Source: Xylographa opegraphella (Eukaryota). From it: a stretch of 64,000 nucleotides of DNA. Below are positions 1 to 64,000 of this stretch, piece after piece; position 1 is the first letter of the stretch, and each line of letters opens with the position of its first letter. The notes beneath the pieces were generated by a model. It was not told the DNA's origin and did no database searches. It saw only the letters and a program-made list of their open reading frames with translations. Location of the stretch: assembly GCA_022813865.1 (NCBI GenBank), contig JALDZX010000007.1, positions 1-64,000 on the forward strand, given 5' to 3'. Position numbers and translations under genes: made by a program.

Positions 1-281
1 GCGCTTTAGTCCCGTTCCGTCTATCACTTGTTAAGGTGCCATGTAACACGCCGTTACAAATATAGTACTCGAATATAAATATAACCCTGAGTATTCGTAT
101 TCGAATATGAATTGTTCCTTTTACATTCGAATATTTTGAATTTACTACAGGGGCGAGGGGCAGATTTTTGTCTTCTTGTTATGCCAAGACCCGAAGTGAT
201 CGTTGCAAATGCGTCTAGCTACCCGGCCATGGAAGTCTGTTCCTACAACGAAAGCACATCACAAAAGTGATCACGGGCTCC

Positions 282-1779
282 ATGGCCGTTGTATTTCCTC
301 ATGGCAAGGCTCTGCTATGCAGACGTGCCGCCTTCGTCTTCGAAACTCCGCTGAGGTCCCGCCCCTTCCGCGCCCCACCCATCCGAAGCTCTCAACGACG
401 GACTCTGCAAACAGAAGCCCACCCGCCGACCAACCACCCCAACAAGCATGATTTCGCCTTCGCATTCGAGTTCGTCCCACCCCCCCCCCTCCTTTTTTCC
501 CCATCCTCTTCCTCTCTCCTTTCCCCCCCCCCCAGAAAACCCCACTAACCCCCCCACCCCCCCCAGCATCGACGGCGTCCTCCTCCGCAGCTCCGCGCCC
601 CTCCCCTCCGCCACGCGCACGCTGCACCACCTGCAGCAGCAGCGCATCCCCTTCGTGCTGCTCACCAACGGCGGCGGCAAGCCCGAGGCGGCGCGCGCGG
701 CCGAGCTGTCGCGCCGCCTGCGCGTCCCGCTCGACGCCGCCGCGCTCGTGCAGAGCCACAGCCCCTTCGCGGACCTCGTGCGCGGCACCGGCGCGCATCC
801 GCCCCTGCGCGACGCGTGCGTGCTCGTCACGGGCGCCGATGGCGAGGCCTGTCGCGGCATTGCGGAGATGTGAGTTTCGCTGCAGCGGGTTCCTGCTTTT
901 CTTCCTCCGTTTCTGTGTGTGTCTGTGAGTGAGCGAGCGAGCCCGAGAGACCTTTGTGCTGAAAACCCCGCCCCCGCCCGCTGCAGGTACGGCTTCACGA
1001 ACGTGATCACTCCCGCCGACATCCTCGCCGCGCACCCGACCATCTGGCCCTTCCGCGCCCCGGCACCCACCCGCACACGGGCCCTCCCGGGCCCCAAAAT
1101 CGACGCCATATTCATCTACAACGACCCGCGCGACTGGGCGCTCGACACGCAACTCATCCTCGACCTGCTCCTCTCGCAGCACGGCCACCTCGGCACCGTC
1201 TCCGCCCGCAACGGCGACCCCGCGCTGCCCAACCGCGGCTACCAGCAGCACGGCCAGCCGGCGCTCTTCTTCTCGAACCCGGACCTGCTCTTCGCCGCCG
1301 CGTGGCCTCGGCCGCGGCTCGGGCAGGGCGCCTTTCAGGCCGCGCTGAGGGGCGTGTGGGCCGCTGTGACGGGGGGCGCGGAGCTGGCGTGCTGGGTGGG
1401 TGGCAAGCCGGGCGGGGGCGCGTTTACGTTTGCGGAGAGGAGGTTGGAGGCGTTGAGGGGGGGGAGCGGGGCGCTGAGGAGGGTGTATATGGTCGGCGGT
1501 ACGTTTTTTGGCAAATCCTGACGAGTGGAAAGCAGGGGGGAGAGTATACGGCGCGGCTGACTGACTGACTGCGTCTGGCCACGCACAGATAACCCGGCGA
1601 GCGATATCCAGGGCGCGAACGACTTCCGTAGCCCGCGCGGCACGCAGTGGCGCTCCATCCTCGTGCGCAGCGGCGTCTATGATGGCGAGGCGCCGCCGGC
1701 GGTGAGGCCCGATGTGGTGGTCGATGGGGTGTGGGAGGCGGTGCGGTGGGCGTTGGAGAGGGAGGGGTGGAGGGCGTAG
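282..1779 (+). CDS. HAD-superfamily subfamily IIA hydrolase, CECR5/HDHD5-like (4 exons)
   Basis: Splicing out intron 470-566 (GTTCGT..CTAAC..CAG) gives motif I FAFAFDIDGVLLR. Later motifs are LLTNGGG, DPRDW, FFSNPDL, RLGQGAF, GKP and YMVGDNPASDIQGAN. Stop TAG at 1777-1779. The Arg-rich N-terminus resembles a mitochondrial presequence. Confidence 0.9.
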
Positions 1780-2678
1780 GGGGGTGGGTGTGTTGTGTAG
1801 TGAACGTGGGCTTGGTCATCTTGATACGGCTCTGTTTCGTGGGGTGGTGGGGATGGGCGGAGCAGCTTACTAGATGGAGAGAGCACCGTTTTCACGCTCC
1901 TGAGTTGATTAGACTACCTCACAGCATCATCGCCACGCATTCAAAGCCAGTATGCAGTATTCTCCACAGTCAAAAAAATCCATTACCCACCAATTCCCCA
2001 CACACCCAACCAACGAGCATCCATCTCCCGCGTTTTGTTGCCTGCGAATGCGGAAATCATGCACGCGCTGCGGTGCAGTGCCGCTGGGAAATCTATCTAC
2101 AAAGCAAAAGAAAGAAAAAACGCTATCCACGAAATCCCTCCTCTCCCTCCGTTCCCAACCCCCTACCAAGTAAGCAAGCATGAAGCAAGATTTCCCATAC
2201 CGCCCACTCCACCATCGAGAGACCATAGCTGCAACCTCACCGCACCGCTAAGCTGTCCATCGAAACGTGTGCCGCGACGCTAAGAGGCTGGTATGTAAGG
2301 CTGAGAAGCGAGCAGAGGGATGGGGTGGTGATGGTGTGAGGCAGGTTGTGAAGAAGATGCTCAGTCGGTGATGTCGGTGATATTGGGGAGTGCTGGAGCT
2401 GGAGCGGTGGTTTTGTGGTCTGCTGGTCGTGGCGATGAGAGATGTGGCGATGGAAAGGGGTGGTTGGCGATGCCGGATATTGGGGCTTTGCGGTCCCGTA
2501 ATGGGCGCCGATGGGTGTGGTCGTGGATATTGCATGGGTTTGTGCGGAAAAAAGTAAAGGGTGGGTGGTGGGAGATGCGGGAGTTGGAAGGGTATCGAGG
2601 CCGAAGAAAGTGTAGATGTGCGACAGACCGACCAGTACTCATCTCCCTCGCCCCATCCGAGCAATCCATCCTCAACAC

Positions 2679-3986
2679 TCACGGCAACACGACCGAACCA
2701 TCCAACCCCCCCCTTAAATCCCCCAAAGCCCCCCCCCCCTCCACAAATTCCCACACCCCACACGAGCGCTCGATATCGCGCTCCACCGCCTCCGAGACCG
2801 GCACGCCCGCCCGCTGCCACGCCTCCCGCTCGAGCGCGATCATCAGATCCTGCAGTTCCTGCGCGTGCAGCTTCCCCGCCGCGGTGCTGCGCCAGCCGAG
2901 GCCCTGGCTGATATAGACGCGCCGCAGGCCGAACAGGATGCCCGGGATGGGCCGGCCGTAGTCGTCGTCGCCCTTGACGATCTCGTCGTAGAGGAAGTCG
3001 CATGTGGGCGCTTGGGTGATGGAGCCCGAGCCGGCGTGGATGGTGAGGTCGGTGAGCGGGAGGGGGGGCGCGTCGGGTTCCTGGTGGGCGGGGCTGAAGA
3101 AGCCGCCGAAGAGGTGGTCGGCGGACACCTGCAGGGTGTGGAGGGCGAGGAAGGTGCGTCGCTCGTCTTGGAGCATGAAGCCGGGTTTGGGGAGGCGGAA
3201 TTGGAGGCTGAGGTTTGTGATCTGGGGGCCGATGTTCTGGATGATGGTGTCGACCGGGTTGGAATACCAGCCCGGAGCGTCGGTAATGGTGAGGGCGGTG
3301 AGCTGGGGAGGCACTTGGTGGAAGAGCGGCATGTAAGCCGGGTGCAGGCTGCAGGCAAACTGGATGTGGCGGAGTGAATGTGGAAGGGCTGGCAGGTCGC
3401 GATCGAAAGGTAGTATATGCGGTGAAGGTATGGGTGAGCAGCGGGGAAGGGCCAAGAAAACCAGATTCCGGAGCGAAGCCAGCGTACGTAGCAAATCCAG
3501 AACAGGCAACGAAGCAGAAATCAGTGACAGATCCAAATGGTTCAGGTACGTGCACTTGGAGAGCGCCGGCAGCGCATTGACGCTTAAAGGGGTTAGCGGG
3601 TATAAAAGTGTTAAGAGAGGTGCAGGAACACACGAGAAGGATGTTTGAGGGGCAATGAAAACTTCCAACGTCTCTTTAACACGGCCAAGAAGGCGACCAG
3701 TGACACTGTTACTGCCCTCGTGCACGAGCTTGCTCAAATCCAGCACTTTCACCAGGGGCGCCGTCGGACTGCGTCGAATATGAAGGTTGATCGACGGGCA
3801 GACGGTCCGGACGAACAGCTGAAAGTTCCGCCCTGCGAGCACGGGGGCACGGTAGAGCTCTCGTATCGCGGCATCGTACCAGAGGCGCGAGACGAGGCAG
3901 AGCGCGTGAAGCGAGGTTTGGGGGCGTGGGTGGCGTCGCGCAACACAAACGACGATGGCTAAGCAGACCTCCAACGGCAGCTCCAT
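2679..3986 (-). CDS. F-box / leucine-rich-repeat protein
   Basis: N-terminal F-box-like MELPLEV..LHALCLVSRLWYDAAIRELY, then LDLSKLVH and LSKCTYLNHLDLS LRR-like segments. Probable 51-nt intron at 3583-3633. Confidence 0.8.
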   Translation of the reverse strand: MELPLEVCLAIVVCVARRHPRPQTSLHALCLVSRLWYDAAIRELYRAPVLAGRNFQLFVRTVCPSINLHIRRSPTAPLVKVLDLSKLVHEGSNSVTGRLLGRVKETLEVFIAPQTSFSCVPAPLLTLLYPLTPLSVNALPALSKCTYLNHLDLSLISASLPVLDLLRTLASLRNLVFLALPRCSPIPSPHILPFDRDLPALPHSLRHIQFACSLHPAYMPLFHQVPPQLTALTITDAPGWYSNPVDTIIQNIGPQITNLSLQFRLPKPGFMLQDERRTFLALHTLQVSADHLFGGFFSPAHQEPDAPPLPLTDLTIHAGSGSITQAPTCDFLYDEIVKGDDDYGRPIPGILFGLRRVYISQGLGWRSTAAGKLHAQELQDLMIALEREAWQRAGVPVSEAVERDIERSCGVWEFVEGGGALGDLRGGLDGSVVLP

Positions 3987-5893
3987 CTCAGCAAGTAGCG
4001 AGTAAGCAAGGAAGCGAGATGTATAAGAGTGATCGTTGCTCGACCGTCAAGAAGTTCGTAACATAAGCGTTTCTTTAGCGTTGATATATTAGCGGCGGCC
4101 CGATTAGGGTTTGATGAAGGCAATGAGACCGTGATTGCGGAGACCGTGATTGCGATACCCGTGCTTCCTGATCAACACCTCTGTTATCACGGTGTCCGTG
4201 CGTTCCGAACAACACCTTGACCTCAGGGGGTGGTCATTCACCGAATAGGCTCGCCCTCGAGCTCTGATTGGGCCCTCCCAAGGTCGATCAGATGAGTATG
4301 CATTGTTCCCAGTGCTGTACAATTGAAGTTATCCTACCGCGAGTATAGTACTATATGACAGCATATGAACCAGCAGAAGCCTCGGCATTGAATTCATATA
4401 TATATATATACCTAAATCGGATCTTATCAACGTAGGGGCTTATTACAAAATGTGCATTTTGTGTGCCACCGGGTACTATATATATAGCAGAATATATTGA
4501 TGATTCGTTACGACAATTCAAGGACGGAGATTTGCAAGAGAATCCGAACTGTGGCGAGCCATGAGTATGCACCGGATGAGCGCCGGGACAATGGAGCAAG
4601 TTCTTACGTGTGAGGTGAATTTGGTTGTCACGAAACGAGGTCGCCCGGGGCGGGAGAGTGGAGTACTTGGGACCACATAATCATGCTAGACTACACTTGG
4701 AAACCTTTTGATAACTCGCTAAAATTCCCTCAAAGAACTGGATCATCTTCATGGTAGAAATTCCAGTCTTCGAAATGAGATTGCGGATACACTACATATC
4801 AGCATCAACCGGCACGACATAGTTCTGCTTGCTACCGTGATGACTGACCGTACTGGCTGTCAGTCACCACCATCAAGGGCATGTCTCACGTTACGCGATT
4901 TCGTCTTCAAGGGGTACCGATCCATTAGAATGCTAACTACCAAAGCAACATCAGTACCGTAAACATCAACGCACCCCGCTCGAGCAGATCCCACAATCGC
5001 AAGCACGCAGAACGACAGGAGGAGATGACAGGCACAGCAACAATACTACCCCGGAAGCGGCCCTTGATCCATCCATAAAGCCAGATAGCAACTAAAGGCG
5101 AAGCGAGCCACCAATGTTCAAATCTACACTGATAGCCATGCAATGTGCGGAGACTTGTAAAAGCTGGCCAGATAGCAGTGTAGCGCAAGAACGCTTGATC
5201 CTCCACTTCCGCAAGCATACTCTTCTTCTCCCCAATCGCTGCATTTCCCATCGTTCCCCTGCTGTGCCGTGCCTAATGAAACTCGTAAATCGGACGGTGA
5301 CTGGGGGAAAAAAAAACAAACAAAAGGAAAACTTGCTGGTGCTAAGGGGGATGGTGAATGGGGATGGGAAGTCATAAAATGTTGGTGAGGAGTGTGCAAT
5401 TTGTAGTACGGCCGTGACAGTGGTGCTACCAGGACAAGACTTCGGTCGATGTTCGCGATGACCGTAATCCACAGCTTCCGGCTACATCAACATCCTCTGC
5501 CCGGTCTAGGTATCTTAGACATCCGTCGAGTGAGCAGAGATTGATCAGCTGGCGGCGCGCCGTTCGTTACCAGGAATTTGAGCATAGATCGTCCATCAGA
5601 GCCATATCGATCGGAAGTGCCTCGGAGAACCGATACGACAGTAGACAGATACCAACCCAAATGAAGCCTGAGTACGAGCCGAACGATACCGAAGCCGAGT
5701 AAGAGGAGATGCAATGAGAAGTCCGAAGCATGATTTCGAACATGAGATAGTCGTGAGTGTCCTTTTCCGTACGCACAGCGGTCGAAGAGACTAGGATGCC
5801 TCAACAGACAAAAGAGGGTAAAACCGAGGCGGCAACAAGTCTTGAACGATCACTCGAAAATGATTGTCCAGGACCCATCACCCCAACAGCTCA

Positions 5894-7679
5894 TCAATAC
5901 CATTGTCCGCCAGCACCAGTCTGATCCTCTCGCTTCGCACGATAGCCACCGTTACCGGATCCCGAATAGCCAGCACCAGCGCCCTTGGAAGCCGAGCGAA
6001 GCCTAGCGACGAAGACTATAGTATTAGTCAGAATTCATCACCTCACTTTCCCTCCACGCCGAGCGATGAACACCAATCAATCACCAAACGCAGAGGAGAA
6101 GAGTTCCTTACAAGGAACCAAGGTTTTGGCATAAAACTCACATCCGATCACTGCCACCCACAGCACGACCTGTGTCCGGAGTTTCGACGCCGGCTGTGGC
6201 ACCGCGTTCGGCGACCTTGCGACGCTGGTTGGAGATTGCACCTGGTTTGCTAGCTGTAGAGGCGTTCTGGGGGGTTGGGGTCAGGCCGGCTGTAGCGGCA
6301 TTCGTACCTGCAGCGTGACGACGAGCTGGCTTCTCGTCCTCCTCCTGATTGGCTGGCTGATTCCCGGCAGCTTGAGCAATAGCCTGAGCGTTCTTCTGAT
6401 ACTTGTACACAGTCCAGTCAAAGACGTAATCATACTGGAAGCCTTCACGAACGAAGAGGTCACGGAAGATCTTGCGTAGATAAGAGTAATCCGGCTTGTC
6501 GTCGAAGCGAAGCGAACGTGTGTAGTTCAAATAGATGGCAAACTCATTGGGAAAACCACGGCAGAGCACCTCCGTCGGTGTGGTCATCTTCTTCTCCATG
6601 ATTCTATCGTACTTCTGCTTCTTGGTTGCAGCCTTCAATCCCTGCCAAGGGAGCGAACCACGACAGAAGTAGAGCATGACATACCCGAGAGATTCCATGT
6701 CATCACGGCGAGATTGCTCTGCATGATGATCAGCATTTGGGATCTCGGGCAATATTCGCTACAACTTACCGACACCCAGATGGGTATTGATACTAGCATA
6801 GCGTGCGGTACCAGTCAAGTTCTTGTTCTCACGGTATGGGATATGGAAGTGAGTCTTCGGGTCACGGTACTTCTTTGCAAGTCCGAAATCAATGACGTTG
6901 ACTTGATTACCACGCTTGCCGATTCCCATCAAGAAGTTGTCTGGCTTGATATCACGATGGATGAAAGATTTGGCATGGATATACTCAATGCGTGAAATGA
7001 GCTGATCGGCCAGAAGCAGCACGGTCTTCAAGGAGAATTTGCGGTTGCAGAAATTGAAAAGATCCTCCAAGCTGGGCCCAAGAAGATCAAGGACCATGGC
7101 GTTGTAGTCACATTCGGTGCCGAACCAACGGACGAATGGGATGCCGACCCCTCCAGCAAGGGATTTGTAGACACGGGCCTCATATTCAAGCTGAGGATGC
7201 TTGGCCTTGACACTTTCAAGCTTGATGGCAATCTCTTCCCCAGAAATGATATTGGTGCCTGGATGTCCGTCAGCGGAATGCTTGTTTTGAGGACTATGAA
7301 AGCTCTGTACCAAGGTAGATATCACCAAAACTCCCACTCCCAATCTTGCGGCCGATACGGTACTTGTTCCCCACACGGAGATCCTATAAAGCCAGATGTT
7401 AGCATGTGACCAGTAAGTCTTGGTGTGGACAAGCTCATAAATGTAGACGTGGACGTTGATGTGTTTGCCACGTAGTCATGATGAATAGGAAAAGATCATG
7501 CAATTTCTGCAACAACGTGGTCCCCCAACATCTACACGAATATCCGCAGCCTTCACGTTGTATCGGTTTTGCATCCGACCAATGTGGGTAGCTGTATTCT
7601 CGACCAAAGGAGAAGGAGAGGGAATATGAACCAGAGGGTTGGACTTTGAAGCAGCGGACGAATTCACCATTGTGGTCAT
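5894..7679 (-). CDS. HRR25: Casein kinase I (Hrr25/Hhp1 type), multi-exon
   Basis: Spliced [71 protein letters not shown]. The last exon ends GQWY* at 5894. Confidence 0.97.
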
Positions 7680-9582
7680 CTTTCCTATCCAGTGACCCCC
7701 TTGGTCACCTGTTCTCTAATCGTGCTTTGTGTTGTAATGAGGAAAAGTCGTGATTACTGGACATGCAACGAAAGTGGCAGGAATATGATTTCCAAGATGT
7801 TGGACGAAGCTGCTGGAAGGCGAGCTGCTCAGGTGTGCTAACCTGTGGTGAGAAAGGTTGAAGTCAGCCTGATGGAAGAAGGTCAATTATTGAGCTCGAG
7901 CCTCCACGGTCAGACAACAGCGGTGAAGCCGTAAGGCTCGGATGGTACGAAATACCACTCCACCGACCGTAGCGGAGGAAGTGAATGATCGGTGACGAGA
8001 AAGTTGAAAGACGAGTGCAGACGATGGGAGTTGATGTGATAGGTTAGTCACGCACCTGCACGATCTTTCGGCTACGGGACGAAGCTGGTCTGGCTGAAAC
8101 CTGCTCTCAGCGGACCGAGCGACGGTCACAACCACGCGTCTACAGTGCGAGGGTTTGATGTGGAAAATTAGAGATTACTGGTATTGTTCGGAAGGGATGG
8201 CTTTCAATGCTGGAGCAGAGAGGACCACAGCGTGGCTTTGGCAAGCTGAAAGCTTGGTGGAGGGAAAGGTTTGGTGGTTGGGTGAGGTGAGGTGCGGGTT
8301 GTGGGTGTCAGCGGGAAGAGGGCTGCACTCTGGTTCTGGTTCGCCAACAAGGCAAAAGAACAGGCAGCGGCCGACTCGGGTTTAGCGGATACGCCCCCCT
8401 TGTGCTTTAGCCTTTCACCGGCCGGACTTCCAAACACAGCCGGGGCCTTGCCCGTTAAAGCGCTCTCAACAACTCGTTACAGTAGTGTGAGTGTAAAGTC
8501 CTCGCTGTAATCTCCTTTGCTCAGGCGAAGCCAGGACTGGACCCACCCCTGCTCGACGGACGACGGACTTAGGTAATCAGCAGGATCTATTTTCTGATGC
8601 GCACATGAACCTCGCCAACGCCTTTAATGCTCCCTCTCGCACCTCCGCCTCGCCTGTCAAATTTAATCCCGCAACAATAAGGACGGAGGATTAGAAGTCA
8701 TCTGGTCACGCGAGATCGGCCTGCAATGGTGACCAGATCCCACCCGACCAATATCATGCGATGAAGCTGTCCCTGCACGCCCACGCCACCGAGTCGCTCA
8801 TCATCTGCGGTGATCATCAAGCTACGGCTAGTATCACTTCTCCAGTATGCTAAGGTGTCTGCGGTAGCCTTTGTGCTTGGGGAAAGCCCAACACCGATTC
8901 CTCTCGTGTCTTCCGCACCGTGGTATCCATCTGCCGTCGATATAATTATTCCGCTACAAGCGATCAATGCCTTCCAAATACTACTACCCTTTGTGTCTCC
9001 CGGTCTCCGCATAACGGTAGCATTGTGGAGTCAACCTTCTTTGGGGCGAGACCGGTCCTCGAAGCTGCCCTTTGTCTTTTAAAGGGACCGCATCAACAGA
9101 TAGAGATATAGTAACCATGAGTGATGCGTAGCAAAGGTAAAAGGCCATTAAAAGCGACCTTTTTATCTATTCGCCTGCGAAATACACCGCCCCCTTTCTC
9201 CGCCCCTCCCCCCCCTCCACCGCACAGCCAAAAGAACCCTCACCAAAACAACCCATCAAATCAGGCAGCCACACATCAATGGCCAGCTCACTTCACTCTG
9301 CACAGCTTCCCTCGCCACCGTCGAACGGAGAAAAATCTTCGTCCGGCCAGCAAATCGCCCGCGCCTGATTGGCCACCCCGCCTGCGCGGTCGCATCATAC
9401 AAAGCGGCAATCTGACAGCTGGCCCCCCGTCCACGCCGCGGACCTATGCTATGAGACGCTCACTCTACAACCGGAAGCTCAACTCGGATCTTCGTCTCGT
9501 CGGCGTCAGGTAGGTAGGTATGAGAGCTGACTTCGATGGCGGGGCGGGGGGGAGTGGTCTTCGAGCCCGTGGGGTGGTGAGA

Positions 9583-9636
9583 TGGGCGTTTCATTGCCGT
9601 GGGCGTTTCATTGCAATGGGCGTTCATTGCCGTGGG
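9583..9636. repeat. Short tandem repeat, about 3 copies of TGGGCGTTTCATTGCCG (16-17 bp)
   Basis: Three near-identical adjacent units read directly from the sequence. Confidence 0.8.
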
Positions 9637-9999
9637 GTGCGCGAGGTGGGGACAGAAATTATCCTGGTGTATCAACTAAAGTATGTAATCGTAGAATACA
9701 TCAAACTGCACTTGGAAAAACGCCCACTCCCCCAGCCAGCAAGTCCGTGATAGTAGTACACCCGACCGACTGGACCGTCGCCAACATCGGAGGAACATGA
9801 ACCCGTATGCACACACGAAACCCCATCCACCTTCCGCTCCACCGCATGTACAACGTCCCGATACTCATTAACAGACCCCCGGTTCAAGAGAACAAGAACC
9901 GCTTCCGCCGAGCGCCGAGTCCTGCCATGCGTGTGTATCGGCTCTTCGCGTCGTCGATCCCTGTGAAAGCCGTGCCCGAGGTGCCCCCTTGCCTCCGCT

Positions 10000-12900
10000 T
10001 CACGCACCTCCCCGAGGGCTGGCGACACGAAAGCCTGCCGGCGCTGCTTCCGTCGGACTTCGGCTGCTTTCCTTGTCACGCTCTTCCGCATCTAGCCTCT
10101 TCCTCCAGTTCGCTAGGCTGTCGCTCAGCTCGACACCTGATCCTGCGGGCGGGGCTCGTTCGAAATCGAACTGGCTGCTGAGCCGGTACGTCCGATGCGT
10201 GCCTTCCCACTGCGTGCGCAAAGTCTCCAGTTCGGAAGCCAAGCTATCGAGTGCGACACTGTTCCGGTCGCCCGGTCCCGCTGTGCTGAAGGCGGAATCT
10301 GCTCCCATGCTGTTACTGTGGGAATGCCCACCGAGATTGATGTTGGAGTTCGTGCTCGTGTTGCGGCTGTGGTTCATGCCGTTCGCTTGCAGTGTTTGCG
10401 ACTGGGACTGCCGTCTGTAGTTGTCGACAGAGGATTCCACTTGGTCGAGCAGGAGTGATACTTTGTTTTCAGCATCGAGCGCTCGTGACTCCAATCGTGA
10501 ATTCTCACTCTTCAATTGTTCCAGGTCTGCTTGCGCTCGTTGGGTGGCATGCGATAGGTGTTGCTGTGCCTGCTCATTACTGACACGGTAATGGTCGCGT
10601 TCCTCTTGAGCAGTGCGAAGCTCGGTCCTGATCTCACGCATCTGTTGCTCCAGTTGCAAGACAGATCCCTTCACACTCTCTTGCATCTCTTCGATCTCCT
10701 GACGCAGTGACTGTCGTTCGTTCTCCCAGTCTGCGGGCGCTTCCGATTCCAGGGACTTGTTGTCGCTCCGAACATTCTTGTCAAGCTCAGCCTGGAGACG
10801 AATGTTGGTCGCTTTCAATTTAGTTAGCTCATCTTTCAGACGCTTGAGCATCTTCTCGGTTCCTTTAACATAGGATACCGCGGACTGGTAATCTTGTTCA
10901 AGCTGCTCAAGCTTATCCCGGTATTCTTTTTCAGCTGCCAATTCTCTTGATTCGAAAGCAGACCTGGTTTCTTGATGTGCACGATTACTCTCCTCAAGTT
11001 TTTGCTCAAGCTCGTGTAAGCGGCTGATGTCCGGAGACCCAAGGCGTTCTGCGGGACTACCCAGATTTCTGTTCCTGTTTTGACCCGCGGCAGTTGAGGG
11101 CCGTTCATCTAACAGCTCTTTCAAAGCACTATGCTGCACAGACATAGCGCTGGCATCTCGCTGATGACTTTCGAGTTGCCGCTTTAACTCGGTATGCTCG
11201 TTTTGGAATGACTGGGCTGTCCGAACTGCTTCTTGCAATTGCTTACGAACGCTTAGGCTCTCGCGACTTGCTTGTTCCTGATACGCTTCCAACCCTGCAA
11301 TCCTCTCTTCGGCTCGCCGAAGTTTCGCAGCGGCATTATCCGTATCTGCTTGACTTTTTTGAACCAAAGAATTAGCTTCCTTGACTTGCTGCTGCAATAT
11401 GGACACACGTTCATCGTCGACTGTCTTGTGGGGATCACCAAGCGACCTTGTATTGATCTTATCGAAACCAGACATGAGAGCATTCCTGTGCGTCTGTGCT
11501 TCGTGTGCATGCTTCTCAGCTAGCTCTTCTGCATCGCGTAATTTTCTTGTTGTACTTTCTAGCTCGGATGTCCGCTCCTCGTGCTCAGATTTGAGCTGTA
11601 AAAGCTTTTGTTGAGCATTCTCGTGATAGCCACGCTCTTCGTCCAGTTTCCGTTCAAGATGTGCAGACTTGGCATTGGAAGCCGCATTTGCATCCCGAAG
11701 AGAGGCAAGCATTGTTAGATGGTTCTTCGATTCCGTAGAGGTGTCATCTAATTGACGTCTAAGATCCTGTAAATCGACTTCCAGCAACTTCGTCTTCGCA
11801 TTCGCTTCTACAAGTTGAGCTGCTTCGTTTCTTGCCGTTCTTTGAGCTTCGTGGAGCTCCGATCGGAGGCTTTCCATTGCACCAGGATCACGAGCTTGTT
11901 CAAGTTCAATCACACGTTGATGAGCTGCTTCGGCAGATACTTCGGCCAATTCTCTTGCCTTTCTCTCGGCTTCCAACTGAACAGCAGTGGCATCTAGTTG
12001 GGATTGTAGTTCCGTCTGAGCGGCGAGAGCAGACCCAAGTCGACGACTCATGTCGGCAGAGCGATCTGGCTCTGCAATATCTCTCGAGGCATCGTCTAGC
12101 TGGGGCGTCCCCGCATGACTACCGCCGTGCGCTGCTAGCTTAGCCTTCGCATATACTGCTTCCTTAATAGCTGCGTCTCGTTGCTGCTCGGCTTCTACGA
12201 CCATCTGCGCAGCTTCCTGAACACGTGATTCAACAGAGTTTTGCACCTCACCCAATTCGGTTCTCATCATTATCAAAGCCTCAATCAAGGGCCTTTCATC
12301 GTCGCCGAAGGATTTGACCGCCTTCTCATCCAAGATTGGACTTTGAGAAGTATGCTGAAGGTATCCGGCCTTGCGTGCGAGCGCAAGTTCAGAAGCATAC
12401 CAGGCATTACGACTTTTAGCAGCATCGAGCTCCATTTTCAATCCCTGCAACTGCCCGTTGTCCCCCGATTGCGACCTTAGGTTCTCGTCCAAATTACTTG
12501 GCAATGCGTTGCCTTGATCAGTCTTGGCCATATAGTATTGCTGCTGTTCTCTATTCTGTGCCTGGCTTGAAGAGGCTTGCCTTGGCTCTTGTAAACCGGC
12601 TTGCTGTGAAGCCTGCAAAGGATTTTGAGTGACTGTTTGGGAAGCTAAGTGGTTTTGCGAGCTGACCAAGTTTGTGCTCGATTTTGGAGATTCATTGTTT
12701 TCAATTTGCGAGTGGTCTGACCTAAAGAGCTGCTGTGTCGGAGCGGGTCGGTTACTTCCGGATAAGTTCGCGGCAGGGCTTATAGCTCGAGTCGAGAGTC
12801 CTCTGGCGTTGTCCTGATCGACTGCTGATATTTCTTGACGATCAGGTGGAGCTGCCCGTGCTGTATCAACGGGTGGACCAAAGCCCCGTGCGTCCTTGGT

Positions 12901-14808
12901 TGGTGTCCTACTACGCCCGTCGTTGATTGCAGCTGTGACACCATTGGTCCATGGAGGTGGCGCTTGTTGTATAGGGGGAGGGCCAGAGGATGATGCACGT
13001 GGCAACCTGGAATTAGGCATTCCTGGTGACTGACCGTTTCCTATACTGGTATTCTGACGGCCATGGATATTTGGAGCGATTTGGGCAGTCTCCTTGGAGC
13101 TACTGAAAACTCGTCTAGGTCCATCCGGAGTGACCGACGCATCCCGAGGAAACGTACCTTTACTTGGTGGTAAACCACTTTTGTCTCCACTTGGCCGACG
13201 GGTTCCAGGCACTCTCTCGCCCGACGGAGTTTGCTGAATTTGCTGATCATCAGGATAGCGAATTTTTGCAGTGTCTAGTACATATACCAGGCTCAATTCG
13301 CTAGAATCCGAAGGGGCGGAACTTGGTTCTCCAGCGAGTACAACTATTTGCTGTCCGTATGCGGTCATGCTATGCCCTGATCGTGGTGAGGGTGAAAGCC
13401 CCATCTTCTGAAAGGTGTACCATCGTCTGGATGTAATGCGGAAAGCAGCTAGATCTCCTAGGTCTTTACCATCTTGTGTACGACCTCCGAAGATATACAT
13501 TACATCATTAACTAGTGCTGCAGAATGCCCTTCGCGAGGTTGCGGAATGAAACCAATGCAATCAAGTTGAGTCCAGCAATTAGATCGCGGGTCGTAAGTC
13601 CAAACATCGTTGAACCATTGAAGACCGTCCGTGCCACCGAACCTATATCCACATCAGTAAGTTATAAAACATTAGGAAGAAGTGGCACGAACAAATAAAG
13701 TTTATCATTCCAGGTTACCACCGTGTGATTTGTTCTACCAAGTGGTACCTGGCCCTGAGGATCCAAATCACCAGTGTCTTGGATAAGCATTTCCCAGCGA
13801 TTGGTTGGGTCCTGCAGCGCATTGAGATCAAATGCGATTAGGTCATTGAAAAAGTGTCCATCAACCTGACCGCCGAAAACGAATATCTTCGAGCCTAGGA
13901 TGTTCAAGGTATGGCCATATCTACCAGCCGGTCTTAGGCCTGGCGGTTCTGCTCTGGACCATTGCCTAGTTGCTGCAGCTAATCAGTTTCTTCACCTCGT
14001 GGGGACAATTGAATACCTTATCCTTACACGTATTGAGGAGATATAGCGTCTCATCTAGTGGATCTGTGTCATCCTGTTTGGTATCTCCACCAAACACAAT
14101 GAAAGCATTTCCCACAAGTAAGCTGGCGTGCCCAACACGAGGTCCTGGCCCTTCTGACTTGGTTCCGATTGGATAACATGCTAAGTTTCCCCCACCAGCT
14201 TCGATCATCCATAGATCTCCCTTAACTGTAGAACCATTTACAAGACCTCCCATAACATAAATATCACCTTCCTTGGAGGATACGGAATTAACGGCTGCGC
14301 CATAGCGAGGAAAGGGATTAGGTTGTGATGTAGTGAAAGTTAAACGTCGCCGTGACCACGGATATGGGTTTGCATTTGGTGGTCCGCTGTTTGAGGGAGC
14401 ATGCCCATTAGGTCCTGGTCTGGATGACATGAACTAAATAACGAAGAATCATCGTTAGTATACCAGGGTAAGCAAGCGAGACGCAGATAAGACAAAGATA
14501 ACCAGTCGAGGTATTGGGTGCAAGGAACAAAGCACAGAGCAACGTACCGCGCCATCCTGGTCTTGACTTCTGCGAGTCCCGGTGCCGTGCTCCGGACTAG
14601 GAGTTGGAGCTGCTCCTAATGAGTTCAACGAATTGTTCACGCTGCTGCCCGGTGTATTTTCCTGCACCCCAGGTGGCTTCTCCTTCTCTTTCAGTCCGTT
14701 GACAGTAGGTATCGACGCACTGGAGCCGCTAGATGGATGAATTTCGCGCCCTCCAGAAGTGGCGGCTTGCGATGATCCCTTCTTTTTGCCAAACCCGAGG
14801 AAAGACAT
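10000..14808 (-). CDS. KEL1: Kelch-repeat / coiled-coil cell-polarity protein (Kel1/Tea1/TeaA family)
   Basis: Kelch repeats (FPRYGAAVN..IYVMGG, GPRVGHASLLVGNAFIVFGG, IFVFGG, MYIFGG, PSPRSGHSMT) followed by a long coiled-coil region and C-terminal LDSLASELETLRTQWE. Confidence 0.92.
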
Positions 14809-15793
14809 TGTAGATGTGACTTTTATGCTGGCGAGCTACCGCCAACAATGCGCTACTCTCAAGAAGAAGGCTCAGTCCTAATTCCACCAGCTATGACTGA
14901 TAATATTCACCAGTCGGTCTGGCACGGCATAAAGCGACCAGACCGTCAGAGGCGATTGAAGTGAAGATGCCTGCTAGCTTCTGTACATGACCGCACCGCT
15001 GAAGTTCAGTCATCCAAAGCGATGCGATATCAACAATATATCGGCGACTAGAACTTCGACTGGAACGTTCGGGAACGCAAGCAAACAACGAGGTTTGTCG
15101 CGCAATGTGTGAAGAGGCTGGGCCCAGGAACTGAGGTTCTGCGGTCTAAAATTTAGCTACGCTGGCACATCGAGATCTGCGCAATCCCGTACCTGGCTCG
15201 AAGAGCGCCGCTCTAGCCAAGCAGATGTACGACCTTTGTCAAAGCACTGGGGAGGGGAAGAGTAAATAGTACTTGATGATGAACGATTGCAACGACAAGA
15301 GCAATTGAGCAAACAACAACGATAACTTGATCAACTGTGAACTCCCGACTCTTGATTGACGGGCTGGAAGTCTTTCCCACTTTTTTGAAACGACTAGCTC
15401 CAGGGGGGTCAGACCAAGGTCGTGGTCGAATTTATTGTCCGCTATGACTATCCTATTCTAAGCTTCGCGTGAGCCGGTTGCATGTTGTGCCGGACCGGCT
15501 TACTGCGCAAGGGTGCCCCACATTATTGTACAGAAGCTTCAGCTGTTGAGCCTCCATCGCCGAACGCGACAGGAACATGAAGCAGCACCATGCCCTGTTC
15601 CAGGCAATAGCGAGATTTCGGCCATAGACCCTACGACGGAAGACTGCTCGTCTGTTTCTTGACTTGAGCTTCAACACATTCGGAAGACCTTCGTCTAGGA
15701 GGCTGTAAACAAACAATGTCTCGTGAGTTCGGACAAGGACCTGAACGCACTGCAGCTGACAGCTGCATTCTTGCTAACCAACGACTAGAGACC

Positions 15794-18700
15794 ATGGCCG
15801 TTGCAACCCAGCGGCCTCGGCAGCAACTCCTTAGGGCTGCTACAGACTTCGGTCCCCGCAAGGCTTCACCTTCGAGAGCGTCGAATGATGAAGACTGGGA
15901 ACTACGTCACGGCTGGGAGGAGCAGTACAACTCAGAAGAATACCTTACCATACTGAACTCGGTATTCACCTTTGCACTTGCTACTCCAAGTTTGATTACT
16001 AATCGCCCAACCAGGAATTCTACATGTACTACACTGACAAACGACATGAGTCGGGTGGTAAACCGAAGCTAGAAGACCTCACAAAGCAGTTTGAAGAATG
16101 GCGGAACAGGGATCGTGTCAAAACGGTCTTTGCTGGCTTGATGTTATGTCTTAATCTCGGGGTCGATCCGCCTGATGTTGTCAAAACCAACCCAACGGCA
16201 ACACTCGAGTGCTGGATTGACCCAGCTGCTCCGTCGTCCGCGAGTACTAAAGTGATGGAATCGATCGGTAAAGCTCTCATGACTCAGTACGAAACGTTAA
16301 GCATACGTACGCGATATAAACAATTCCTTGACCCTTCTCATGATGAGACAAAGCGTTGTTGCATTACCTTGCGACGCAACTCAAGAGACGAGCGAGTACT
16401 CTTTCACTACAACGGGCACGGTGTGCCTTTGCCAACGTCTTCTGGGGAGATATGGTATTTCAACAGAAATTATACACAATATATCCCTGTTTCACTATAT
16501 GACCTGCAGCAATGGCTGGCCGGGCCGACTATCTACGTCCTTGATGTCTCTCATGCTGGAAACGTGATTGCTAACTTCGGGAAATTCATCGAGAAGCATG
16601 AGCAGGAAAACAAGGAGATCTTAGTGAAAGAACCAGATGCCGCAGTCCAGTCATATAGCGATAATATCTTGCTGGCAGCTTGCGGAAAGGCAGAAACACT
16701 GCCAACGAATCCAGATCTTCCTGCGGATCTTTTCACGTCATGTCTTACAACCCCCGTTGCGATCTCGTTGAGATGTTTCGTCCTGAATAGTCAAGTTCCG
16801 ATGGATGTGACCCTCAAGGATTTAGAGAAAGTGCCCGGGCGTTCGCAAGAAAGGAGAACACCTTTAGGAGAACTGAATTGGATTTTCACTGCCATAACAG
16901 ATACGATTGCATGGGGCTCCTTGTCCCGCAAAGACTTCCGCAAACTGTTCCGACAAGATCTTATGGTCGCTGCACTTTTCCGCAACTATCTGCTTGCGGA
17001 GCGATTGATGAAAGCCAACAACTGCCATCCAGAGACCCGGCCTGAGCTACCGTCCACGCACAATCATCCGTTATGGCAATCATGGGATCTTGCTGTAGAG
17101 ATGGTGCTTGCGCAGCTTCCGGCAATGATAGCAAGCGAAGCAGGTGGTCTGCACTACGAGTACCAGCATTCAAGCTTCTTTGCAGAACAACTGACAGCTT
17201 TCGAGGTCTATCTGTCTCAAGGAGCCCCCGAACGTAAAGCACCTGACCAACTGCCAATAGTTCTGCAGGTCCTGCTTAGCCAGGTCCATAGACTCCGTGC
17301 ATTGATTTTACTCAGTAGATTCCTTGATCTCGGACCGTGGGCGGTTCATTTGGCACTGAGTATTGGGATTTTCCCTTACGTCTTGAAACTTCTACAGTCG
17401 GCAGCCCACGAACTCAAGCCTGTCATGATTTTCATTTGGGCTCGTATATTGGCCTTCGACCAATCCACACAATCAGAACTCCTGAAGGACAATGGCTACA
17501 AATACTTCCTTACTGCCCTGAAACCCGACGCTGGTTTACCTGTCGGCAATCAAAGTGAGCACCGAGCAATGTCAGCGTTCATCATCGCGATGTTCTGCAA
17601 AGATTTCCACCAGGGTCAGGTTGTTTCGCTATCCCCCGAGCTTTTCCAGGCTTGTCTTGATCACATGTATGATCCAGAGAATCCTCTATTGCGTCAATGG
17701 TCTTGTCTTTGTATTAGCATGCTTTGGAAGGACTTCCCTGAGGCAAAATGGGCTGGAATACGCGCAAATGTACACCAACGCCTCTGTCAAATGGTTCTGG
17801 ATCCTGTACCAGAGGTCCGAGCTGCTGCACTTCACGCTCTGAAAAACTTCCTTGGAATTCCTGATTTGACTGAACAAGTGGCACAAACCGAACAAGCTAT
17901 CGCAGCGACTGTTATGATCATGACATCAGATGGTAATAGTATGGTACGTGGCGAGCTGGTGGTGTTCTTTTCTTATTTTGTCAAGAGATACGAGAACAAA
18001 TTTATCGTTGCCGCATACGAGGAGCTTGTCGATGAGAAATATCGCCTGCAATGTCTTGCACTTCAAAGTGACGACAAAAAATCTGTCGCCTCTCAGTCCC
18101 ATGCAAATCTGTTGGAGAGTGCGGAGTATAGATCCAATGTTTCTGAAAGTGGTGCGCAGAAAACGAGAGAGCACATCTCGAGGCATAGCATTCATGCCTC
18201 TATATGGAAACACATACTTATTATGTCAATCGATCCCCATCCCGAGGTTGCTCACAAAGCCATTCTCGTCACAGATTACATCCATGGGAAACTTCTCACT
18301 TCGGCACTCGGAACTCATGCACAGACACTCATGGACGATCTAATCATTTTGGGCAGACGCCCAGCCCTCTCGCGACAGCCATCTTTGACTCCTCTTCCCA
18401 GGCTTGGAGAGGTTCCAATTGTACCAAGTACTCCGTACGACAAGAAGAATGATGGCTACCTGGCCGCTGGTCTAAAGCGTACTGCTACCTCGTTTGTGGC
18501 CCTGAAAAATATTGCCTTCGGCAGCTCTGCTACAGGCAATAGTACGCCCCCGACGAGCTCTTCTTCGTCGACATTACATCCGCATCAATCACAAATTCAA
18601 CCTAGTGCTGTCCGAGTACGTGTTCCAGACGAATGGAGTCGGCCCCCAGATGCTCATGACCATACTTTGAACTCTGTCCCGTATGAGCCTGCTGCACGTC

Positions 18701-20151
18701 CTATGCCAAGGGATTACCGGCCGGACACAGAAAGCGACAGTACCACTCTTCCCTTGAAAAGCGGGTTTTATGATTGGTCTATCGAGGTATTAGCTGCCAT
18801 ACAACCGACGACGTCTGCGATAGTCTCCTAATGTGATGCAGTATTTCCGCGAACCGCAGATGAAGACTGATGAGCCTGATGAGCCAGGAAGTGACGACTA
18901 CAACTCCAGGTTATGGCGACGAATGCGAAATGAGAAAACTCTCAATAGAACTCAACCACTCAAAGCGCTTGCGGGAACCAGTCGTTGGGATGTTCCTTCA
19001 GGATCCATAATCAACAAAAGTCAACCGATCAAAATGTGCTTCCATCAATTTGAAGATCATCTCGCTGTTGCGGATGACCGGGACAGCATCAGGTAAACTC
19101 AATCCATTGTATTTGATACTCACATTTAATCTCTACTAGCGTCTGGGATTGGCAGCAAAGAACACTTCTCAATCGCTTTTCTAACGGTAATCCAATCGGC
19201 TCAAAGATCACGGAAACACGATTTGTGAACGAGGATGATCAAGCATTACTCATTACTGGCGCAAGTGACGGAGTGGTCAAGATTTTCAGAGACTATGATA
19301 TGAAGGAAAAGATAGAGCTCGTCGCGGCTTATCGTGGGCTTACTGATCTAGTTCCAAGTAACAAGAATGTCGGTATGGTCTTCGAATGGCAACAGGGCCA
19401 AGGTAAACTGCTCGTTGCAGGCGATGTGAAAGTAATCAGGATATGGAATGCGGCTACCGAGATTTGTACCAATGTATGTCGTGCTTCACAATACTGCCAG
19501 CCGCAATCATTTGACACTTTTCAGGAAATCCCTGCGCGCTCAGGCTCTTGTATTACGTCTTTGACATCCGATCAGGTTGCGGGCAATGTGTTTGTCGCCG
19601 GCTATGGCGATGGAGCTCTCCGGGTATTCGATCAACGTGAAAAGCCGGCGACCGCAATGAAGCAAGCATGGCGCAGTCATAAGCAATGGATCACGAATGT
19701 GCATATGCAGCGGGGTGGTATGAGAGAGCTAATCAGTGGTAGTCGCAATGGGGAAATCAAGCTCTGGGATATCCGTATGAAGGAGGAGATTCGAACTATT
19801 ACCGCCACACGCAACACCCTGCGTACATTGAGTGTCCACGAACACGCTCCTGTATTTGTTACGTAAGTAACGACATGTCCACAGCTTCAAATCTGCGACT
19901 GATAACAATTTAGGGGTTCGGATAAGCACGACATCAAGTTCTTCAACGTCAATGGTGCTTTTCTTAACAGCGTCGTACCGAATACTAAAGTCTTCCCAAC
20001 GCTTAACCGGACCAATCCGATTGCAGCGACTGCCTTCCATCCACATCGTATGATGCTTGCGTGTTCCTCGCTTCACGACGATCACATCAGTCTCTTTACA
20101 TGTCATGACAGAAGAAAGCCCGATAGAAGGAGCGTTGTTCAGGAAGTCTGA
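15794..20151 (+). CDS. KOG1: Raptor/Kog1/Mip1, TORC1 scaffold subunit
   Basis: RNC domain (CLNLGVDPPDVVKT, RVLFHYNGHGVP, PADLFTSCLTTP, LFRQDL), HEAT repeats (LPIVLQVLLSQVHRLRAL) and C-terminal WD40s ending in TGA at 20149-20151. The start is uncertain because an upstream intron (about 15723-15788) implies a further 5' exon. Confidence 0.96.
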
Positions 20152-20552
20152 GCTTGCGTAAAATTTGCTTTGGGGTGGCGTACTATACCCTGCATGAGAT
20201 TGGCGTTCTCTACAGTGAGTTGAAGCTATTGGTCTTGCTACAATAATGATAGCAGCCGAAGCAGAAAAAAGACTTCAACATCAAATAGACTGTCTCAGTG
20301 ATCGTGGGGTTACGGTAGCCGCGTCTCTGTAACTAATAAATAATCGTAAATAACCACGAAGTCGAGTCTTTAAGTAGATCAGGTGCATGACCCGTCGTGC
20401 CAAATGGTCTGATCATAGCACGAGGCTCAACCCCAGAACTCGCTAAAATGGATTGAGCAGCCTTATGTGTATATTGTGTCATACATAATGTAGTGGCCTA
20501 TCTCAGTTTACAACTTCATTCCTGACACTCCAGTTACCCTACACTTCTCAAA

Positions 20553-22326
20553 ATGGCTTCCTCGGAAGATCAGTCTTTACCAGAAAGGCCAAAAGGTGAG
20601 GAGACTGGCGCTCCTTCCAAGAACGCTTTGAAGAAAGCCGCGAAGGACAAAGAAAAAGCAGAAAAAGCAGCCAAACGGCAAGAGCAAGAACGATTGGAAA
20701 AGGAAAAGGTGGAAGCAAGTGACACTTCGAAACACCTTTACGGAAAGCTCGCGGAAGGTATACGCGACTCCTGCAAGCAAAAGGCCTCCGCCATTACAAC
20801 ACTTCGAGACTTGAATGAGGGGCTCGAGAACAAAGAGGTAACGGTACGGGCTCGCGTACACAACGCGCGAGTACAGTCCGCGAAGCTAGCATTCTTGGAT
20901 CTCAGGCAACGAACAGAGAATATACAGGCTGTGATTGCGGAGGGTGGGGAGAATGGCATATCGAGGCAAATGGTCAAGTGGTGCGGCGGACTAAACAAAG
21001 AATCAATTGTGCTTGTTACAGGCCTCGTGAAAAAGCCCAAGGAACCTATAAACTCGGCTACAATTTCGAACCTAGAACTTCATGTCGAGAGTTGCTTCGT
21101 TGTCTCTGAAGGGCCCGTACAATTGCCCATGCAGGTCAAGGATGCCATGCATCCCCCACCTGTGGGAGACGAAGCGGAGACGGAGGACCAGGTGGACAGT
21201 CAAGGTGTTCCGGTCGTCTCATTGAACGTCCGGCTTAACAACCGGGTTCTGAGCCTTCGCACACCTACCGACCAAGCGATTTTTCAGATTAATGGGGCGA
21301 TCTGTGAGCTTTTCCGCGAGCATCTGCTAAAGCAGCAGTTTCAAGAGCTCCAGACACCCAAGATCGCGGGCGCCGCGACCGAAGGTGGCAGCGGCGTCTT
21401 CGAGATCAATTACTTCAATAGCCCAGCGTTCTTGACACAGAGCCCTCAGTTCTACAAGCAAATGGCTATTGCCGGAGACATGGAGAGAGTCTTCGAAATT
21501 GGGCCCGTCTTCAGAGCCGAGAACAGCAACACCGCACGTCATCTTACAGAGGTATATCATATGGTCCTTCATGCTTCTGACAAAATGTTTGACTGATCAA
21601 CAGTTCACCGGCCTGGACTTCGAAATGGAGATTCACAACACGTGGGAAGAGATCATCGACTTCGCTGAAAGCCTCCTCATCTTTATCTTCAACGGCCTGC
21701 GAGAACGCTGTAAGTACTGGATGGAAGTCATCCAGCGCGAATACCCTGAGGCCGGCAACTTCAAGATCCCCGAAGGCCGCGCACCACGCATACGCTTCGC
21801 GGATGGCATCAAGATGCTCAACGAAGCCGGCATTGACGCATCGCCCGATGAAGACATTAGGTACTCAGCTCGGTCATCCATCGTGTAAATCAAACACTAA
21901 CCCCCATATTCCAGCACCACTAATGAAAAAACCCTCGGCCGCCTCATCCTCCAAAAGTACCACACGGACTTCTACTTCCTGACGCACTACCCCGCCGCCG
22001 CCCGCCCCTTCTACACCCACCTCGACCCCAGCAATGCCTCCCTCACACACTCCTACGACGCCTTCATGCGTGGCCAGGAGATCGTATCCGGCGCCCAGCG
22101 TATCCACGACCCAGCCATGCTGACGCAGCGGATGCGGAACATGGAGCCGCCGCTGGATCCGGACAGTGAAGGCTTTAAGCATTACGTCAATGCATTCCGC
22201 ATGGGGTGCGCGCCGCACGGAGGCGGGGGCTTTGGGCTCAATCGTATCACGATGCTGTGGTTGGGTTTGGGTAACATCAGGCAGGCGACTCTGTTCCCGA
22301 GAGATCCGGGGAGGAAGGCGCCTTGA
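20553..22326 (+). CDS. DPS1: Aspartyl-tRNA synthetase, cytosolic type (class IIb)
   Basis: Lys-rich N-terminal helix, OB-fold (RARVHNARVQSAKLAFLDLRQ), EGGSGVF, QSPQFYKQ, VFRAENSNTARHLTE|FTGLD, RGQEIVSGAQRIHD, PHGGGGFGLNR and LFPRDP. Two introns. Confidence 0.93.
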
Positions 22327-22586
22327 AAAGGGGAAGGGGAGGAATAGAAAGGGCTGGGATGATGATGTGGCTTATGTGGTTTCTCGAACGGCAGAAGTGT
22401 AGTTCAGCTGCAAGATCTTATTCATGTTCTTATGTCTTCAACTGGAAACTTCCACTAGCGAAGATGAATGAATATGAGAAGTCTTGTATTTACTAGCTTT
22501 AGCTATGCCGTAAAAGTCGGCCTGCCGAGAGTCCTCGGTTACTGGCGGGATCTCCATATGCAATCATACGCCAATGGCCTCGGGGA

Positions 22587-24181
22587 CTATTCGCCCCAAA
22601 CCGTTCTTGCGTTCAAGAGGTCCTTTTGCCCGTAGAATTCTCCCACGATAGTGACAATCATGTCTAGGGTAGCTAAAGCTTTAGCTTCGACGTCTGAACC
22701 CTTATCATTACTATTGTCTTCCAACGCATGGTCCGCTCCATGCGCTGTAGCGGATGGAGCAGGTGAGCGAACTTGTGCGAGAAGTAATTCTTTCGCAAGA
22801 GATAGTGAGTCCTTGACGTGCTCGTACTGGGCGAGAGCATCGAAGCTGCGTGAATTATGCGCTGCGTTGCTGATGACTTCCTTGCCAGGTGCAGTTTCCA
22901 TGGAAGTATCATGTTCCGGCCAGCGTTCTACCGCTTGGGCATTTTGCTCTTCACTTTCCATGACCGAGACATCTCCGTTTCTGTTGTCCTCGCTCGCTTT
23001 GGTGGGCTCGGCAACGTTTTCGGTTTCGTCCACCTCTCCTTCCTCAATCTCCTCCTCAATCTCGCCATTTCGGACTTCATGTTCTTCGAGTTTCTCTGCA
23101 CCAGTTACCACTTCTGGAGGTACCTCTTCGGACTCCTCATCGTCGCCTTCATCGTCATTGTCTCCAGCTGCATCAGCCTCAGTATTCCAACGAACCCCGA
23201 GACCTCCGTGTTTCTGCATCTTCAACTTTTTCCCCATCCTCAGCGCTGTCTTGCCTAGTGTTCTCAGAACCCCAACCTCCTCGCTTCCCATCTCGCCGAT
23301 TTCTCTGCATCTCCCAAGTAGACCCCAACACCACGCACCTATCTGATTGCCTTGTATCTCCGATAATAAGTCTTTCTTTGGTAGAAGTGTCTCCAGTCTG
23401 CTCAGACCTCGGACGACTCCATCTTGATGCATCGACGCTAGAAGTCGCATCGAAGGCGTAGTATGCAAGATTTGATACCTCCATTCTCGGTGTGTAGCAT
23501 TATGGAGGAAAGCCGCCTGGGTTGAGGCAGATAAGTTATCATTGTGTGGTTTATCAAGACTCGGGGCGGGTGGAGAGGAGTGCAGAATCAGGCGAATCTC
23601 ACGGAATCGGTTACTCAAAGACGCATAGTATGCTTCTTGCGGGTCTATGTCCTCGTCTTCTTCGTTGACATAGTCTCGTACCATAGAAGTGGAGCTCAGG
23701 TCAGGTAGAGCCGTATAGGCCCCATCTTCATAGTATCCGGTTTCGTAGTCCTCATAAAGGTCTCCATCTTCTGTGTCTGCCTTTTTTTCATTAAATGAAG
23801 GTGCTACTAGAAGATTTGGCACGCCTCTGGCTTCGGATCTGCAGTATAGCCAAGGTATCAGCGTTCTCTATATCTTCTGCACCAGGGCGAGAATTCTCAG
23901 CTAAGGCCCTTCGTGGATATGAATGGAAGCTTGACTTACCTAACCAGTCGTAGATACTCCATTCCGTCATTAGCGGGACCTTGGAAGAGCTCATCTTCGC
24001 CAGATGAGACGTCGAGGCCTGGAAAGGCACCGCGTTGGCCATAGGTGGGATCTACGCGTGATTGAATGTTGTAGGGTGACGTGTTGATGTCGCCATCTTC
24101 AAGATTGGAAGCAAATGCACGGGGTCGCTTATTATATGGACCTTCGGAGGTGCTTGAGGTTGTTTTGCGCTTCTTCGCCAT
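22587..24181 (-). CDS. Gemin2/SIP1 (Brr1/Yip1)-like snRNP assembly factor
   Basis: Spliced EYLRLVR|SEARGVPNLLVAP resembles the Gemin2 N-terminal EYLRRVQIEA..PDVVVA motif. The central WCWGLL and C-terminal LDMIVTIVGEFYGQKDL resemble the Gemin2 C-terminus. Long acidic insert. Confidence 0.65.
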
Positions 24182-26145
24182 AAAGCTTCAGCTGCCGATG
24201 ACGGATGTATGTATTGAGGGGCGGCGCGAATGTGGGCCTCAAGCTGATCGGACGGACTGGATGTAACCCATCAGGGGGAGATTGAAGATGTCCGGTGATT
24301 CTGGCGCTCCAAAATAGGCTTTCTGTGGAGGAACATTGCCCAGAGATTCTGCCGCTCCGAAGGACTGATATTCGGTTTCACATCTTCATCTCAGACAACA
24401 TGTAGTGCCTTATCCCCACTTAGAATTGAATCCACTACAAACCAGTCTACTTTATATCATCAGGATAATCAGGTAATATAGGATTTTGTGCTCGATTATC
24501 CATATATACATAAATACTACGCATATTTTACTTTCCTGTTGCCTTTATACCTTGACCACAGTCTGCCTGCGCTCCTAGAGTACACTATCATATGACCTCA
24601 ATCAGGACAGCCACTCAAAGAAGTTCAAATTCCACTCCGGGCTACAGGTCAAGTACTTTGATGTGATGGGCTATCCTCGGCTGCTTCATCATGATGGATG
24701 GACCAGAGTCGGATCAACTTTCATAATGGCTCGCGGCGGCCAAATCCCGTGCCTGTTCTTCATCTCATACTGTTCGGGGTATATTTGAAGCTGGATGCCG
24801 AATGCCATAAATTCCTCCCTGCATTTTTCGAGTTGACGTACAATCTAACAGAGCACTGGCTCTACTCCCCGAAACCATTCGAAGAAGCCATTGGGCCAAG
24901 GCTCAAATAGATACGGCCATTCCTTTGCACAACTTGACTCTGCGTTTTTCTGTGAGCTATATCGCAATTCCTTAGAACTTGCCAATTATAGACAGTCACC
25001 ATTTCAACCGACGTTTCCACGAAATGGTAGCAGGATGTTTCTCGGCGTAGCGTAGGATATCGATAATATCAACCTTAGACATCCAAGGCCTTCGAATCCG
25101 TGCACTTTGCTCATCAGGTCCATGTCTCTCGACTGCCGTACCATCCCCGTCCTCCATGCGAATACCATTAATGTTCCACGCTGATAAAGGCGGCGCTTAT
25201 GGCCGTTTGCGACTGAGATTCTAGTTTTCGTTGTACAGGGATCTAGACGAGATAAGCGGAACTCCAAAAACAACCACCACTCTTGAAGCTTCCCATAGTC
25301 CACGACCTTGATCATAAATATCAGACCGGTAATCTGTTAGCCTTGATGAGTCCTATTCTTGTGCAGCTTCTGTATCGTAGTGGCCTTCACTAAAGATAGT
25401 TCTATAGGAAATGCGGGCGAGTGGTAAGTGGGTAGGGTTAGTAAAGTCTTTCATTATAGTTTCCTCTGCCAGTTGGCCTCAGCTTGAGCTGCTCAAACCA
25501 TCAGCATATGCAGTAGCCGTCCCTTTCACGATTCAGTACTACACTGTATCCCGCTCGCCTGTATTCCCACAGATCTGCATACGTGCGGGGCTTCTGATTC
25601 GAGCCGTTCCTTGCAGTCTTTGGAGTAATGGACCTTGCGTTTCCAGTTCGTAGTAGGCTGTTATTGTATCTGTGCGGCACGTTGTCGATCAAAACGGCCC
25701 TCATGTATGCAGACTGCTATTCCACTGTTTGGTTTCATGATTCTGTTGCGTTGTGTGATGAGATCTGTCAAAAAGGGCCTCGATGCATCATGAAAAATGT
25801 ATCGATATGTTCAATGCTTCAATGAAGCCTTCTCATCAAGTCATAGGCTTCAACGTGTTTGGATCCGGCAATAAGTGGTTGGTGGCACATGACCGGACCA
25901 AGAGAAGTCGAGAGCAGCATGTATGTGACGACGCTATAGCGATGACTTTCGGTCCATATTATCGGTTCCTATGGTGGGTCGCGATGAGTCAAGATTCGGT
26001 GTATGTGCTATTGAGCGATCGTTGTAGCACTGTGTACCGTTAGCAAAAAGTACCTAGAAATAGGGCCGCTCAAACAACACACCAAGTTTTAGTGCAGGCC
26101 AGCGGTAAGCGAGTCCCAAGAATGAACAGAAATCCAAAAAAGGGC

Positions 26146-26330
26146 AAAAAACGGAAGAAGTCCGGATACGACCACGAGAAACTCTACTCCGGCTAGGAGT
26201 TGGTTTTTTGTTCCTACAAGCGACGATCTCCCCCAGCCGCACGCAGAATTAAATTCACTGGGTGAAGCGATTTACAGGGAAGTGGTTCGAACCCTGAGAC
26301 TGGCGCCTCTAACCAGCTGTGTACCCAAAC
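26146..26330 (-). ncRNA. Atypical tRNA-Leu(CAG)-like Pol III RNA gene (or tRNA pseudogene / tRNA-headed ncRNA)
   Basis: Minus strand shows an AT-rich leader ending ..TCAACTC, an A-box/D-loop-like CAGCTGGTTAGAGGCG, CCAGT-CT-CAG-G, a perfect B-box GGTTCGAACC (26293-26284) and two T6 terminators (26151-26146, 26141-26136). A partial cloverleaf can be drawn. Confidence 0.6.
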
Positions 26331-26706
26331 GAGTTGACCAACTTATCGTGCCATGAGAAATTAACATCGAATTAAAAGATATAAACTTATTATTTAACTT
26401 TTGTCTCCTTATTATCCTACCACCACACTTCGGCCTCAACTGTCTCTCATCGAGGCTACCTTGCTATATACTATGATAGCAGACCACAGGGACCTGCTGG
26501 TCAAACGATTTCCGACACTATATCGCTGCAGGCGCACAGAACTCTTCTTACACTACGTACAGCCATTATCATGCTCACATCCCCACTGCGCGGTCATTAC
26601 CCAAAGCCCAGATAGTTATCGATATGCGAATGCTCGTTACTCCACTTAACTATACATAGTACTCACGCTTCATCCAAGTGTCCGTTTAGACAACAAAATG
26701 CATTCT

Positions 26707-27971
26707 TCATCCAGCATCCTTAACATCTTCACTACAACTATCTAGTCGTAAAGTAAGGCACATCGGCCTCGTATCACTCAATCTCTCCCCCTCCCTCCCC
26801 TTCAGATCCTCATACCTCGCCACCCCATGCCCCTTTCTCTCCAACCCACTGACCAAAAACCGACATATATCCCCTCTATACTCCTCTCTCTGAACACACT
26901 CCACCTCCCGCACGCGCGCCTCCCTTATCAATCGCTCATAAGCCTCCCACCTCGCCCTCGCATCCTCCCGATCCACATAATGCACACTAAACCCCCCCAT
27001 CCCTTCCTCGCCCCTCGGCCCCATATTGAAATCCCCACTAAACACCACCACCCCCCGCTCCGCCCTCGTCCGCTCCACAAACGCCCCCGCCTGCCCCGCC
27101 TGCGCCATCCTCGCCACCTGCACCGCCCTCGACGCGCCCGCCTGCATGTGCGTCCCGAACACCTGCAGCCGGCCATCCCACCCATCCACCCGCACGGCGA
27201 TGAACGCGATCCCCTTCGCAGCGAAGCGGTCCACGCCCGCGACGTGCGCGTACCGCTCCCAGCCCGAGTCGACGATCTCGTGCCGGCTGAGGAAGAGCAA
27301 GCCGGAGTCGACGGCTCGGCCGGTGGGCCGCGGCGGGTGATAGCGGTGCGGGTGCGTGGTGTGCGAGAGCAGCGTTTTCTTGTACGCGAACGCTTCGTTG
27401 AGGACGACGATGTCGTAGGCGTTTAGGAGCGGGGAGATGGCGAGGGCGCGGGCGTGGGAGCGCCAGTCTGGGGAGGTTAGCGGTTGGAAGATTGAGTAGG
27501 ATGTGAGTTGGGGGGAGGTGGGAGGTGTGGGGGGTTATGTTACGCCTATAAGGTGTAATCCGGGCGTTGGCGGATTGGGATAATATAACTTGGGACTTAA
27601 ATCATTTACGCTTCATGGAGATATCAGACTTCGAGAATATATATATACCTGTAAGAAGGGAGGGCAGTAGCCAGGCATTCCAGAGCTGGGAGCGTTAGTA
27701 TGGAGAGAACGACAGGCAGGGGGCGACGGACGAGGATCTTGATCTCGAGCGGTGGAGCTTTGGGTATACTGGAGTTTTGCGGACAGTCGTCGGCTGGGAA
27801 AGAGGAGAACGATTGGGACGCTGAAGACATAGGAGCTGGCGCAGGGGATGATGCGCTGGTCGTGGCAGCGGGTTCATTTACTCGCCAGCCATTGTTGACG
27901 AAGGAAATCTTTGCGAATGACGGGGGGGTCTGATTCGAGAAAGGCGAATTCTCTTTCTCGTCGAGGAGCAT
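26707..27971 (-). CDS. Endonuclease/exonuclease/phosphatase-fold protein, sphingomyelinase-like (multi-exon)
   Basis: YDIVVLNEAF, DSGLLFLSRHEI, DRFAAKG, FGTHMQA, SGDFN and LSD motifs. The 5' exon structure is approximate. Confidence 0.8.
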
Positions 27972-28380
27972 CCGTATCAGTGGCGACTACAGCTTGTGCT
28001 AAATTTTGGTCATATGAGTAGTATATGCGAAGCCTAGATATGAGAGCTCGGAACCTTGCACTTAATCAACCCTAATGTACTATACGAAAACAGTGGCTCA
28101 GGCCCGATCCGGCGAACGTCATGCTGATGATAGCTTGGGTTTACGGCATCTCCCTTAACTAAACGACTTGTGCCCAGCGTGAAGAACGTCCAGACGAGTG
28201 CGCTTACAGGTTACATCTGAGCAGCAATACTCGTATCATTGTTTTGCTAGATTTGATAGGGCGCTTGAAACCGTCACCGAAACCTCTCATCACACAGTAC
28301 TACTGGATCCTTAATGAATTTTCTTCAACTATGTATGCGCTAGCAGGCGCCTACATTGCCCCGGTACGTGGAGACGCTTC

Positions 28381-31300
28381 CTATGCAACGCTTGCAACGA
28401 TCAAAGCAGCAACACCTTGTTCTTCAGTCCTGGCTGAAATTTTCAAAGTAACACCCGACTTGGCAGAAAACGCCATCTTGACCATAGCAGCGACCTTCCC
28501 TCCTGATATTGTTTTACCGTACAACTTGAGTGTATGTGTGCTAGTAGATAGAACCACGTCCGTACCATCAAGAGGTTGTAACGAAAGAGCTTTTATTAAT
28601 TGCTCAGTTGCGTCTGACCAAGGTTAGCAAAGAGAATACCAGTAGATGACCTTTGAGTCAGAGTCCATGTCTTACCAGCGAGGCTTTTCGTGTTAGCAAG
28701 TTGCAAGGTTTCCGATGCCTCATCTCCGTTGGCTCCAGTCTGCTCCCATACATGATCGAAGCTACCGGCGAAAGCCGGCGAAACATAGTCGCTCCCATTG
28801 AGTTCCAGATTTTCTACTTCGTACTCGTCATCGTAACCACTTTGATCCGGCTCACCTGTGGTCGGATCTATCTCCTTACTTGTGAATTTGAGAACGTTTG
28901 TGAACGAAGTGATGGCGAAAGGACTGTCTCCGATTTTCTTGAAGCTGACATATATCGTACCCGGTTCATCGGTATTCAACCGTGAAACAGGGATAATGAA
29001 TTCTTCGTCTAAGGACTCATCTTCTTCTGATGGTGTTGCAGCAACGGAGACGTCTTCCAAGACTGTCTCTGGTATGGTATTCTTGACTTCATATTGCAAG
29101 ACAACATGATCTTTGAAAATGTGCTTGACGACACTGACCGCGTATTCCGTTTCAGACTCCGTAAGCTCGACCACCGGAGATGATTTGAGAAGGTTTCCGT
29201 ATGCCTTTAGTTCGGGAATCGCCGATATTTGCTCGTTGTACTTCCGGGTTTGCGCTGATGCCAACACTACACTCTCGGCAGTACCGTTCGCTTGGGTTTT
29301 CTTAGGTCCAGTACTGGGTGCTTTCAGCGTTGGTGTCGCGGTCGTAAGTTTCTTCGTCCGCTCTTCCGCTAGGGCCTGCTCGTGTGTAACAACAGGAACA
29401 TTGCTGATGTCAAAAGCTGTTGAGAAGGTAGACTTGTCATCTGCAGTGACGTACATTACAAGCTGGTGTTCGAAAGTGGCCAACGAAAACATCGAATCTA
29501 CGACCGAGTTAGCAGGGACTACCAGATTTCGCTTCCCAGCATGTTACCATTCTTTATAAAGCGATTTGCCATCTCGTCATCTTCACTCATAAGCCGTAAG
29601 TTGAGCGCGGCTCGATCCCGGACTTCGTCATCAGTATCATCAAGACATCTCGTTAATAAAACTGTAACTGAACGTTTGACTTCGGGGTCTTTCTGCCCAA
29701 CACCAAACTTGGCAAGTGCTGTCACGGCTGCGGCCCTAACAAGAGCGTTTTCTAAGACGACCCTGTTGTAAATGTACCGAATATACTTGGTAGGTTGAGA
29801 TGTCTTGGGTCCTTCCACACCAAGCAGATGTAATATGCGTACGGCTAACTTCGTGAACTCGCAGTCTTCGATGAATTCACATAGATGCGCAAGGGCTATG
29901 AAATTAGCTCCGATCGCCTAAAGAAATGGAGTTCAAGGCTTACCATCTTCCTTACTACCGGGTACAAACTTTATCAAGTCGAACATGCTCTCTACCACGC
30001 TTCTCTTGAATTCATAGCCGCCCTCGTCCCTCAGAATACCGCTTAAGAATACAAGCATACCGGCCTGTTTACTGGGAAACTTGAGGCACAGCGTTCGGAT
30101 AGCTTCCACGATGGTGATCTTAAATTCATCGGTGATATCCGCCATAAAGCCTGAAATTTGCTTCATGAGCCGGTCCACACTGCCTTCGTTGCCAGTTTTT
30201 AAGAGTGTGGTGATTGCAAATGTGGCTATGGAACGATTAGAATTAGAGATAAGCGATTCTATATCTGGATTGCATGGCTGAACAGCTTGTGGCTTGAATG
30301 ATGCAACGCTATGCAGGATTCGGACAGCTGCAAACTTCGTAACAGCTCGTGGTGAGGTAAGAAACAACTGAAGTGTGTGAATTGCTTGGATCATTTCTGC
30401 TTCGGTGATGTCGTGCATGTCACAGATCGCTCTTGCGGCCTCGAAATTGACCATCTCATTTTTATGTCGAAGCCACCCATCCAAAAGTTGTAGCATTGGC
30501 TTTCGAAGGCTTGGATCGTCTTGCGCTAACTTTGCTGCCAGTCGTACCAACATAACGACGCCAGCAGGACTCTTTACTGCTCCAGGCGCACCAAGTTGCT
30601 GCACCATCTTCACAAGGGCCATTCGATCATGCGATCTCATTTGATACAAAAGCCCAATGGCATGATATTGAGTCATATAATTTGTATTCGCGGCTGCAAG
30701 GGAGTGTTGGCCCCCAGAGGTTGAGAAGCCCAGCGAGAATCCACCAGATGCTTTCGATGATGATGCGGCTTCCTGCGTTTCACTCTGCCACCGCTTGACC
30801 ACATCTCGAGCTATAGGAAGGAGGTGATACGAGGAGACAAGAGCTGCTGATGAGACCGATGGAGTTTTGTCTACAATTGCTGTCTTAATTAACCTCTCGA
30901 TAGCCTGGACAGTCGTTGCCTTTGACGTGTGAGTAAATCGCAAGAAATTCATGAGTGTTCACATACATCAATGATTCTGCAAAGTGTCCGTATTGCATTC
31001 GCCCGGTAAAGGACATCGCTTCCTACCGCAGTGTCTTTCATGATGCTACTGGTCACCATGATAACATCCTCCGCAGTATTTGAGAGCTCTTTGATAACCA
31101 GGTAGACCATTTGCCGTAGTGACGCATCTTTGTTTTGAAAGAGCTTCGATATACCAAAAAACAACGAGGTAGCCTCACCCGTAGGGAATTTCTCCCCTGT
31201 GAAGAGGAGCAATACGATTTTGGTGAGTAGCCTCCGACATCTTAAGGGCGATATAGGAGAAGAATTGAACAACCGAGCTACAGGAGTATTAGCTTTTTTC

Positions 31301-31404
31301 TGCGAAGGGAATGCCATAATGCCCTTACCTTCCTGGAACACAGCAGTCCTGTCGACCTTCAGGATGGTCTGCTCGGCATCCTCGTCCTTCTTACCGTAAC
31401 TCAT
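28381..31404 (-). CDS. SEC21: Coatomer subunit gamma (gamma-COP)
   Basis: [10 protein letters not shown].., [65 protein letters not shown]. Ends LIVASVA* at 28381. Confidence 0.97.
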
Positions 31405-31782
31405 TTTGTACCAGCAGTTTAGAAGAAGGAATTCTAGCAATCACCCAACTTTCAAAAGTCGTCAATCGAGAGGCACCCAGGGCTTCCAGCCCACCAATGC
31501 TGGAGCGCTTTGGGTTTTGCAGGTGGCACGCAGGAATGGACGTCCCACAGTGTAATCAGCTCATTTCAAGGTTGGATCTGTCTCGAGGGTAGGCAGACAC
31601 ATTTCATCCTTTGCATGAGGATAACGCGATCGAACTCCAGCACTGTATAATTGTCCTGAGCTTTAGTTCGCGGACTCGCTACGTCTCCTAAAGTGCGCCC
31701 AGCATGGGAAGAATACAAACAGTGCAAACAAGGATGTTTGCTTTGCTCGCGGTCCCCACCCCACGTATGTAGGCTTGTAATC

Positions 31783-32684
31783 ATGGACCAGCGAGTCCAT
31801 GTACCGATAGATGACCCTAATGCTGACACTGAATGGTATGCCGGCCGTGACTCGTCTCTAATGCGTGTCGCTAATGATGGACTAGGAACGATATCCTTCG
31901 CAAGCACGGAGTGATTCCGGAAAAGCCGCCTTCCCCTACGCCGATCATAGAGGAAGCATTACAGGAGGCTATCAAACAGGCCCATGAGAAACGATTAGAG
32001 GGGAAAGACCTTGACGAGCTAGATGAGCTGGAGGATGACGAGGACGAAGCTTTCCTTGCAAAATACCGGTCCGCTTAAACCAAGAGCATTTTGTACTCAA
32101 GTCCTAATCTGATAACAGGGAACAACGTGTCGCGGAGCTTTCCACAATCACCCAGGCTAGCATCTACAATCAAGTTTATCCGTTGCAAAAACCAGACTAT
32201 GCCCGTGATGTCACCGAGGCTTCCCGCAAAGCATATGTTCTCGTCCACCTGACGTCTTCGCTTGGGACGAATGTCGAGTCACAGCTATTGACGGAGCTCT
32301 GGCGGGAGCTTGCTCGAAAGTTCGGTGAGATCAAGTTCTGCGAAATGCGTGCAGACTTGTGTATTGAGGGTTACCCTGAGCGTAATACTCCAACCATTTT
32401 GATCTATAGGAACGGAGACATACAAAAGCAGCTCGTAAGTTTAAGAGAGCTCGGTGGTCAGAGGACAACGATTGAAGGTAGCTTGATTTGAAATCCTCAA
32501 ACAGTCGATTTCCGCAACTAACATACTATATGCAGATCTACAGAGACTTCTCGTCGAGGTAGGGGCTGTCAAAGACAACGATTATCGAGTTTCGAAGTCC
32601 AGGACCACTGAATCGGCCCCTAAAACCATTCGTAATAGCACAAAAACTACTGCTATGGATGACGAGGACGACGACTGGGATTAG
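31783..32684 (+). CDS. PLP2: Phosducin-like protein (Plp2/PhLP2)
   Basis: DPNADTEW|NDILRKHGVIPEKPP, LDELDELEDDEDEAFL, CIEGYPERNTPTILIY and acidic end DEDDDWD*. Confidence 0.92.
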
Positions 32685-34251
32685 ACCGGATCACCTCCAA
32701 CCATCGGGATCTTGTGTCGGTTTATGTACTCGACTGGAAACTGGGATTGGAACGAGACGTGTCTCCATTGTCACAAGCTACCTCAAGGATATCGTGTCAT
32801 GTCAGGGTTCTCGCAGAGATACTGTTCCACCGTGCCAGTTATCTGCTCAGAAGTTTGATCTGTTGAGTTCTACACAACGATGTAGGTTGCCCAGCAGTAC
32901 GACGACGAACGGGGTACCTACATCGACGTGGCACAACTACACATATATCAAAAATGAATCTTGGTGTAGGATAGACCGACGAGAGACCAACGTCGATTGC
33001 CAGCGTTCTACTGTGGTCTGTACCAAGATTGTACGTACATGCAGTATTGCTGCACTAAGAGCACTTCAACAAAGATGCCTCGGTCAGTCGAGAGGCTCTT
33101 GTGGGTTCAGCATAGATAGAAACGACGGTATACGTCTCTGGACAGTACGTGAAGATAAAGTTGCATTGAAGAGCAGATGCTCAATATTATTCACAATACC
33201 TAGCAATGACCCTGACTGATAATGGACATGGCATTTATGCGCACAACTTGAAATCATGCGTGAGGAGGTTGAAAACACTTGTCAGTAGATCGGCAAGAAG
33301 CGATCGACTGGTCGCTACATGGCTTTCGACTGCGGCTATTACCGTATATACTTGTGGTTCATGCGCGTTTTCAGAGCCGCTAGGTGGCCACAACTGCTGA
33401 GGCCATCAACGTCGTTCTCGTGCATAAGCATCACAGCCTTCCTTGGTAAACGCTATTCGCATTCTTCGGCCACACGGAGGCTCTGCGCCGCATCTTTTTG
33501 GTAGTCTATAGTCTACACATGAAAGCATGGTGGCTCTCCACATCCTACAAGATGCCCAAACTCCTTGAAAGCTAGTCCTTGAGGCGGCACATAGTGAGCG
33601 AATGAACGGCGTTCTGCATGTAGAATCCGTCACTCATCGGAGCTTTGCAACACCGACCAGGGATGGTGGGTGTGATTATGTAGAAGTAGATACGGGGACT
33701 GCAGACGAACGGGCGGCGCCATTCACGTCTGACAGCATGGCGAGCCAGGATTCGGAAGCCGCCGCGTCATGCAGCTCCGGGGATCTGGCCGCCTATCACG
33801 ACCCCCCCTGAGTCTCGAGGATGGTGGGGTAGCGCCCTCTGTTCGCACCCAAAACAGGTGGCAAGGAGGCCCCCTGGAGGCAACATCTGACGGGGCGAGA
33901 CCTCCTCGTTGACCGCTCGCTCACCCGTTCTTCCCGAATCGCCCCGCGTGGACTCGAGGTGCGTTGCGGTGCCCGCTTGTGCTGCATACTACCTACTATC
34001 GTGGACAGCCTCGTCCATACTCTCTTGCTTTCATGTACCTGGCCGAAAAATGACTTTCCGTGGGGAACACTGCTTCACCATCAGAGAAAGGTTATCGCCC
34101 GTATCCTGGCCGCGGATCTTGGGTCCAAAGTCCTAGTTCGAGGAGCCATTGATCGCCTCCGGAACTCAAAGTTTCAGAGTCGAGGGACGTCGCATCATAA
34201 TCTCCTCATCCGTCTTTCGGATCCCAATTCGCTGTAACACCCGATCGACTG

Positions 34252-35330
34252 ATGGATTACTCCTATTTCAGCACGCCTGCTCAGGCGTATCCCTATCTTG
34301 GCCTGCCGCCGACCCCCACCCACTCGTACGGCAATCTTGAAGTCCCGAACAACGATCCACTCGTAGGGACCGAAACCCGGTGTTGCTGACTCAAGCTGAG
34401 CTAATTTCGCTGGCAGAGCGTGTATCGGACTGCCAACGGCTTTCAGACTCTCGATCAACCTTTCCAATTCAACCCAAACGCCTTCACCCACCAGCAGCAG
34501 CAGCAGCAGCTACAGCAGCAACAGCAGCAACAACATCATGAGCAGCACTCACCGCCAGCATCCCATCACCGCCCGTCGGTAGTCGCCCTTACGCACTCCG
34601 AGAGTTCCAATGGCGTCACGAGTAACGGCGATTACGATAACGACCAAAATGGCAATCGGAGTAGCAGCGAAGAGAAGGAAAGTTTGACACCAGCTCAAAG
34701 CCGGCGGAAAGCGCAGAACAGAGCAGCGTAAGTTTCCGACAGCTTGAAAACTTCTTCCATGAGAGATCCCTGGATTCTAACCGGGGGGCTAATGCCGATT
34801 GAACTCGCAGCCAACGAGCTTTCCGCGAACGCAAAGAACGTCATGTGAAAGACCTTGAGAACAAGCTCAACTCCCTCTCCGCCCACTCCACCACCCTCCT
34901 CACCGACAACGAGCGTCTGAAGCGCGAGCTGCAGAAACTCGCCACCCAGAACGAGATCCTGCGAGCCACCACCGGTTCCGCGTCACAGCCTCCCCTGCAC
35001 CACGTCCGTCCCCCATCCCCGATCCACGGACCTCAAACATACTCGCCCACAGACTTCCAGAAAGCGGTAGGTGTGGATCCCAAGCAACATCCGGTCAGCT
35101 ACGAAGAGTTCGGTGGCGAGGACGGCGAGCGACTCTTGTCCGCGGGCGCCACGTGGGACCTCATACAGGGCCACGAGCTCTGCAGGAAGGGCATGGTGGA
35201 TGTGGGGGATGTGTGCCGGCGGCTCAAAGGCAGGGCGGCATGTGATGGCCGCGGGCCGGCGTTCAGGGAGTGCGAGGTGGTGGCTGCGATCGAGGGGAGC
35301 GTTATATGCGCCGCGGACGAGCTGATCTAA
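34252..35330 (+). CDS. Yap/AP-1-like bZIP transcription factor (Fcr3/Yap3-like) with a polyQ tract
   Basis: Spliced RRKAQNRAA|QRAFRERKERHVKDLE basic region and zipper, plus C-terminal LLSAGATWDLI..L.GRAACDGRGP. CAG/CAA run at about 34491-34533. Confidence 0.9.
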
Positions 35331-35901
35331 CCGCGTTTTTCTGTTGTCACAAAAGAGCTCGGGCGTGGGAGGGGGCTCGGTGGGCGTTACAGGCACGGCG
35401 CCGGGGTATTATGCCTCAAGGCCGGGCGATGGAGCATGGTTGGGAGAAGGGATGGGACCTTGGGGATTTTGAGAGATCTTATTTAGGCTGTGCGGATAGG
35501 ATGAGATTTGACTTCACTAATTTTTAAAGGCGAACCGGATCGGGTGACTGGTCTCAATGAAGATCAAAGCAGCTTATTAGTATCGATCACAAAGGAGCTC
35601 CAAACATTCCACTTCAGTCATTAACTCATCGTATCGATTTGAAATCTATGCATTTGCTAGCCTAGGTTAAGAAAGGCAAACTCGCATGTCTCCTGTAAGG
35701 AAATCCACCTACGCCAATAACTCCGCGTCCTTCACGCCAGACTCTCTATGATGTCTGATCATGAATATTGTCTCCATGACAGATGCATGCCAAAACAAAA
35801 AGCACAAATCCTCCATCACCCTTCATCTCCACCAAGCTGGGAAAGGAAGATCGACAGGCCAGCCAAAAGAAGGAGAGAAAACCCCCTTACAGCAAGTGCG
35901 C

Positions 35902-37940
35902 TCAATGGATCTCACACGAACAATATCCATCGTCGTCGACTTCGTGTCCCCTCAAGTTGACTCGAGGACCCTCTTCCGTCTCCCTCCTCTCCTCTCGCAG
36001 TCCGTCCCTCTCGGCAATAGCCACCCGCCTCCACCCATCATTTTCCCCAACCCGCCTCATAACGATATATGAGACCATATCCCATCTACGCGCTCCATAA
36101 GACCGGCTGAAGAAGTTCCAGTCCACGGAATGGAGTTCCCTGTTCATGACCGCCCGTTGCGTGTCGTCGGCGAAAGCAAGGTCGAACGCCCACACTTTCC
36201 AGCCCTCTTGCGACGTCCTATCCTCCGGCATCTCGAACCAGAAGGTGTAAGCGCCCACAACGACCACGCGGAGACACGGCAGCCGGCTGTGGGAGATTTC
36301 AATCGCGATATCACGCTCCGTAGGATAGCGGGGACGGTTGCTATAACCAGGGGTATAATACCGACCACGGTTGGCAATACGGGGACGGTCGGCTTTCATT
36401 TTCGGTTCGCGTGGCGCCAGGACCAAAACTCTCAACGCGTCGAAGCTGGTATCGCCAGGCGCTATGTTTGCATCCACCAGCAGCTTGTCGAGCCTGAGAA
36501 TTGGAGCTACAATATGCCGCATATCTCGGCCCCAGCTGCTTGGCTGGCGCACACTTAGTTGATAAATCCCATTTTCTTTTTCCACGTCGTCGATCTGTCG
36601 GGAGGTGGGGTCATCGAAGAGGTGAGCCGTCAGATAATTACCCTGCACCTCGTTGCGTACTGAGCTCAGCCAATGGCCTAGACCGATTTGGCGATAGCTT
36701 GCATGGCCGTCCCAGATGGCGTCAAGCTCTGCGGGGTGTTTGTTGAATGACCGATAGGCGCCTCATGTAGGGAAGGCCCATCGTTTGATGGTATCTCGAT
36801 AGGGGAGCAAAACCTCGAGCATCGCGGCCGCTTCTTGCGCACGAGTACGGGCTGTTGGATGAACTTCGGGATAGCATCTAAGTTCTCGTACAACTCGACT
36901 TCAAGGTAGTTGATAGAAGGCGAAAGGAGAGCTTTGAGCACAGAAGCCAGAGAGAGATGTTGGGCATCGTAAATGCATTGCAATTGGATGCACAAGGTCT
37001 CGAGGCCGACGAGAGACTTGGCACGGAACTCGAAGAAGTCGCTGTCCAAAGCGGTGGCCGTTAATGGGTTCTTATCATTAATAGAGAGGTACGTGAGAGT
37101 CTTCGGGAACCCAGATGGCTGTATCGTATCTCCCGGAGCAGCTGGCCTCTCTTCTGGAAATACTGCTAAGAGTAGGTCGTCAATAGAGCTGTAGCCTCGT
37201 TGGTCAGGGTTTTCTTTGTAGTAACGGTATGCACGGTCCACTGCCGTTACTATTAAGGTTTTGAGATGATGTAGTTCCTTGAGTGCTAGTCCCAGGCTGT
37301 GCCCTTCTCCAGGTAGAAGGTTATTGATTACCAACCGGCGTAGTCCCGCAAAATTGCCCAGAATACTCAGGTTCAGCTTCATATCACTATAAGGCTTCCG
37401 CCTCAGAACTCGCTCTCCATTAGCCTTATATCTCCATGTCATGCAATTTCCCCAGGCCGTGTCTGAACGCAAGTTCAAGCGCAGTAGTGATTTGGCTTTT
37501 GTGAGCGGTAACAACGATTCTTGGTAAATGTAACCGTAGTGATTAATTTCAGTCAGAGCGGGCATAGCGGGTATTGCCAACTCCAATGCATGCACAAGTG
37601 TTTCATCGAGAACGGTCACGGTCCTCCCGTCGTCGTCGGGGCGGTCGCTGCAGAAGCCGATGAAGTCCCAGCGTAAGCAAAGGTCTTTGACGTAAAGTGC
37701 CTTTGGCTGCACGAAAGTTGGGGGATCCAGGAAGGTCAGTAAGTCGTTCATGCCTTGCATCTCCGTGTTCAGCGTCCTCTCATTGATGGTATAAAGCGCA
37801 TAAAGTCGCTTGTTGACAACTCGGCTGACAAATTGACAGGTTCGACGCCACTGGCGGAGGGTGTGCTTATCGGATGTTTTACCGATGATCATGAGAATCA
37901 ACTCCCAAGGAAGGGTGGTCCCATTCTGATGAGACTCTAT
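35902..37940 (-). pseudogene. Disrupted F-box-like/LRR-like gene, paralog of 39377-41281
   Basis: Colinear with the intact paralog over its whole length (LPWELILMII vs FPWDVLTTII; SSWGRD; SRLPCLRVVVVGAYTFWFE). It has no in-frame ATG before the F-box (GCC ATA GAG at 37940-37938), a frameshift at about 36875, and TGA at 36765-36763 where the paralog has Trp. Confidence 0.8.
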
Positions 37941-38109
37941 GGCGAATACGGCAGTTCTGAAGTGATCTGTGTGTAATTGATAATAAAGTGAAACTGCAAC
38001 TGTCTACAGCCTCAAGAAGTAGCTAAGAGAGGGTTTATCTGATAAGGTTGGTAAAGGTCAAAAGGTGTAGATGTTTGAAGAAAGTTGAAGGGGAAAATAG
38101 AGACGAAAC

Positions 38110-38275
38110 TTGCTCATATATACCCCCCGCCAGATAAAAAACACACAGGAATCTATGGATCAACAATCGCTAGAAGGACAACACTGACAAAGACAATACT
38201 GACAAGGACAATGCTGACAAAGCCTTTTCGCAGAACAATATGGGCGGTCCTATTCACCAAAACAATAATGTTGAA
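38110..38275 (-). promoter_or_regulatory. Conserved upstream block of the F-box-like pseudogene (TATA-like box, ACAAT and TGACAA motifs)
   Basis: Alignable by eye to 41457-41605. It contains three copies of the 15-mer GACAAYRCTGACAAR at 38177-38221. Confidence 0.6.
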
Positions 38276-38411
38276 AGAAGATCATGAACCCCATGTAAGG
38301 CTATTTGGGGGGCAATTCAGATCTCATGAGAAACTGTTGGGCGTGATTGGTGTATGACTACCATCAACTCTGGTCTCCTAAGTTCCTTGGTTAGGCGCGA
38401 GGAGAAGGATT

Positions 38412-38951
38412 CCGGAAAATTACACAGATAGACCTCGAACATGGCCAAATTACCCGAATATACCCCAATCAATTGTTTTTCAATAAACCCGCTGCTTTGC
38501 TGTTGCTACGTCGATGTCGCTGTCGCTGTTATTGTTGCTGCCGTTCGCTGCAAACGCCTGTTATCTACTGATAAAAATAGTAGCGATAATAGCAACGCAG
38601 TGCAGCGACAGCGACAGCGGCAGCGACAGCGACAGCGGCAGCGACAGCGACAGCGGCAGCGACAACAACAATAATAGCAGTGAAAGACCTAGAAAAAGCC
38701 TACGACCATTATGTGTTGAAGTGGTTGTGATTTCGGTCGTGGATGATTTTCACTAAGCCTGAAGCCGGGGGGGGCCGCATATTTACAGCCTAAAGAAGTT
38801 AGCCCCTTTGCGCCTGCTGCGGCCACAGCGGCAGCGGTAGCGGCAGCAACAGCGAGGCCGCGGCAGCGAGAATTTGGAAAATAATTGATTGAGGTATATT
38901 CGGGTGATTTGATCATGTTCGGGGTATATTGGTCCTATGTAATTTTCTGAC
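38412..38951. mobile_element. Non-autonomous foldback/MITE-like element with about 100-bp imperfect terminal inverted repeats
   Basis: The left arm GAAAATTACA..CGAACATGGCCAAATTACCCGAATATACCCCAATCAATT matches the reverse complement of 38870-38947. AGGATT flanks both sides (38406-38411 and 38952-38957) as a candidate TSD. No transposase is present. Confidence 0.65.
38603..38662. repeat. (CAGCGR)10 hexanucleotide microsatellite with an 18-bp higher-order unit
   Basis: (CAGCGA CAGCGA CAGCGG)x3 plus CAGCGA, read directly. Confidence 0.95.
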
Positions 38952-39376
38952 AGGATTAACTTGGAGCACTAGATGATAGATGAAAACATTTATCACTCTA
39001 TCCTATGAATCCATTCTGATGTCTATTCGATAATTGATCGTGACTAGCTAAGCAAAGAAAGCAAAGCAGCTAATCTAAGAGTCTGAGCGGCATAATAGCT
39101 CAAACCTCAAAAGACTCAGTCATCAGGGTTCTCGAGCCAGAATCGTCCGACAACCCCATAAAGCTCGATTTCTCTTCTTGCCGTCAAAATGAACCATCAC
39201 ACACAAGCATGCATGAAAAGCAGACCAAAAGCAATTTCGCATGCACTACCATCTCTCCATGTCAGAGACGGCAGCAAGGCAAACATCTTGCGAAATCCCA
39301 TCCACCACCAAAATTCCCCTGCCAGTGCGACTTCTCATGAAAGAGTTGACGGGTCTGACAGGGAGACGTCCCCCCA

Positions 39377-41281
39377 TCAGACTATCAGATCTCCATCCTC
39401 GTCCACTTCATAGTCGCCCCAGTCCTCGTCCTCCTCCTTCTCCTCAATGACTCGCATTCCCAAGTCACTCGCCGAGACGTCTCCGGTCCAATTATCGCCC
39501 GCCTCGATCTTCTTGGTAGTGATGTTCCTCTTATAGCTGCGCGCCTCGGAACCAAACGGAGGGGTGACGAAGACCCAGTCCTCCTTACTCAAGCACCGTG
39601 CCATAGTCTCACGTTGGTGTACATCGTCGGTGGCTTCCTGTAGGTCCCACACGCGGCACTGCTCCTCCGCGTCGGTTTCCGGAAACTCGAACCAGAATTT
39701 GTAGGCGCCCACGACGACGATGCGCAGACACGGCAGGTGAGAGTCGGAGATTCGCTGGGCGATCCGGTACTCGAGTCGGCTCTCCAGCTTCTCGTCCTTG
39801 CTTGGGTTGGAGATCGAGTCTGGAGAAATAATCAAGACTCGCAGGTCGTGGAAGCTGGAATCGTTGGGGTGGATGGTATCGACTATTAGGGATCTTAGAT
39901 CGATGTAAGGAGCGAGCATGTGTTGGACGTCGCGACCCCAGCTACTGGCCATGCGGCAGCTTCCGTTTGTGACCCCAGTAGCCAGGTCGACTGTCTCCGG
40001 AACAAGGGTCTCGTCGAAGAGGTAGCTGGTCGGGTAGGTGTCCTTCACAGGGCCACGATCTGATGCTCGTTCAGCGTCCCCGGTACAGATTTGGCGATAG
40101 GATGGCTCACCTTCCCAGAGAATGTCCAGCTCTTTGGGGTACTGGTTGAAGCTACGATAAGCAGCCCAGGTCGGAATGATCCACTGCTGGATAGTATCAC
40201 GGAAGGGAGCTAAGACTTCTATCAACGCCGCTCGCTCCTGGTCACGAGTGCGCCGCCAAGTATGTATGTCCGGTCGGTAGTCGAGCGCCTCGTATATAGG
40301 GACCTGAAGCTTTTTGATTGACGGGGTCAACCAGGCCCGGAGTACTTCCGCTAAGGAGAGGTATTTTGCATGGTAGACGCATTTCACATTGAAGTGTAAG
40401 CTCTCCAGAATAGGGAAGGCCTTCACTTGGGATGCGAAGAAGGAGGAGTTCAACTCAATTTTGCCCGAGTATTTGTCAATCAGTGTCAGGCTCTTCAGTG
40501 CTGGGAGCAGGTCTCCAGTCTCACCATCGGGGTACACGGTTTGCAGAATGTCGTCGAAGGGTGTGATGCCGAACCTAGTCTCCTCCTCGTCTTCCATGTA
40601 GTAGGCATGGGTTTTTCTCGCAGCAGTAACATTGAGGTGTTCCAGCTTCGGCAAAGTCCTCAAAGCCTCCCCAAGGCCAGCACCTTCTCCGAGAAGCAGG
40701 TTCTGCATAGTCAGACTTCGTAGCCGCAAGAGCTTCTCTAGAACGCTAAAATCCAGCACAAGTAGAGCGGCAGACTTTTCGACCAGCACTGGTCCCCGAT
40801 CGTCCGTTTCCCACTCAAAGCAATGTTCCGAAGAGTCCCCGATCCGTAACAAAAGGTTCTGTATTGACTTGGCTTCCGAAACACATTCTAGAGAGTCTTG
40901 GTAGATGGTGCCACTATGCTTGATTGTTTTCAGCATTGGGAATTTAGGAAGTGCCATCACCAAAATCCCAACTAATTGCTCTGACGTGTGGTATGACCCC
41001 TGATCACCACTAAATTGCCACTTCAGCCATAGGTTCTTGACGCGGCTCCCGTCAGGTTGGAAAGGCCCGCTCAGACGGAAGAACGTACGGAGGTCACCGG
41101 TTGCAAACGGCCGATCCAAAGTTGTCTCAGTGATAACAAGATCCCTGTACATCTGAGAGTTGACGTAATGACAGAAAAACTTGCAGGTTTGTTTCCAGCT
41201 AAGAAGGGTAATCCTATCTTCAGTATGCTGTATGATTGTCGTGAGAACATCCCATGGGAAAGTCAGGCCTGTAGGGTTCAT
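39377..41281 (-). CDS. Intronless F-box-like / LRR-like protein of unknown function (about 634 aa)
   Basis: Single long ORF whose first ATG is at 41281 (MNPTGLTFPWDVLTTIIQH..LLSWKQTCKFF, F-box-like). It has LxxLxL repeats, an acidic tail and an adjacent paralog. Confidence 0.8.
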   Translation of the reverse strand: MNPTGLTFPWDVLTTIIQHTEDRITLLSWKQTCKFFCHYVNSQMYRDLVITETTLDRPFATGDLRTFFRLSGPFQPDGSRVKNLWLKWQFSGDQGSYHTSEQLVGILVMALPKFPMLKTIKHSGTIYQDSLECVSEAKSIQNLLLRIGDSSEHCFEWETDDRGPVLVEKSAALLVLDFSVLEKLLRLRSLTMQNLLLGEGAGLGEALRTLPKLEHLNVTAARKTHAYYMEDEEETRFGITPFDDILQTVYPDGETGDLLPALKSLTLIDKYSGKIELNSSFFASQVKAFPILESLHFNVKCVYHAKYLSLAEVLRAWLTPSIKKLQVPIYEALDYRPDIHTWRRTRDQERAALIEVLAPFRDTIQQWIIPTWAAYRSFNQYPKELDILWEGEPSYRQICTGDAERASDRGPVKDTYPTSYLFDETLVPETVDLATGVTNGSCRMASSWGRDVQHMLAPYIDLRSLIVDTIHPNDSSFHDLRVLIISPDSISNPSKDEKLESRLEYRIAQRISDSHLPCLRIVVVGAYKFWFEFPETDAEEQCRVWDLQEATDDVHQRETMARCLSKEDWVFVTPPFGSEARSYKRNITTKKIEAGDNWTGDVSASDLGMRVIEEKEEDEDWGDYEVDEDGDLIV

Positions 41282-41456
41282 TTCCAAAGGAAGTGGATCC
41301 AATCAGGAGAGAGACTTTTATGAAGATGGCGGAAGTAGAGTTGGGTACAGCTTCAAGAAGAGTTACAGCTGGTTTCAAAAGCGCTCAGTCGGTATTATGA
41401 TGTCTACTTTGTGAGGCTTAAGAGGAAGAAAGAAGAACCATAGAAGATTAAGCTTG

Positions 41457-41605
41457 TTGCTCATATATATATCCCACGCTATATAACAACAACACCAGAA
41501 ACTATGAATCAACAATCGCTATAACGATAACACTGACAAAGATTTTCGGCAGAACAATAGCTATTCGTGCAGCGGTGCGATTCACTAAACACCGATATTG
41601 ACTGA
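41457..41605 (-). promoter_or_regulatory. Conserved upstream block of the intact F-box-like gene
   Basis: Shares TTGCTCATATATA, ATCAACAATCGCTA, ACACTGACAAAG and GCAGAACAATA with 38110-38275. Confidence 0.6.
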
Positions 41606-43621
41606 AACAGCAACACAGGGAGATCATTAACACATGTAACGTTTGTTTATAAACAACAGGTGTTCAAGGTACGGTTGTCTGCGTCGGCGGCGGCTCACCA
41701 ACGGAGTTTAAGGCTCTGTATCTCACAGAGTCGTTCAGCATTCGCCATATGACGGTGGTACCGTAGCACAGGTGCCCTTTCGGTAAGGCTATGACAGAGC
41801 CTTTGTCCTACATATCACACACTCATAGCGCCGGTAGTTCATGTTCATCTGTCGGTGAGGTCTATAGAGCCATCGCGAGTTTCGAAATACTCAATTCAAA
41901 ACGACTAGTAAAGACGAACTCCTTCGATGGATCAAAGAGCAAATATTGATACATGTTTGAATGCGCGGATAGATTTGTACAATTCTCGAGTAGACCCCCT
42001 GAGTTCTTAAATCTGAGCTTGACAGCACTATCAGCTCCCCAGTCACAGGCTGTAATAAAAATGATTATAAATCAGCTAGAGCCTCAATGCTGGCCATGGG
42101 TGTGCTATGTTGGAGACAGACATATCAACGATGCTGTCAATGAATGGGCAGCCAGACGCAAGTCGCCCTTCGTTAGTCATAGACCGTCACATACCTACCG
42201 TGCCATCTCCGTCTAGGTATACAGATCCAACCATTGCGCTCCATGTTGCAAACAACGCCAGAGGCTGCTCAGGACTCATTGAAGTATCTCTTTTTCAAGA
42301 GCTATCTCAGTCGGCGAGTAAACTTTTGTAGTAGAACGATAAGTTGAAACTGCGCAGGAAATGTATTTGCGGACATCCGTTGTTCCCTAAGTATAGTTTC
42401 CGCGGAATCAGTTCCTTTCGTATATACCCCGGTCCTTGCGAAATCTGTATCCTGCTCGTAATAGACATTTGGACCAAGGTGCACATATCTCCGGTATATG
42501 GAAGGGAATCCAGAAATAGGACTTTGCCGCACGAAGCTTATTGTCTGCCGCACAAAGCTTCTGAGTATTTCTCCTTCCCATGCATACGACAGACATATCT
42601 TTTACCTTACCTTATGATACAATACACTAACCATGTAGCTTTCAGTGCAGATTAGGGTTTGTGCCCGGAGTTTAAGTGGCCGTCAGAGAGGTCTATTGAA
42701 AAGCCCCATCATGTTACTTGGTTTTCCTATAGGCATGGAGCTGAAGATCACGGCCAAGGTGACAAAGAGGTGCTCAGATCCGGTTTGCCGGGGGCTTAAC
42801 GCGAAGCAGATACTCCATACAAAGAGATCGGACTCGGAATTGATAGTACACTTTTCTGTCATGAAGGGAATGCGGAGACGGCCGGATATGTTCGCACAGT
42901 GCAACAAAGCATGAGACGCTTGATAGGATTAGGTAATCGTCCCATACTGTGTGCCAAGCGGACGGGCGATCGTGATCACGCTAACTGCTTCTGTCCAAAA
43001 TACGTACCATGGGACATAAACTACAGCCTGCTACCGAATGGCTCCAAGTCTTTCTTCACGATACCTCCAGCCCCCTATCCACGATACGAGTCATAGGTAT
43101 CTCCATCGAGGTCCAGCCCCAGGGCGCTGGATGAGCAGAAACTGAAAGCTCGAGATGCGACTCACATGTGTGGCCAACTGTCCGCGGTTCCTCATCTATT
43201 ATTTTACCATGTTGGAGTTATGATTCAGGACATCTATATAAAATATACTTGATCTGAAAACATTCATCCAGCGATGTAGCATATCCAACCACCGTTGTGA
43301 TACCCGATATGCTCGCATCGAAGTCGGTGGAACACGCGGGTATTACCTATCAGGCATTTTTGGAACGACTGTAGGAAGCCTGTGAGTAGTGACAACTAGC
43401 AAGAGACACAACGGGGTGCTTAGAGGGCATCAACCCTTGGGACTGTCAAAAAGGCAAGGAGTTAGAAGCACTACAATGCCGACCTCGCCTCCTTGACCAA
43501 AGCCTCACGCTTACAATTTTGAAATGGATAACATTCACATACGCCATTGCTTGTATACATGCACAGAAATAGTCGTCCCAACCCAGCTCTGCTAGCAACC
43601 ATACACCCAATCCACGAGCAC

Positions 43622-45088
43622 TCAGAGCTGCTCGTTCACAAATAGCCCCGCCATGCCTTGACCCGTCCCAATGCACATGCTTGTCAACAGAATCTTCTTC
43701 TTTTGCCGCCTACACTCACTCAAGCCGGTCACGATCTGCCTCGCACCCGTAGCACCCAGCGGATGACCCAGAGCGATGGCACCCCCCCTGACGTTCATCT
43801 TCGCATGGTCGATCTGCAGCGTGTTGAGGCAGTATACGGCCATGCTGGCAAAAGCCTCGTTGAGCTCGATGATGTCGATATCTGTCTGGAGGTTGAGGTT
43901 GAACTTCGAAAGGAGCTTGGGGATGGCGATGGTGGGGCCAATGCCCATTATGCGAGGAGCGAGACCGGCGACGGTCGCGCCCACGAACTTGCCGAGAATT
44001 GGTTGGTTGAGCTCGATGGCTTTCGAGCGCTTCATGAGAAGAATGGCCGCCGCTATGCATGAGACAGATTAGATCGAGTCTAAATATGCACCGAAATATA
44101 AGGCTTACCTCCATCGGTGACCTGGCTGGAATTCCCGCCTGTACTCTTATCACCAAACTGAGGAAACGCAGGCCGAATTTTGTTAAGGCTCTCGAATGTG
44201 GTACCGTATCTTGGGCCCTCGTCTTTGGTAATTATGACGCGCTTCTCTTCGCCAGTTTTGGGATCCTTCAGAACCGTGCTGATTGGCACAATCTCCTCAT
44301 CAAACCAACCTGCTTTCTGGGCCCTCTCTGCTCGCTGGTATGATTCCGCGGCGTACTTGTCTTGCGCCTCCCGGGAGATGTTGAAGTCTCTGCCCACATT
44401 TTCTGATGTCTGGCCCATAGGTTGCATACAGTCGTTGGCTTCAGGATTCTGGATGATCTCGTCATGAAAGGGCTTTTCGAGGCGGTCTCCGCCTTCTGTC
44501 ATTGATTCTGCGCCAATGGCAAGGCCGACCTCGATGCTTCCCATGCTAATCTGGTTGGCAATATCCTGGACGGCTTTGAGCCCCGACGAGCAGAATCGGT
44601 TGACAGATGAGCCGCCAGTCGTGACCGGGAAGCCAGCACCAAGAGAGGCTGCACGGACAATATAAGCTGCTTTGGCGCTGCTGACCTACACTCATTAGCA
44701 TTACAATTGCGAATGAGTATTGTTCCAAAGGACGAACATTTCCCATGCAGATGTCCTCTATCAGTTGAGGATCTATCCGCGACTTTTCAAGCACCTGCGA
44801 GCGTTTAAGCTACTACTTTTCTCCGTGATGCAAGCTGACGCTCATACTCTCTTCAGTAACGAGTACACGAGATAGTCGAGAGGGGTGTCTTTGAAGCCGC
44901 CTCTGCCAGACTTAGCTAACGGCGTTCGAATGGCGAGTGTTATGACCACATCGTCGGGATTCTTGGTAGTGCTGTTAACCGTAAGCTTGTGCCGTTGTCC
45001 AACGGTTCGGTCTTGCTCACATGGCGGCAACCCCACTTTTGGTTGGACTCAGATGGCTGAGGATCGAGCTGAGTCTTTCGGAAGCCAT
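43622..45088 (-). CDS. POT1: Peroxisomal 3-ketoacyl-CoA thiolase
   Basis: PTS2 signal RLSSILSHL, NRFCSSGL catalytic Cys, ELNEAFAS, GGAIALGHPLGATGAR and SMCIGTGQG. Multi-exon. Confidence 0.95.
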
Positions 45089-45690
45089 ATTGATGGAAAG
45101 TTACAAGTACAAAAGAGCCAATTTTGGGAAAGCACCGATATGAAGGAAGTATGAGGTGATGTGGGGAAGTTAGGAGGCATAGAAAACATGGAGAACTTCA
45201 ACAGCCGAGCCGAGGCACATGGTACTCCTTCAGACGCCGCAGCGCTAAAACCATAAGCGAGCTCGGTGAGGCTGGTTTTAGACATTTCGATAAATACGCA
45301 GCATTCCAGAATATACACGCCTCTAGAGGCACGATAACGGCATTGAGGGGCTCGAGGGGCAAAACTGAAGGGTAAGACAAACGCAAACCCTAACGTCACT
45401 TCAGGTCATGATCCCTGAAATAAGGTAAGTTTACCATTTTATGCGCCTGCCTCCTTGGGCCTCGGGCAGAGTCGATACTCACGCAGGGTATTTATTAATC
45501 TATCACGCTTCACCCGTCCTCGATAAGTAGATTTCTGACATCTCTTTCTTGAATAAGCATTTCACTCACTATTCGATCATCTTACAAATTTTTGCACGCT
45601 GCTATTTGCTATTCTCCCCTATTTTCATATTCAATGAGTACTCTAAGTAAACAAAGTAGCTTCCCTACATCGTTGTCACCATCCTGATCA

Positions 45691-47454
45691 ATGACAGATG
45701 GTCCACCAATCCCGAAGTTGATAGACATAACAATATCCGACATTGCTACAGCCCTCGACAATGGCCTTTTCACGTCCGAGCAGCTTGTGCGAGCCTACCA
45801 AAAGCGCATCTCCGAAGTCGATAAGACGTTCAATTCTGTTTTGGAGGTGAACGAGGACGCCATAAACATCGCTCGCAAGCTAGATGACGAAAGACGGCGG
45901 AGCGGAAGACGAGGGTACCATGCCCTTGAACCTCAGATCCCTTTAATATGTTTCAATCTGATGCTAGCCATTGACACGAAGCCCACTCCATGGCGTGCCG
46001 ATTCTCCTCAAGGACAACATCCATACAGCAGATAATATGTTAACGACGGCCGGTTCTATGGCTCTTATCGGTGCAGGACTGAAGCACGAAGCCACTGTAG
46101 CTACCAAGTTGCGCGAAGCCGGGGCGATCCTCCTTGGGAAAACAAACATGTCAGAGTGGGCTAATTTTCGCTCGGAGAACTCGTCCAACGGCTGGAGCGC
46201 GAGGGGTCAGCAGTGTATAGGCCCGTACTGTCCATTGCAGGATCCTTCAGGTTCTAGCAGTGGATCTGGAGTCGCCACTGCGCTTGGGCTTGCCCTGGCC
46301 TCGATTGGGACAGAGGTACGCCAACTCCAGCGCTGCAGTTGATTGTAATTGATCAAGTCCTGTAGACAGATGGCAGCATTACTTGTCCGGCCGAGGCGAG
46401 TAATATCGTGGGCATCAAGCCTACTGTTGGCCTTGTAGCGAGGGACGGCGTTATTCCGATTTCCGAGATCCAAGATACTATCGGCCCCATGGCTCGGACA
46501 GTCAAAGACGCGGCTGCAATTCTTGGCATCATAGCTGGTAAAAGCGATTTTGACAGCCGTACGCAACAAATACCTTTCGATAAGATTCCAGACTATGGAG
46601 CGCTATGCCGGGACACCAACCTAAGTGGCATTCGTATCGGTGTTCCAAAGGAGGGAATACATGACGTGCTTCTTTCAGTCATGAATAGGTTTGACTACGG
46701 CATCCACGAGCTCGAAAAGGCAGGCGCCGAGATCCTCGAGAATGTGGACTTCGCGTGCTTAAAAGAGTGGGCGGATTGGGACGAGGACGAAAGATTCTCG
46801 ATTTTGAGCGCCGATTTCAAGAAAGCAATTGACGAGTACCTCGAAGCCTTGGATGTGAACCCCAAGAAGTTTCAGACCCTCGAGGATTTAGTCGCCTGGA
46901 CCGAAAAGCAGCCCGAAGAAGAATACCCGTCACGCGGCATCGAACGATGGCACGGTGCTCTACGAGCCGCTGACTTGCCACCCGAGGAACTGCTGCGACG
47001 ACGGGAGAAGAGTCTCCGATGTAGTAAAGAGGATGGCATCCTCGGTGCTCTGGAAAGCAATAAGCTGGATGCTCTCATCTACCCGGGCACGGGCAAATGT
47101 CATATAACTTTTGCGGCTCGTGCTGGCTATCCGGTCATCACAGTGCCGCTGGGCCATTATCCTTCCCACAAGGAGGAGGTCAAGAACAAGCGAGGCAGCC
47201 TCATTGAGACCGCCCCAGGAGTGCCGTAAGAAGGCCCCCGCCCTATTATGGAGAACGCTGATGTACTGACGGATCTTTTTCATAGTTTCTGCCTCTGTAT
47301 AATTGGTAGACCCTTTTCTGAGGAGGTCTTGATTCATATCGCGTATGCTTTTGAGCAGCTTACTCAGGTTCGGAATCAGCGACAGCCGTTCTTGGTGCCG
47401 ACGACGGAAATTGATGATGTTCTTGCTACCTGGCCAACTAGACAGGCAGAGTAA
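45691..47454 (+). CDS. Amidase-signature family enzyme
   Basis: PLHGVPILLKDNI, GKTNMSEW, PSGSSSGS, IGTE|TDGSITCP (Ser-cisSer-Lys triad) and GIKPTVGLV. Three introns. Confidence 0.93.
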
Positions 47455-48146
47455 CATATACGTATGCCATATACATGAATAAAGGGAGCGTTGGTAGCCT
47501 GGGGCCCCGATTATGCTCTGTCAAGAATTCCTGGTATCTAGTTCAACTACTTCTTCTCTTGACGTACAGAAGACAGATTTTTGTACAAACATCACAAGCG
47601 CTTCATATACTGCAAAGAATACTAGAAGTCAGCCCATATTTGTCCCTCCGATCCAACCATATTCAGAGTCCATGCCGGAGCCGAGTATTGACGAGATGGT
47701 CCTGTTAGCACGACGTACATATATACCACCTACCAAAGAAGTTTTAACCCCACTTCCCCCCATTCTCTCACATTCCCTATCGTTCTGATTAGAAAAGCCG
47801 GAGTGCGGTTCGTGCGTACATCATCAAGCCTCACCGCCACCCCGGCTGCCATAGCCCCAAACACATTCCTCGGTCCTACCAACCATGTCTTCTTGCTTCC
47901 CATACCTCCTTTATCCAGCTGCATCTCGTGAACGTGAATAGCGTTACTCTTGTAGGAGTCATCTCTGACCAATCCCGCCAATTCGACCACTGAACTTCCA
48001 GCTACTACAACGAAAGTAAATGTTACAGTAAACAGTATCTCACATGCGCTCCCAGAGTTCGTTATTGGGAGTACATGAGGTTGGTTCGGCCGCAATGGCG
48101 AGTTTCATCGTCGTTATTAACTAAGAGACTACTCGGTACCGAAGTC

Positions 48147-48299
48147 TCTGAATAGGGAGAATATCTGAATAGGGAGAATATCTGAATAGGGAGAATATCT
48201 GAATAGGGAGAATATCTGAATAGGGAGAATATCTGAATAGGGAGAATATCTGAATAGGGAGAATATCTGAATAGGGAGAATATCTGAATAGGGAGAATA
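48147..48299. repeat. Perfect minisatellite (TCTGAATAGGGAGAATA)x9
   Basis: Nine identical head-to-tail 17-bp units with no spacers. Confidence 0.97.
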
Positions 48300-48761
48300 G
48301 GACGAGGGAATGCAGTGTGGAAGAGATGATTTTCGAAAACCGTGGGTTGCTCGACGAGATTTTGGTGCTCTTGGCGGTGTCCCCGAGCCCGGAGGTATCC
48401 TACCTGCTTAGAGACAGGATAAAGGACCGAGAGTTCATAAGCGGTTGGTGCAAAATAACGAAGCGCGTTATCGTGCAGAATGGAGGACTGCTACGGTAAA
48501 GGGGTCAAGTGTTCATGACGGGAATATGTTCTTCCAGTACAGAAGTAATAGCACCAAGTTGAGAGATGAGGCTTGAGTATAGCTAGCGGCAAAGACAGAT
48601 TCCCTCAATGAAGCAGAGACGTAAAACTAAACATGGTGTATCCCGCACTCTGATGCTAGTGTTAGCGACGTGTCAACCCATCTCCGCACTGGCATTCTAT
48701 GCCTAAACCGTTGCGAGAAATGCAGCATCCAAGCTCAACCCTTCGGCATCCCAATGCTCCA

Positions 48762-49690
48762 TTAAAGCCGTGATCTAACGTCCGACGAAGCACTCGAGTC
48801 CACAAACGCCGCGACCGGCAGTCTCACAGGTATTGGCCTCGGCGCAGCCATCACTCCCCTCACCATCGCTCTCGGAGGCAGGTCCAGAAACGCCTCCTCC
48901 ACCAGAGCCGCCACGTCTTGCGCGCACCGAAAGAAAGCGACCATCCAGCCCCACCCTGGCTGTACGAGTGTACGATACGGCTCGGCAGCGCCGTCATGCT
49001 ACCGCCTTGATATGTGACTCGTGGCCGAAGTTCCCGTTCCACGCGGACGTTGTGCTGGCGGAAAGGACGCAGACCTTGCGCCAAGGGGTAACTCGGGATC
49101 CAGGCACGCGTGCTTGAGGGACGGCAGGAAAAGCCTCGCAGCGAGCTCGCATGCGCTTGATGATGGGCGAGTCGAGGGTCAGAGACAGCTCGGGTGCAGC
49201 TACTATCGCATCCCATATATGATAGACCACTATGCACCATCTCGCTTGGAAGGTTGGAGGGATATAGCATCGGCACGCTGGCCACAGACCGCGGGCGGAA
49301 ATTCCCACAGCGCACCAGCTATCCGAGAAGTGAGACGCTTGCCTTTTCCATATGAAGCCCATTCTTTGGCAAGAATCGTGACATGATAGCCTTTGTCTAG
49401 TAGAGCACCCATGCAGTGACTAGGCCTGTGACTCTACCCCCTACAATCAAAATGCGGGGTGATGAAGCAGTAGATGCCTGGAGAGGAGTAGGGAATGGTG
49501 TAAGATCTCTCCAAAAGACAAGACCTCCACTTTGTGAAGTGGACCTATCGGACGATGCAATAGTGGTGGGGAAAGGATGCCTAGTCGGGTCAAATGTCTC
49601 CTGTATAGGTGTGTTTGATGCAAGCAGGAGCTGAGGGTTGATATGTTGAACAATAACGAGCCCTTGGATCCCTCAAGGTTGGACAAGGTA
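48762..49690 (-). pseudogene. Decayed FAD-dependent D-amino-acid-oxidase-like gene with an internal deletion
   Basis: Fragments across several frames: RILIVGGRVTGLVTAWVL/LDKGYHVTILAKEW..RLTSRIAGALWEFPPAVCGQ, joined almost directly to the C-terminal QGLRPFRQHNVRVERE..IVHSYSQGGAGWSLSFG. The 5' limit is approximate. Confidence 0.75.
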
Positions 49691-50523
49691 GATTCATATG
49701 GAAAATGTCAGCCTTTTTAAGGACCGAGAAGAATTTTGAACACATATGACAATGCAAAATAAGCAACATGTTTTAGTATCAGGCGTTCTGGTAATAGGGC
49801 AAGAAATAAATAACTTTACGTAACGCACTCTTCCCTATAGAAATGTGTGGTCCTCCAAGCAGAAACCCTGTCTGTGGGAATCCTGCATCGGCATTCCTTC
49901 GGTATTCAAATGGAGTCCTAAGTGCGCTACTGGCTAAATAAATCCGCCTGGGCTGAGCTGAGCAGGCTGTGTAAAAGTTGTAGAGTCGGCACTAGCTCAT
50001 CTGCCTCATCAACTCATCAACTGCATAAAAGTAGCTTTAGGCTAGGAGGCAGACCCGAGGATGCAATGGATGCGCCAATAATAATTTGCCCCACAAACAT
50101 CGTGTAACTCATTCGAACTTAAAGCGGTGTAAGTCTTACTGACATACATACTCACAGAATCAGTTCTCCCAGACCGGTACTCTCGGTCTCGATGCCAAAG
50201 CCGCATCACGAGCAAGGTTTGTGTGGTCGGTGGAAAAATTCATTCGGGTTTCCACTACTAGCACTATCAGTATCGGCTTGATGTTATGTTGCCATGCCCC
50301 GTAGAATGCAACCCAAAGGCGCTGGATAATGCTTCCTACCAATGAACCGCTCCTTATGCTTTGACCTTCTCAGTACGCGAAAGATTCATTGTAAGCAGAG
50401 TTCGAGACTCGAATGTTTGAAATGGTATTTAAGCGAGCACGACGTTGACCCGCTCACAGAATAAGCTGGCTGCTTATCCATTGCAAGAATTGAAACACGA
50501 GCTCTACAACCGCCCACAACAGA

Positions 50524-51220
50524 ATGGCAATCGAATCAAAGCCCCCACCAAGACCGTTTCTCAGCCTTGGGCAAGACTTTATAGTTTCACCATCGCCACT
50601 CAAGCAGCCAGGGCCACATTCGCTAAAGATCCTGGTGATTGGTACGGGGGTCAGTGGCTTGATTTCAGCATGGATGCTTCTTGATCGAGGTTATCATGTT
50701 ACAATTGTCTCGAAAGAGTTCGCACCCTTTGCAAAAGCTCAGCGGCTTACATCTCAGATTGGGGGCGTGTTATGGGAATTTCCTTCTGCGTCATGCGGAC
50801 CCTCAAATTTCGCCACAGTACATCGAAAAAATACGAAGATTTGCTTTGGAAAGCTACAAGTCGTATTCAGATTTGGCTGTCGAGCCCAAAATTGCTTTTG
50901 ATTTTGGAGTTAAGCTTCGGATGAATCTCTCTTGTTTTCCTCTCGATATCGAGACGCATCAGGTCGAGCTCGAGAGAGTCAAGGAAATCGAAAAGGCCGG
51001 TCTGCGAGGCTTTCGACACGACAAAAGCTTACTTCATGAATATCCTAACTCGGGGGCAGGTGTAGCCGATGCTTTTGAGCACTTGTCCCCGGTCATCGAC
51101 ACTGACCAGGCCAATGTTCTTTCTGATGGAGATGGTAAGAAATAAAGGGGCTACCTTGATCCAGGATAACTTTAAGCACGATCTCTGGGAGACAGAAAGC
51201 GAGCTTCTGGAAAAATTCGT
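50524..51220 (+). pseudogene. Second D-amino-acid-oxidase-like gene, frameshifted and 3'-truncated
   Basis: KILVIGTGVSGLISAWMLLDRGYHVTIVSKE..RLTSQIGGVLWEFP. Frame changes at about 50802 and 51113 without intron signals (..FEHLSPVIDTDQA/MFFLMEMVRNKGA). Similarity is lost after about 51220. Confidence 0.75.
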
Positions 51221-51748
51221 TCCTGGTGGAACAGGTCATAGCGTCCACCGAGAACTTGTGAAATTGGGGAAGGAAGCGATCGGACGAGAGCGACTCCTCG
51301 GAACGCTTCAACAGCACTGGGGTAGAGCTGAGCCTCAACGGCTTGGGCTTCGCTCAGTAAGATCTTTGTATTTCATGGTGATGTTGTACGTCTCGTTTGT
51401 CTGGTGCTCTAAGCCAACCAAAAGCGTGGTGTTCACACATGCCCATCTGCTGTGATTAATCCATACGACATTCCTTCTGCAACGCTGACGCTCACCCGGT
51501 GCTGGTAGTAACTCGTGCATTGTCGTTGCGCTGACGTTGAAATAGCCCCCTGTTGGTGACTACGGGAACTAGACTTATTGTAGTTAGTATGACCTGCTTT
51601 TCGCCGCCTGCAGGCACACCGTACGGATTGAGGAGCTTTCTTGTCAGCCAGTGGTCGTACGGAGGATTCCAACCCTCGACCGCCGTCTCCCGGCCTCGCC
51701 TCTAGGACTCCGAGAAGGTGATTCCTCGGCGCGCTTAGAACGGCAGGA

Positions 51749-51812
51749 ACAGCAGGGTCGAGGCGCTGCTGACGGCTCCAACAGCAGGGTCGAGGCGCTG
51801 CTGACGGCTCCA
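51749..51812. repeat. Exact 32-bp tandem duplication plus a degenerate partial third copy
   Basis: (ACAGCAGGGTCGAGGCGCTGCTGACGGCTCCA)x2, read directly. Confidence 0.9.
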
Positions 51813-52423
51813 TAGCAAGGGTTGACGCCCTCGAGCAGGCAGTGGGTCTGAAGCCTGTCACTCTCGCCTTCCCCTATCTGCGCGTGTAGGTCGAGACAAG
51901 TTCGCCATTGCCCCAAAGCGTGTGGCCCGGGCCGATGCGAGCCTGCATAGGTGCGCGGCGACGGTGCACTGCAGGCAGCTGAGTGCCCAATTTTCCTTCA
52001 TACATACCGTCCTAGTCATACCGCCGATCTTGAAGCGCTAGCCTAAGCGTTCCTAGCAGTCCATGGCTTCTGACCTTGTGCAAAACTCTTTGTATTCTAT
52101 CTTGAAGGGTATGTACATGGGCTGTACCATCAGCATCCACTGTGATCTGCTCGTTATAGAGCCTTTCCAAACTATCCTTCCTCGTTTTGTATCATACCCT
52201 TTCACCCTTTCCCCTTGTGTTGAGCCGTCTGGGTCTCGAGCCTATTCTCTGTTGGGGTTTGTTGGTAAATGGTGCATCGGTTTAGTGTCTTCCAACCAGC
52301 ATTAATCTATTTACCACCCCTCAACCAGCCTTATTCTTACCTTTGTGTTGAAATATTGCTGGCTCTATCGAGATCGGAACCTGCAAACCCAAATCAGACG
52401 GAGCCAAGAAAAAGTAAAGGAAA

Positions 52424-53758
52424 ATGGCGAAATCGACCCACCATACATGGATAGCAAACAAGGGTTCAATTCCGATACGCGAGTCAAGCGCCATGAACAC
52501 GATTCCTGGTGAACCCCCGGATGGCGGCGTAAAGGCTTGGACTCAGGTCTTTATGGGTCACCTAGTCCTGATCAATGGCTGGGGATACCTGACTTCCTTT
52601 GGCCTGTTTCAGTCATACTACACGACTACCTTCAACAGCTCCCAGTCTGAGATTTCATGGATCGGTTCGGTACAGATATTCCTCGTCTACTTGGTCGGCA
52701 CCTTCTCGGGTCGAGCGCTTGACGCTGGATACTACCAGTCAGTAATGATTGCTGGACTATTTCTCCAAATTCTCGGGGTTTTTATGACATCGATCTCGTC
52801 GCAATACTGGCAGCTATTTCTTGCGCAGGGCATTTGCAAAGGCTTGGGAGATGGATTGGTCTTTTGTCCAACCGTTTCCTTGGTAGCTACTTACTTCACC
52901 AAGAAACGCGCTATAGCCATGGCAGGTACCGCTGCCGGTGCTGGGACAGGCGGGATCATTTTCCCGTTGATCGCACAACAGCTTCTGCCCAGGATAGGAT
53001 TCGGTTGGACGGTCAGGATAATGGGCTTTGTGATCTTGTTCAATAGTATTATAATACTATCCATTGCCCGCGTGCGTCTACCGCCTCGGAGAGTGGGACC
53101 TCTCGTTGAATGGAATGCGTTCACGGAGATACCATACACACTGTTTTGCATTGGCATGTTCTTGAATCTCTGGGCCGTTTACTTCGCATACTTCTACGTG
53201 AGTTTACTCGTACTATTGTTGAGGGCTTTCTAACGTTCAATGCAGATAAGTGTCTTCAGCAAGAATATCATCGACCTCTCCGCCTCGACGTCCCTGACAA
53301 TCCTGCTCGTCATGAATGCGATCGGTATCCCCGGCCGCTTGAGCTGCGGCCTCATGGCCGATCGTCTTCTCGGCCCAGTGAATACCTTAACGCCCGTGGC
53401 ATTCCTTTCGGGCATTCTGCTATACTGCTGGGCGGCAGTAAACTCCACAGGCAGCCTGTTTGCATTCTGCATCATCTACGGCTTTTTCGCGGCTGGCGTT
53501 CAAAGTCTCTTCCCCGCCGCCTGTGCAAGTCTGACAGCCGATCTCAAAAAAATGGGAGTCCGGACAGGGATGTGCTTCTCCGTCGTATCGATTGCCTGTC
53601 TGACGGGCCCGCCATTGGCAGGTGCTTTGATCCAGCGAGACGACGGAGGCTTTCTGTTCGCGCAGGTCTTTGGAGGCTCGGCGTTCATGGGCGGTTCGGC
53701 CACTTTGCTGGCCGCTCGCATCTCGAAGAACGGTGGGGATTTGAAACTCCGGATGTAG
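52424..53758 (+). CDS. MFS transporter, monocarboxylate porter (MCT/Mch) family
   Basis: PPDGGVKAW, SFGLFQSYY, ISWIGSVQ, SGRALDAG and YFTKKRAIAM. One intron at about 53198-53267. Multiple hydrophobic segments. Confidence 0.92.
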
Positions 53759-54800
53759 ACCCGATGGGAAGACTTTCTGCTCACGTCTAGATCTCTGCCG
53801 TTCGCGGAACTAAACTTAGATGATAGAACTGGCTTGAGCATCTTTCGCCAGCTGGCATGAGGGAATGGGATGTGCGTTTTCTGTTGATAGAAGGAAAAGT
53901 CCTGCACGTTGTACAGACCAGGAGACTTGAATCTGGAACAGAGAGTACGTCACGGTGGCCACATCTCCAGATTGGTCAGCGCCCTCACATTCATGGTAGA
54001 TGAGCTATTGGACCTGCAGCAATTAATGCCCTCGCAAGGCTGACTCTACGGTAGGCTACGGAAACCGCCCATCACCTAAGTATCTTAAGGCACCTAGGTG
54101 AAGGGCACAACGGCCCTTCACCCTTCACCATACCAGCTCACTCACTCCCTCCACTCCGCCCACCACCCCACAATGCACCACCCCCTTCACCGCCTCCTCA
54201 TCCCCTCCGCACCGTCCACCTATCCCACAACCCTCATCTCTCATCCCCACCCAGCTCCTCCTCCTCCTCCTCCTCCTCCTCACTGCGATGGCGCACTCAC
54301 CCCCCAAAACCACGGGCACAAGGATACACAAGTAAGCCGGAGTTCTAATCACCGAACCAAATACCGCGGCCCGGGAGCCAGGTGGTGGGACCCGTTCCGC
54401 ACCCCGGGCATATGAGGCGCGGGTGGTGTGGGGCGGTAATTTCGTGCTGTCGTCGCTTTTCCTGCCAGGGGCCGAGCGCGGTTAGGCGGGAATCCTGCGG
54501 GATGCGTGTGCGCGGCTCGGTTGTGAGGGAGGAAAGGGAAGGTGGGAGATGGTACCTTAGTACTGTGCCTGGTGGGGAGTTAGGGGGGGTTGTGGAGGTG
54601 ATCGGTTTAGGGAATACGGGGAGTGGGGTTTGGTTCGGTGTGATGTGATGGTGAGAATATCGGATAGTAAAGCGCGGGCGCGTAGGGATCATGGGCTTTT
54701 GTCGCTATTGTTCCGTGCGTCGTTTTATAGGTAGGCTATGGGTTTTTGCAGCTCGTGGTGCAGCTGGATGGATAGATGATGATTCGGAATGTTTACACTT

Positions 54801-54932
54801 CGCGTTTGAATACTTTGGAGTAGACTACTGCGAGGTTCACTCGTTGATAAAGGTAGACCAGCTTTCCGCGTTTGAGTATTTGGGAGTAGACTACTGCGAA
54901 CGTTCACTCGTTCATAAACGTAACCACCTTTG
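54801..54932. repeat. Imperfect tandem duplication (about 66-67 bp) spanning the nitrilase stop codon
   Basis: CGCGTTTGA..GGAGTAGACTACTGCGA..GTTCACTCGTT.ATAAA occurs at 54801 and again at 54867. Confidence 0.85.
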
Positions 54933-55985
54933 CAGCCTTCGAGTTGACCTGGAGGCTCAGGAGGTCCGGTCGAGAGTAGTGACCGACGGTATCAATCATC
55001 GCTTTGGAGTAGTCGATGTCTCGAAGGTCAATATCCGCTTGCAAGATGCCTTCTTCTCCAGGTGAAAGGGCCTCCACTAAGGGTTTTCCATCTGGACCAA
55101 AGATCATGGAGAAGCCGCCACCAGGCTATCCGACCGTAAGCAAGAACAACAGATATGGATGGGGAGAATGCCTTACGGTCTGGCATATTTTAGTGCCCAG
55201 CAGATTCAGCTTCTTCAGGTTCGGCTCCGTAAGCACTTGAGTGGCAACGAGGACAAACGCTTGCCCCTCAATGGCCAGGAACTGACTCGCCAACAAGCTC
55301 CCCTTGTCTGTTTCACTAAACTGCCACGTCACAACATTCTCATCGGGCATGGGAAACATCGGTGGCCAGCCAGCGACATGGATCTGCACGCCTTGCGAGT
55401 ACTCGTAGTAGCGAAGAAGCGGCTGTAAATGCTCCCAGCAGTTCAAGCCACCGATCTTGCCAAAGGGAGAGTCTACGACCGTTTGGAGGGAGTCGGCCTG
55501 GCCGTCTCCCCAGACAGCTCGCTCGACGTGGGTGGGCTTTATTTTGCGACGATGGAGCACAATGGCACCGTCCACGGAGATGAATGACTGGGCGATGTAC
55601 AAGCTCGTGCCGTCTCTTTCGCTGTAGCCAAGGACCACAAAGATGCCCGCGGCCTTCACAGCGGCCCTGATACGGTCCATTTCTTTCGACTCTCGAACTA
55701 AGGAATTAGCCATGTAGTCGTGAATCAGGTTGCCATTGGTGACGACGCTCTCCGTCCAGATGGCCCTTGATGACACTTGCATCCTCAGTATACGATACGA
55801 CGTAAGTTCTTTAGGAAGAATAACAGAACTGACCATGGGTAGCCAGGTATCCATACCTCGGGAAACCCAAGGACTTGGACACCTTTGCTCGCTGCTTCTT
55901 CGATCAAAGAGATAGTCTTCTCGACCGAACCTTGGAGATCGATCCAGACAGGTTCTGCCTGAACGGCTCCTACACGAACTGGCAT
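54904..55985 (-). CDS. Nitrilase (Glu-Lys-Cys triad), arylacetonitrilase-like
   Basis: [39 protein letters not shown] and [12 protein letters not shown]. Two introns. Confidence 0.93.
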
Positions 55986-58566
55986 GATTTTCTTTGGGTG
56001 GGTAGTCTAAGACCAGTCAGGACAACAATGGCACGTCAACACACAATTTAGCACTGGCTGAACTATCGCTGCGTCGATTGAGCGCAGCGACGGATGGCGT
56101 ACTTGAATCTCGAGCTTGAACATTCAACGATGGGGGCGAATATATGAATGTATATAACGCATATGTACTGAGATAGTACTATGTATACTTGACCCTATTC
56201 AGCTTCGTGCAACTTATTGCATACCACTGATGTGCACACCGGTGCACGTTGAAAGAAATTCAATGTGATGAAAACCGACTGAGTGCAAAGAAGCAATACA
56301 TCTTTCGTGCGGGGTATGGGCATAAGGTATCACCAATGACCATCATGCCACCGACTTACTACGCAGCTTGCAGATTCGTGTAACAACGGAACAAACTTAT
56401 GTTTACATTTCGGCTGGATTTGGACTAGGTCGTATTCATTCCGGATGCTTAGGTACCGTATTTCACCATTGAATTCTTGCATAAGGTACCTAATCTCAAT
56501 TTCTGCCGCTAGAGCAAATATGAGGGATTTATGTCTCCATATCTCTCACGTATTCTCTTCCCAGCTGCCTGATTTGAATCCATGTTTTTATGTTGCCATG
56601 CTACTTGTTTTGGTGCATTGTTGTCTGGATGATTGAGAGGGGCTGATCAACCAAGAGCAAGAGACACGGGGCACTTCACGAATTCACAGACGAGGTTCCC
56701 ACATCCACTGATGCTTTCTCTCTATGTCGTGAGGCATAACTGTGTGACCTGTGATCCATTTCTGAGTTACATCGGAACTGTAGGCCTGTGCTGGTGGTCG
56801 AAGGATATACCCCAAGCCGACGACATACGGTTCCGGAGATGCCTACCAGGGTTTCGATTGTGGTACTCATGACCAGTAGGAACTGCAGTCGCGAACCATG
56901 GCTAGGGACGGTCAACTCTCCCTTACTACTGACTGGTTTCAGTGGGTGGATACCCTATTCAGTTCTATTTCTAGCCTGTTGTGGAACAAAAGATACCTCA
57001 CGATCGCAGATGTGCAGTCCGCAGGAAGACTCGTCCCAACATCACTAGTCTGTTTGTTATCAAGGAGTGAGACACCTTCAACCACCGTGGGAGATTTTTT
57101 TCTTCTCTTGTTGTTAATGTCCTTCCTCGTTCTTGGCATTTTTGTATGTCCAATTCTCTCTTGCTTGCTTCACCGTCCCCTTCGTATACTTTACCTCCAA
57201 ACAGGAATGATCATAGTCCTTCTCAATCTATCCTACTTCATTATTCAGAGGTACAATCTGCAGCCAGTGGTGGAGTTCTACATTGTCTAACACGGCAGAA
57301 CTGACGTTCCTGTTATCTTTTGGTAGATTTTGTCCTTGTTTCCTAAAGGATGATCATGGCGAGTCCCAATTACGAATCTTAGGAAGCTAGGTTTCAGGAA
57401 CTTGCTAAACGCTTCAAACAGACGAAGAACTATTACGGATAAACGTACGTATTCTTTGACTCGAAATTACTATGTTCCCTTTCCGAGTCCGTCTCAAGTA
57501 TCGTTCGCTACGTTGCCATGACTGATTGCTCATGTTCTCTTGCCTCATGTACAGATTCATTCAGGGGATCAAGGCCGAGTGCCTTTTCCGCCACAGGCGA
57601 ATGAGTCGAACGTAAAGAGGCGTAGACTATCAAGGTATTTATACAATACAAGTAGAACAGAACGACCAGTATCATTGCTGGAAACTTGAGTGATACTCGA
57701 TCATATCTACCGAGTCCCCCTGCGAAGATATGTATCGCCGAGTGATGCTTGCTAATACCTTCACAGCCTCGACCCAACGGCAATGAGAAGCTGCGGGGCC
57801 AGCGGAGTATTGCTCTTTTGCTGTTCGATATCCACCACACGCCGGTATAAGCCACAGAACCAGCTGGTAAATCGGGCTTTATGCTACTCGGGATGATACT
57901 ACAGACGAGAAACTGGGCCACATCTGTGTCGGTGAAAGCTTTGAAGCTTACAGGAACCATCTCTTTCTGAGTCTCTTAAGCAGCTTTACAGCTATTGATT
58001 AGGAATGCTCGAATACTCTACTGAACAAGCACACAATCTCTGAGACACGTTACCAATCTACACAATTGAAGCAGTTTCACTTTTTCGATGAGTTGATGTC
58101 GAAAAGTTTCAAGCACAATAATCCTTTTTACGCATGTTCTCAAGCGCCTAGGTATTCCACGCAGACTCGGGTCTACACCAGGGCCCTGTTACAAAAGCCG
58201 TAAATCGTGTGGTTATCTCTCTTCTCCAGGGCTTCATTGCGCACAACCGACTCTTACCGTCTTATATTGATTGGGACTACCCCTCCCTCGACCAATACAT
58301 TCGTCGACGGTCAGAGCACTTACATCTGCTATTTGGGCAACATTGCGTATTAGATTAGAAGAAAGCCGCTCAGCCGTCAAAGCATGCCAATTTTATGACC
58401 ATACACATTCATTTAACTGTCTATTTACTCGTCATAGGCGGTGTGCTCAAGAGAATCACCCACTCGTTCACAATCGTCTGATGGCCTTAGCTGCTCAACC
58501 GGCATTGCCCTCTGGGAGCGATCATATCACCGTATGTTTAATCACCACTTTATCGTCTATTCCATC

Positions 58567-59607
58567 TCAGACCCTCATCTCTAGCTTGAGTAAATCTCTT
58601 TCTACAATATCGTCTTTCTTCCCTTCCAGCTCACCAACGTCCCACTGCGCGCTCAGATATCGCCCGTTCAGCCAATCCCTCCGTTCCTTCGTCAACCAGA
58701 CGCAAAATCCACCGCAAAGGTCGGGATCATCATTGAGGTCTTGGACGAACAAAAGTCAGCATGCTGTCATATTCTTACCATAATTCTCATTATCTCAACC
58801 CCTACACCAAATCCGCCTCACGTAGCTCTTCCTAAGTTGAGGAAAAGATAACTCACAGGCCAACAGCTGCTTCGGCACAGACTTATCCGAGCCCGTCTCC
58901 GTCAACACCCCGCCTGGATGCAGCGCATTAGCCAATAGCCCCTCCTTCGCATACTGGCCCGCCAAGAACTCCGTGAATTTATTAACCGCCACCTTGCTCA
59001 TTGAATACGCGCACGCTCCGCGATTCATAAGCGCTGAAATGCTCGTGATATTCACCACCGTCTTTGCCCCTTCCTCACTGCTCAGCAGCAGCGGTAAGAA
59101 GTAATGGGAGACAATGAACGTCCCCACCACGTTGATATCCGTGACCAGCTGAAAATCCTTTGGCGAATGCGCCATGATCTTATTTGACGCCGCGCCAATT
59201 GTTCCTGCATTGTTGACCAGCACGTCCAATCGGCCAAAGGTATCTTTGACAAGAGCGAAAAGCGCGCGGACGGAATCTTCAGAGGTTATGTCGCACGCGG
59301 CGGCCAAACATTTGGTCGAGGGGCTGAGGGTGGCGATGTGCGCTTTCGCGGCGGTGAGGTCGGCTTCCGTGCGTGCGCAGAGGATGATTCCGCTGGCGTG
59401 GGCTTTAGCGTACGAGAAGGCGATTTCTTTGCCAATGCCCTTGCCAGCGCCTGTGACGAGAACGACGAACGGAGAGGGGAGCCGGGCTTTGGTGGGGTCT
59501 GTGAGGGCGGTAACACTACTGTGCTGAGTGGGAGTGAAACCGGCGCCATTGGAGGGGTGGGGCTTCCATGCGCCGTCCTCCCAGAAGCGGTCATAGTCTT
59601 CGGCCAT
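58567..59607 (-). CDS. Short-chain dehydrogenase/reductase
   Basis: LVTGAGKGIG, LDVLVNNAG, catalytic YSMSK and HPGGV. The last exon has WLNGRYLSAQWDV. Confidence 0.92.
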
Positions 59608-59940
59608 GTTTGCGTGTATGAGTGAGCTGTTGGTAGGTGGTAGGAAACTCGATAGAGCGGCAAAGCGTCTGAGGTTTAATGCTCCTCAGTGCGCCACAAG
59701 CAGCATAAGGGCCTGCATTAGTTCGAGCATAACCTTTGAGCGGCGGTCTCGACAATCGGCATACTCTCGGCACTGTTGAATGCGGTAATGCGGGAGGATT
59801 CCATCATATCGCAGTGGGGAGACGGAGAATCCAATGGCGTTGTGGATAATACTAGGATCAATAGGCGTATTGGCTAAAAGACATTCGGAACAAATGGTTT
59901 TTCCGTGCCGTGCATCTCACTTCTTACTACCAACCATTCT

Positions 59941-60350
59941 ATGGCTCTCGACCGGTCAGAAGGGCGTGATGTTTATATCTATGATGCCAGAGACCCTATC
60001 CGAACTATACTCGGTGGCTTACATCTCACCAATAGGATATCAAACGCTCTTTTTTACTCGATGATAAAGATTATCTTGGTATTTCAAAGCACTTTCTATC
60101 TTCAAAGTAAAAATCGTGAGATGAACAGTCATCCGCTTCGGCCAGGGAAGTACTATATTAATGGTAAAACTATACTGATCAACTCTAACCACTAGCCCAG
60201 CTTAAGGGATACTGAATAATATCTACCAAGTAACCAACAGGCTCCTTTGTAATTACCCATGAAGGTCCACTTACACACCCAGACTATCAGTAGGGTTTAG
60301 CTGGTTGCAGGGCTAGGCCCCACGAAAGCTTTTCTTGTGATATAAAAGCA
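59941..60350 (+). pseudogene. Truncated N-terminal fragment of a fungal HNH-endonuclease-family gene
   Basis: MALDRSEGRDVYIYDARDP..LGGLHLTNRISNALFYSMIKII..PLRPGKYYI, then an intron and GSFVITHE, then a stop. It resembles, from memory, the N-terminal domain of fungal HNH_2 proteins. No HNH core follows. Confidence 0.55.
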
Positions 60351-60628
60351 TGTGCTGAAAACTCTACATCTCATTGTATGGTCGATCGCTTCGATAGGAG
60401 CTTCCCACTGGGGTGGGGACCATCATGTTGAAAGAGCCGAGAGCACTTGGAGGCGGTAGCGATCGAATGAATGAAGAAAGTCAGACATATATAGATTCGA
60501 TTTATTATGGGAGATGTCCAGATCCTGATATAGTACAATCTATGCAAGGACCCACAACCGCGCCATGCAAATGCGACTCCTAGATTACAGGCGGAACCCG
60601 TGTGCTCCTATACAAGCCGGTTTTTTTC

Positions 60629-61659
60629 TCAACTTCCTTCCGCTTTCGACAATCCAGGCGCGGTCGCTGTCGCATCATGCGCGGCCATTGGTACCAGCTT
60701 ATCCGTCTCGCTCTGCACTCCGTAATCCTGCTTGACCTCATCTTTCGCGGCCTTGGCTCTCTCCGTCCTCGCCTGCCTCTCCGCCTCGTCGTCACGCTCG
60801 TCTCTGGGTCCTGATTCTTGCTTTTGCCCTTTGACCTCCCCTCGCTCATCTATTACCCTGCCTGTCTCCCCACTAGGCCTCCCTTCTAAACCGTCTACCC
60901 TCCCTTTGTCCTCTCCATCCTCGGCACCATCATTGAACCCCTCAATGCCGCCTGCAGCCTCCTCGTCCTCGTCCTCGTCCAGCTCCCCGCCGTACACGTC
61001 CGGATGCTGTCGAAAACATTCCTGCATGCCCTTGAAGCGATCGATGCAGTCCATCCCTTTCGGCTCCTCGTTACTGTAGACAAAGCAGCTGAACGCGGCG
61101 CGGAACTCTTCACCGCACGGGCCGTGCGCCATCCCGCCCAGGCATGGGCAGTCCCAGTTGATCTCGCCGGTTTCTTCGTTGAAGGCGCCTTGTTGGGAGG
61201 CCTCGTCTTCGAGGTCGGCAGGCGAGGATGTCGGTGGTGACGGCGCGTCAGTGGGGAGGGCGGAGGAGTCGGTAGGAGCGAGGATCGACGCTTTGGCGTC
61301 CGACGACGGCTGTGTCGATGGAAGCGTCGATTGCAGGCGAGAGGAGGGCGCCAGGGATGCGAGCGTTGGGAGGGGAGTCTCGGGCTCGTCGCCTGCGAGA
61401 TGGGGAGGGTAGACTGTTCCATCAGCATTCGTCAAGCCTTTCCAAGGGCTCTGCACGTACGAGCCGGCTCTTCAGCGAACACCGTGCTTGTGTTGTAGTA
61501 GTACAATCCCGCTATGCCGATGCCCCATCGCGCCGCACTGTTCTTCCAGCTCCGGGACTTCTGGTGCGGTGGCGCGGTGGTGAGGAATCGCCGGCGAGCG
61601 GCGGATCGGAGGGGCGGGAGGGATTGCCGTAGCAGGAGATTCGATGCTGGTCGGTACAT
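60629..61659 (-). CDS. MIA40: Mitochondrial intermembrane-space import oxidoreductase Mia40
   Basis: Presequence plus anchor ([21 protein letters not shown]), then [43 protein letters not shown] (CPC and twin CX9C). Confidence 0.96.
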
Positions 61660-62060
61660 TATGGGAGATGCAAGGAAAGGAACAAAAGGAAAGAAATGTT
61701 GTACATATGATTAGTGGCAGTGGAGTTTCGAGAAGGCGGATTGGATTTGTCAACGACGTCAATCTGCGATCCTGGACTATTTTTTTTAGGGATGCTCGAA
61801 TGACAGGGGTTCGCGACCTCGTTTGCGGGAACTCGTCCGGGTCACGTCGTTTTCACTCCACTAGATACGGAACTTTCGTACAAAGGTAGAGTTTGGAGAG
61901 GATGTTTTATGCGGGCTAGTTAACTTCTGCGTTCCTTTGGATATCGAATGTGCTTTGCATGTATATAAGGTCGAAATGATATAGTCTTTATTTGCTACAA
62001 TTACCTATTTTGCTATCGTTCTTGTCATAATTACTCCGTTCGATTGCCTTGTTCAGTGCG

Positions 62061-63062
62061 ATGTCTATCCCTGGAAACCCAGACTCCCATACGTCGCACG
62101 GTCCAGAATCTACGACAAAGATCTGGAGACCTGCTACCTATCTACACGCCGACCTCTCTCACCCGCCTCCACCGTACGCCGTCATCATCCTCAACCAACC
62201 CATCGAGAACCCCCGTCTTTTCGTACAGGTCTGCGCCAAAGGTAACCCGCACTCCGACATCCCCCAACCCGTGCCCATCACTTATCCGAACCAGCCTCCC
62301 TCGTGCTCGCTGCCGACGGCGGCCTGAACCGCTTGCGCCACCTGAGCCTCCACCATGACATCGGCATCGTACGTGAAGCCTCCACCCACCCCAGAGGCCG
62401 TGACTTTTTCTAACCGACAGATCCCCCACGCCGTCTGCGGCGACATGGACTCCGTCCGCGCGGACGTCCTCGAGCACTACTCCAACCTAGGCACGAAGGT
62501 GTACAAGGACCCGGACCAGTACTCCACCGACCTCACCAAATGTCTCCGGCACCTCAGCAGCCCGGAGTGGAAGCAGTACACCTTCCGCCACTGGGAGCGG
62601 TACCGAATTCTCTCCCCGCAGAACAGGGACGCCGAAGTCGCGCACCAGAGCTCCCTCTCCCTCGACGCGACCCTCGACGTCCTCGTCGTCGGCAGCCTCG
62701 GCGGCCGAGCCGACCAGGCCTTCTCCTTCATCCACCACCTCTACGCCGTGCACGAGGACCCGCTGATCCGGTGCGGGGACGTCTACCTGCTTGCTCCGGA
62801 GAGCGTCATGTTTCTGCTGCGGGAGGGGCGCAATCGCATCCTCACGCCGGTGGCGACGTCGCTGCTCGGCGAGAACGTGGGCATCATCCCCGTCGCGCGG
62901 CCAGCGGTCATCAGTACGCGCGGCTTGGAGTGGGACGTGCAGGCGTGGAAGACGGAGTTCGGGGGGCAGGTCAGCACGAGCAATCATGTGAGGAGCGAGA
63001 GTGTGGATGTGACTACGACGGAGCGCGTGCTCTTTACAGTCGAGCTGTGTTGCGTGGACTGA
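62061..63062 (+). CDS. THI80: Thiamine pyrophosphokinase
   Basis: IILNQPI, ADGGLNRL, GDMDSVR, DPDQYSTDLTKCL, LGGRADQ, TRGLEWDV and GGQVSTSNH. Two introns. Confidence 0.93.
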
Positions 63063-63426
63063 GGGGTCTGGAGGCGGGTTTTTGGGCAGGATTTGGGGCG
63101 GCTTGGATGGCGGACGCTTATGTTGGCACGGGATCGTGATCTTTGGAATCAGAAGTTCTGTGGAGTGTCTGCTGGGGAGGATATAGGTTTGCCTTTATTT
63201 GGCCCTGATGTATGTGTGAATGCGCTACGTTGGAGTGATTGTAGGCGATTTTTGATGTCGAAGGCGATAACGGTTGTGATAGTGTGCTAGAAATGTATGT
63301 ATTCTACGGAGAACACCACTATTGCTCCTAGCTATCAACGATACAGCATACAAAAACCCCACCAAAACATTCCGGACAATGGTTAAATGACGCTGGAAAA
63401 CTCAACCCGCAAAAACCTGAAACCGC

Positions 63427-64000
63427 TCAACCCACCTTCCACATACCGACGTCCGTCTGAAATTGCAGACAGTGCTGCCGACTCAACAGCGAGACACGGA
63501 CATGGTGATCAACGCCTCCCTTCCACCCTATATCCTCGAGCGTGACCTCTCTGTTCCCACGATCCAGCGTCCAAACCTCGCCAGGGCTCCACTCGTGATG
63601 GCTATCTTCGGACCAGAGGACAAGGTGAAGAGGTCTGTCCCCCTCACCAGCGACAACGGACATGAAATCCAGACTTTGGACGAGTTGCTCGAGCGAGCAG
63701 TCTGCGCTGACGCCGAAAGCGGCGAATGCCTCCGGAGCGATGAGGTTTGGCCGGACACCGGAGGCGATGTTGGTCTGCTCTAATACGTAGTACAGCACTA
63801 GGATTTGCGAGTTCAGGAAGACGTCGCTGCTCCTTTCGTCTGGGGTGCCTTCACGTATTGGGCGCCGTGGTGTCGGATGGCGAGAATTCAGACATGGGTC
63901 GTTTGATAGGGGGCGGTGTAGAGCTAACAACTCTTGGCCATCGTTCCATGCTTGGAGGTAGAGTACGAAACTTTCCGATATCTTACCCATTTCAGTTACC
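63427..64000 (-). CDS. Hypothetical protein, probably 5'-partial
   Basis: ORF of at least 187 aa with protein-like composition. The frame stays open to the window edge. No family was recognised. Confidence 0.45.
   Translation of the reverse strand, partial: VTEMGKISESFVLYLQAWNDGQELLALHRPLSNDPCLNSRHPTPRRPIREGTPDERSSDVFLNSQILVLYYVLEQTNIASGVRPNLIAPEAFAAFGVSADCSLEQLVQSLDFMSVVAGEGDRPLHLVLWSEDSHHEWSPGEVWTLDRGNREVTLEDIGWKGGVDHHVRVSLLSRQHCLQFQTDVGMWKVG

Follow-up and report, generated by a model that had tools for sequence, protein, structure and literature searches.

A degenerate single-copy tRNA-Leu(CAG) derivative in Xylographa opegraphella, tentatively favoured as a SINE-like retrocopy

Between the EEP and SIP1 genes of the lichen fungus Xylographa opegraphella lies a single-copy element on the minus strand in which the B-box GGTTCGAACC starts immediately behind a CAG triplet. 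An earlier note had interpreted the locus as an atypical tRNA-Leu(CAG)-like RNA carrying its B-box inside a putative intron, with an A-run where the T-loop should be. This raises the question of how a B-box comes to stand at the intron position of a tRNA-like sequence, and what kind of element results. The genes on either side are housekeeping genes that share one strand, the EEP gene ending at 26707 on the minus strand. We analyzed the locus within a window of 64 kb, the whole stretch of DNA studied. Its features are given below in the order of the minus strand, with the basis of each call in brackets. L007 denotes our reference, a eukaryotic tRNA-Leu(CAG) from a metagenome and not the fungus's own gene.

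26360..26405, minus strand: AT-rich upstream stretch, AAAGTTAAATAATAAGTTTATATCTTTTAATTCG... (sequence)
26331..26336, minus strand: upstream copy of CAACTC directly 5' of the head, candidate target-site duplication (repeat search)
26270..26330, minus strand: tRNA-Leu(CAG)-derived head (alignment to L007, pairing counts, sequence)
26304..26323, minus strand: A-box/D-arm region, degenerate, TACACAGCTGGTTAGAGGCG versus TGGCCGAGCGGTCTAAGGCG in L007 (sequence, alignment)
26292..26295, minus strand: deletion junction, 21 nt of canonical tRNA-Leu missing (alignment to L007)
26284..26293, minus strand: B-box/T-loop GGTTCGAACC, a 10-nt palindrome (pattern match, aligned to the L007 T-arm)
26213..26269, minus strand: body of about 57 nt unrelated to tRNA (folding against shuffles, nothing similar in the rest of the window)
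26203..26212, minus strand: A-rich tract AACAAAAAAC, 10 nt (sequence)
26197..26202, minus strand: downstream copy of CAACTC directly past the A-rich tract (repeat search)
26136..26151, minus strand: T6-GCCC-T6 doublet in flanking DNA, candidate Pol III terminator (T-run count)

The intron-containing cloverleaf

All strings from which the cloverleaf had been assembled are present on the minus strand where the earlier note placed them: GTTTGGG (26330-26324) followed by AGCTGGTTAGAGGCG, CCAGT (26303-26299) with the loop CTCAGGG, and further downstream GCTGG (26237-26233), GTAGG (26217-26213), AACAAAAAA (26212-26204), CCAAC (26203-26199) and TCCTAGC (26198-26192). The 3' half was scored as a partner for the anticodon stem behind a 55-nt 'intron', followed by a variable region of 15 nt, a T-stem with 4/5 pairs, a 9-nt loop and an acceptor stem with 6/7 pairs. 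A search for completions of the cloverleaf returned one solution, with an intron offset of 55, a variable region of 15 and a loop of 9. When the downstream 141 nt were shuffled with dinucleotides preserved, the same lax rules let the proposed 3' half arise in 183 of 3000 cases, so that it is within the range of chance.

tRNA finders and covariance models gave no support for a tRNA at this place. ARAGORN reported no tRNA gene in the 64-kb window, and none at its default threshold with introns allowed; at -ps80, -ps70 and -ps60 it made unrelated Gly, Ala and Ile calls only, never Leu(CAG). The Rfam search suggested in the earlier note yielded no gathering-level match in 64 kb. Even at E<=10 both matches on 25800-26700 and both on the shorter stretch 26262-26335 were to non-tRNA families (uup, Acido-1, PreQ1 and sR3, regarded as noise), so that neither a tRNA nor another family was recovered. 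L007, our positive control, is called as tRNA-Leu(CAG) by ARAGORN and scores 57.6 bits on Rfam RF00005. Membership in the tRNA family (RF00005, class II tRNA-Leu) was rejected: the cloverleaf is unrecognized, base pairing in D-stem and acceptor stem is broken, and neither a 3' anticodon strand next to the loop nor a variable arm is left. Covariance models for RNase P/MRP RNA, SRP RNA, U6, snR52 and Y/vault RNA likewise found no gathering-level match in the window. A C/D or H/ACA snoRNA downstream of the head has no support from Rfam, and by eye the region shows no C/D box pair, CR motifs or 3' ACA. The element is neither a tRNA nor can it be assigned to a described RNA family.

A tRNA with a 54-nt intron holding the B-box and an A-run for its T-loop, as proposed in the earlier note, does have its pairings in place and can be completed in one way. 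Given the frequency of like completions in shuffled sequence, the failure of ARAGORN to return it with introns allowed, the broken D-stem and the absent T-loop, we regard it as hardly credible, and a 21-nt deletion accounts for the position of the B-box more simply.

A tRNA-Leu(CAG)-derived head with an internal deletion

The deletion became apparent from the alignment to L007. Read from 5' to 3', the head consists of the acceptor-like GTTTGGG, TA, a broken D-stem (CAC versus GGC, 1/3 positions paired) around the D-loop AGCTGGTTAGA, a single G and CCAGT, the 5' strand of the anticodon stem. CCAGT is followed by the loop CTCAGG and immediately by GGTTCGAACC-AC-T and TCCCTGT-A. Up to the anticodon loop, head and L007 have the layout 7+2+3+11+3+1+5 in common. 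A gap of 21 columns then opens between CTCA and GGGTTCGAA, and the latter matches the T-arm of L007 although it lies outside the pattern used in the search. Missing at the junction are the 3' anticodon stem, the variable arm and the first part of the T-stem, and within the G run the cut cannot be placed exactly. The B-box stands at the supposed intron position because this gap joins the anticodon loop straight to the T-arm.

Pairing within the remaining parts is incomplete. The T-stem (CAGGG/CACTT) pairs at 3/5 positions. TCCCTGT-A, left over from the 3' strand of the acceptor, forms 5/7 pairs with GTTTGGG at the place predicted by the deletion, three of them G-U, compared to 6/7 at the place chosen in the earlier note. 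The A-box/D-arm region at 26304..26323 is degenerate relative to the A-box consensus. Judged by the alignment, the segment 26330-26270 is the 5' half of a tRNA-Leu(CAG) through the anticodon loop, followed by the T-arm with the B-box. Comparison with a genuine tRNA-Leu(CAG) thus bears out the tRNA-Leu(CAG)-like character that the earlier note had assigned to the 5' part. The gap likewise shows what the note had offered as its alternative, namely a tRNA-Leu head deleted between anticodon and T-arm in a SINE-like setting.

We also looked for the arrangement in metagenomes. GGTNNNRGGCGCCAGTCTCAGG occurs there at nine loci, of which one (L007) is a real tRNA-Leu(CAG) and eight are chance matches outside tRNAs; two of the nine entries, L003 and L009, are identical. 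None of the nine repeats the junction of anticodon and B-box, and a 20-mer across the junction found no locus in the metagenome scan.

Body, boundaries and origin

Past the head, the body could fold as an irregular hairpin. The pairings which the earlier note had listed for a long hairpin (CCTGTAA/TTGTAGG and CCCAG/CTGGG) are indeed possible, but their stability is no better than that of shuffled sequence: 26211-26281 folds with z = -0.25, and a fold as good is reached in 82 of 200 shuffles. The same was found for all folds tested against shuffles (z = -0.81, +0.56, -0.25, +0.01 and -0.38), the value of +0.56 belonging to the head. A non-translational role of the RNA, proposed in the earlier note, amounts to a guess, and the folds of the element carry no structure signal.

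The A-rich tract AACAAAAAAC, formerly taken for a T-loop, is read here as the possible A-rich tail of a retrocopy. A scan for sigma-70 promoters and intrinsic terminators, irrelevant to eukaryotes, flagged at this place only a hairpin with a T-run on the plus strand, which is the complement of the A-tract. The element is bounded by a direct repeat: CAACTC is the sole word of at least 6 nt common to the 26 nt upstream of the head and to the 116 nt that begin with the A-run. Boundary repeats of at least 6 nt arose in 88 of 20000 shuffles, and this figure of 0.4% is optimistic by a few-fold because the A-run was picked as the 3' boundary post hoc. Both signs are small, the repeat having only 6 nt and the tract only 10 nt; together they appear compatible with retrocopying. 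Like a SINE, the element has a tRNA-derived 5' head with internal boxes; here the B-box is intact and the A-box region degenerate.

Other copies were searched in the window and in sequencing runs. Of the three runs listed for 26100-26360, none of them recorded as RNA, only X1 carries the stretch (21/21 sampled words found); it is possibly the source of this DNA. In its assembly one of 98362 contigs (30.6 Mb) matches 25300-27600 at a likeness of at least 80%. No second copy was seen in the 64-kb window, and none at this level in the assembly of X1. A dispersed family as expected of an ordinary SINE was not found at a likeness of at least 80%, nor were a master gene or a partner LINE seen. AfuSINE2 of Aspergillus offers a precedent for single-copy elements of SINE-like type (PMC5063351). 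Runs X2 and X3, from other organisms of the same study, yielded only pieces of 23-43 nt with 1-8 differing letters. One piece of 36 nt at 26273-26308 occurs in both, in GC-rich flanks unlike the element, and these short pieces are taken as chance or unrelated matches. Among 11 long ORFs scanned in the window none was of retroelement type, reverse transcriptase included.

Taken together, we consider it somewhat probable that the locus is a degenerate single-copy derivative of tRNA-Leu(CAG), with a SINE-like retrocopy as the favoured origin and a neutral relic as the default. The tRNA-Leu(CAG) sequence has lost about 21 nt, which held the 3' strand of the anticodon stem along with the long variable arm. 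Head, body of about 57 nt and A-rich tail may have been retrocopied as one unit and inserted at a CAACTC target, which would now be duplicated at 26336-26331 and 26202-26197.

A less likely competitor is a pseudogene formed in situ. A resident tRNA-Leu(CAG) gene would have suffered the 21-nt internal deletion, in that account by microhomology at the G run, together with point changes and loss of its own terminator, CAACTC and the A-run being coincidental. The evidence from head and deletion is equally available to such a pseudogene, and a single copy fits it as well as it fits a retrocopy. The lack of a retroelement nearby and the acceptor 3' remnant at its expected place, right after the T-arm, speak in its favour as well. 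Against it, no T-run follows for about 120 nt past the tRNA remnant, whereas L007 has a T9 four nt past its 3' end, and the combination of boundary repeat and A-rich tract is improbable by chance, as the shuffles indicate.

Pol III signals and possible roles

The B-box differs by one mismatch on the minus strand from the 11-nt B-box pattern GGTTCGAANCC. Since GGTTCGAACC is palindromic, the strand cannot be read from the B-box by itself. The 24-mer that bears it, GGCGCCAGTCTCAGGGTTCGAACC, is unique in the 64-kb window, with 0 occurrences expected. Owing to the 21-nt gap, A- and B-box lie closer together than in L007, and we know of no tRNA with a spacing this short. The statement in the earlier note that the promoter looks maintained while the tRNA elbow does not can be kept for the intact B-box, but not for the degenerate A-box region, where a single position of the D-stem pairs.

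Downstream, T6 runs are located at 26151-26146 and 26141-26136 on the minus strand, about 180-195 nt past the start of the head and 52-67 nt past the insert. Runs of at least six T are found 13 times on the minus and 11 times on the plus strand of the 64 kb, and nowhere but in this doublet do two of them come within 40 nt. With B-box and doublet in place the element may therefore still be transcribed by Pol III. Upstream, GC content is 0.425 in 26300-26499, and the AT-rich stretch at 26360..26405 could serve as a landing site for TFIIIB or could belong to the poly(A) region of the EEP gene. A TFIIIC/Pol III transcript of about 190 nt could still arise, given that the B-box is intact and the A-box half-preserved, with AT-rich DNA upstream and the T6 doublet downstream. 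Such an RNA would presumably not be aminoacylatable. No function is indicated by these signals, and we treat the element as a neutral relic by default; the intact B-box and the sole T6 doublet in 64 kb could instead mark a unit maintained by selection.

We judge it unlikely that the crippled tRNA-Leu module serves only as internal promoter, and perhaps as RNase P/Z handle, of a functional Pol III gene whose product is a downstream RNA of about 120 nt, by analogy with the RPR1/snR52 leaders, tRNA-Trp-RUF70 of Y. lipolytica and tRNA-milR-4 of Neurospora. The minimized module, a 5' half plus T-arm lacking anticodon and variable arm, might with similarly low probability head a lineage-specific RNA of that size, for instance a hairpin precursor of milR-4 type or an RNA like RUF70. 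Besides the intact B-box, the unique 24-mer and the AT-rich upstream DNA, the T6 doublet at a Pol III-like distance would suit such a gene. Second RNAs led by a tRNA are on record in fungi (PMC2566860, PMC3547838). The tRNA at the front of those dicistronic genes is intact and works, in contrast to the broken one here. The downstream part folds no better than shuffles and matches no Rfam family, and the spacing of the boxes, to our knowledge below that of any tRNA, argues against such a gene as well.

Very improbable in our view is an Extra-TFIIIC (ETC)-like site, where the B-box would be kept to bind TFIIIC and insulate the EEP gene from the region downstream, while the site itself would be transcribed little or not at all. 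Of the tRNA features the B-box alone is fully preserved, and the site lies between Pol II genes. A lone 10-nt match is however indistinguishable from recent origin, and ETC sites in yeast are mostly located between divergent genes, in contrast to the neighbours on one strand found here.

If the element is a relic, it matters little and is fairly ordinary. It adds one more low-copy tRNA-derived element, SINE-like or pseudogene, to the Lecanoromycetes, a class of fungi for which few descriptions of mobile elements exist, and gives an example of an internal deletion that mimics an 'intronic B-box'. It could be used as a presence/absence marker among Xylographa species. Only conservation in relatives or a discrete transcript would make it a new fungal tRNA-headed Pol III ncRNA.

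Comparison with known systems

Over positions 1-37 the element agrees with the canonical tRNA-Leu(CAG) L007 in layout and in much of its sequence, and the two also share the T-loop GGGTTCGAA and the placement of CAG. In contrast to L007 it has no 3' anticodon stem, variable arm or adjacent terminator, D-stem and acceptor stem are broken, and it goes undetected by ARAGORN and Rfam where L007 reaches 57.6 bits.

The RPR1 and snR52 genes of S. cerevisiae have leader promoters with A- and B-box elements, and these leaders are reported not to fit a tRNA-like structure (PMC2566860). As in these two leaders, the element carries A- and B-box elements in a 5' segment outside a tRNA. Unlike them it is followed by no RNase P RNA or C/D snoRNA detectable with Rfam, and its head is plainly derived from tRNA-Leu.

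The tRNA-5S and tRNA-Trp-RUF70 genes of Y. lipolytica are tRNA-led dicistronic Pol III genes (PMC2566860), and in the tRNA-Ala-milR-4 gene of Neurospora milR-4 requires RNase Z (PMC3547838). The element resembles these genes by its 5' tRNA-type internal promoter and a second, unrelated segment before the first T-run. The tRNA-5S, tRNA-RUF70 and tRNA-milR-4 genes start with an intact tRNA that RNase Z releases, and they either occur in several copies or have products demonstrated by experiment. Here, by contrast, a crippled tRNA module precedes a putative RNA that carries no structure signal.

AfuSINE2, a low-copy SINE-like element of A. fumigatus, is tRNA-related, 140-493 bp long and flanked by TSDs of 4-14 bp, with heads that do not fold as cloverleaves and an A box more degenerate than the B box; three are single-copy, five of eight are transcribed, and the parent tRNAs named are those for Ala, Arg, Gly, Met, Thr and Ser (PMC5063351). 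Our element differs in its Leu parent tRNA and in the clean internal deletion joining anticodon loop to T-arm. Transcription, established for five of the eight AfuSINE2 elements, is a prediction for the one studied here. Its size class is similar to the 140-493 bp of AfuSINE2, with 128 nt from repeat to repeat and about 195 nt when counted up to the T-runs. Compared by description and not by sequence, both have short flanking repeats (6 bp here, 4-14 bp there). They further share an ascomycete host, a tRNA-related head without cloverleaf, a degenerate A box beside a better-kept B box, and an unrelated extension.

Search for a tRNA

All sequence strings that the earlier note had named for the minus-strand tRNA-Leu(CAG)-like unit, here called the element, are present where it had placed them, including both T6 runs. 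The element is not a tRNA. ARAGORN returned no tRNA in the whole window and none with introns allowed at the default threshold. At thresholds of 80%, 70% and 60% only unrelated calls appeared: Ala(agc), Ile(aat) and, on the opposite strand and with an intron of 135 nt, Gly(ccc). The proposed Leu(CAG) at 26330-26192 was not among them. Rfam gave no match at gathering level in the 64 kb. Even at E<=10 neither a tRNA nor another family was recovered, only noise: uup (14.4 bits) and Acido-1 (14.1 bits) on 25800-26700, PreQ1 (9.3 bits) and sR3 (8.9 bits) on 26262-26335. The positive control L007, a metagenome contig with a canonical eukaryotic tRNA-Leu(CAG), scored 57.6 bits with RF00005 and was also called by ARAGORN.

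The note had proposed an intron-containing cloverleaf. We kept the 5' half and shuffled the downstream 141 nt (n=3000), counting as a completion a 5/5 anticodon partner, a variable region of 4-21 nt, a T-stem of at least 4/5, a loop of 7-9 nt and an acceptor of at least 6/7. Completions of the proposed quality arose in 183 of the 3000 shuffles (77 of 3000 when only 7-nt loops were admitted). The cloverleaf thus lies within chance and is unsupported by ARAGORN or Rfam; with the intron-tolerant search never returning it and its 3' completion within chance, we consider this model extremely improbable. Folding was also compared with shuffled sequence for five stretches of the element, and none was more stable.

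Folding of the element against 200 shuffles (z; shuffles folding at least as well)
26140-26335, whole 196 nt: z -0.81; 44/200
26268-26330, head: z +0.56; 143/200
26211-26281, body hairpin: z -0.25; 82/200
26152-26205, 3' part: z +0.01; 99/200
26152-26281, body plus 3' part: z -0.38; 65/200

Derivation from tRNA-Leu(CAG) by internal deletion

A metagenome scan for the exact anticodon-to-B-box junction found no loci. A second scan with the pattern GGTNNNRGGCGCCAGTCTCAGG found nine. Eight of them match by chance and lie in unrelated DNA that is for the most part GC-rich (L003 and L009 are the same in sequence). The ninth, L007, carries a genuine tRNA-Leu(CAG) at 94-175 with a T9 terminator four nt past its 3' end; it was used as reference for the element. 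In this alignment (A1) both share the layout of acceptor (7 nt), 2 nt, D-stem strand (3), D-loop (11), D-stem strand (3), 1 nt, anticodon-stem strand (5) and CAG loop. A 21-column gap follows, the match restarts at GGGTTCGAA, and beyond it CC-AC-T + TCCCTGT-A of the element faces CCCAC-T + CTTGTC-A of L007. Both GGGTTCGAA and the stretch downstream lay outside the search pattern. The element is derived from a tRNA-Leu(CAG) and has an internal deletion. Since the match resumes at GGGTTCGAA after the gap, the simplest reading is a copy that would have lost the 3' anticodon stem together with the long variable arm and the bases that open the T-stem, a loss that would bring the B-box directly behind G37. 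The earlier placement of the B-box at the intron position therefore holds as to location, right after G37, while its cause according to A1 is the internal deletion. The head is damaged in other places too: one of the three D-stem positions pairs, the A-box region departs from L007 in many places, and the acceptor remnant forms five of seven pairs, three of these being G-U.

The B-box 10-mer is a palindrome and, compared with the 11-nt consensus, shows one mismatch on the minus strand and none on the plus strand, so that the strand is set by the tRNA-like 5' half and not by the B-box. The 24-mer GGCGCCAGTCTCAGGGTTCGAACC occurs once in the window (expected 0).

Downstream of the head about 57 nt unlike tRNA are followed by AACAAAAAAC (26212-26203), and the unit is flanked by a short repeat:
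26336-26331, minus strand: CAACTC, upstream copy, ending exactly at the head start
26202-26197, minus strand: CAACTC, downstream copy, immediately past the A-rich tract

Apart from CAACTC, the 26 nt upstream share no word of at least 6 nt with the 116-nt stretch that begins at the A-run. Of 20000 shuffles, 88 gave a boundary repeat of at least 6 nt when 3 nt of slack was permitted on both sides, a figure to be discounted a few-fold as the boundary was picked after the A-run had been seen. Head, body, A-rich tail and short flanking direct repeats would together make up the anatomy of a SINE-like retrocopy. Retroposition may accordingly be put forward as a tentative origin of the element, and decay of a tRNA gene in situ is the rather unlikely alternative. 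Under either origin the element is probably a non-functional tRNA-derived relic, which we take as the default reading.

Copy number and genomic surroundings

In the sequencing run X1, possibly the source of the window DNA, one of 98362 contigs (30.6 Mb) matches 25300-27600 at a likeness of at least 80%, over the full span and with 0 differences. Pieces down to 23-43 nt were matched from X2 and X3, runs from other organisms of the same study, so short second copies should have appeared. A blastn-short comparison of the element with the window gave no match above 11-nt words. At a likeness of at least 80% the element is single-copy; the one X1 contig and the blastn-short result argue against a current multi-copy family of such copies. 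X2 and X3 each contain one 36-nt contig piece with six other letters, both matching exactly 26273-26308 (the anticodon-loop/B-box junction), and the flanks of the X2 piece are GC-rich and unlike the element. These pieces are probably unrelated sequence common to both runs.

The window is a fungal region dense in intron-bearing genes:
16024-18831: Raptor N-terminal domain protein
20553-21596: class II aminoacyl-tRNA synthetase (D/K/N type, OB anticodon-binding domain), 5 kb from the element
22590-23867, minus strand: SIP1/Gemin2 protein, lower-coordinate side
26707-27534, minus strand: EEP (endonuclease/exonuclease/phosphatase) ORF, Pfam PF03372
28596-30952, minus strand: coatomer gamma, higher-coordinate side

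The synthetase and Raptor-domain genes are ordinary housekeeping neighbours. The EEP protein is 100% identical to a Xylographa opegraphella protein, with homologues in six other Xylographa species (75-85% identity), Lambiella (64%) and Trapelia (57%); its stop codon lies about 375 nt upstream of the element on the same strand. The EEP gene body (26800-27400) reaches a GC of 0.715 with a marked GC-skew swing, drew most of the short unrelated X2/X3 pieces and contains extended open frames in both directions, as expected of compositionally biased coding DNA. The window's 11 long ORFs include no retroelement protein, and a scan of the nine ORFs of at least 70 aa (stop to stop) in 24695-26646 gave no Pfam match. 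The approximately 1.8 kb from the element to the SIP1/Gemin2 gene start (24300-26100) holds only short ORFs, those scanned being free of Pfam matches. Three plus-strand ORFs overlap here (25408-25653, 25598-25825, 25762-26043) and could together form an unannotated gene, split by introns, that converges on the element. If this gene is real, the plus-strand A6 runs at 26136-26151 might be located close to its 3' end instead of being a Pol III terminator.

Transcription potential and known tRNA-derived elements

Runs of at least six T are scarce in the 64 kb (13 on the minus, 11 on the plus strand), and the T6 doublet at 26151-26136 is the sole pair at most 40 nt apart in the window. It lies 52-67 nt past the second CAACTC, in presumed target DNA. 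The element has an intact B-box and a T6 doublet downstream. Judging from these motifs TFIIIC may still be able to bind the B-box, and a Pol III transcript of about 190 nt may start shortly upstream of 26330 and end at the doublet. That the element is an ETC-like TFIIIC site is very unlikely. The shortened A-B box spacing would fall below the natural range and so weaken transcription.

That the element is a functional tRNA-headed ncRNA appears improbable to us. Fungal precedents for a second RNA led by a tRNA are on record, namely tRNA-5S and tRNA-Trp-RUF70 in Yarrowia (PMC2566860) and tRNA-Ala-milR-4, cleaved by RNase Z, in Neurospora (PMC3547838), but in these cases the tRNA is intact.

A dispersed family as expected of a SINE was not found for the element at a likeness of at least 80%. 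Among described elements, AfuSINE2 of Aspergillus fumigatus comes closest. According to PMC5063351 the AfuSINE2 elements are tRNA-related, 140-493 bp long, with a B box less degenerate than the A box, TSDs of 4-14 bp and heads without a cloverleaf fold; Southern blots showed three to be single-copy, and of eight elements five were transcribed. The element fits this description, the comparison being one of described features.
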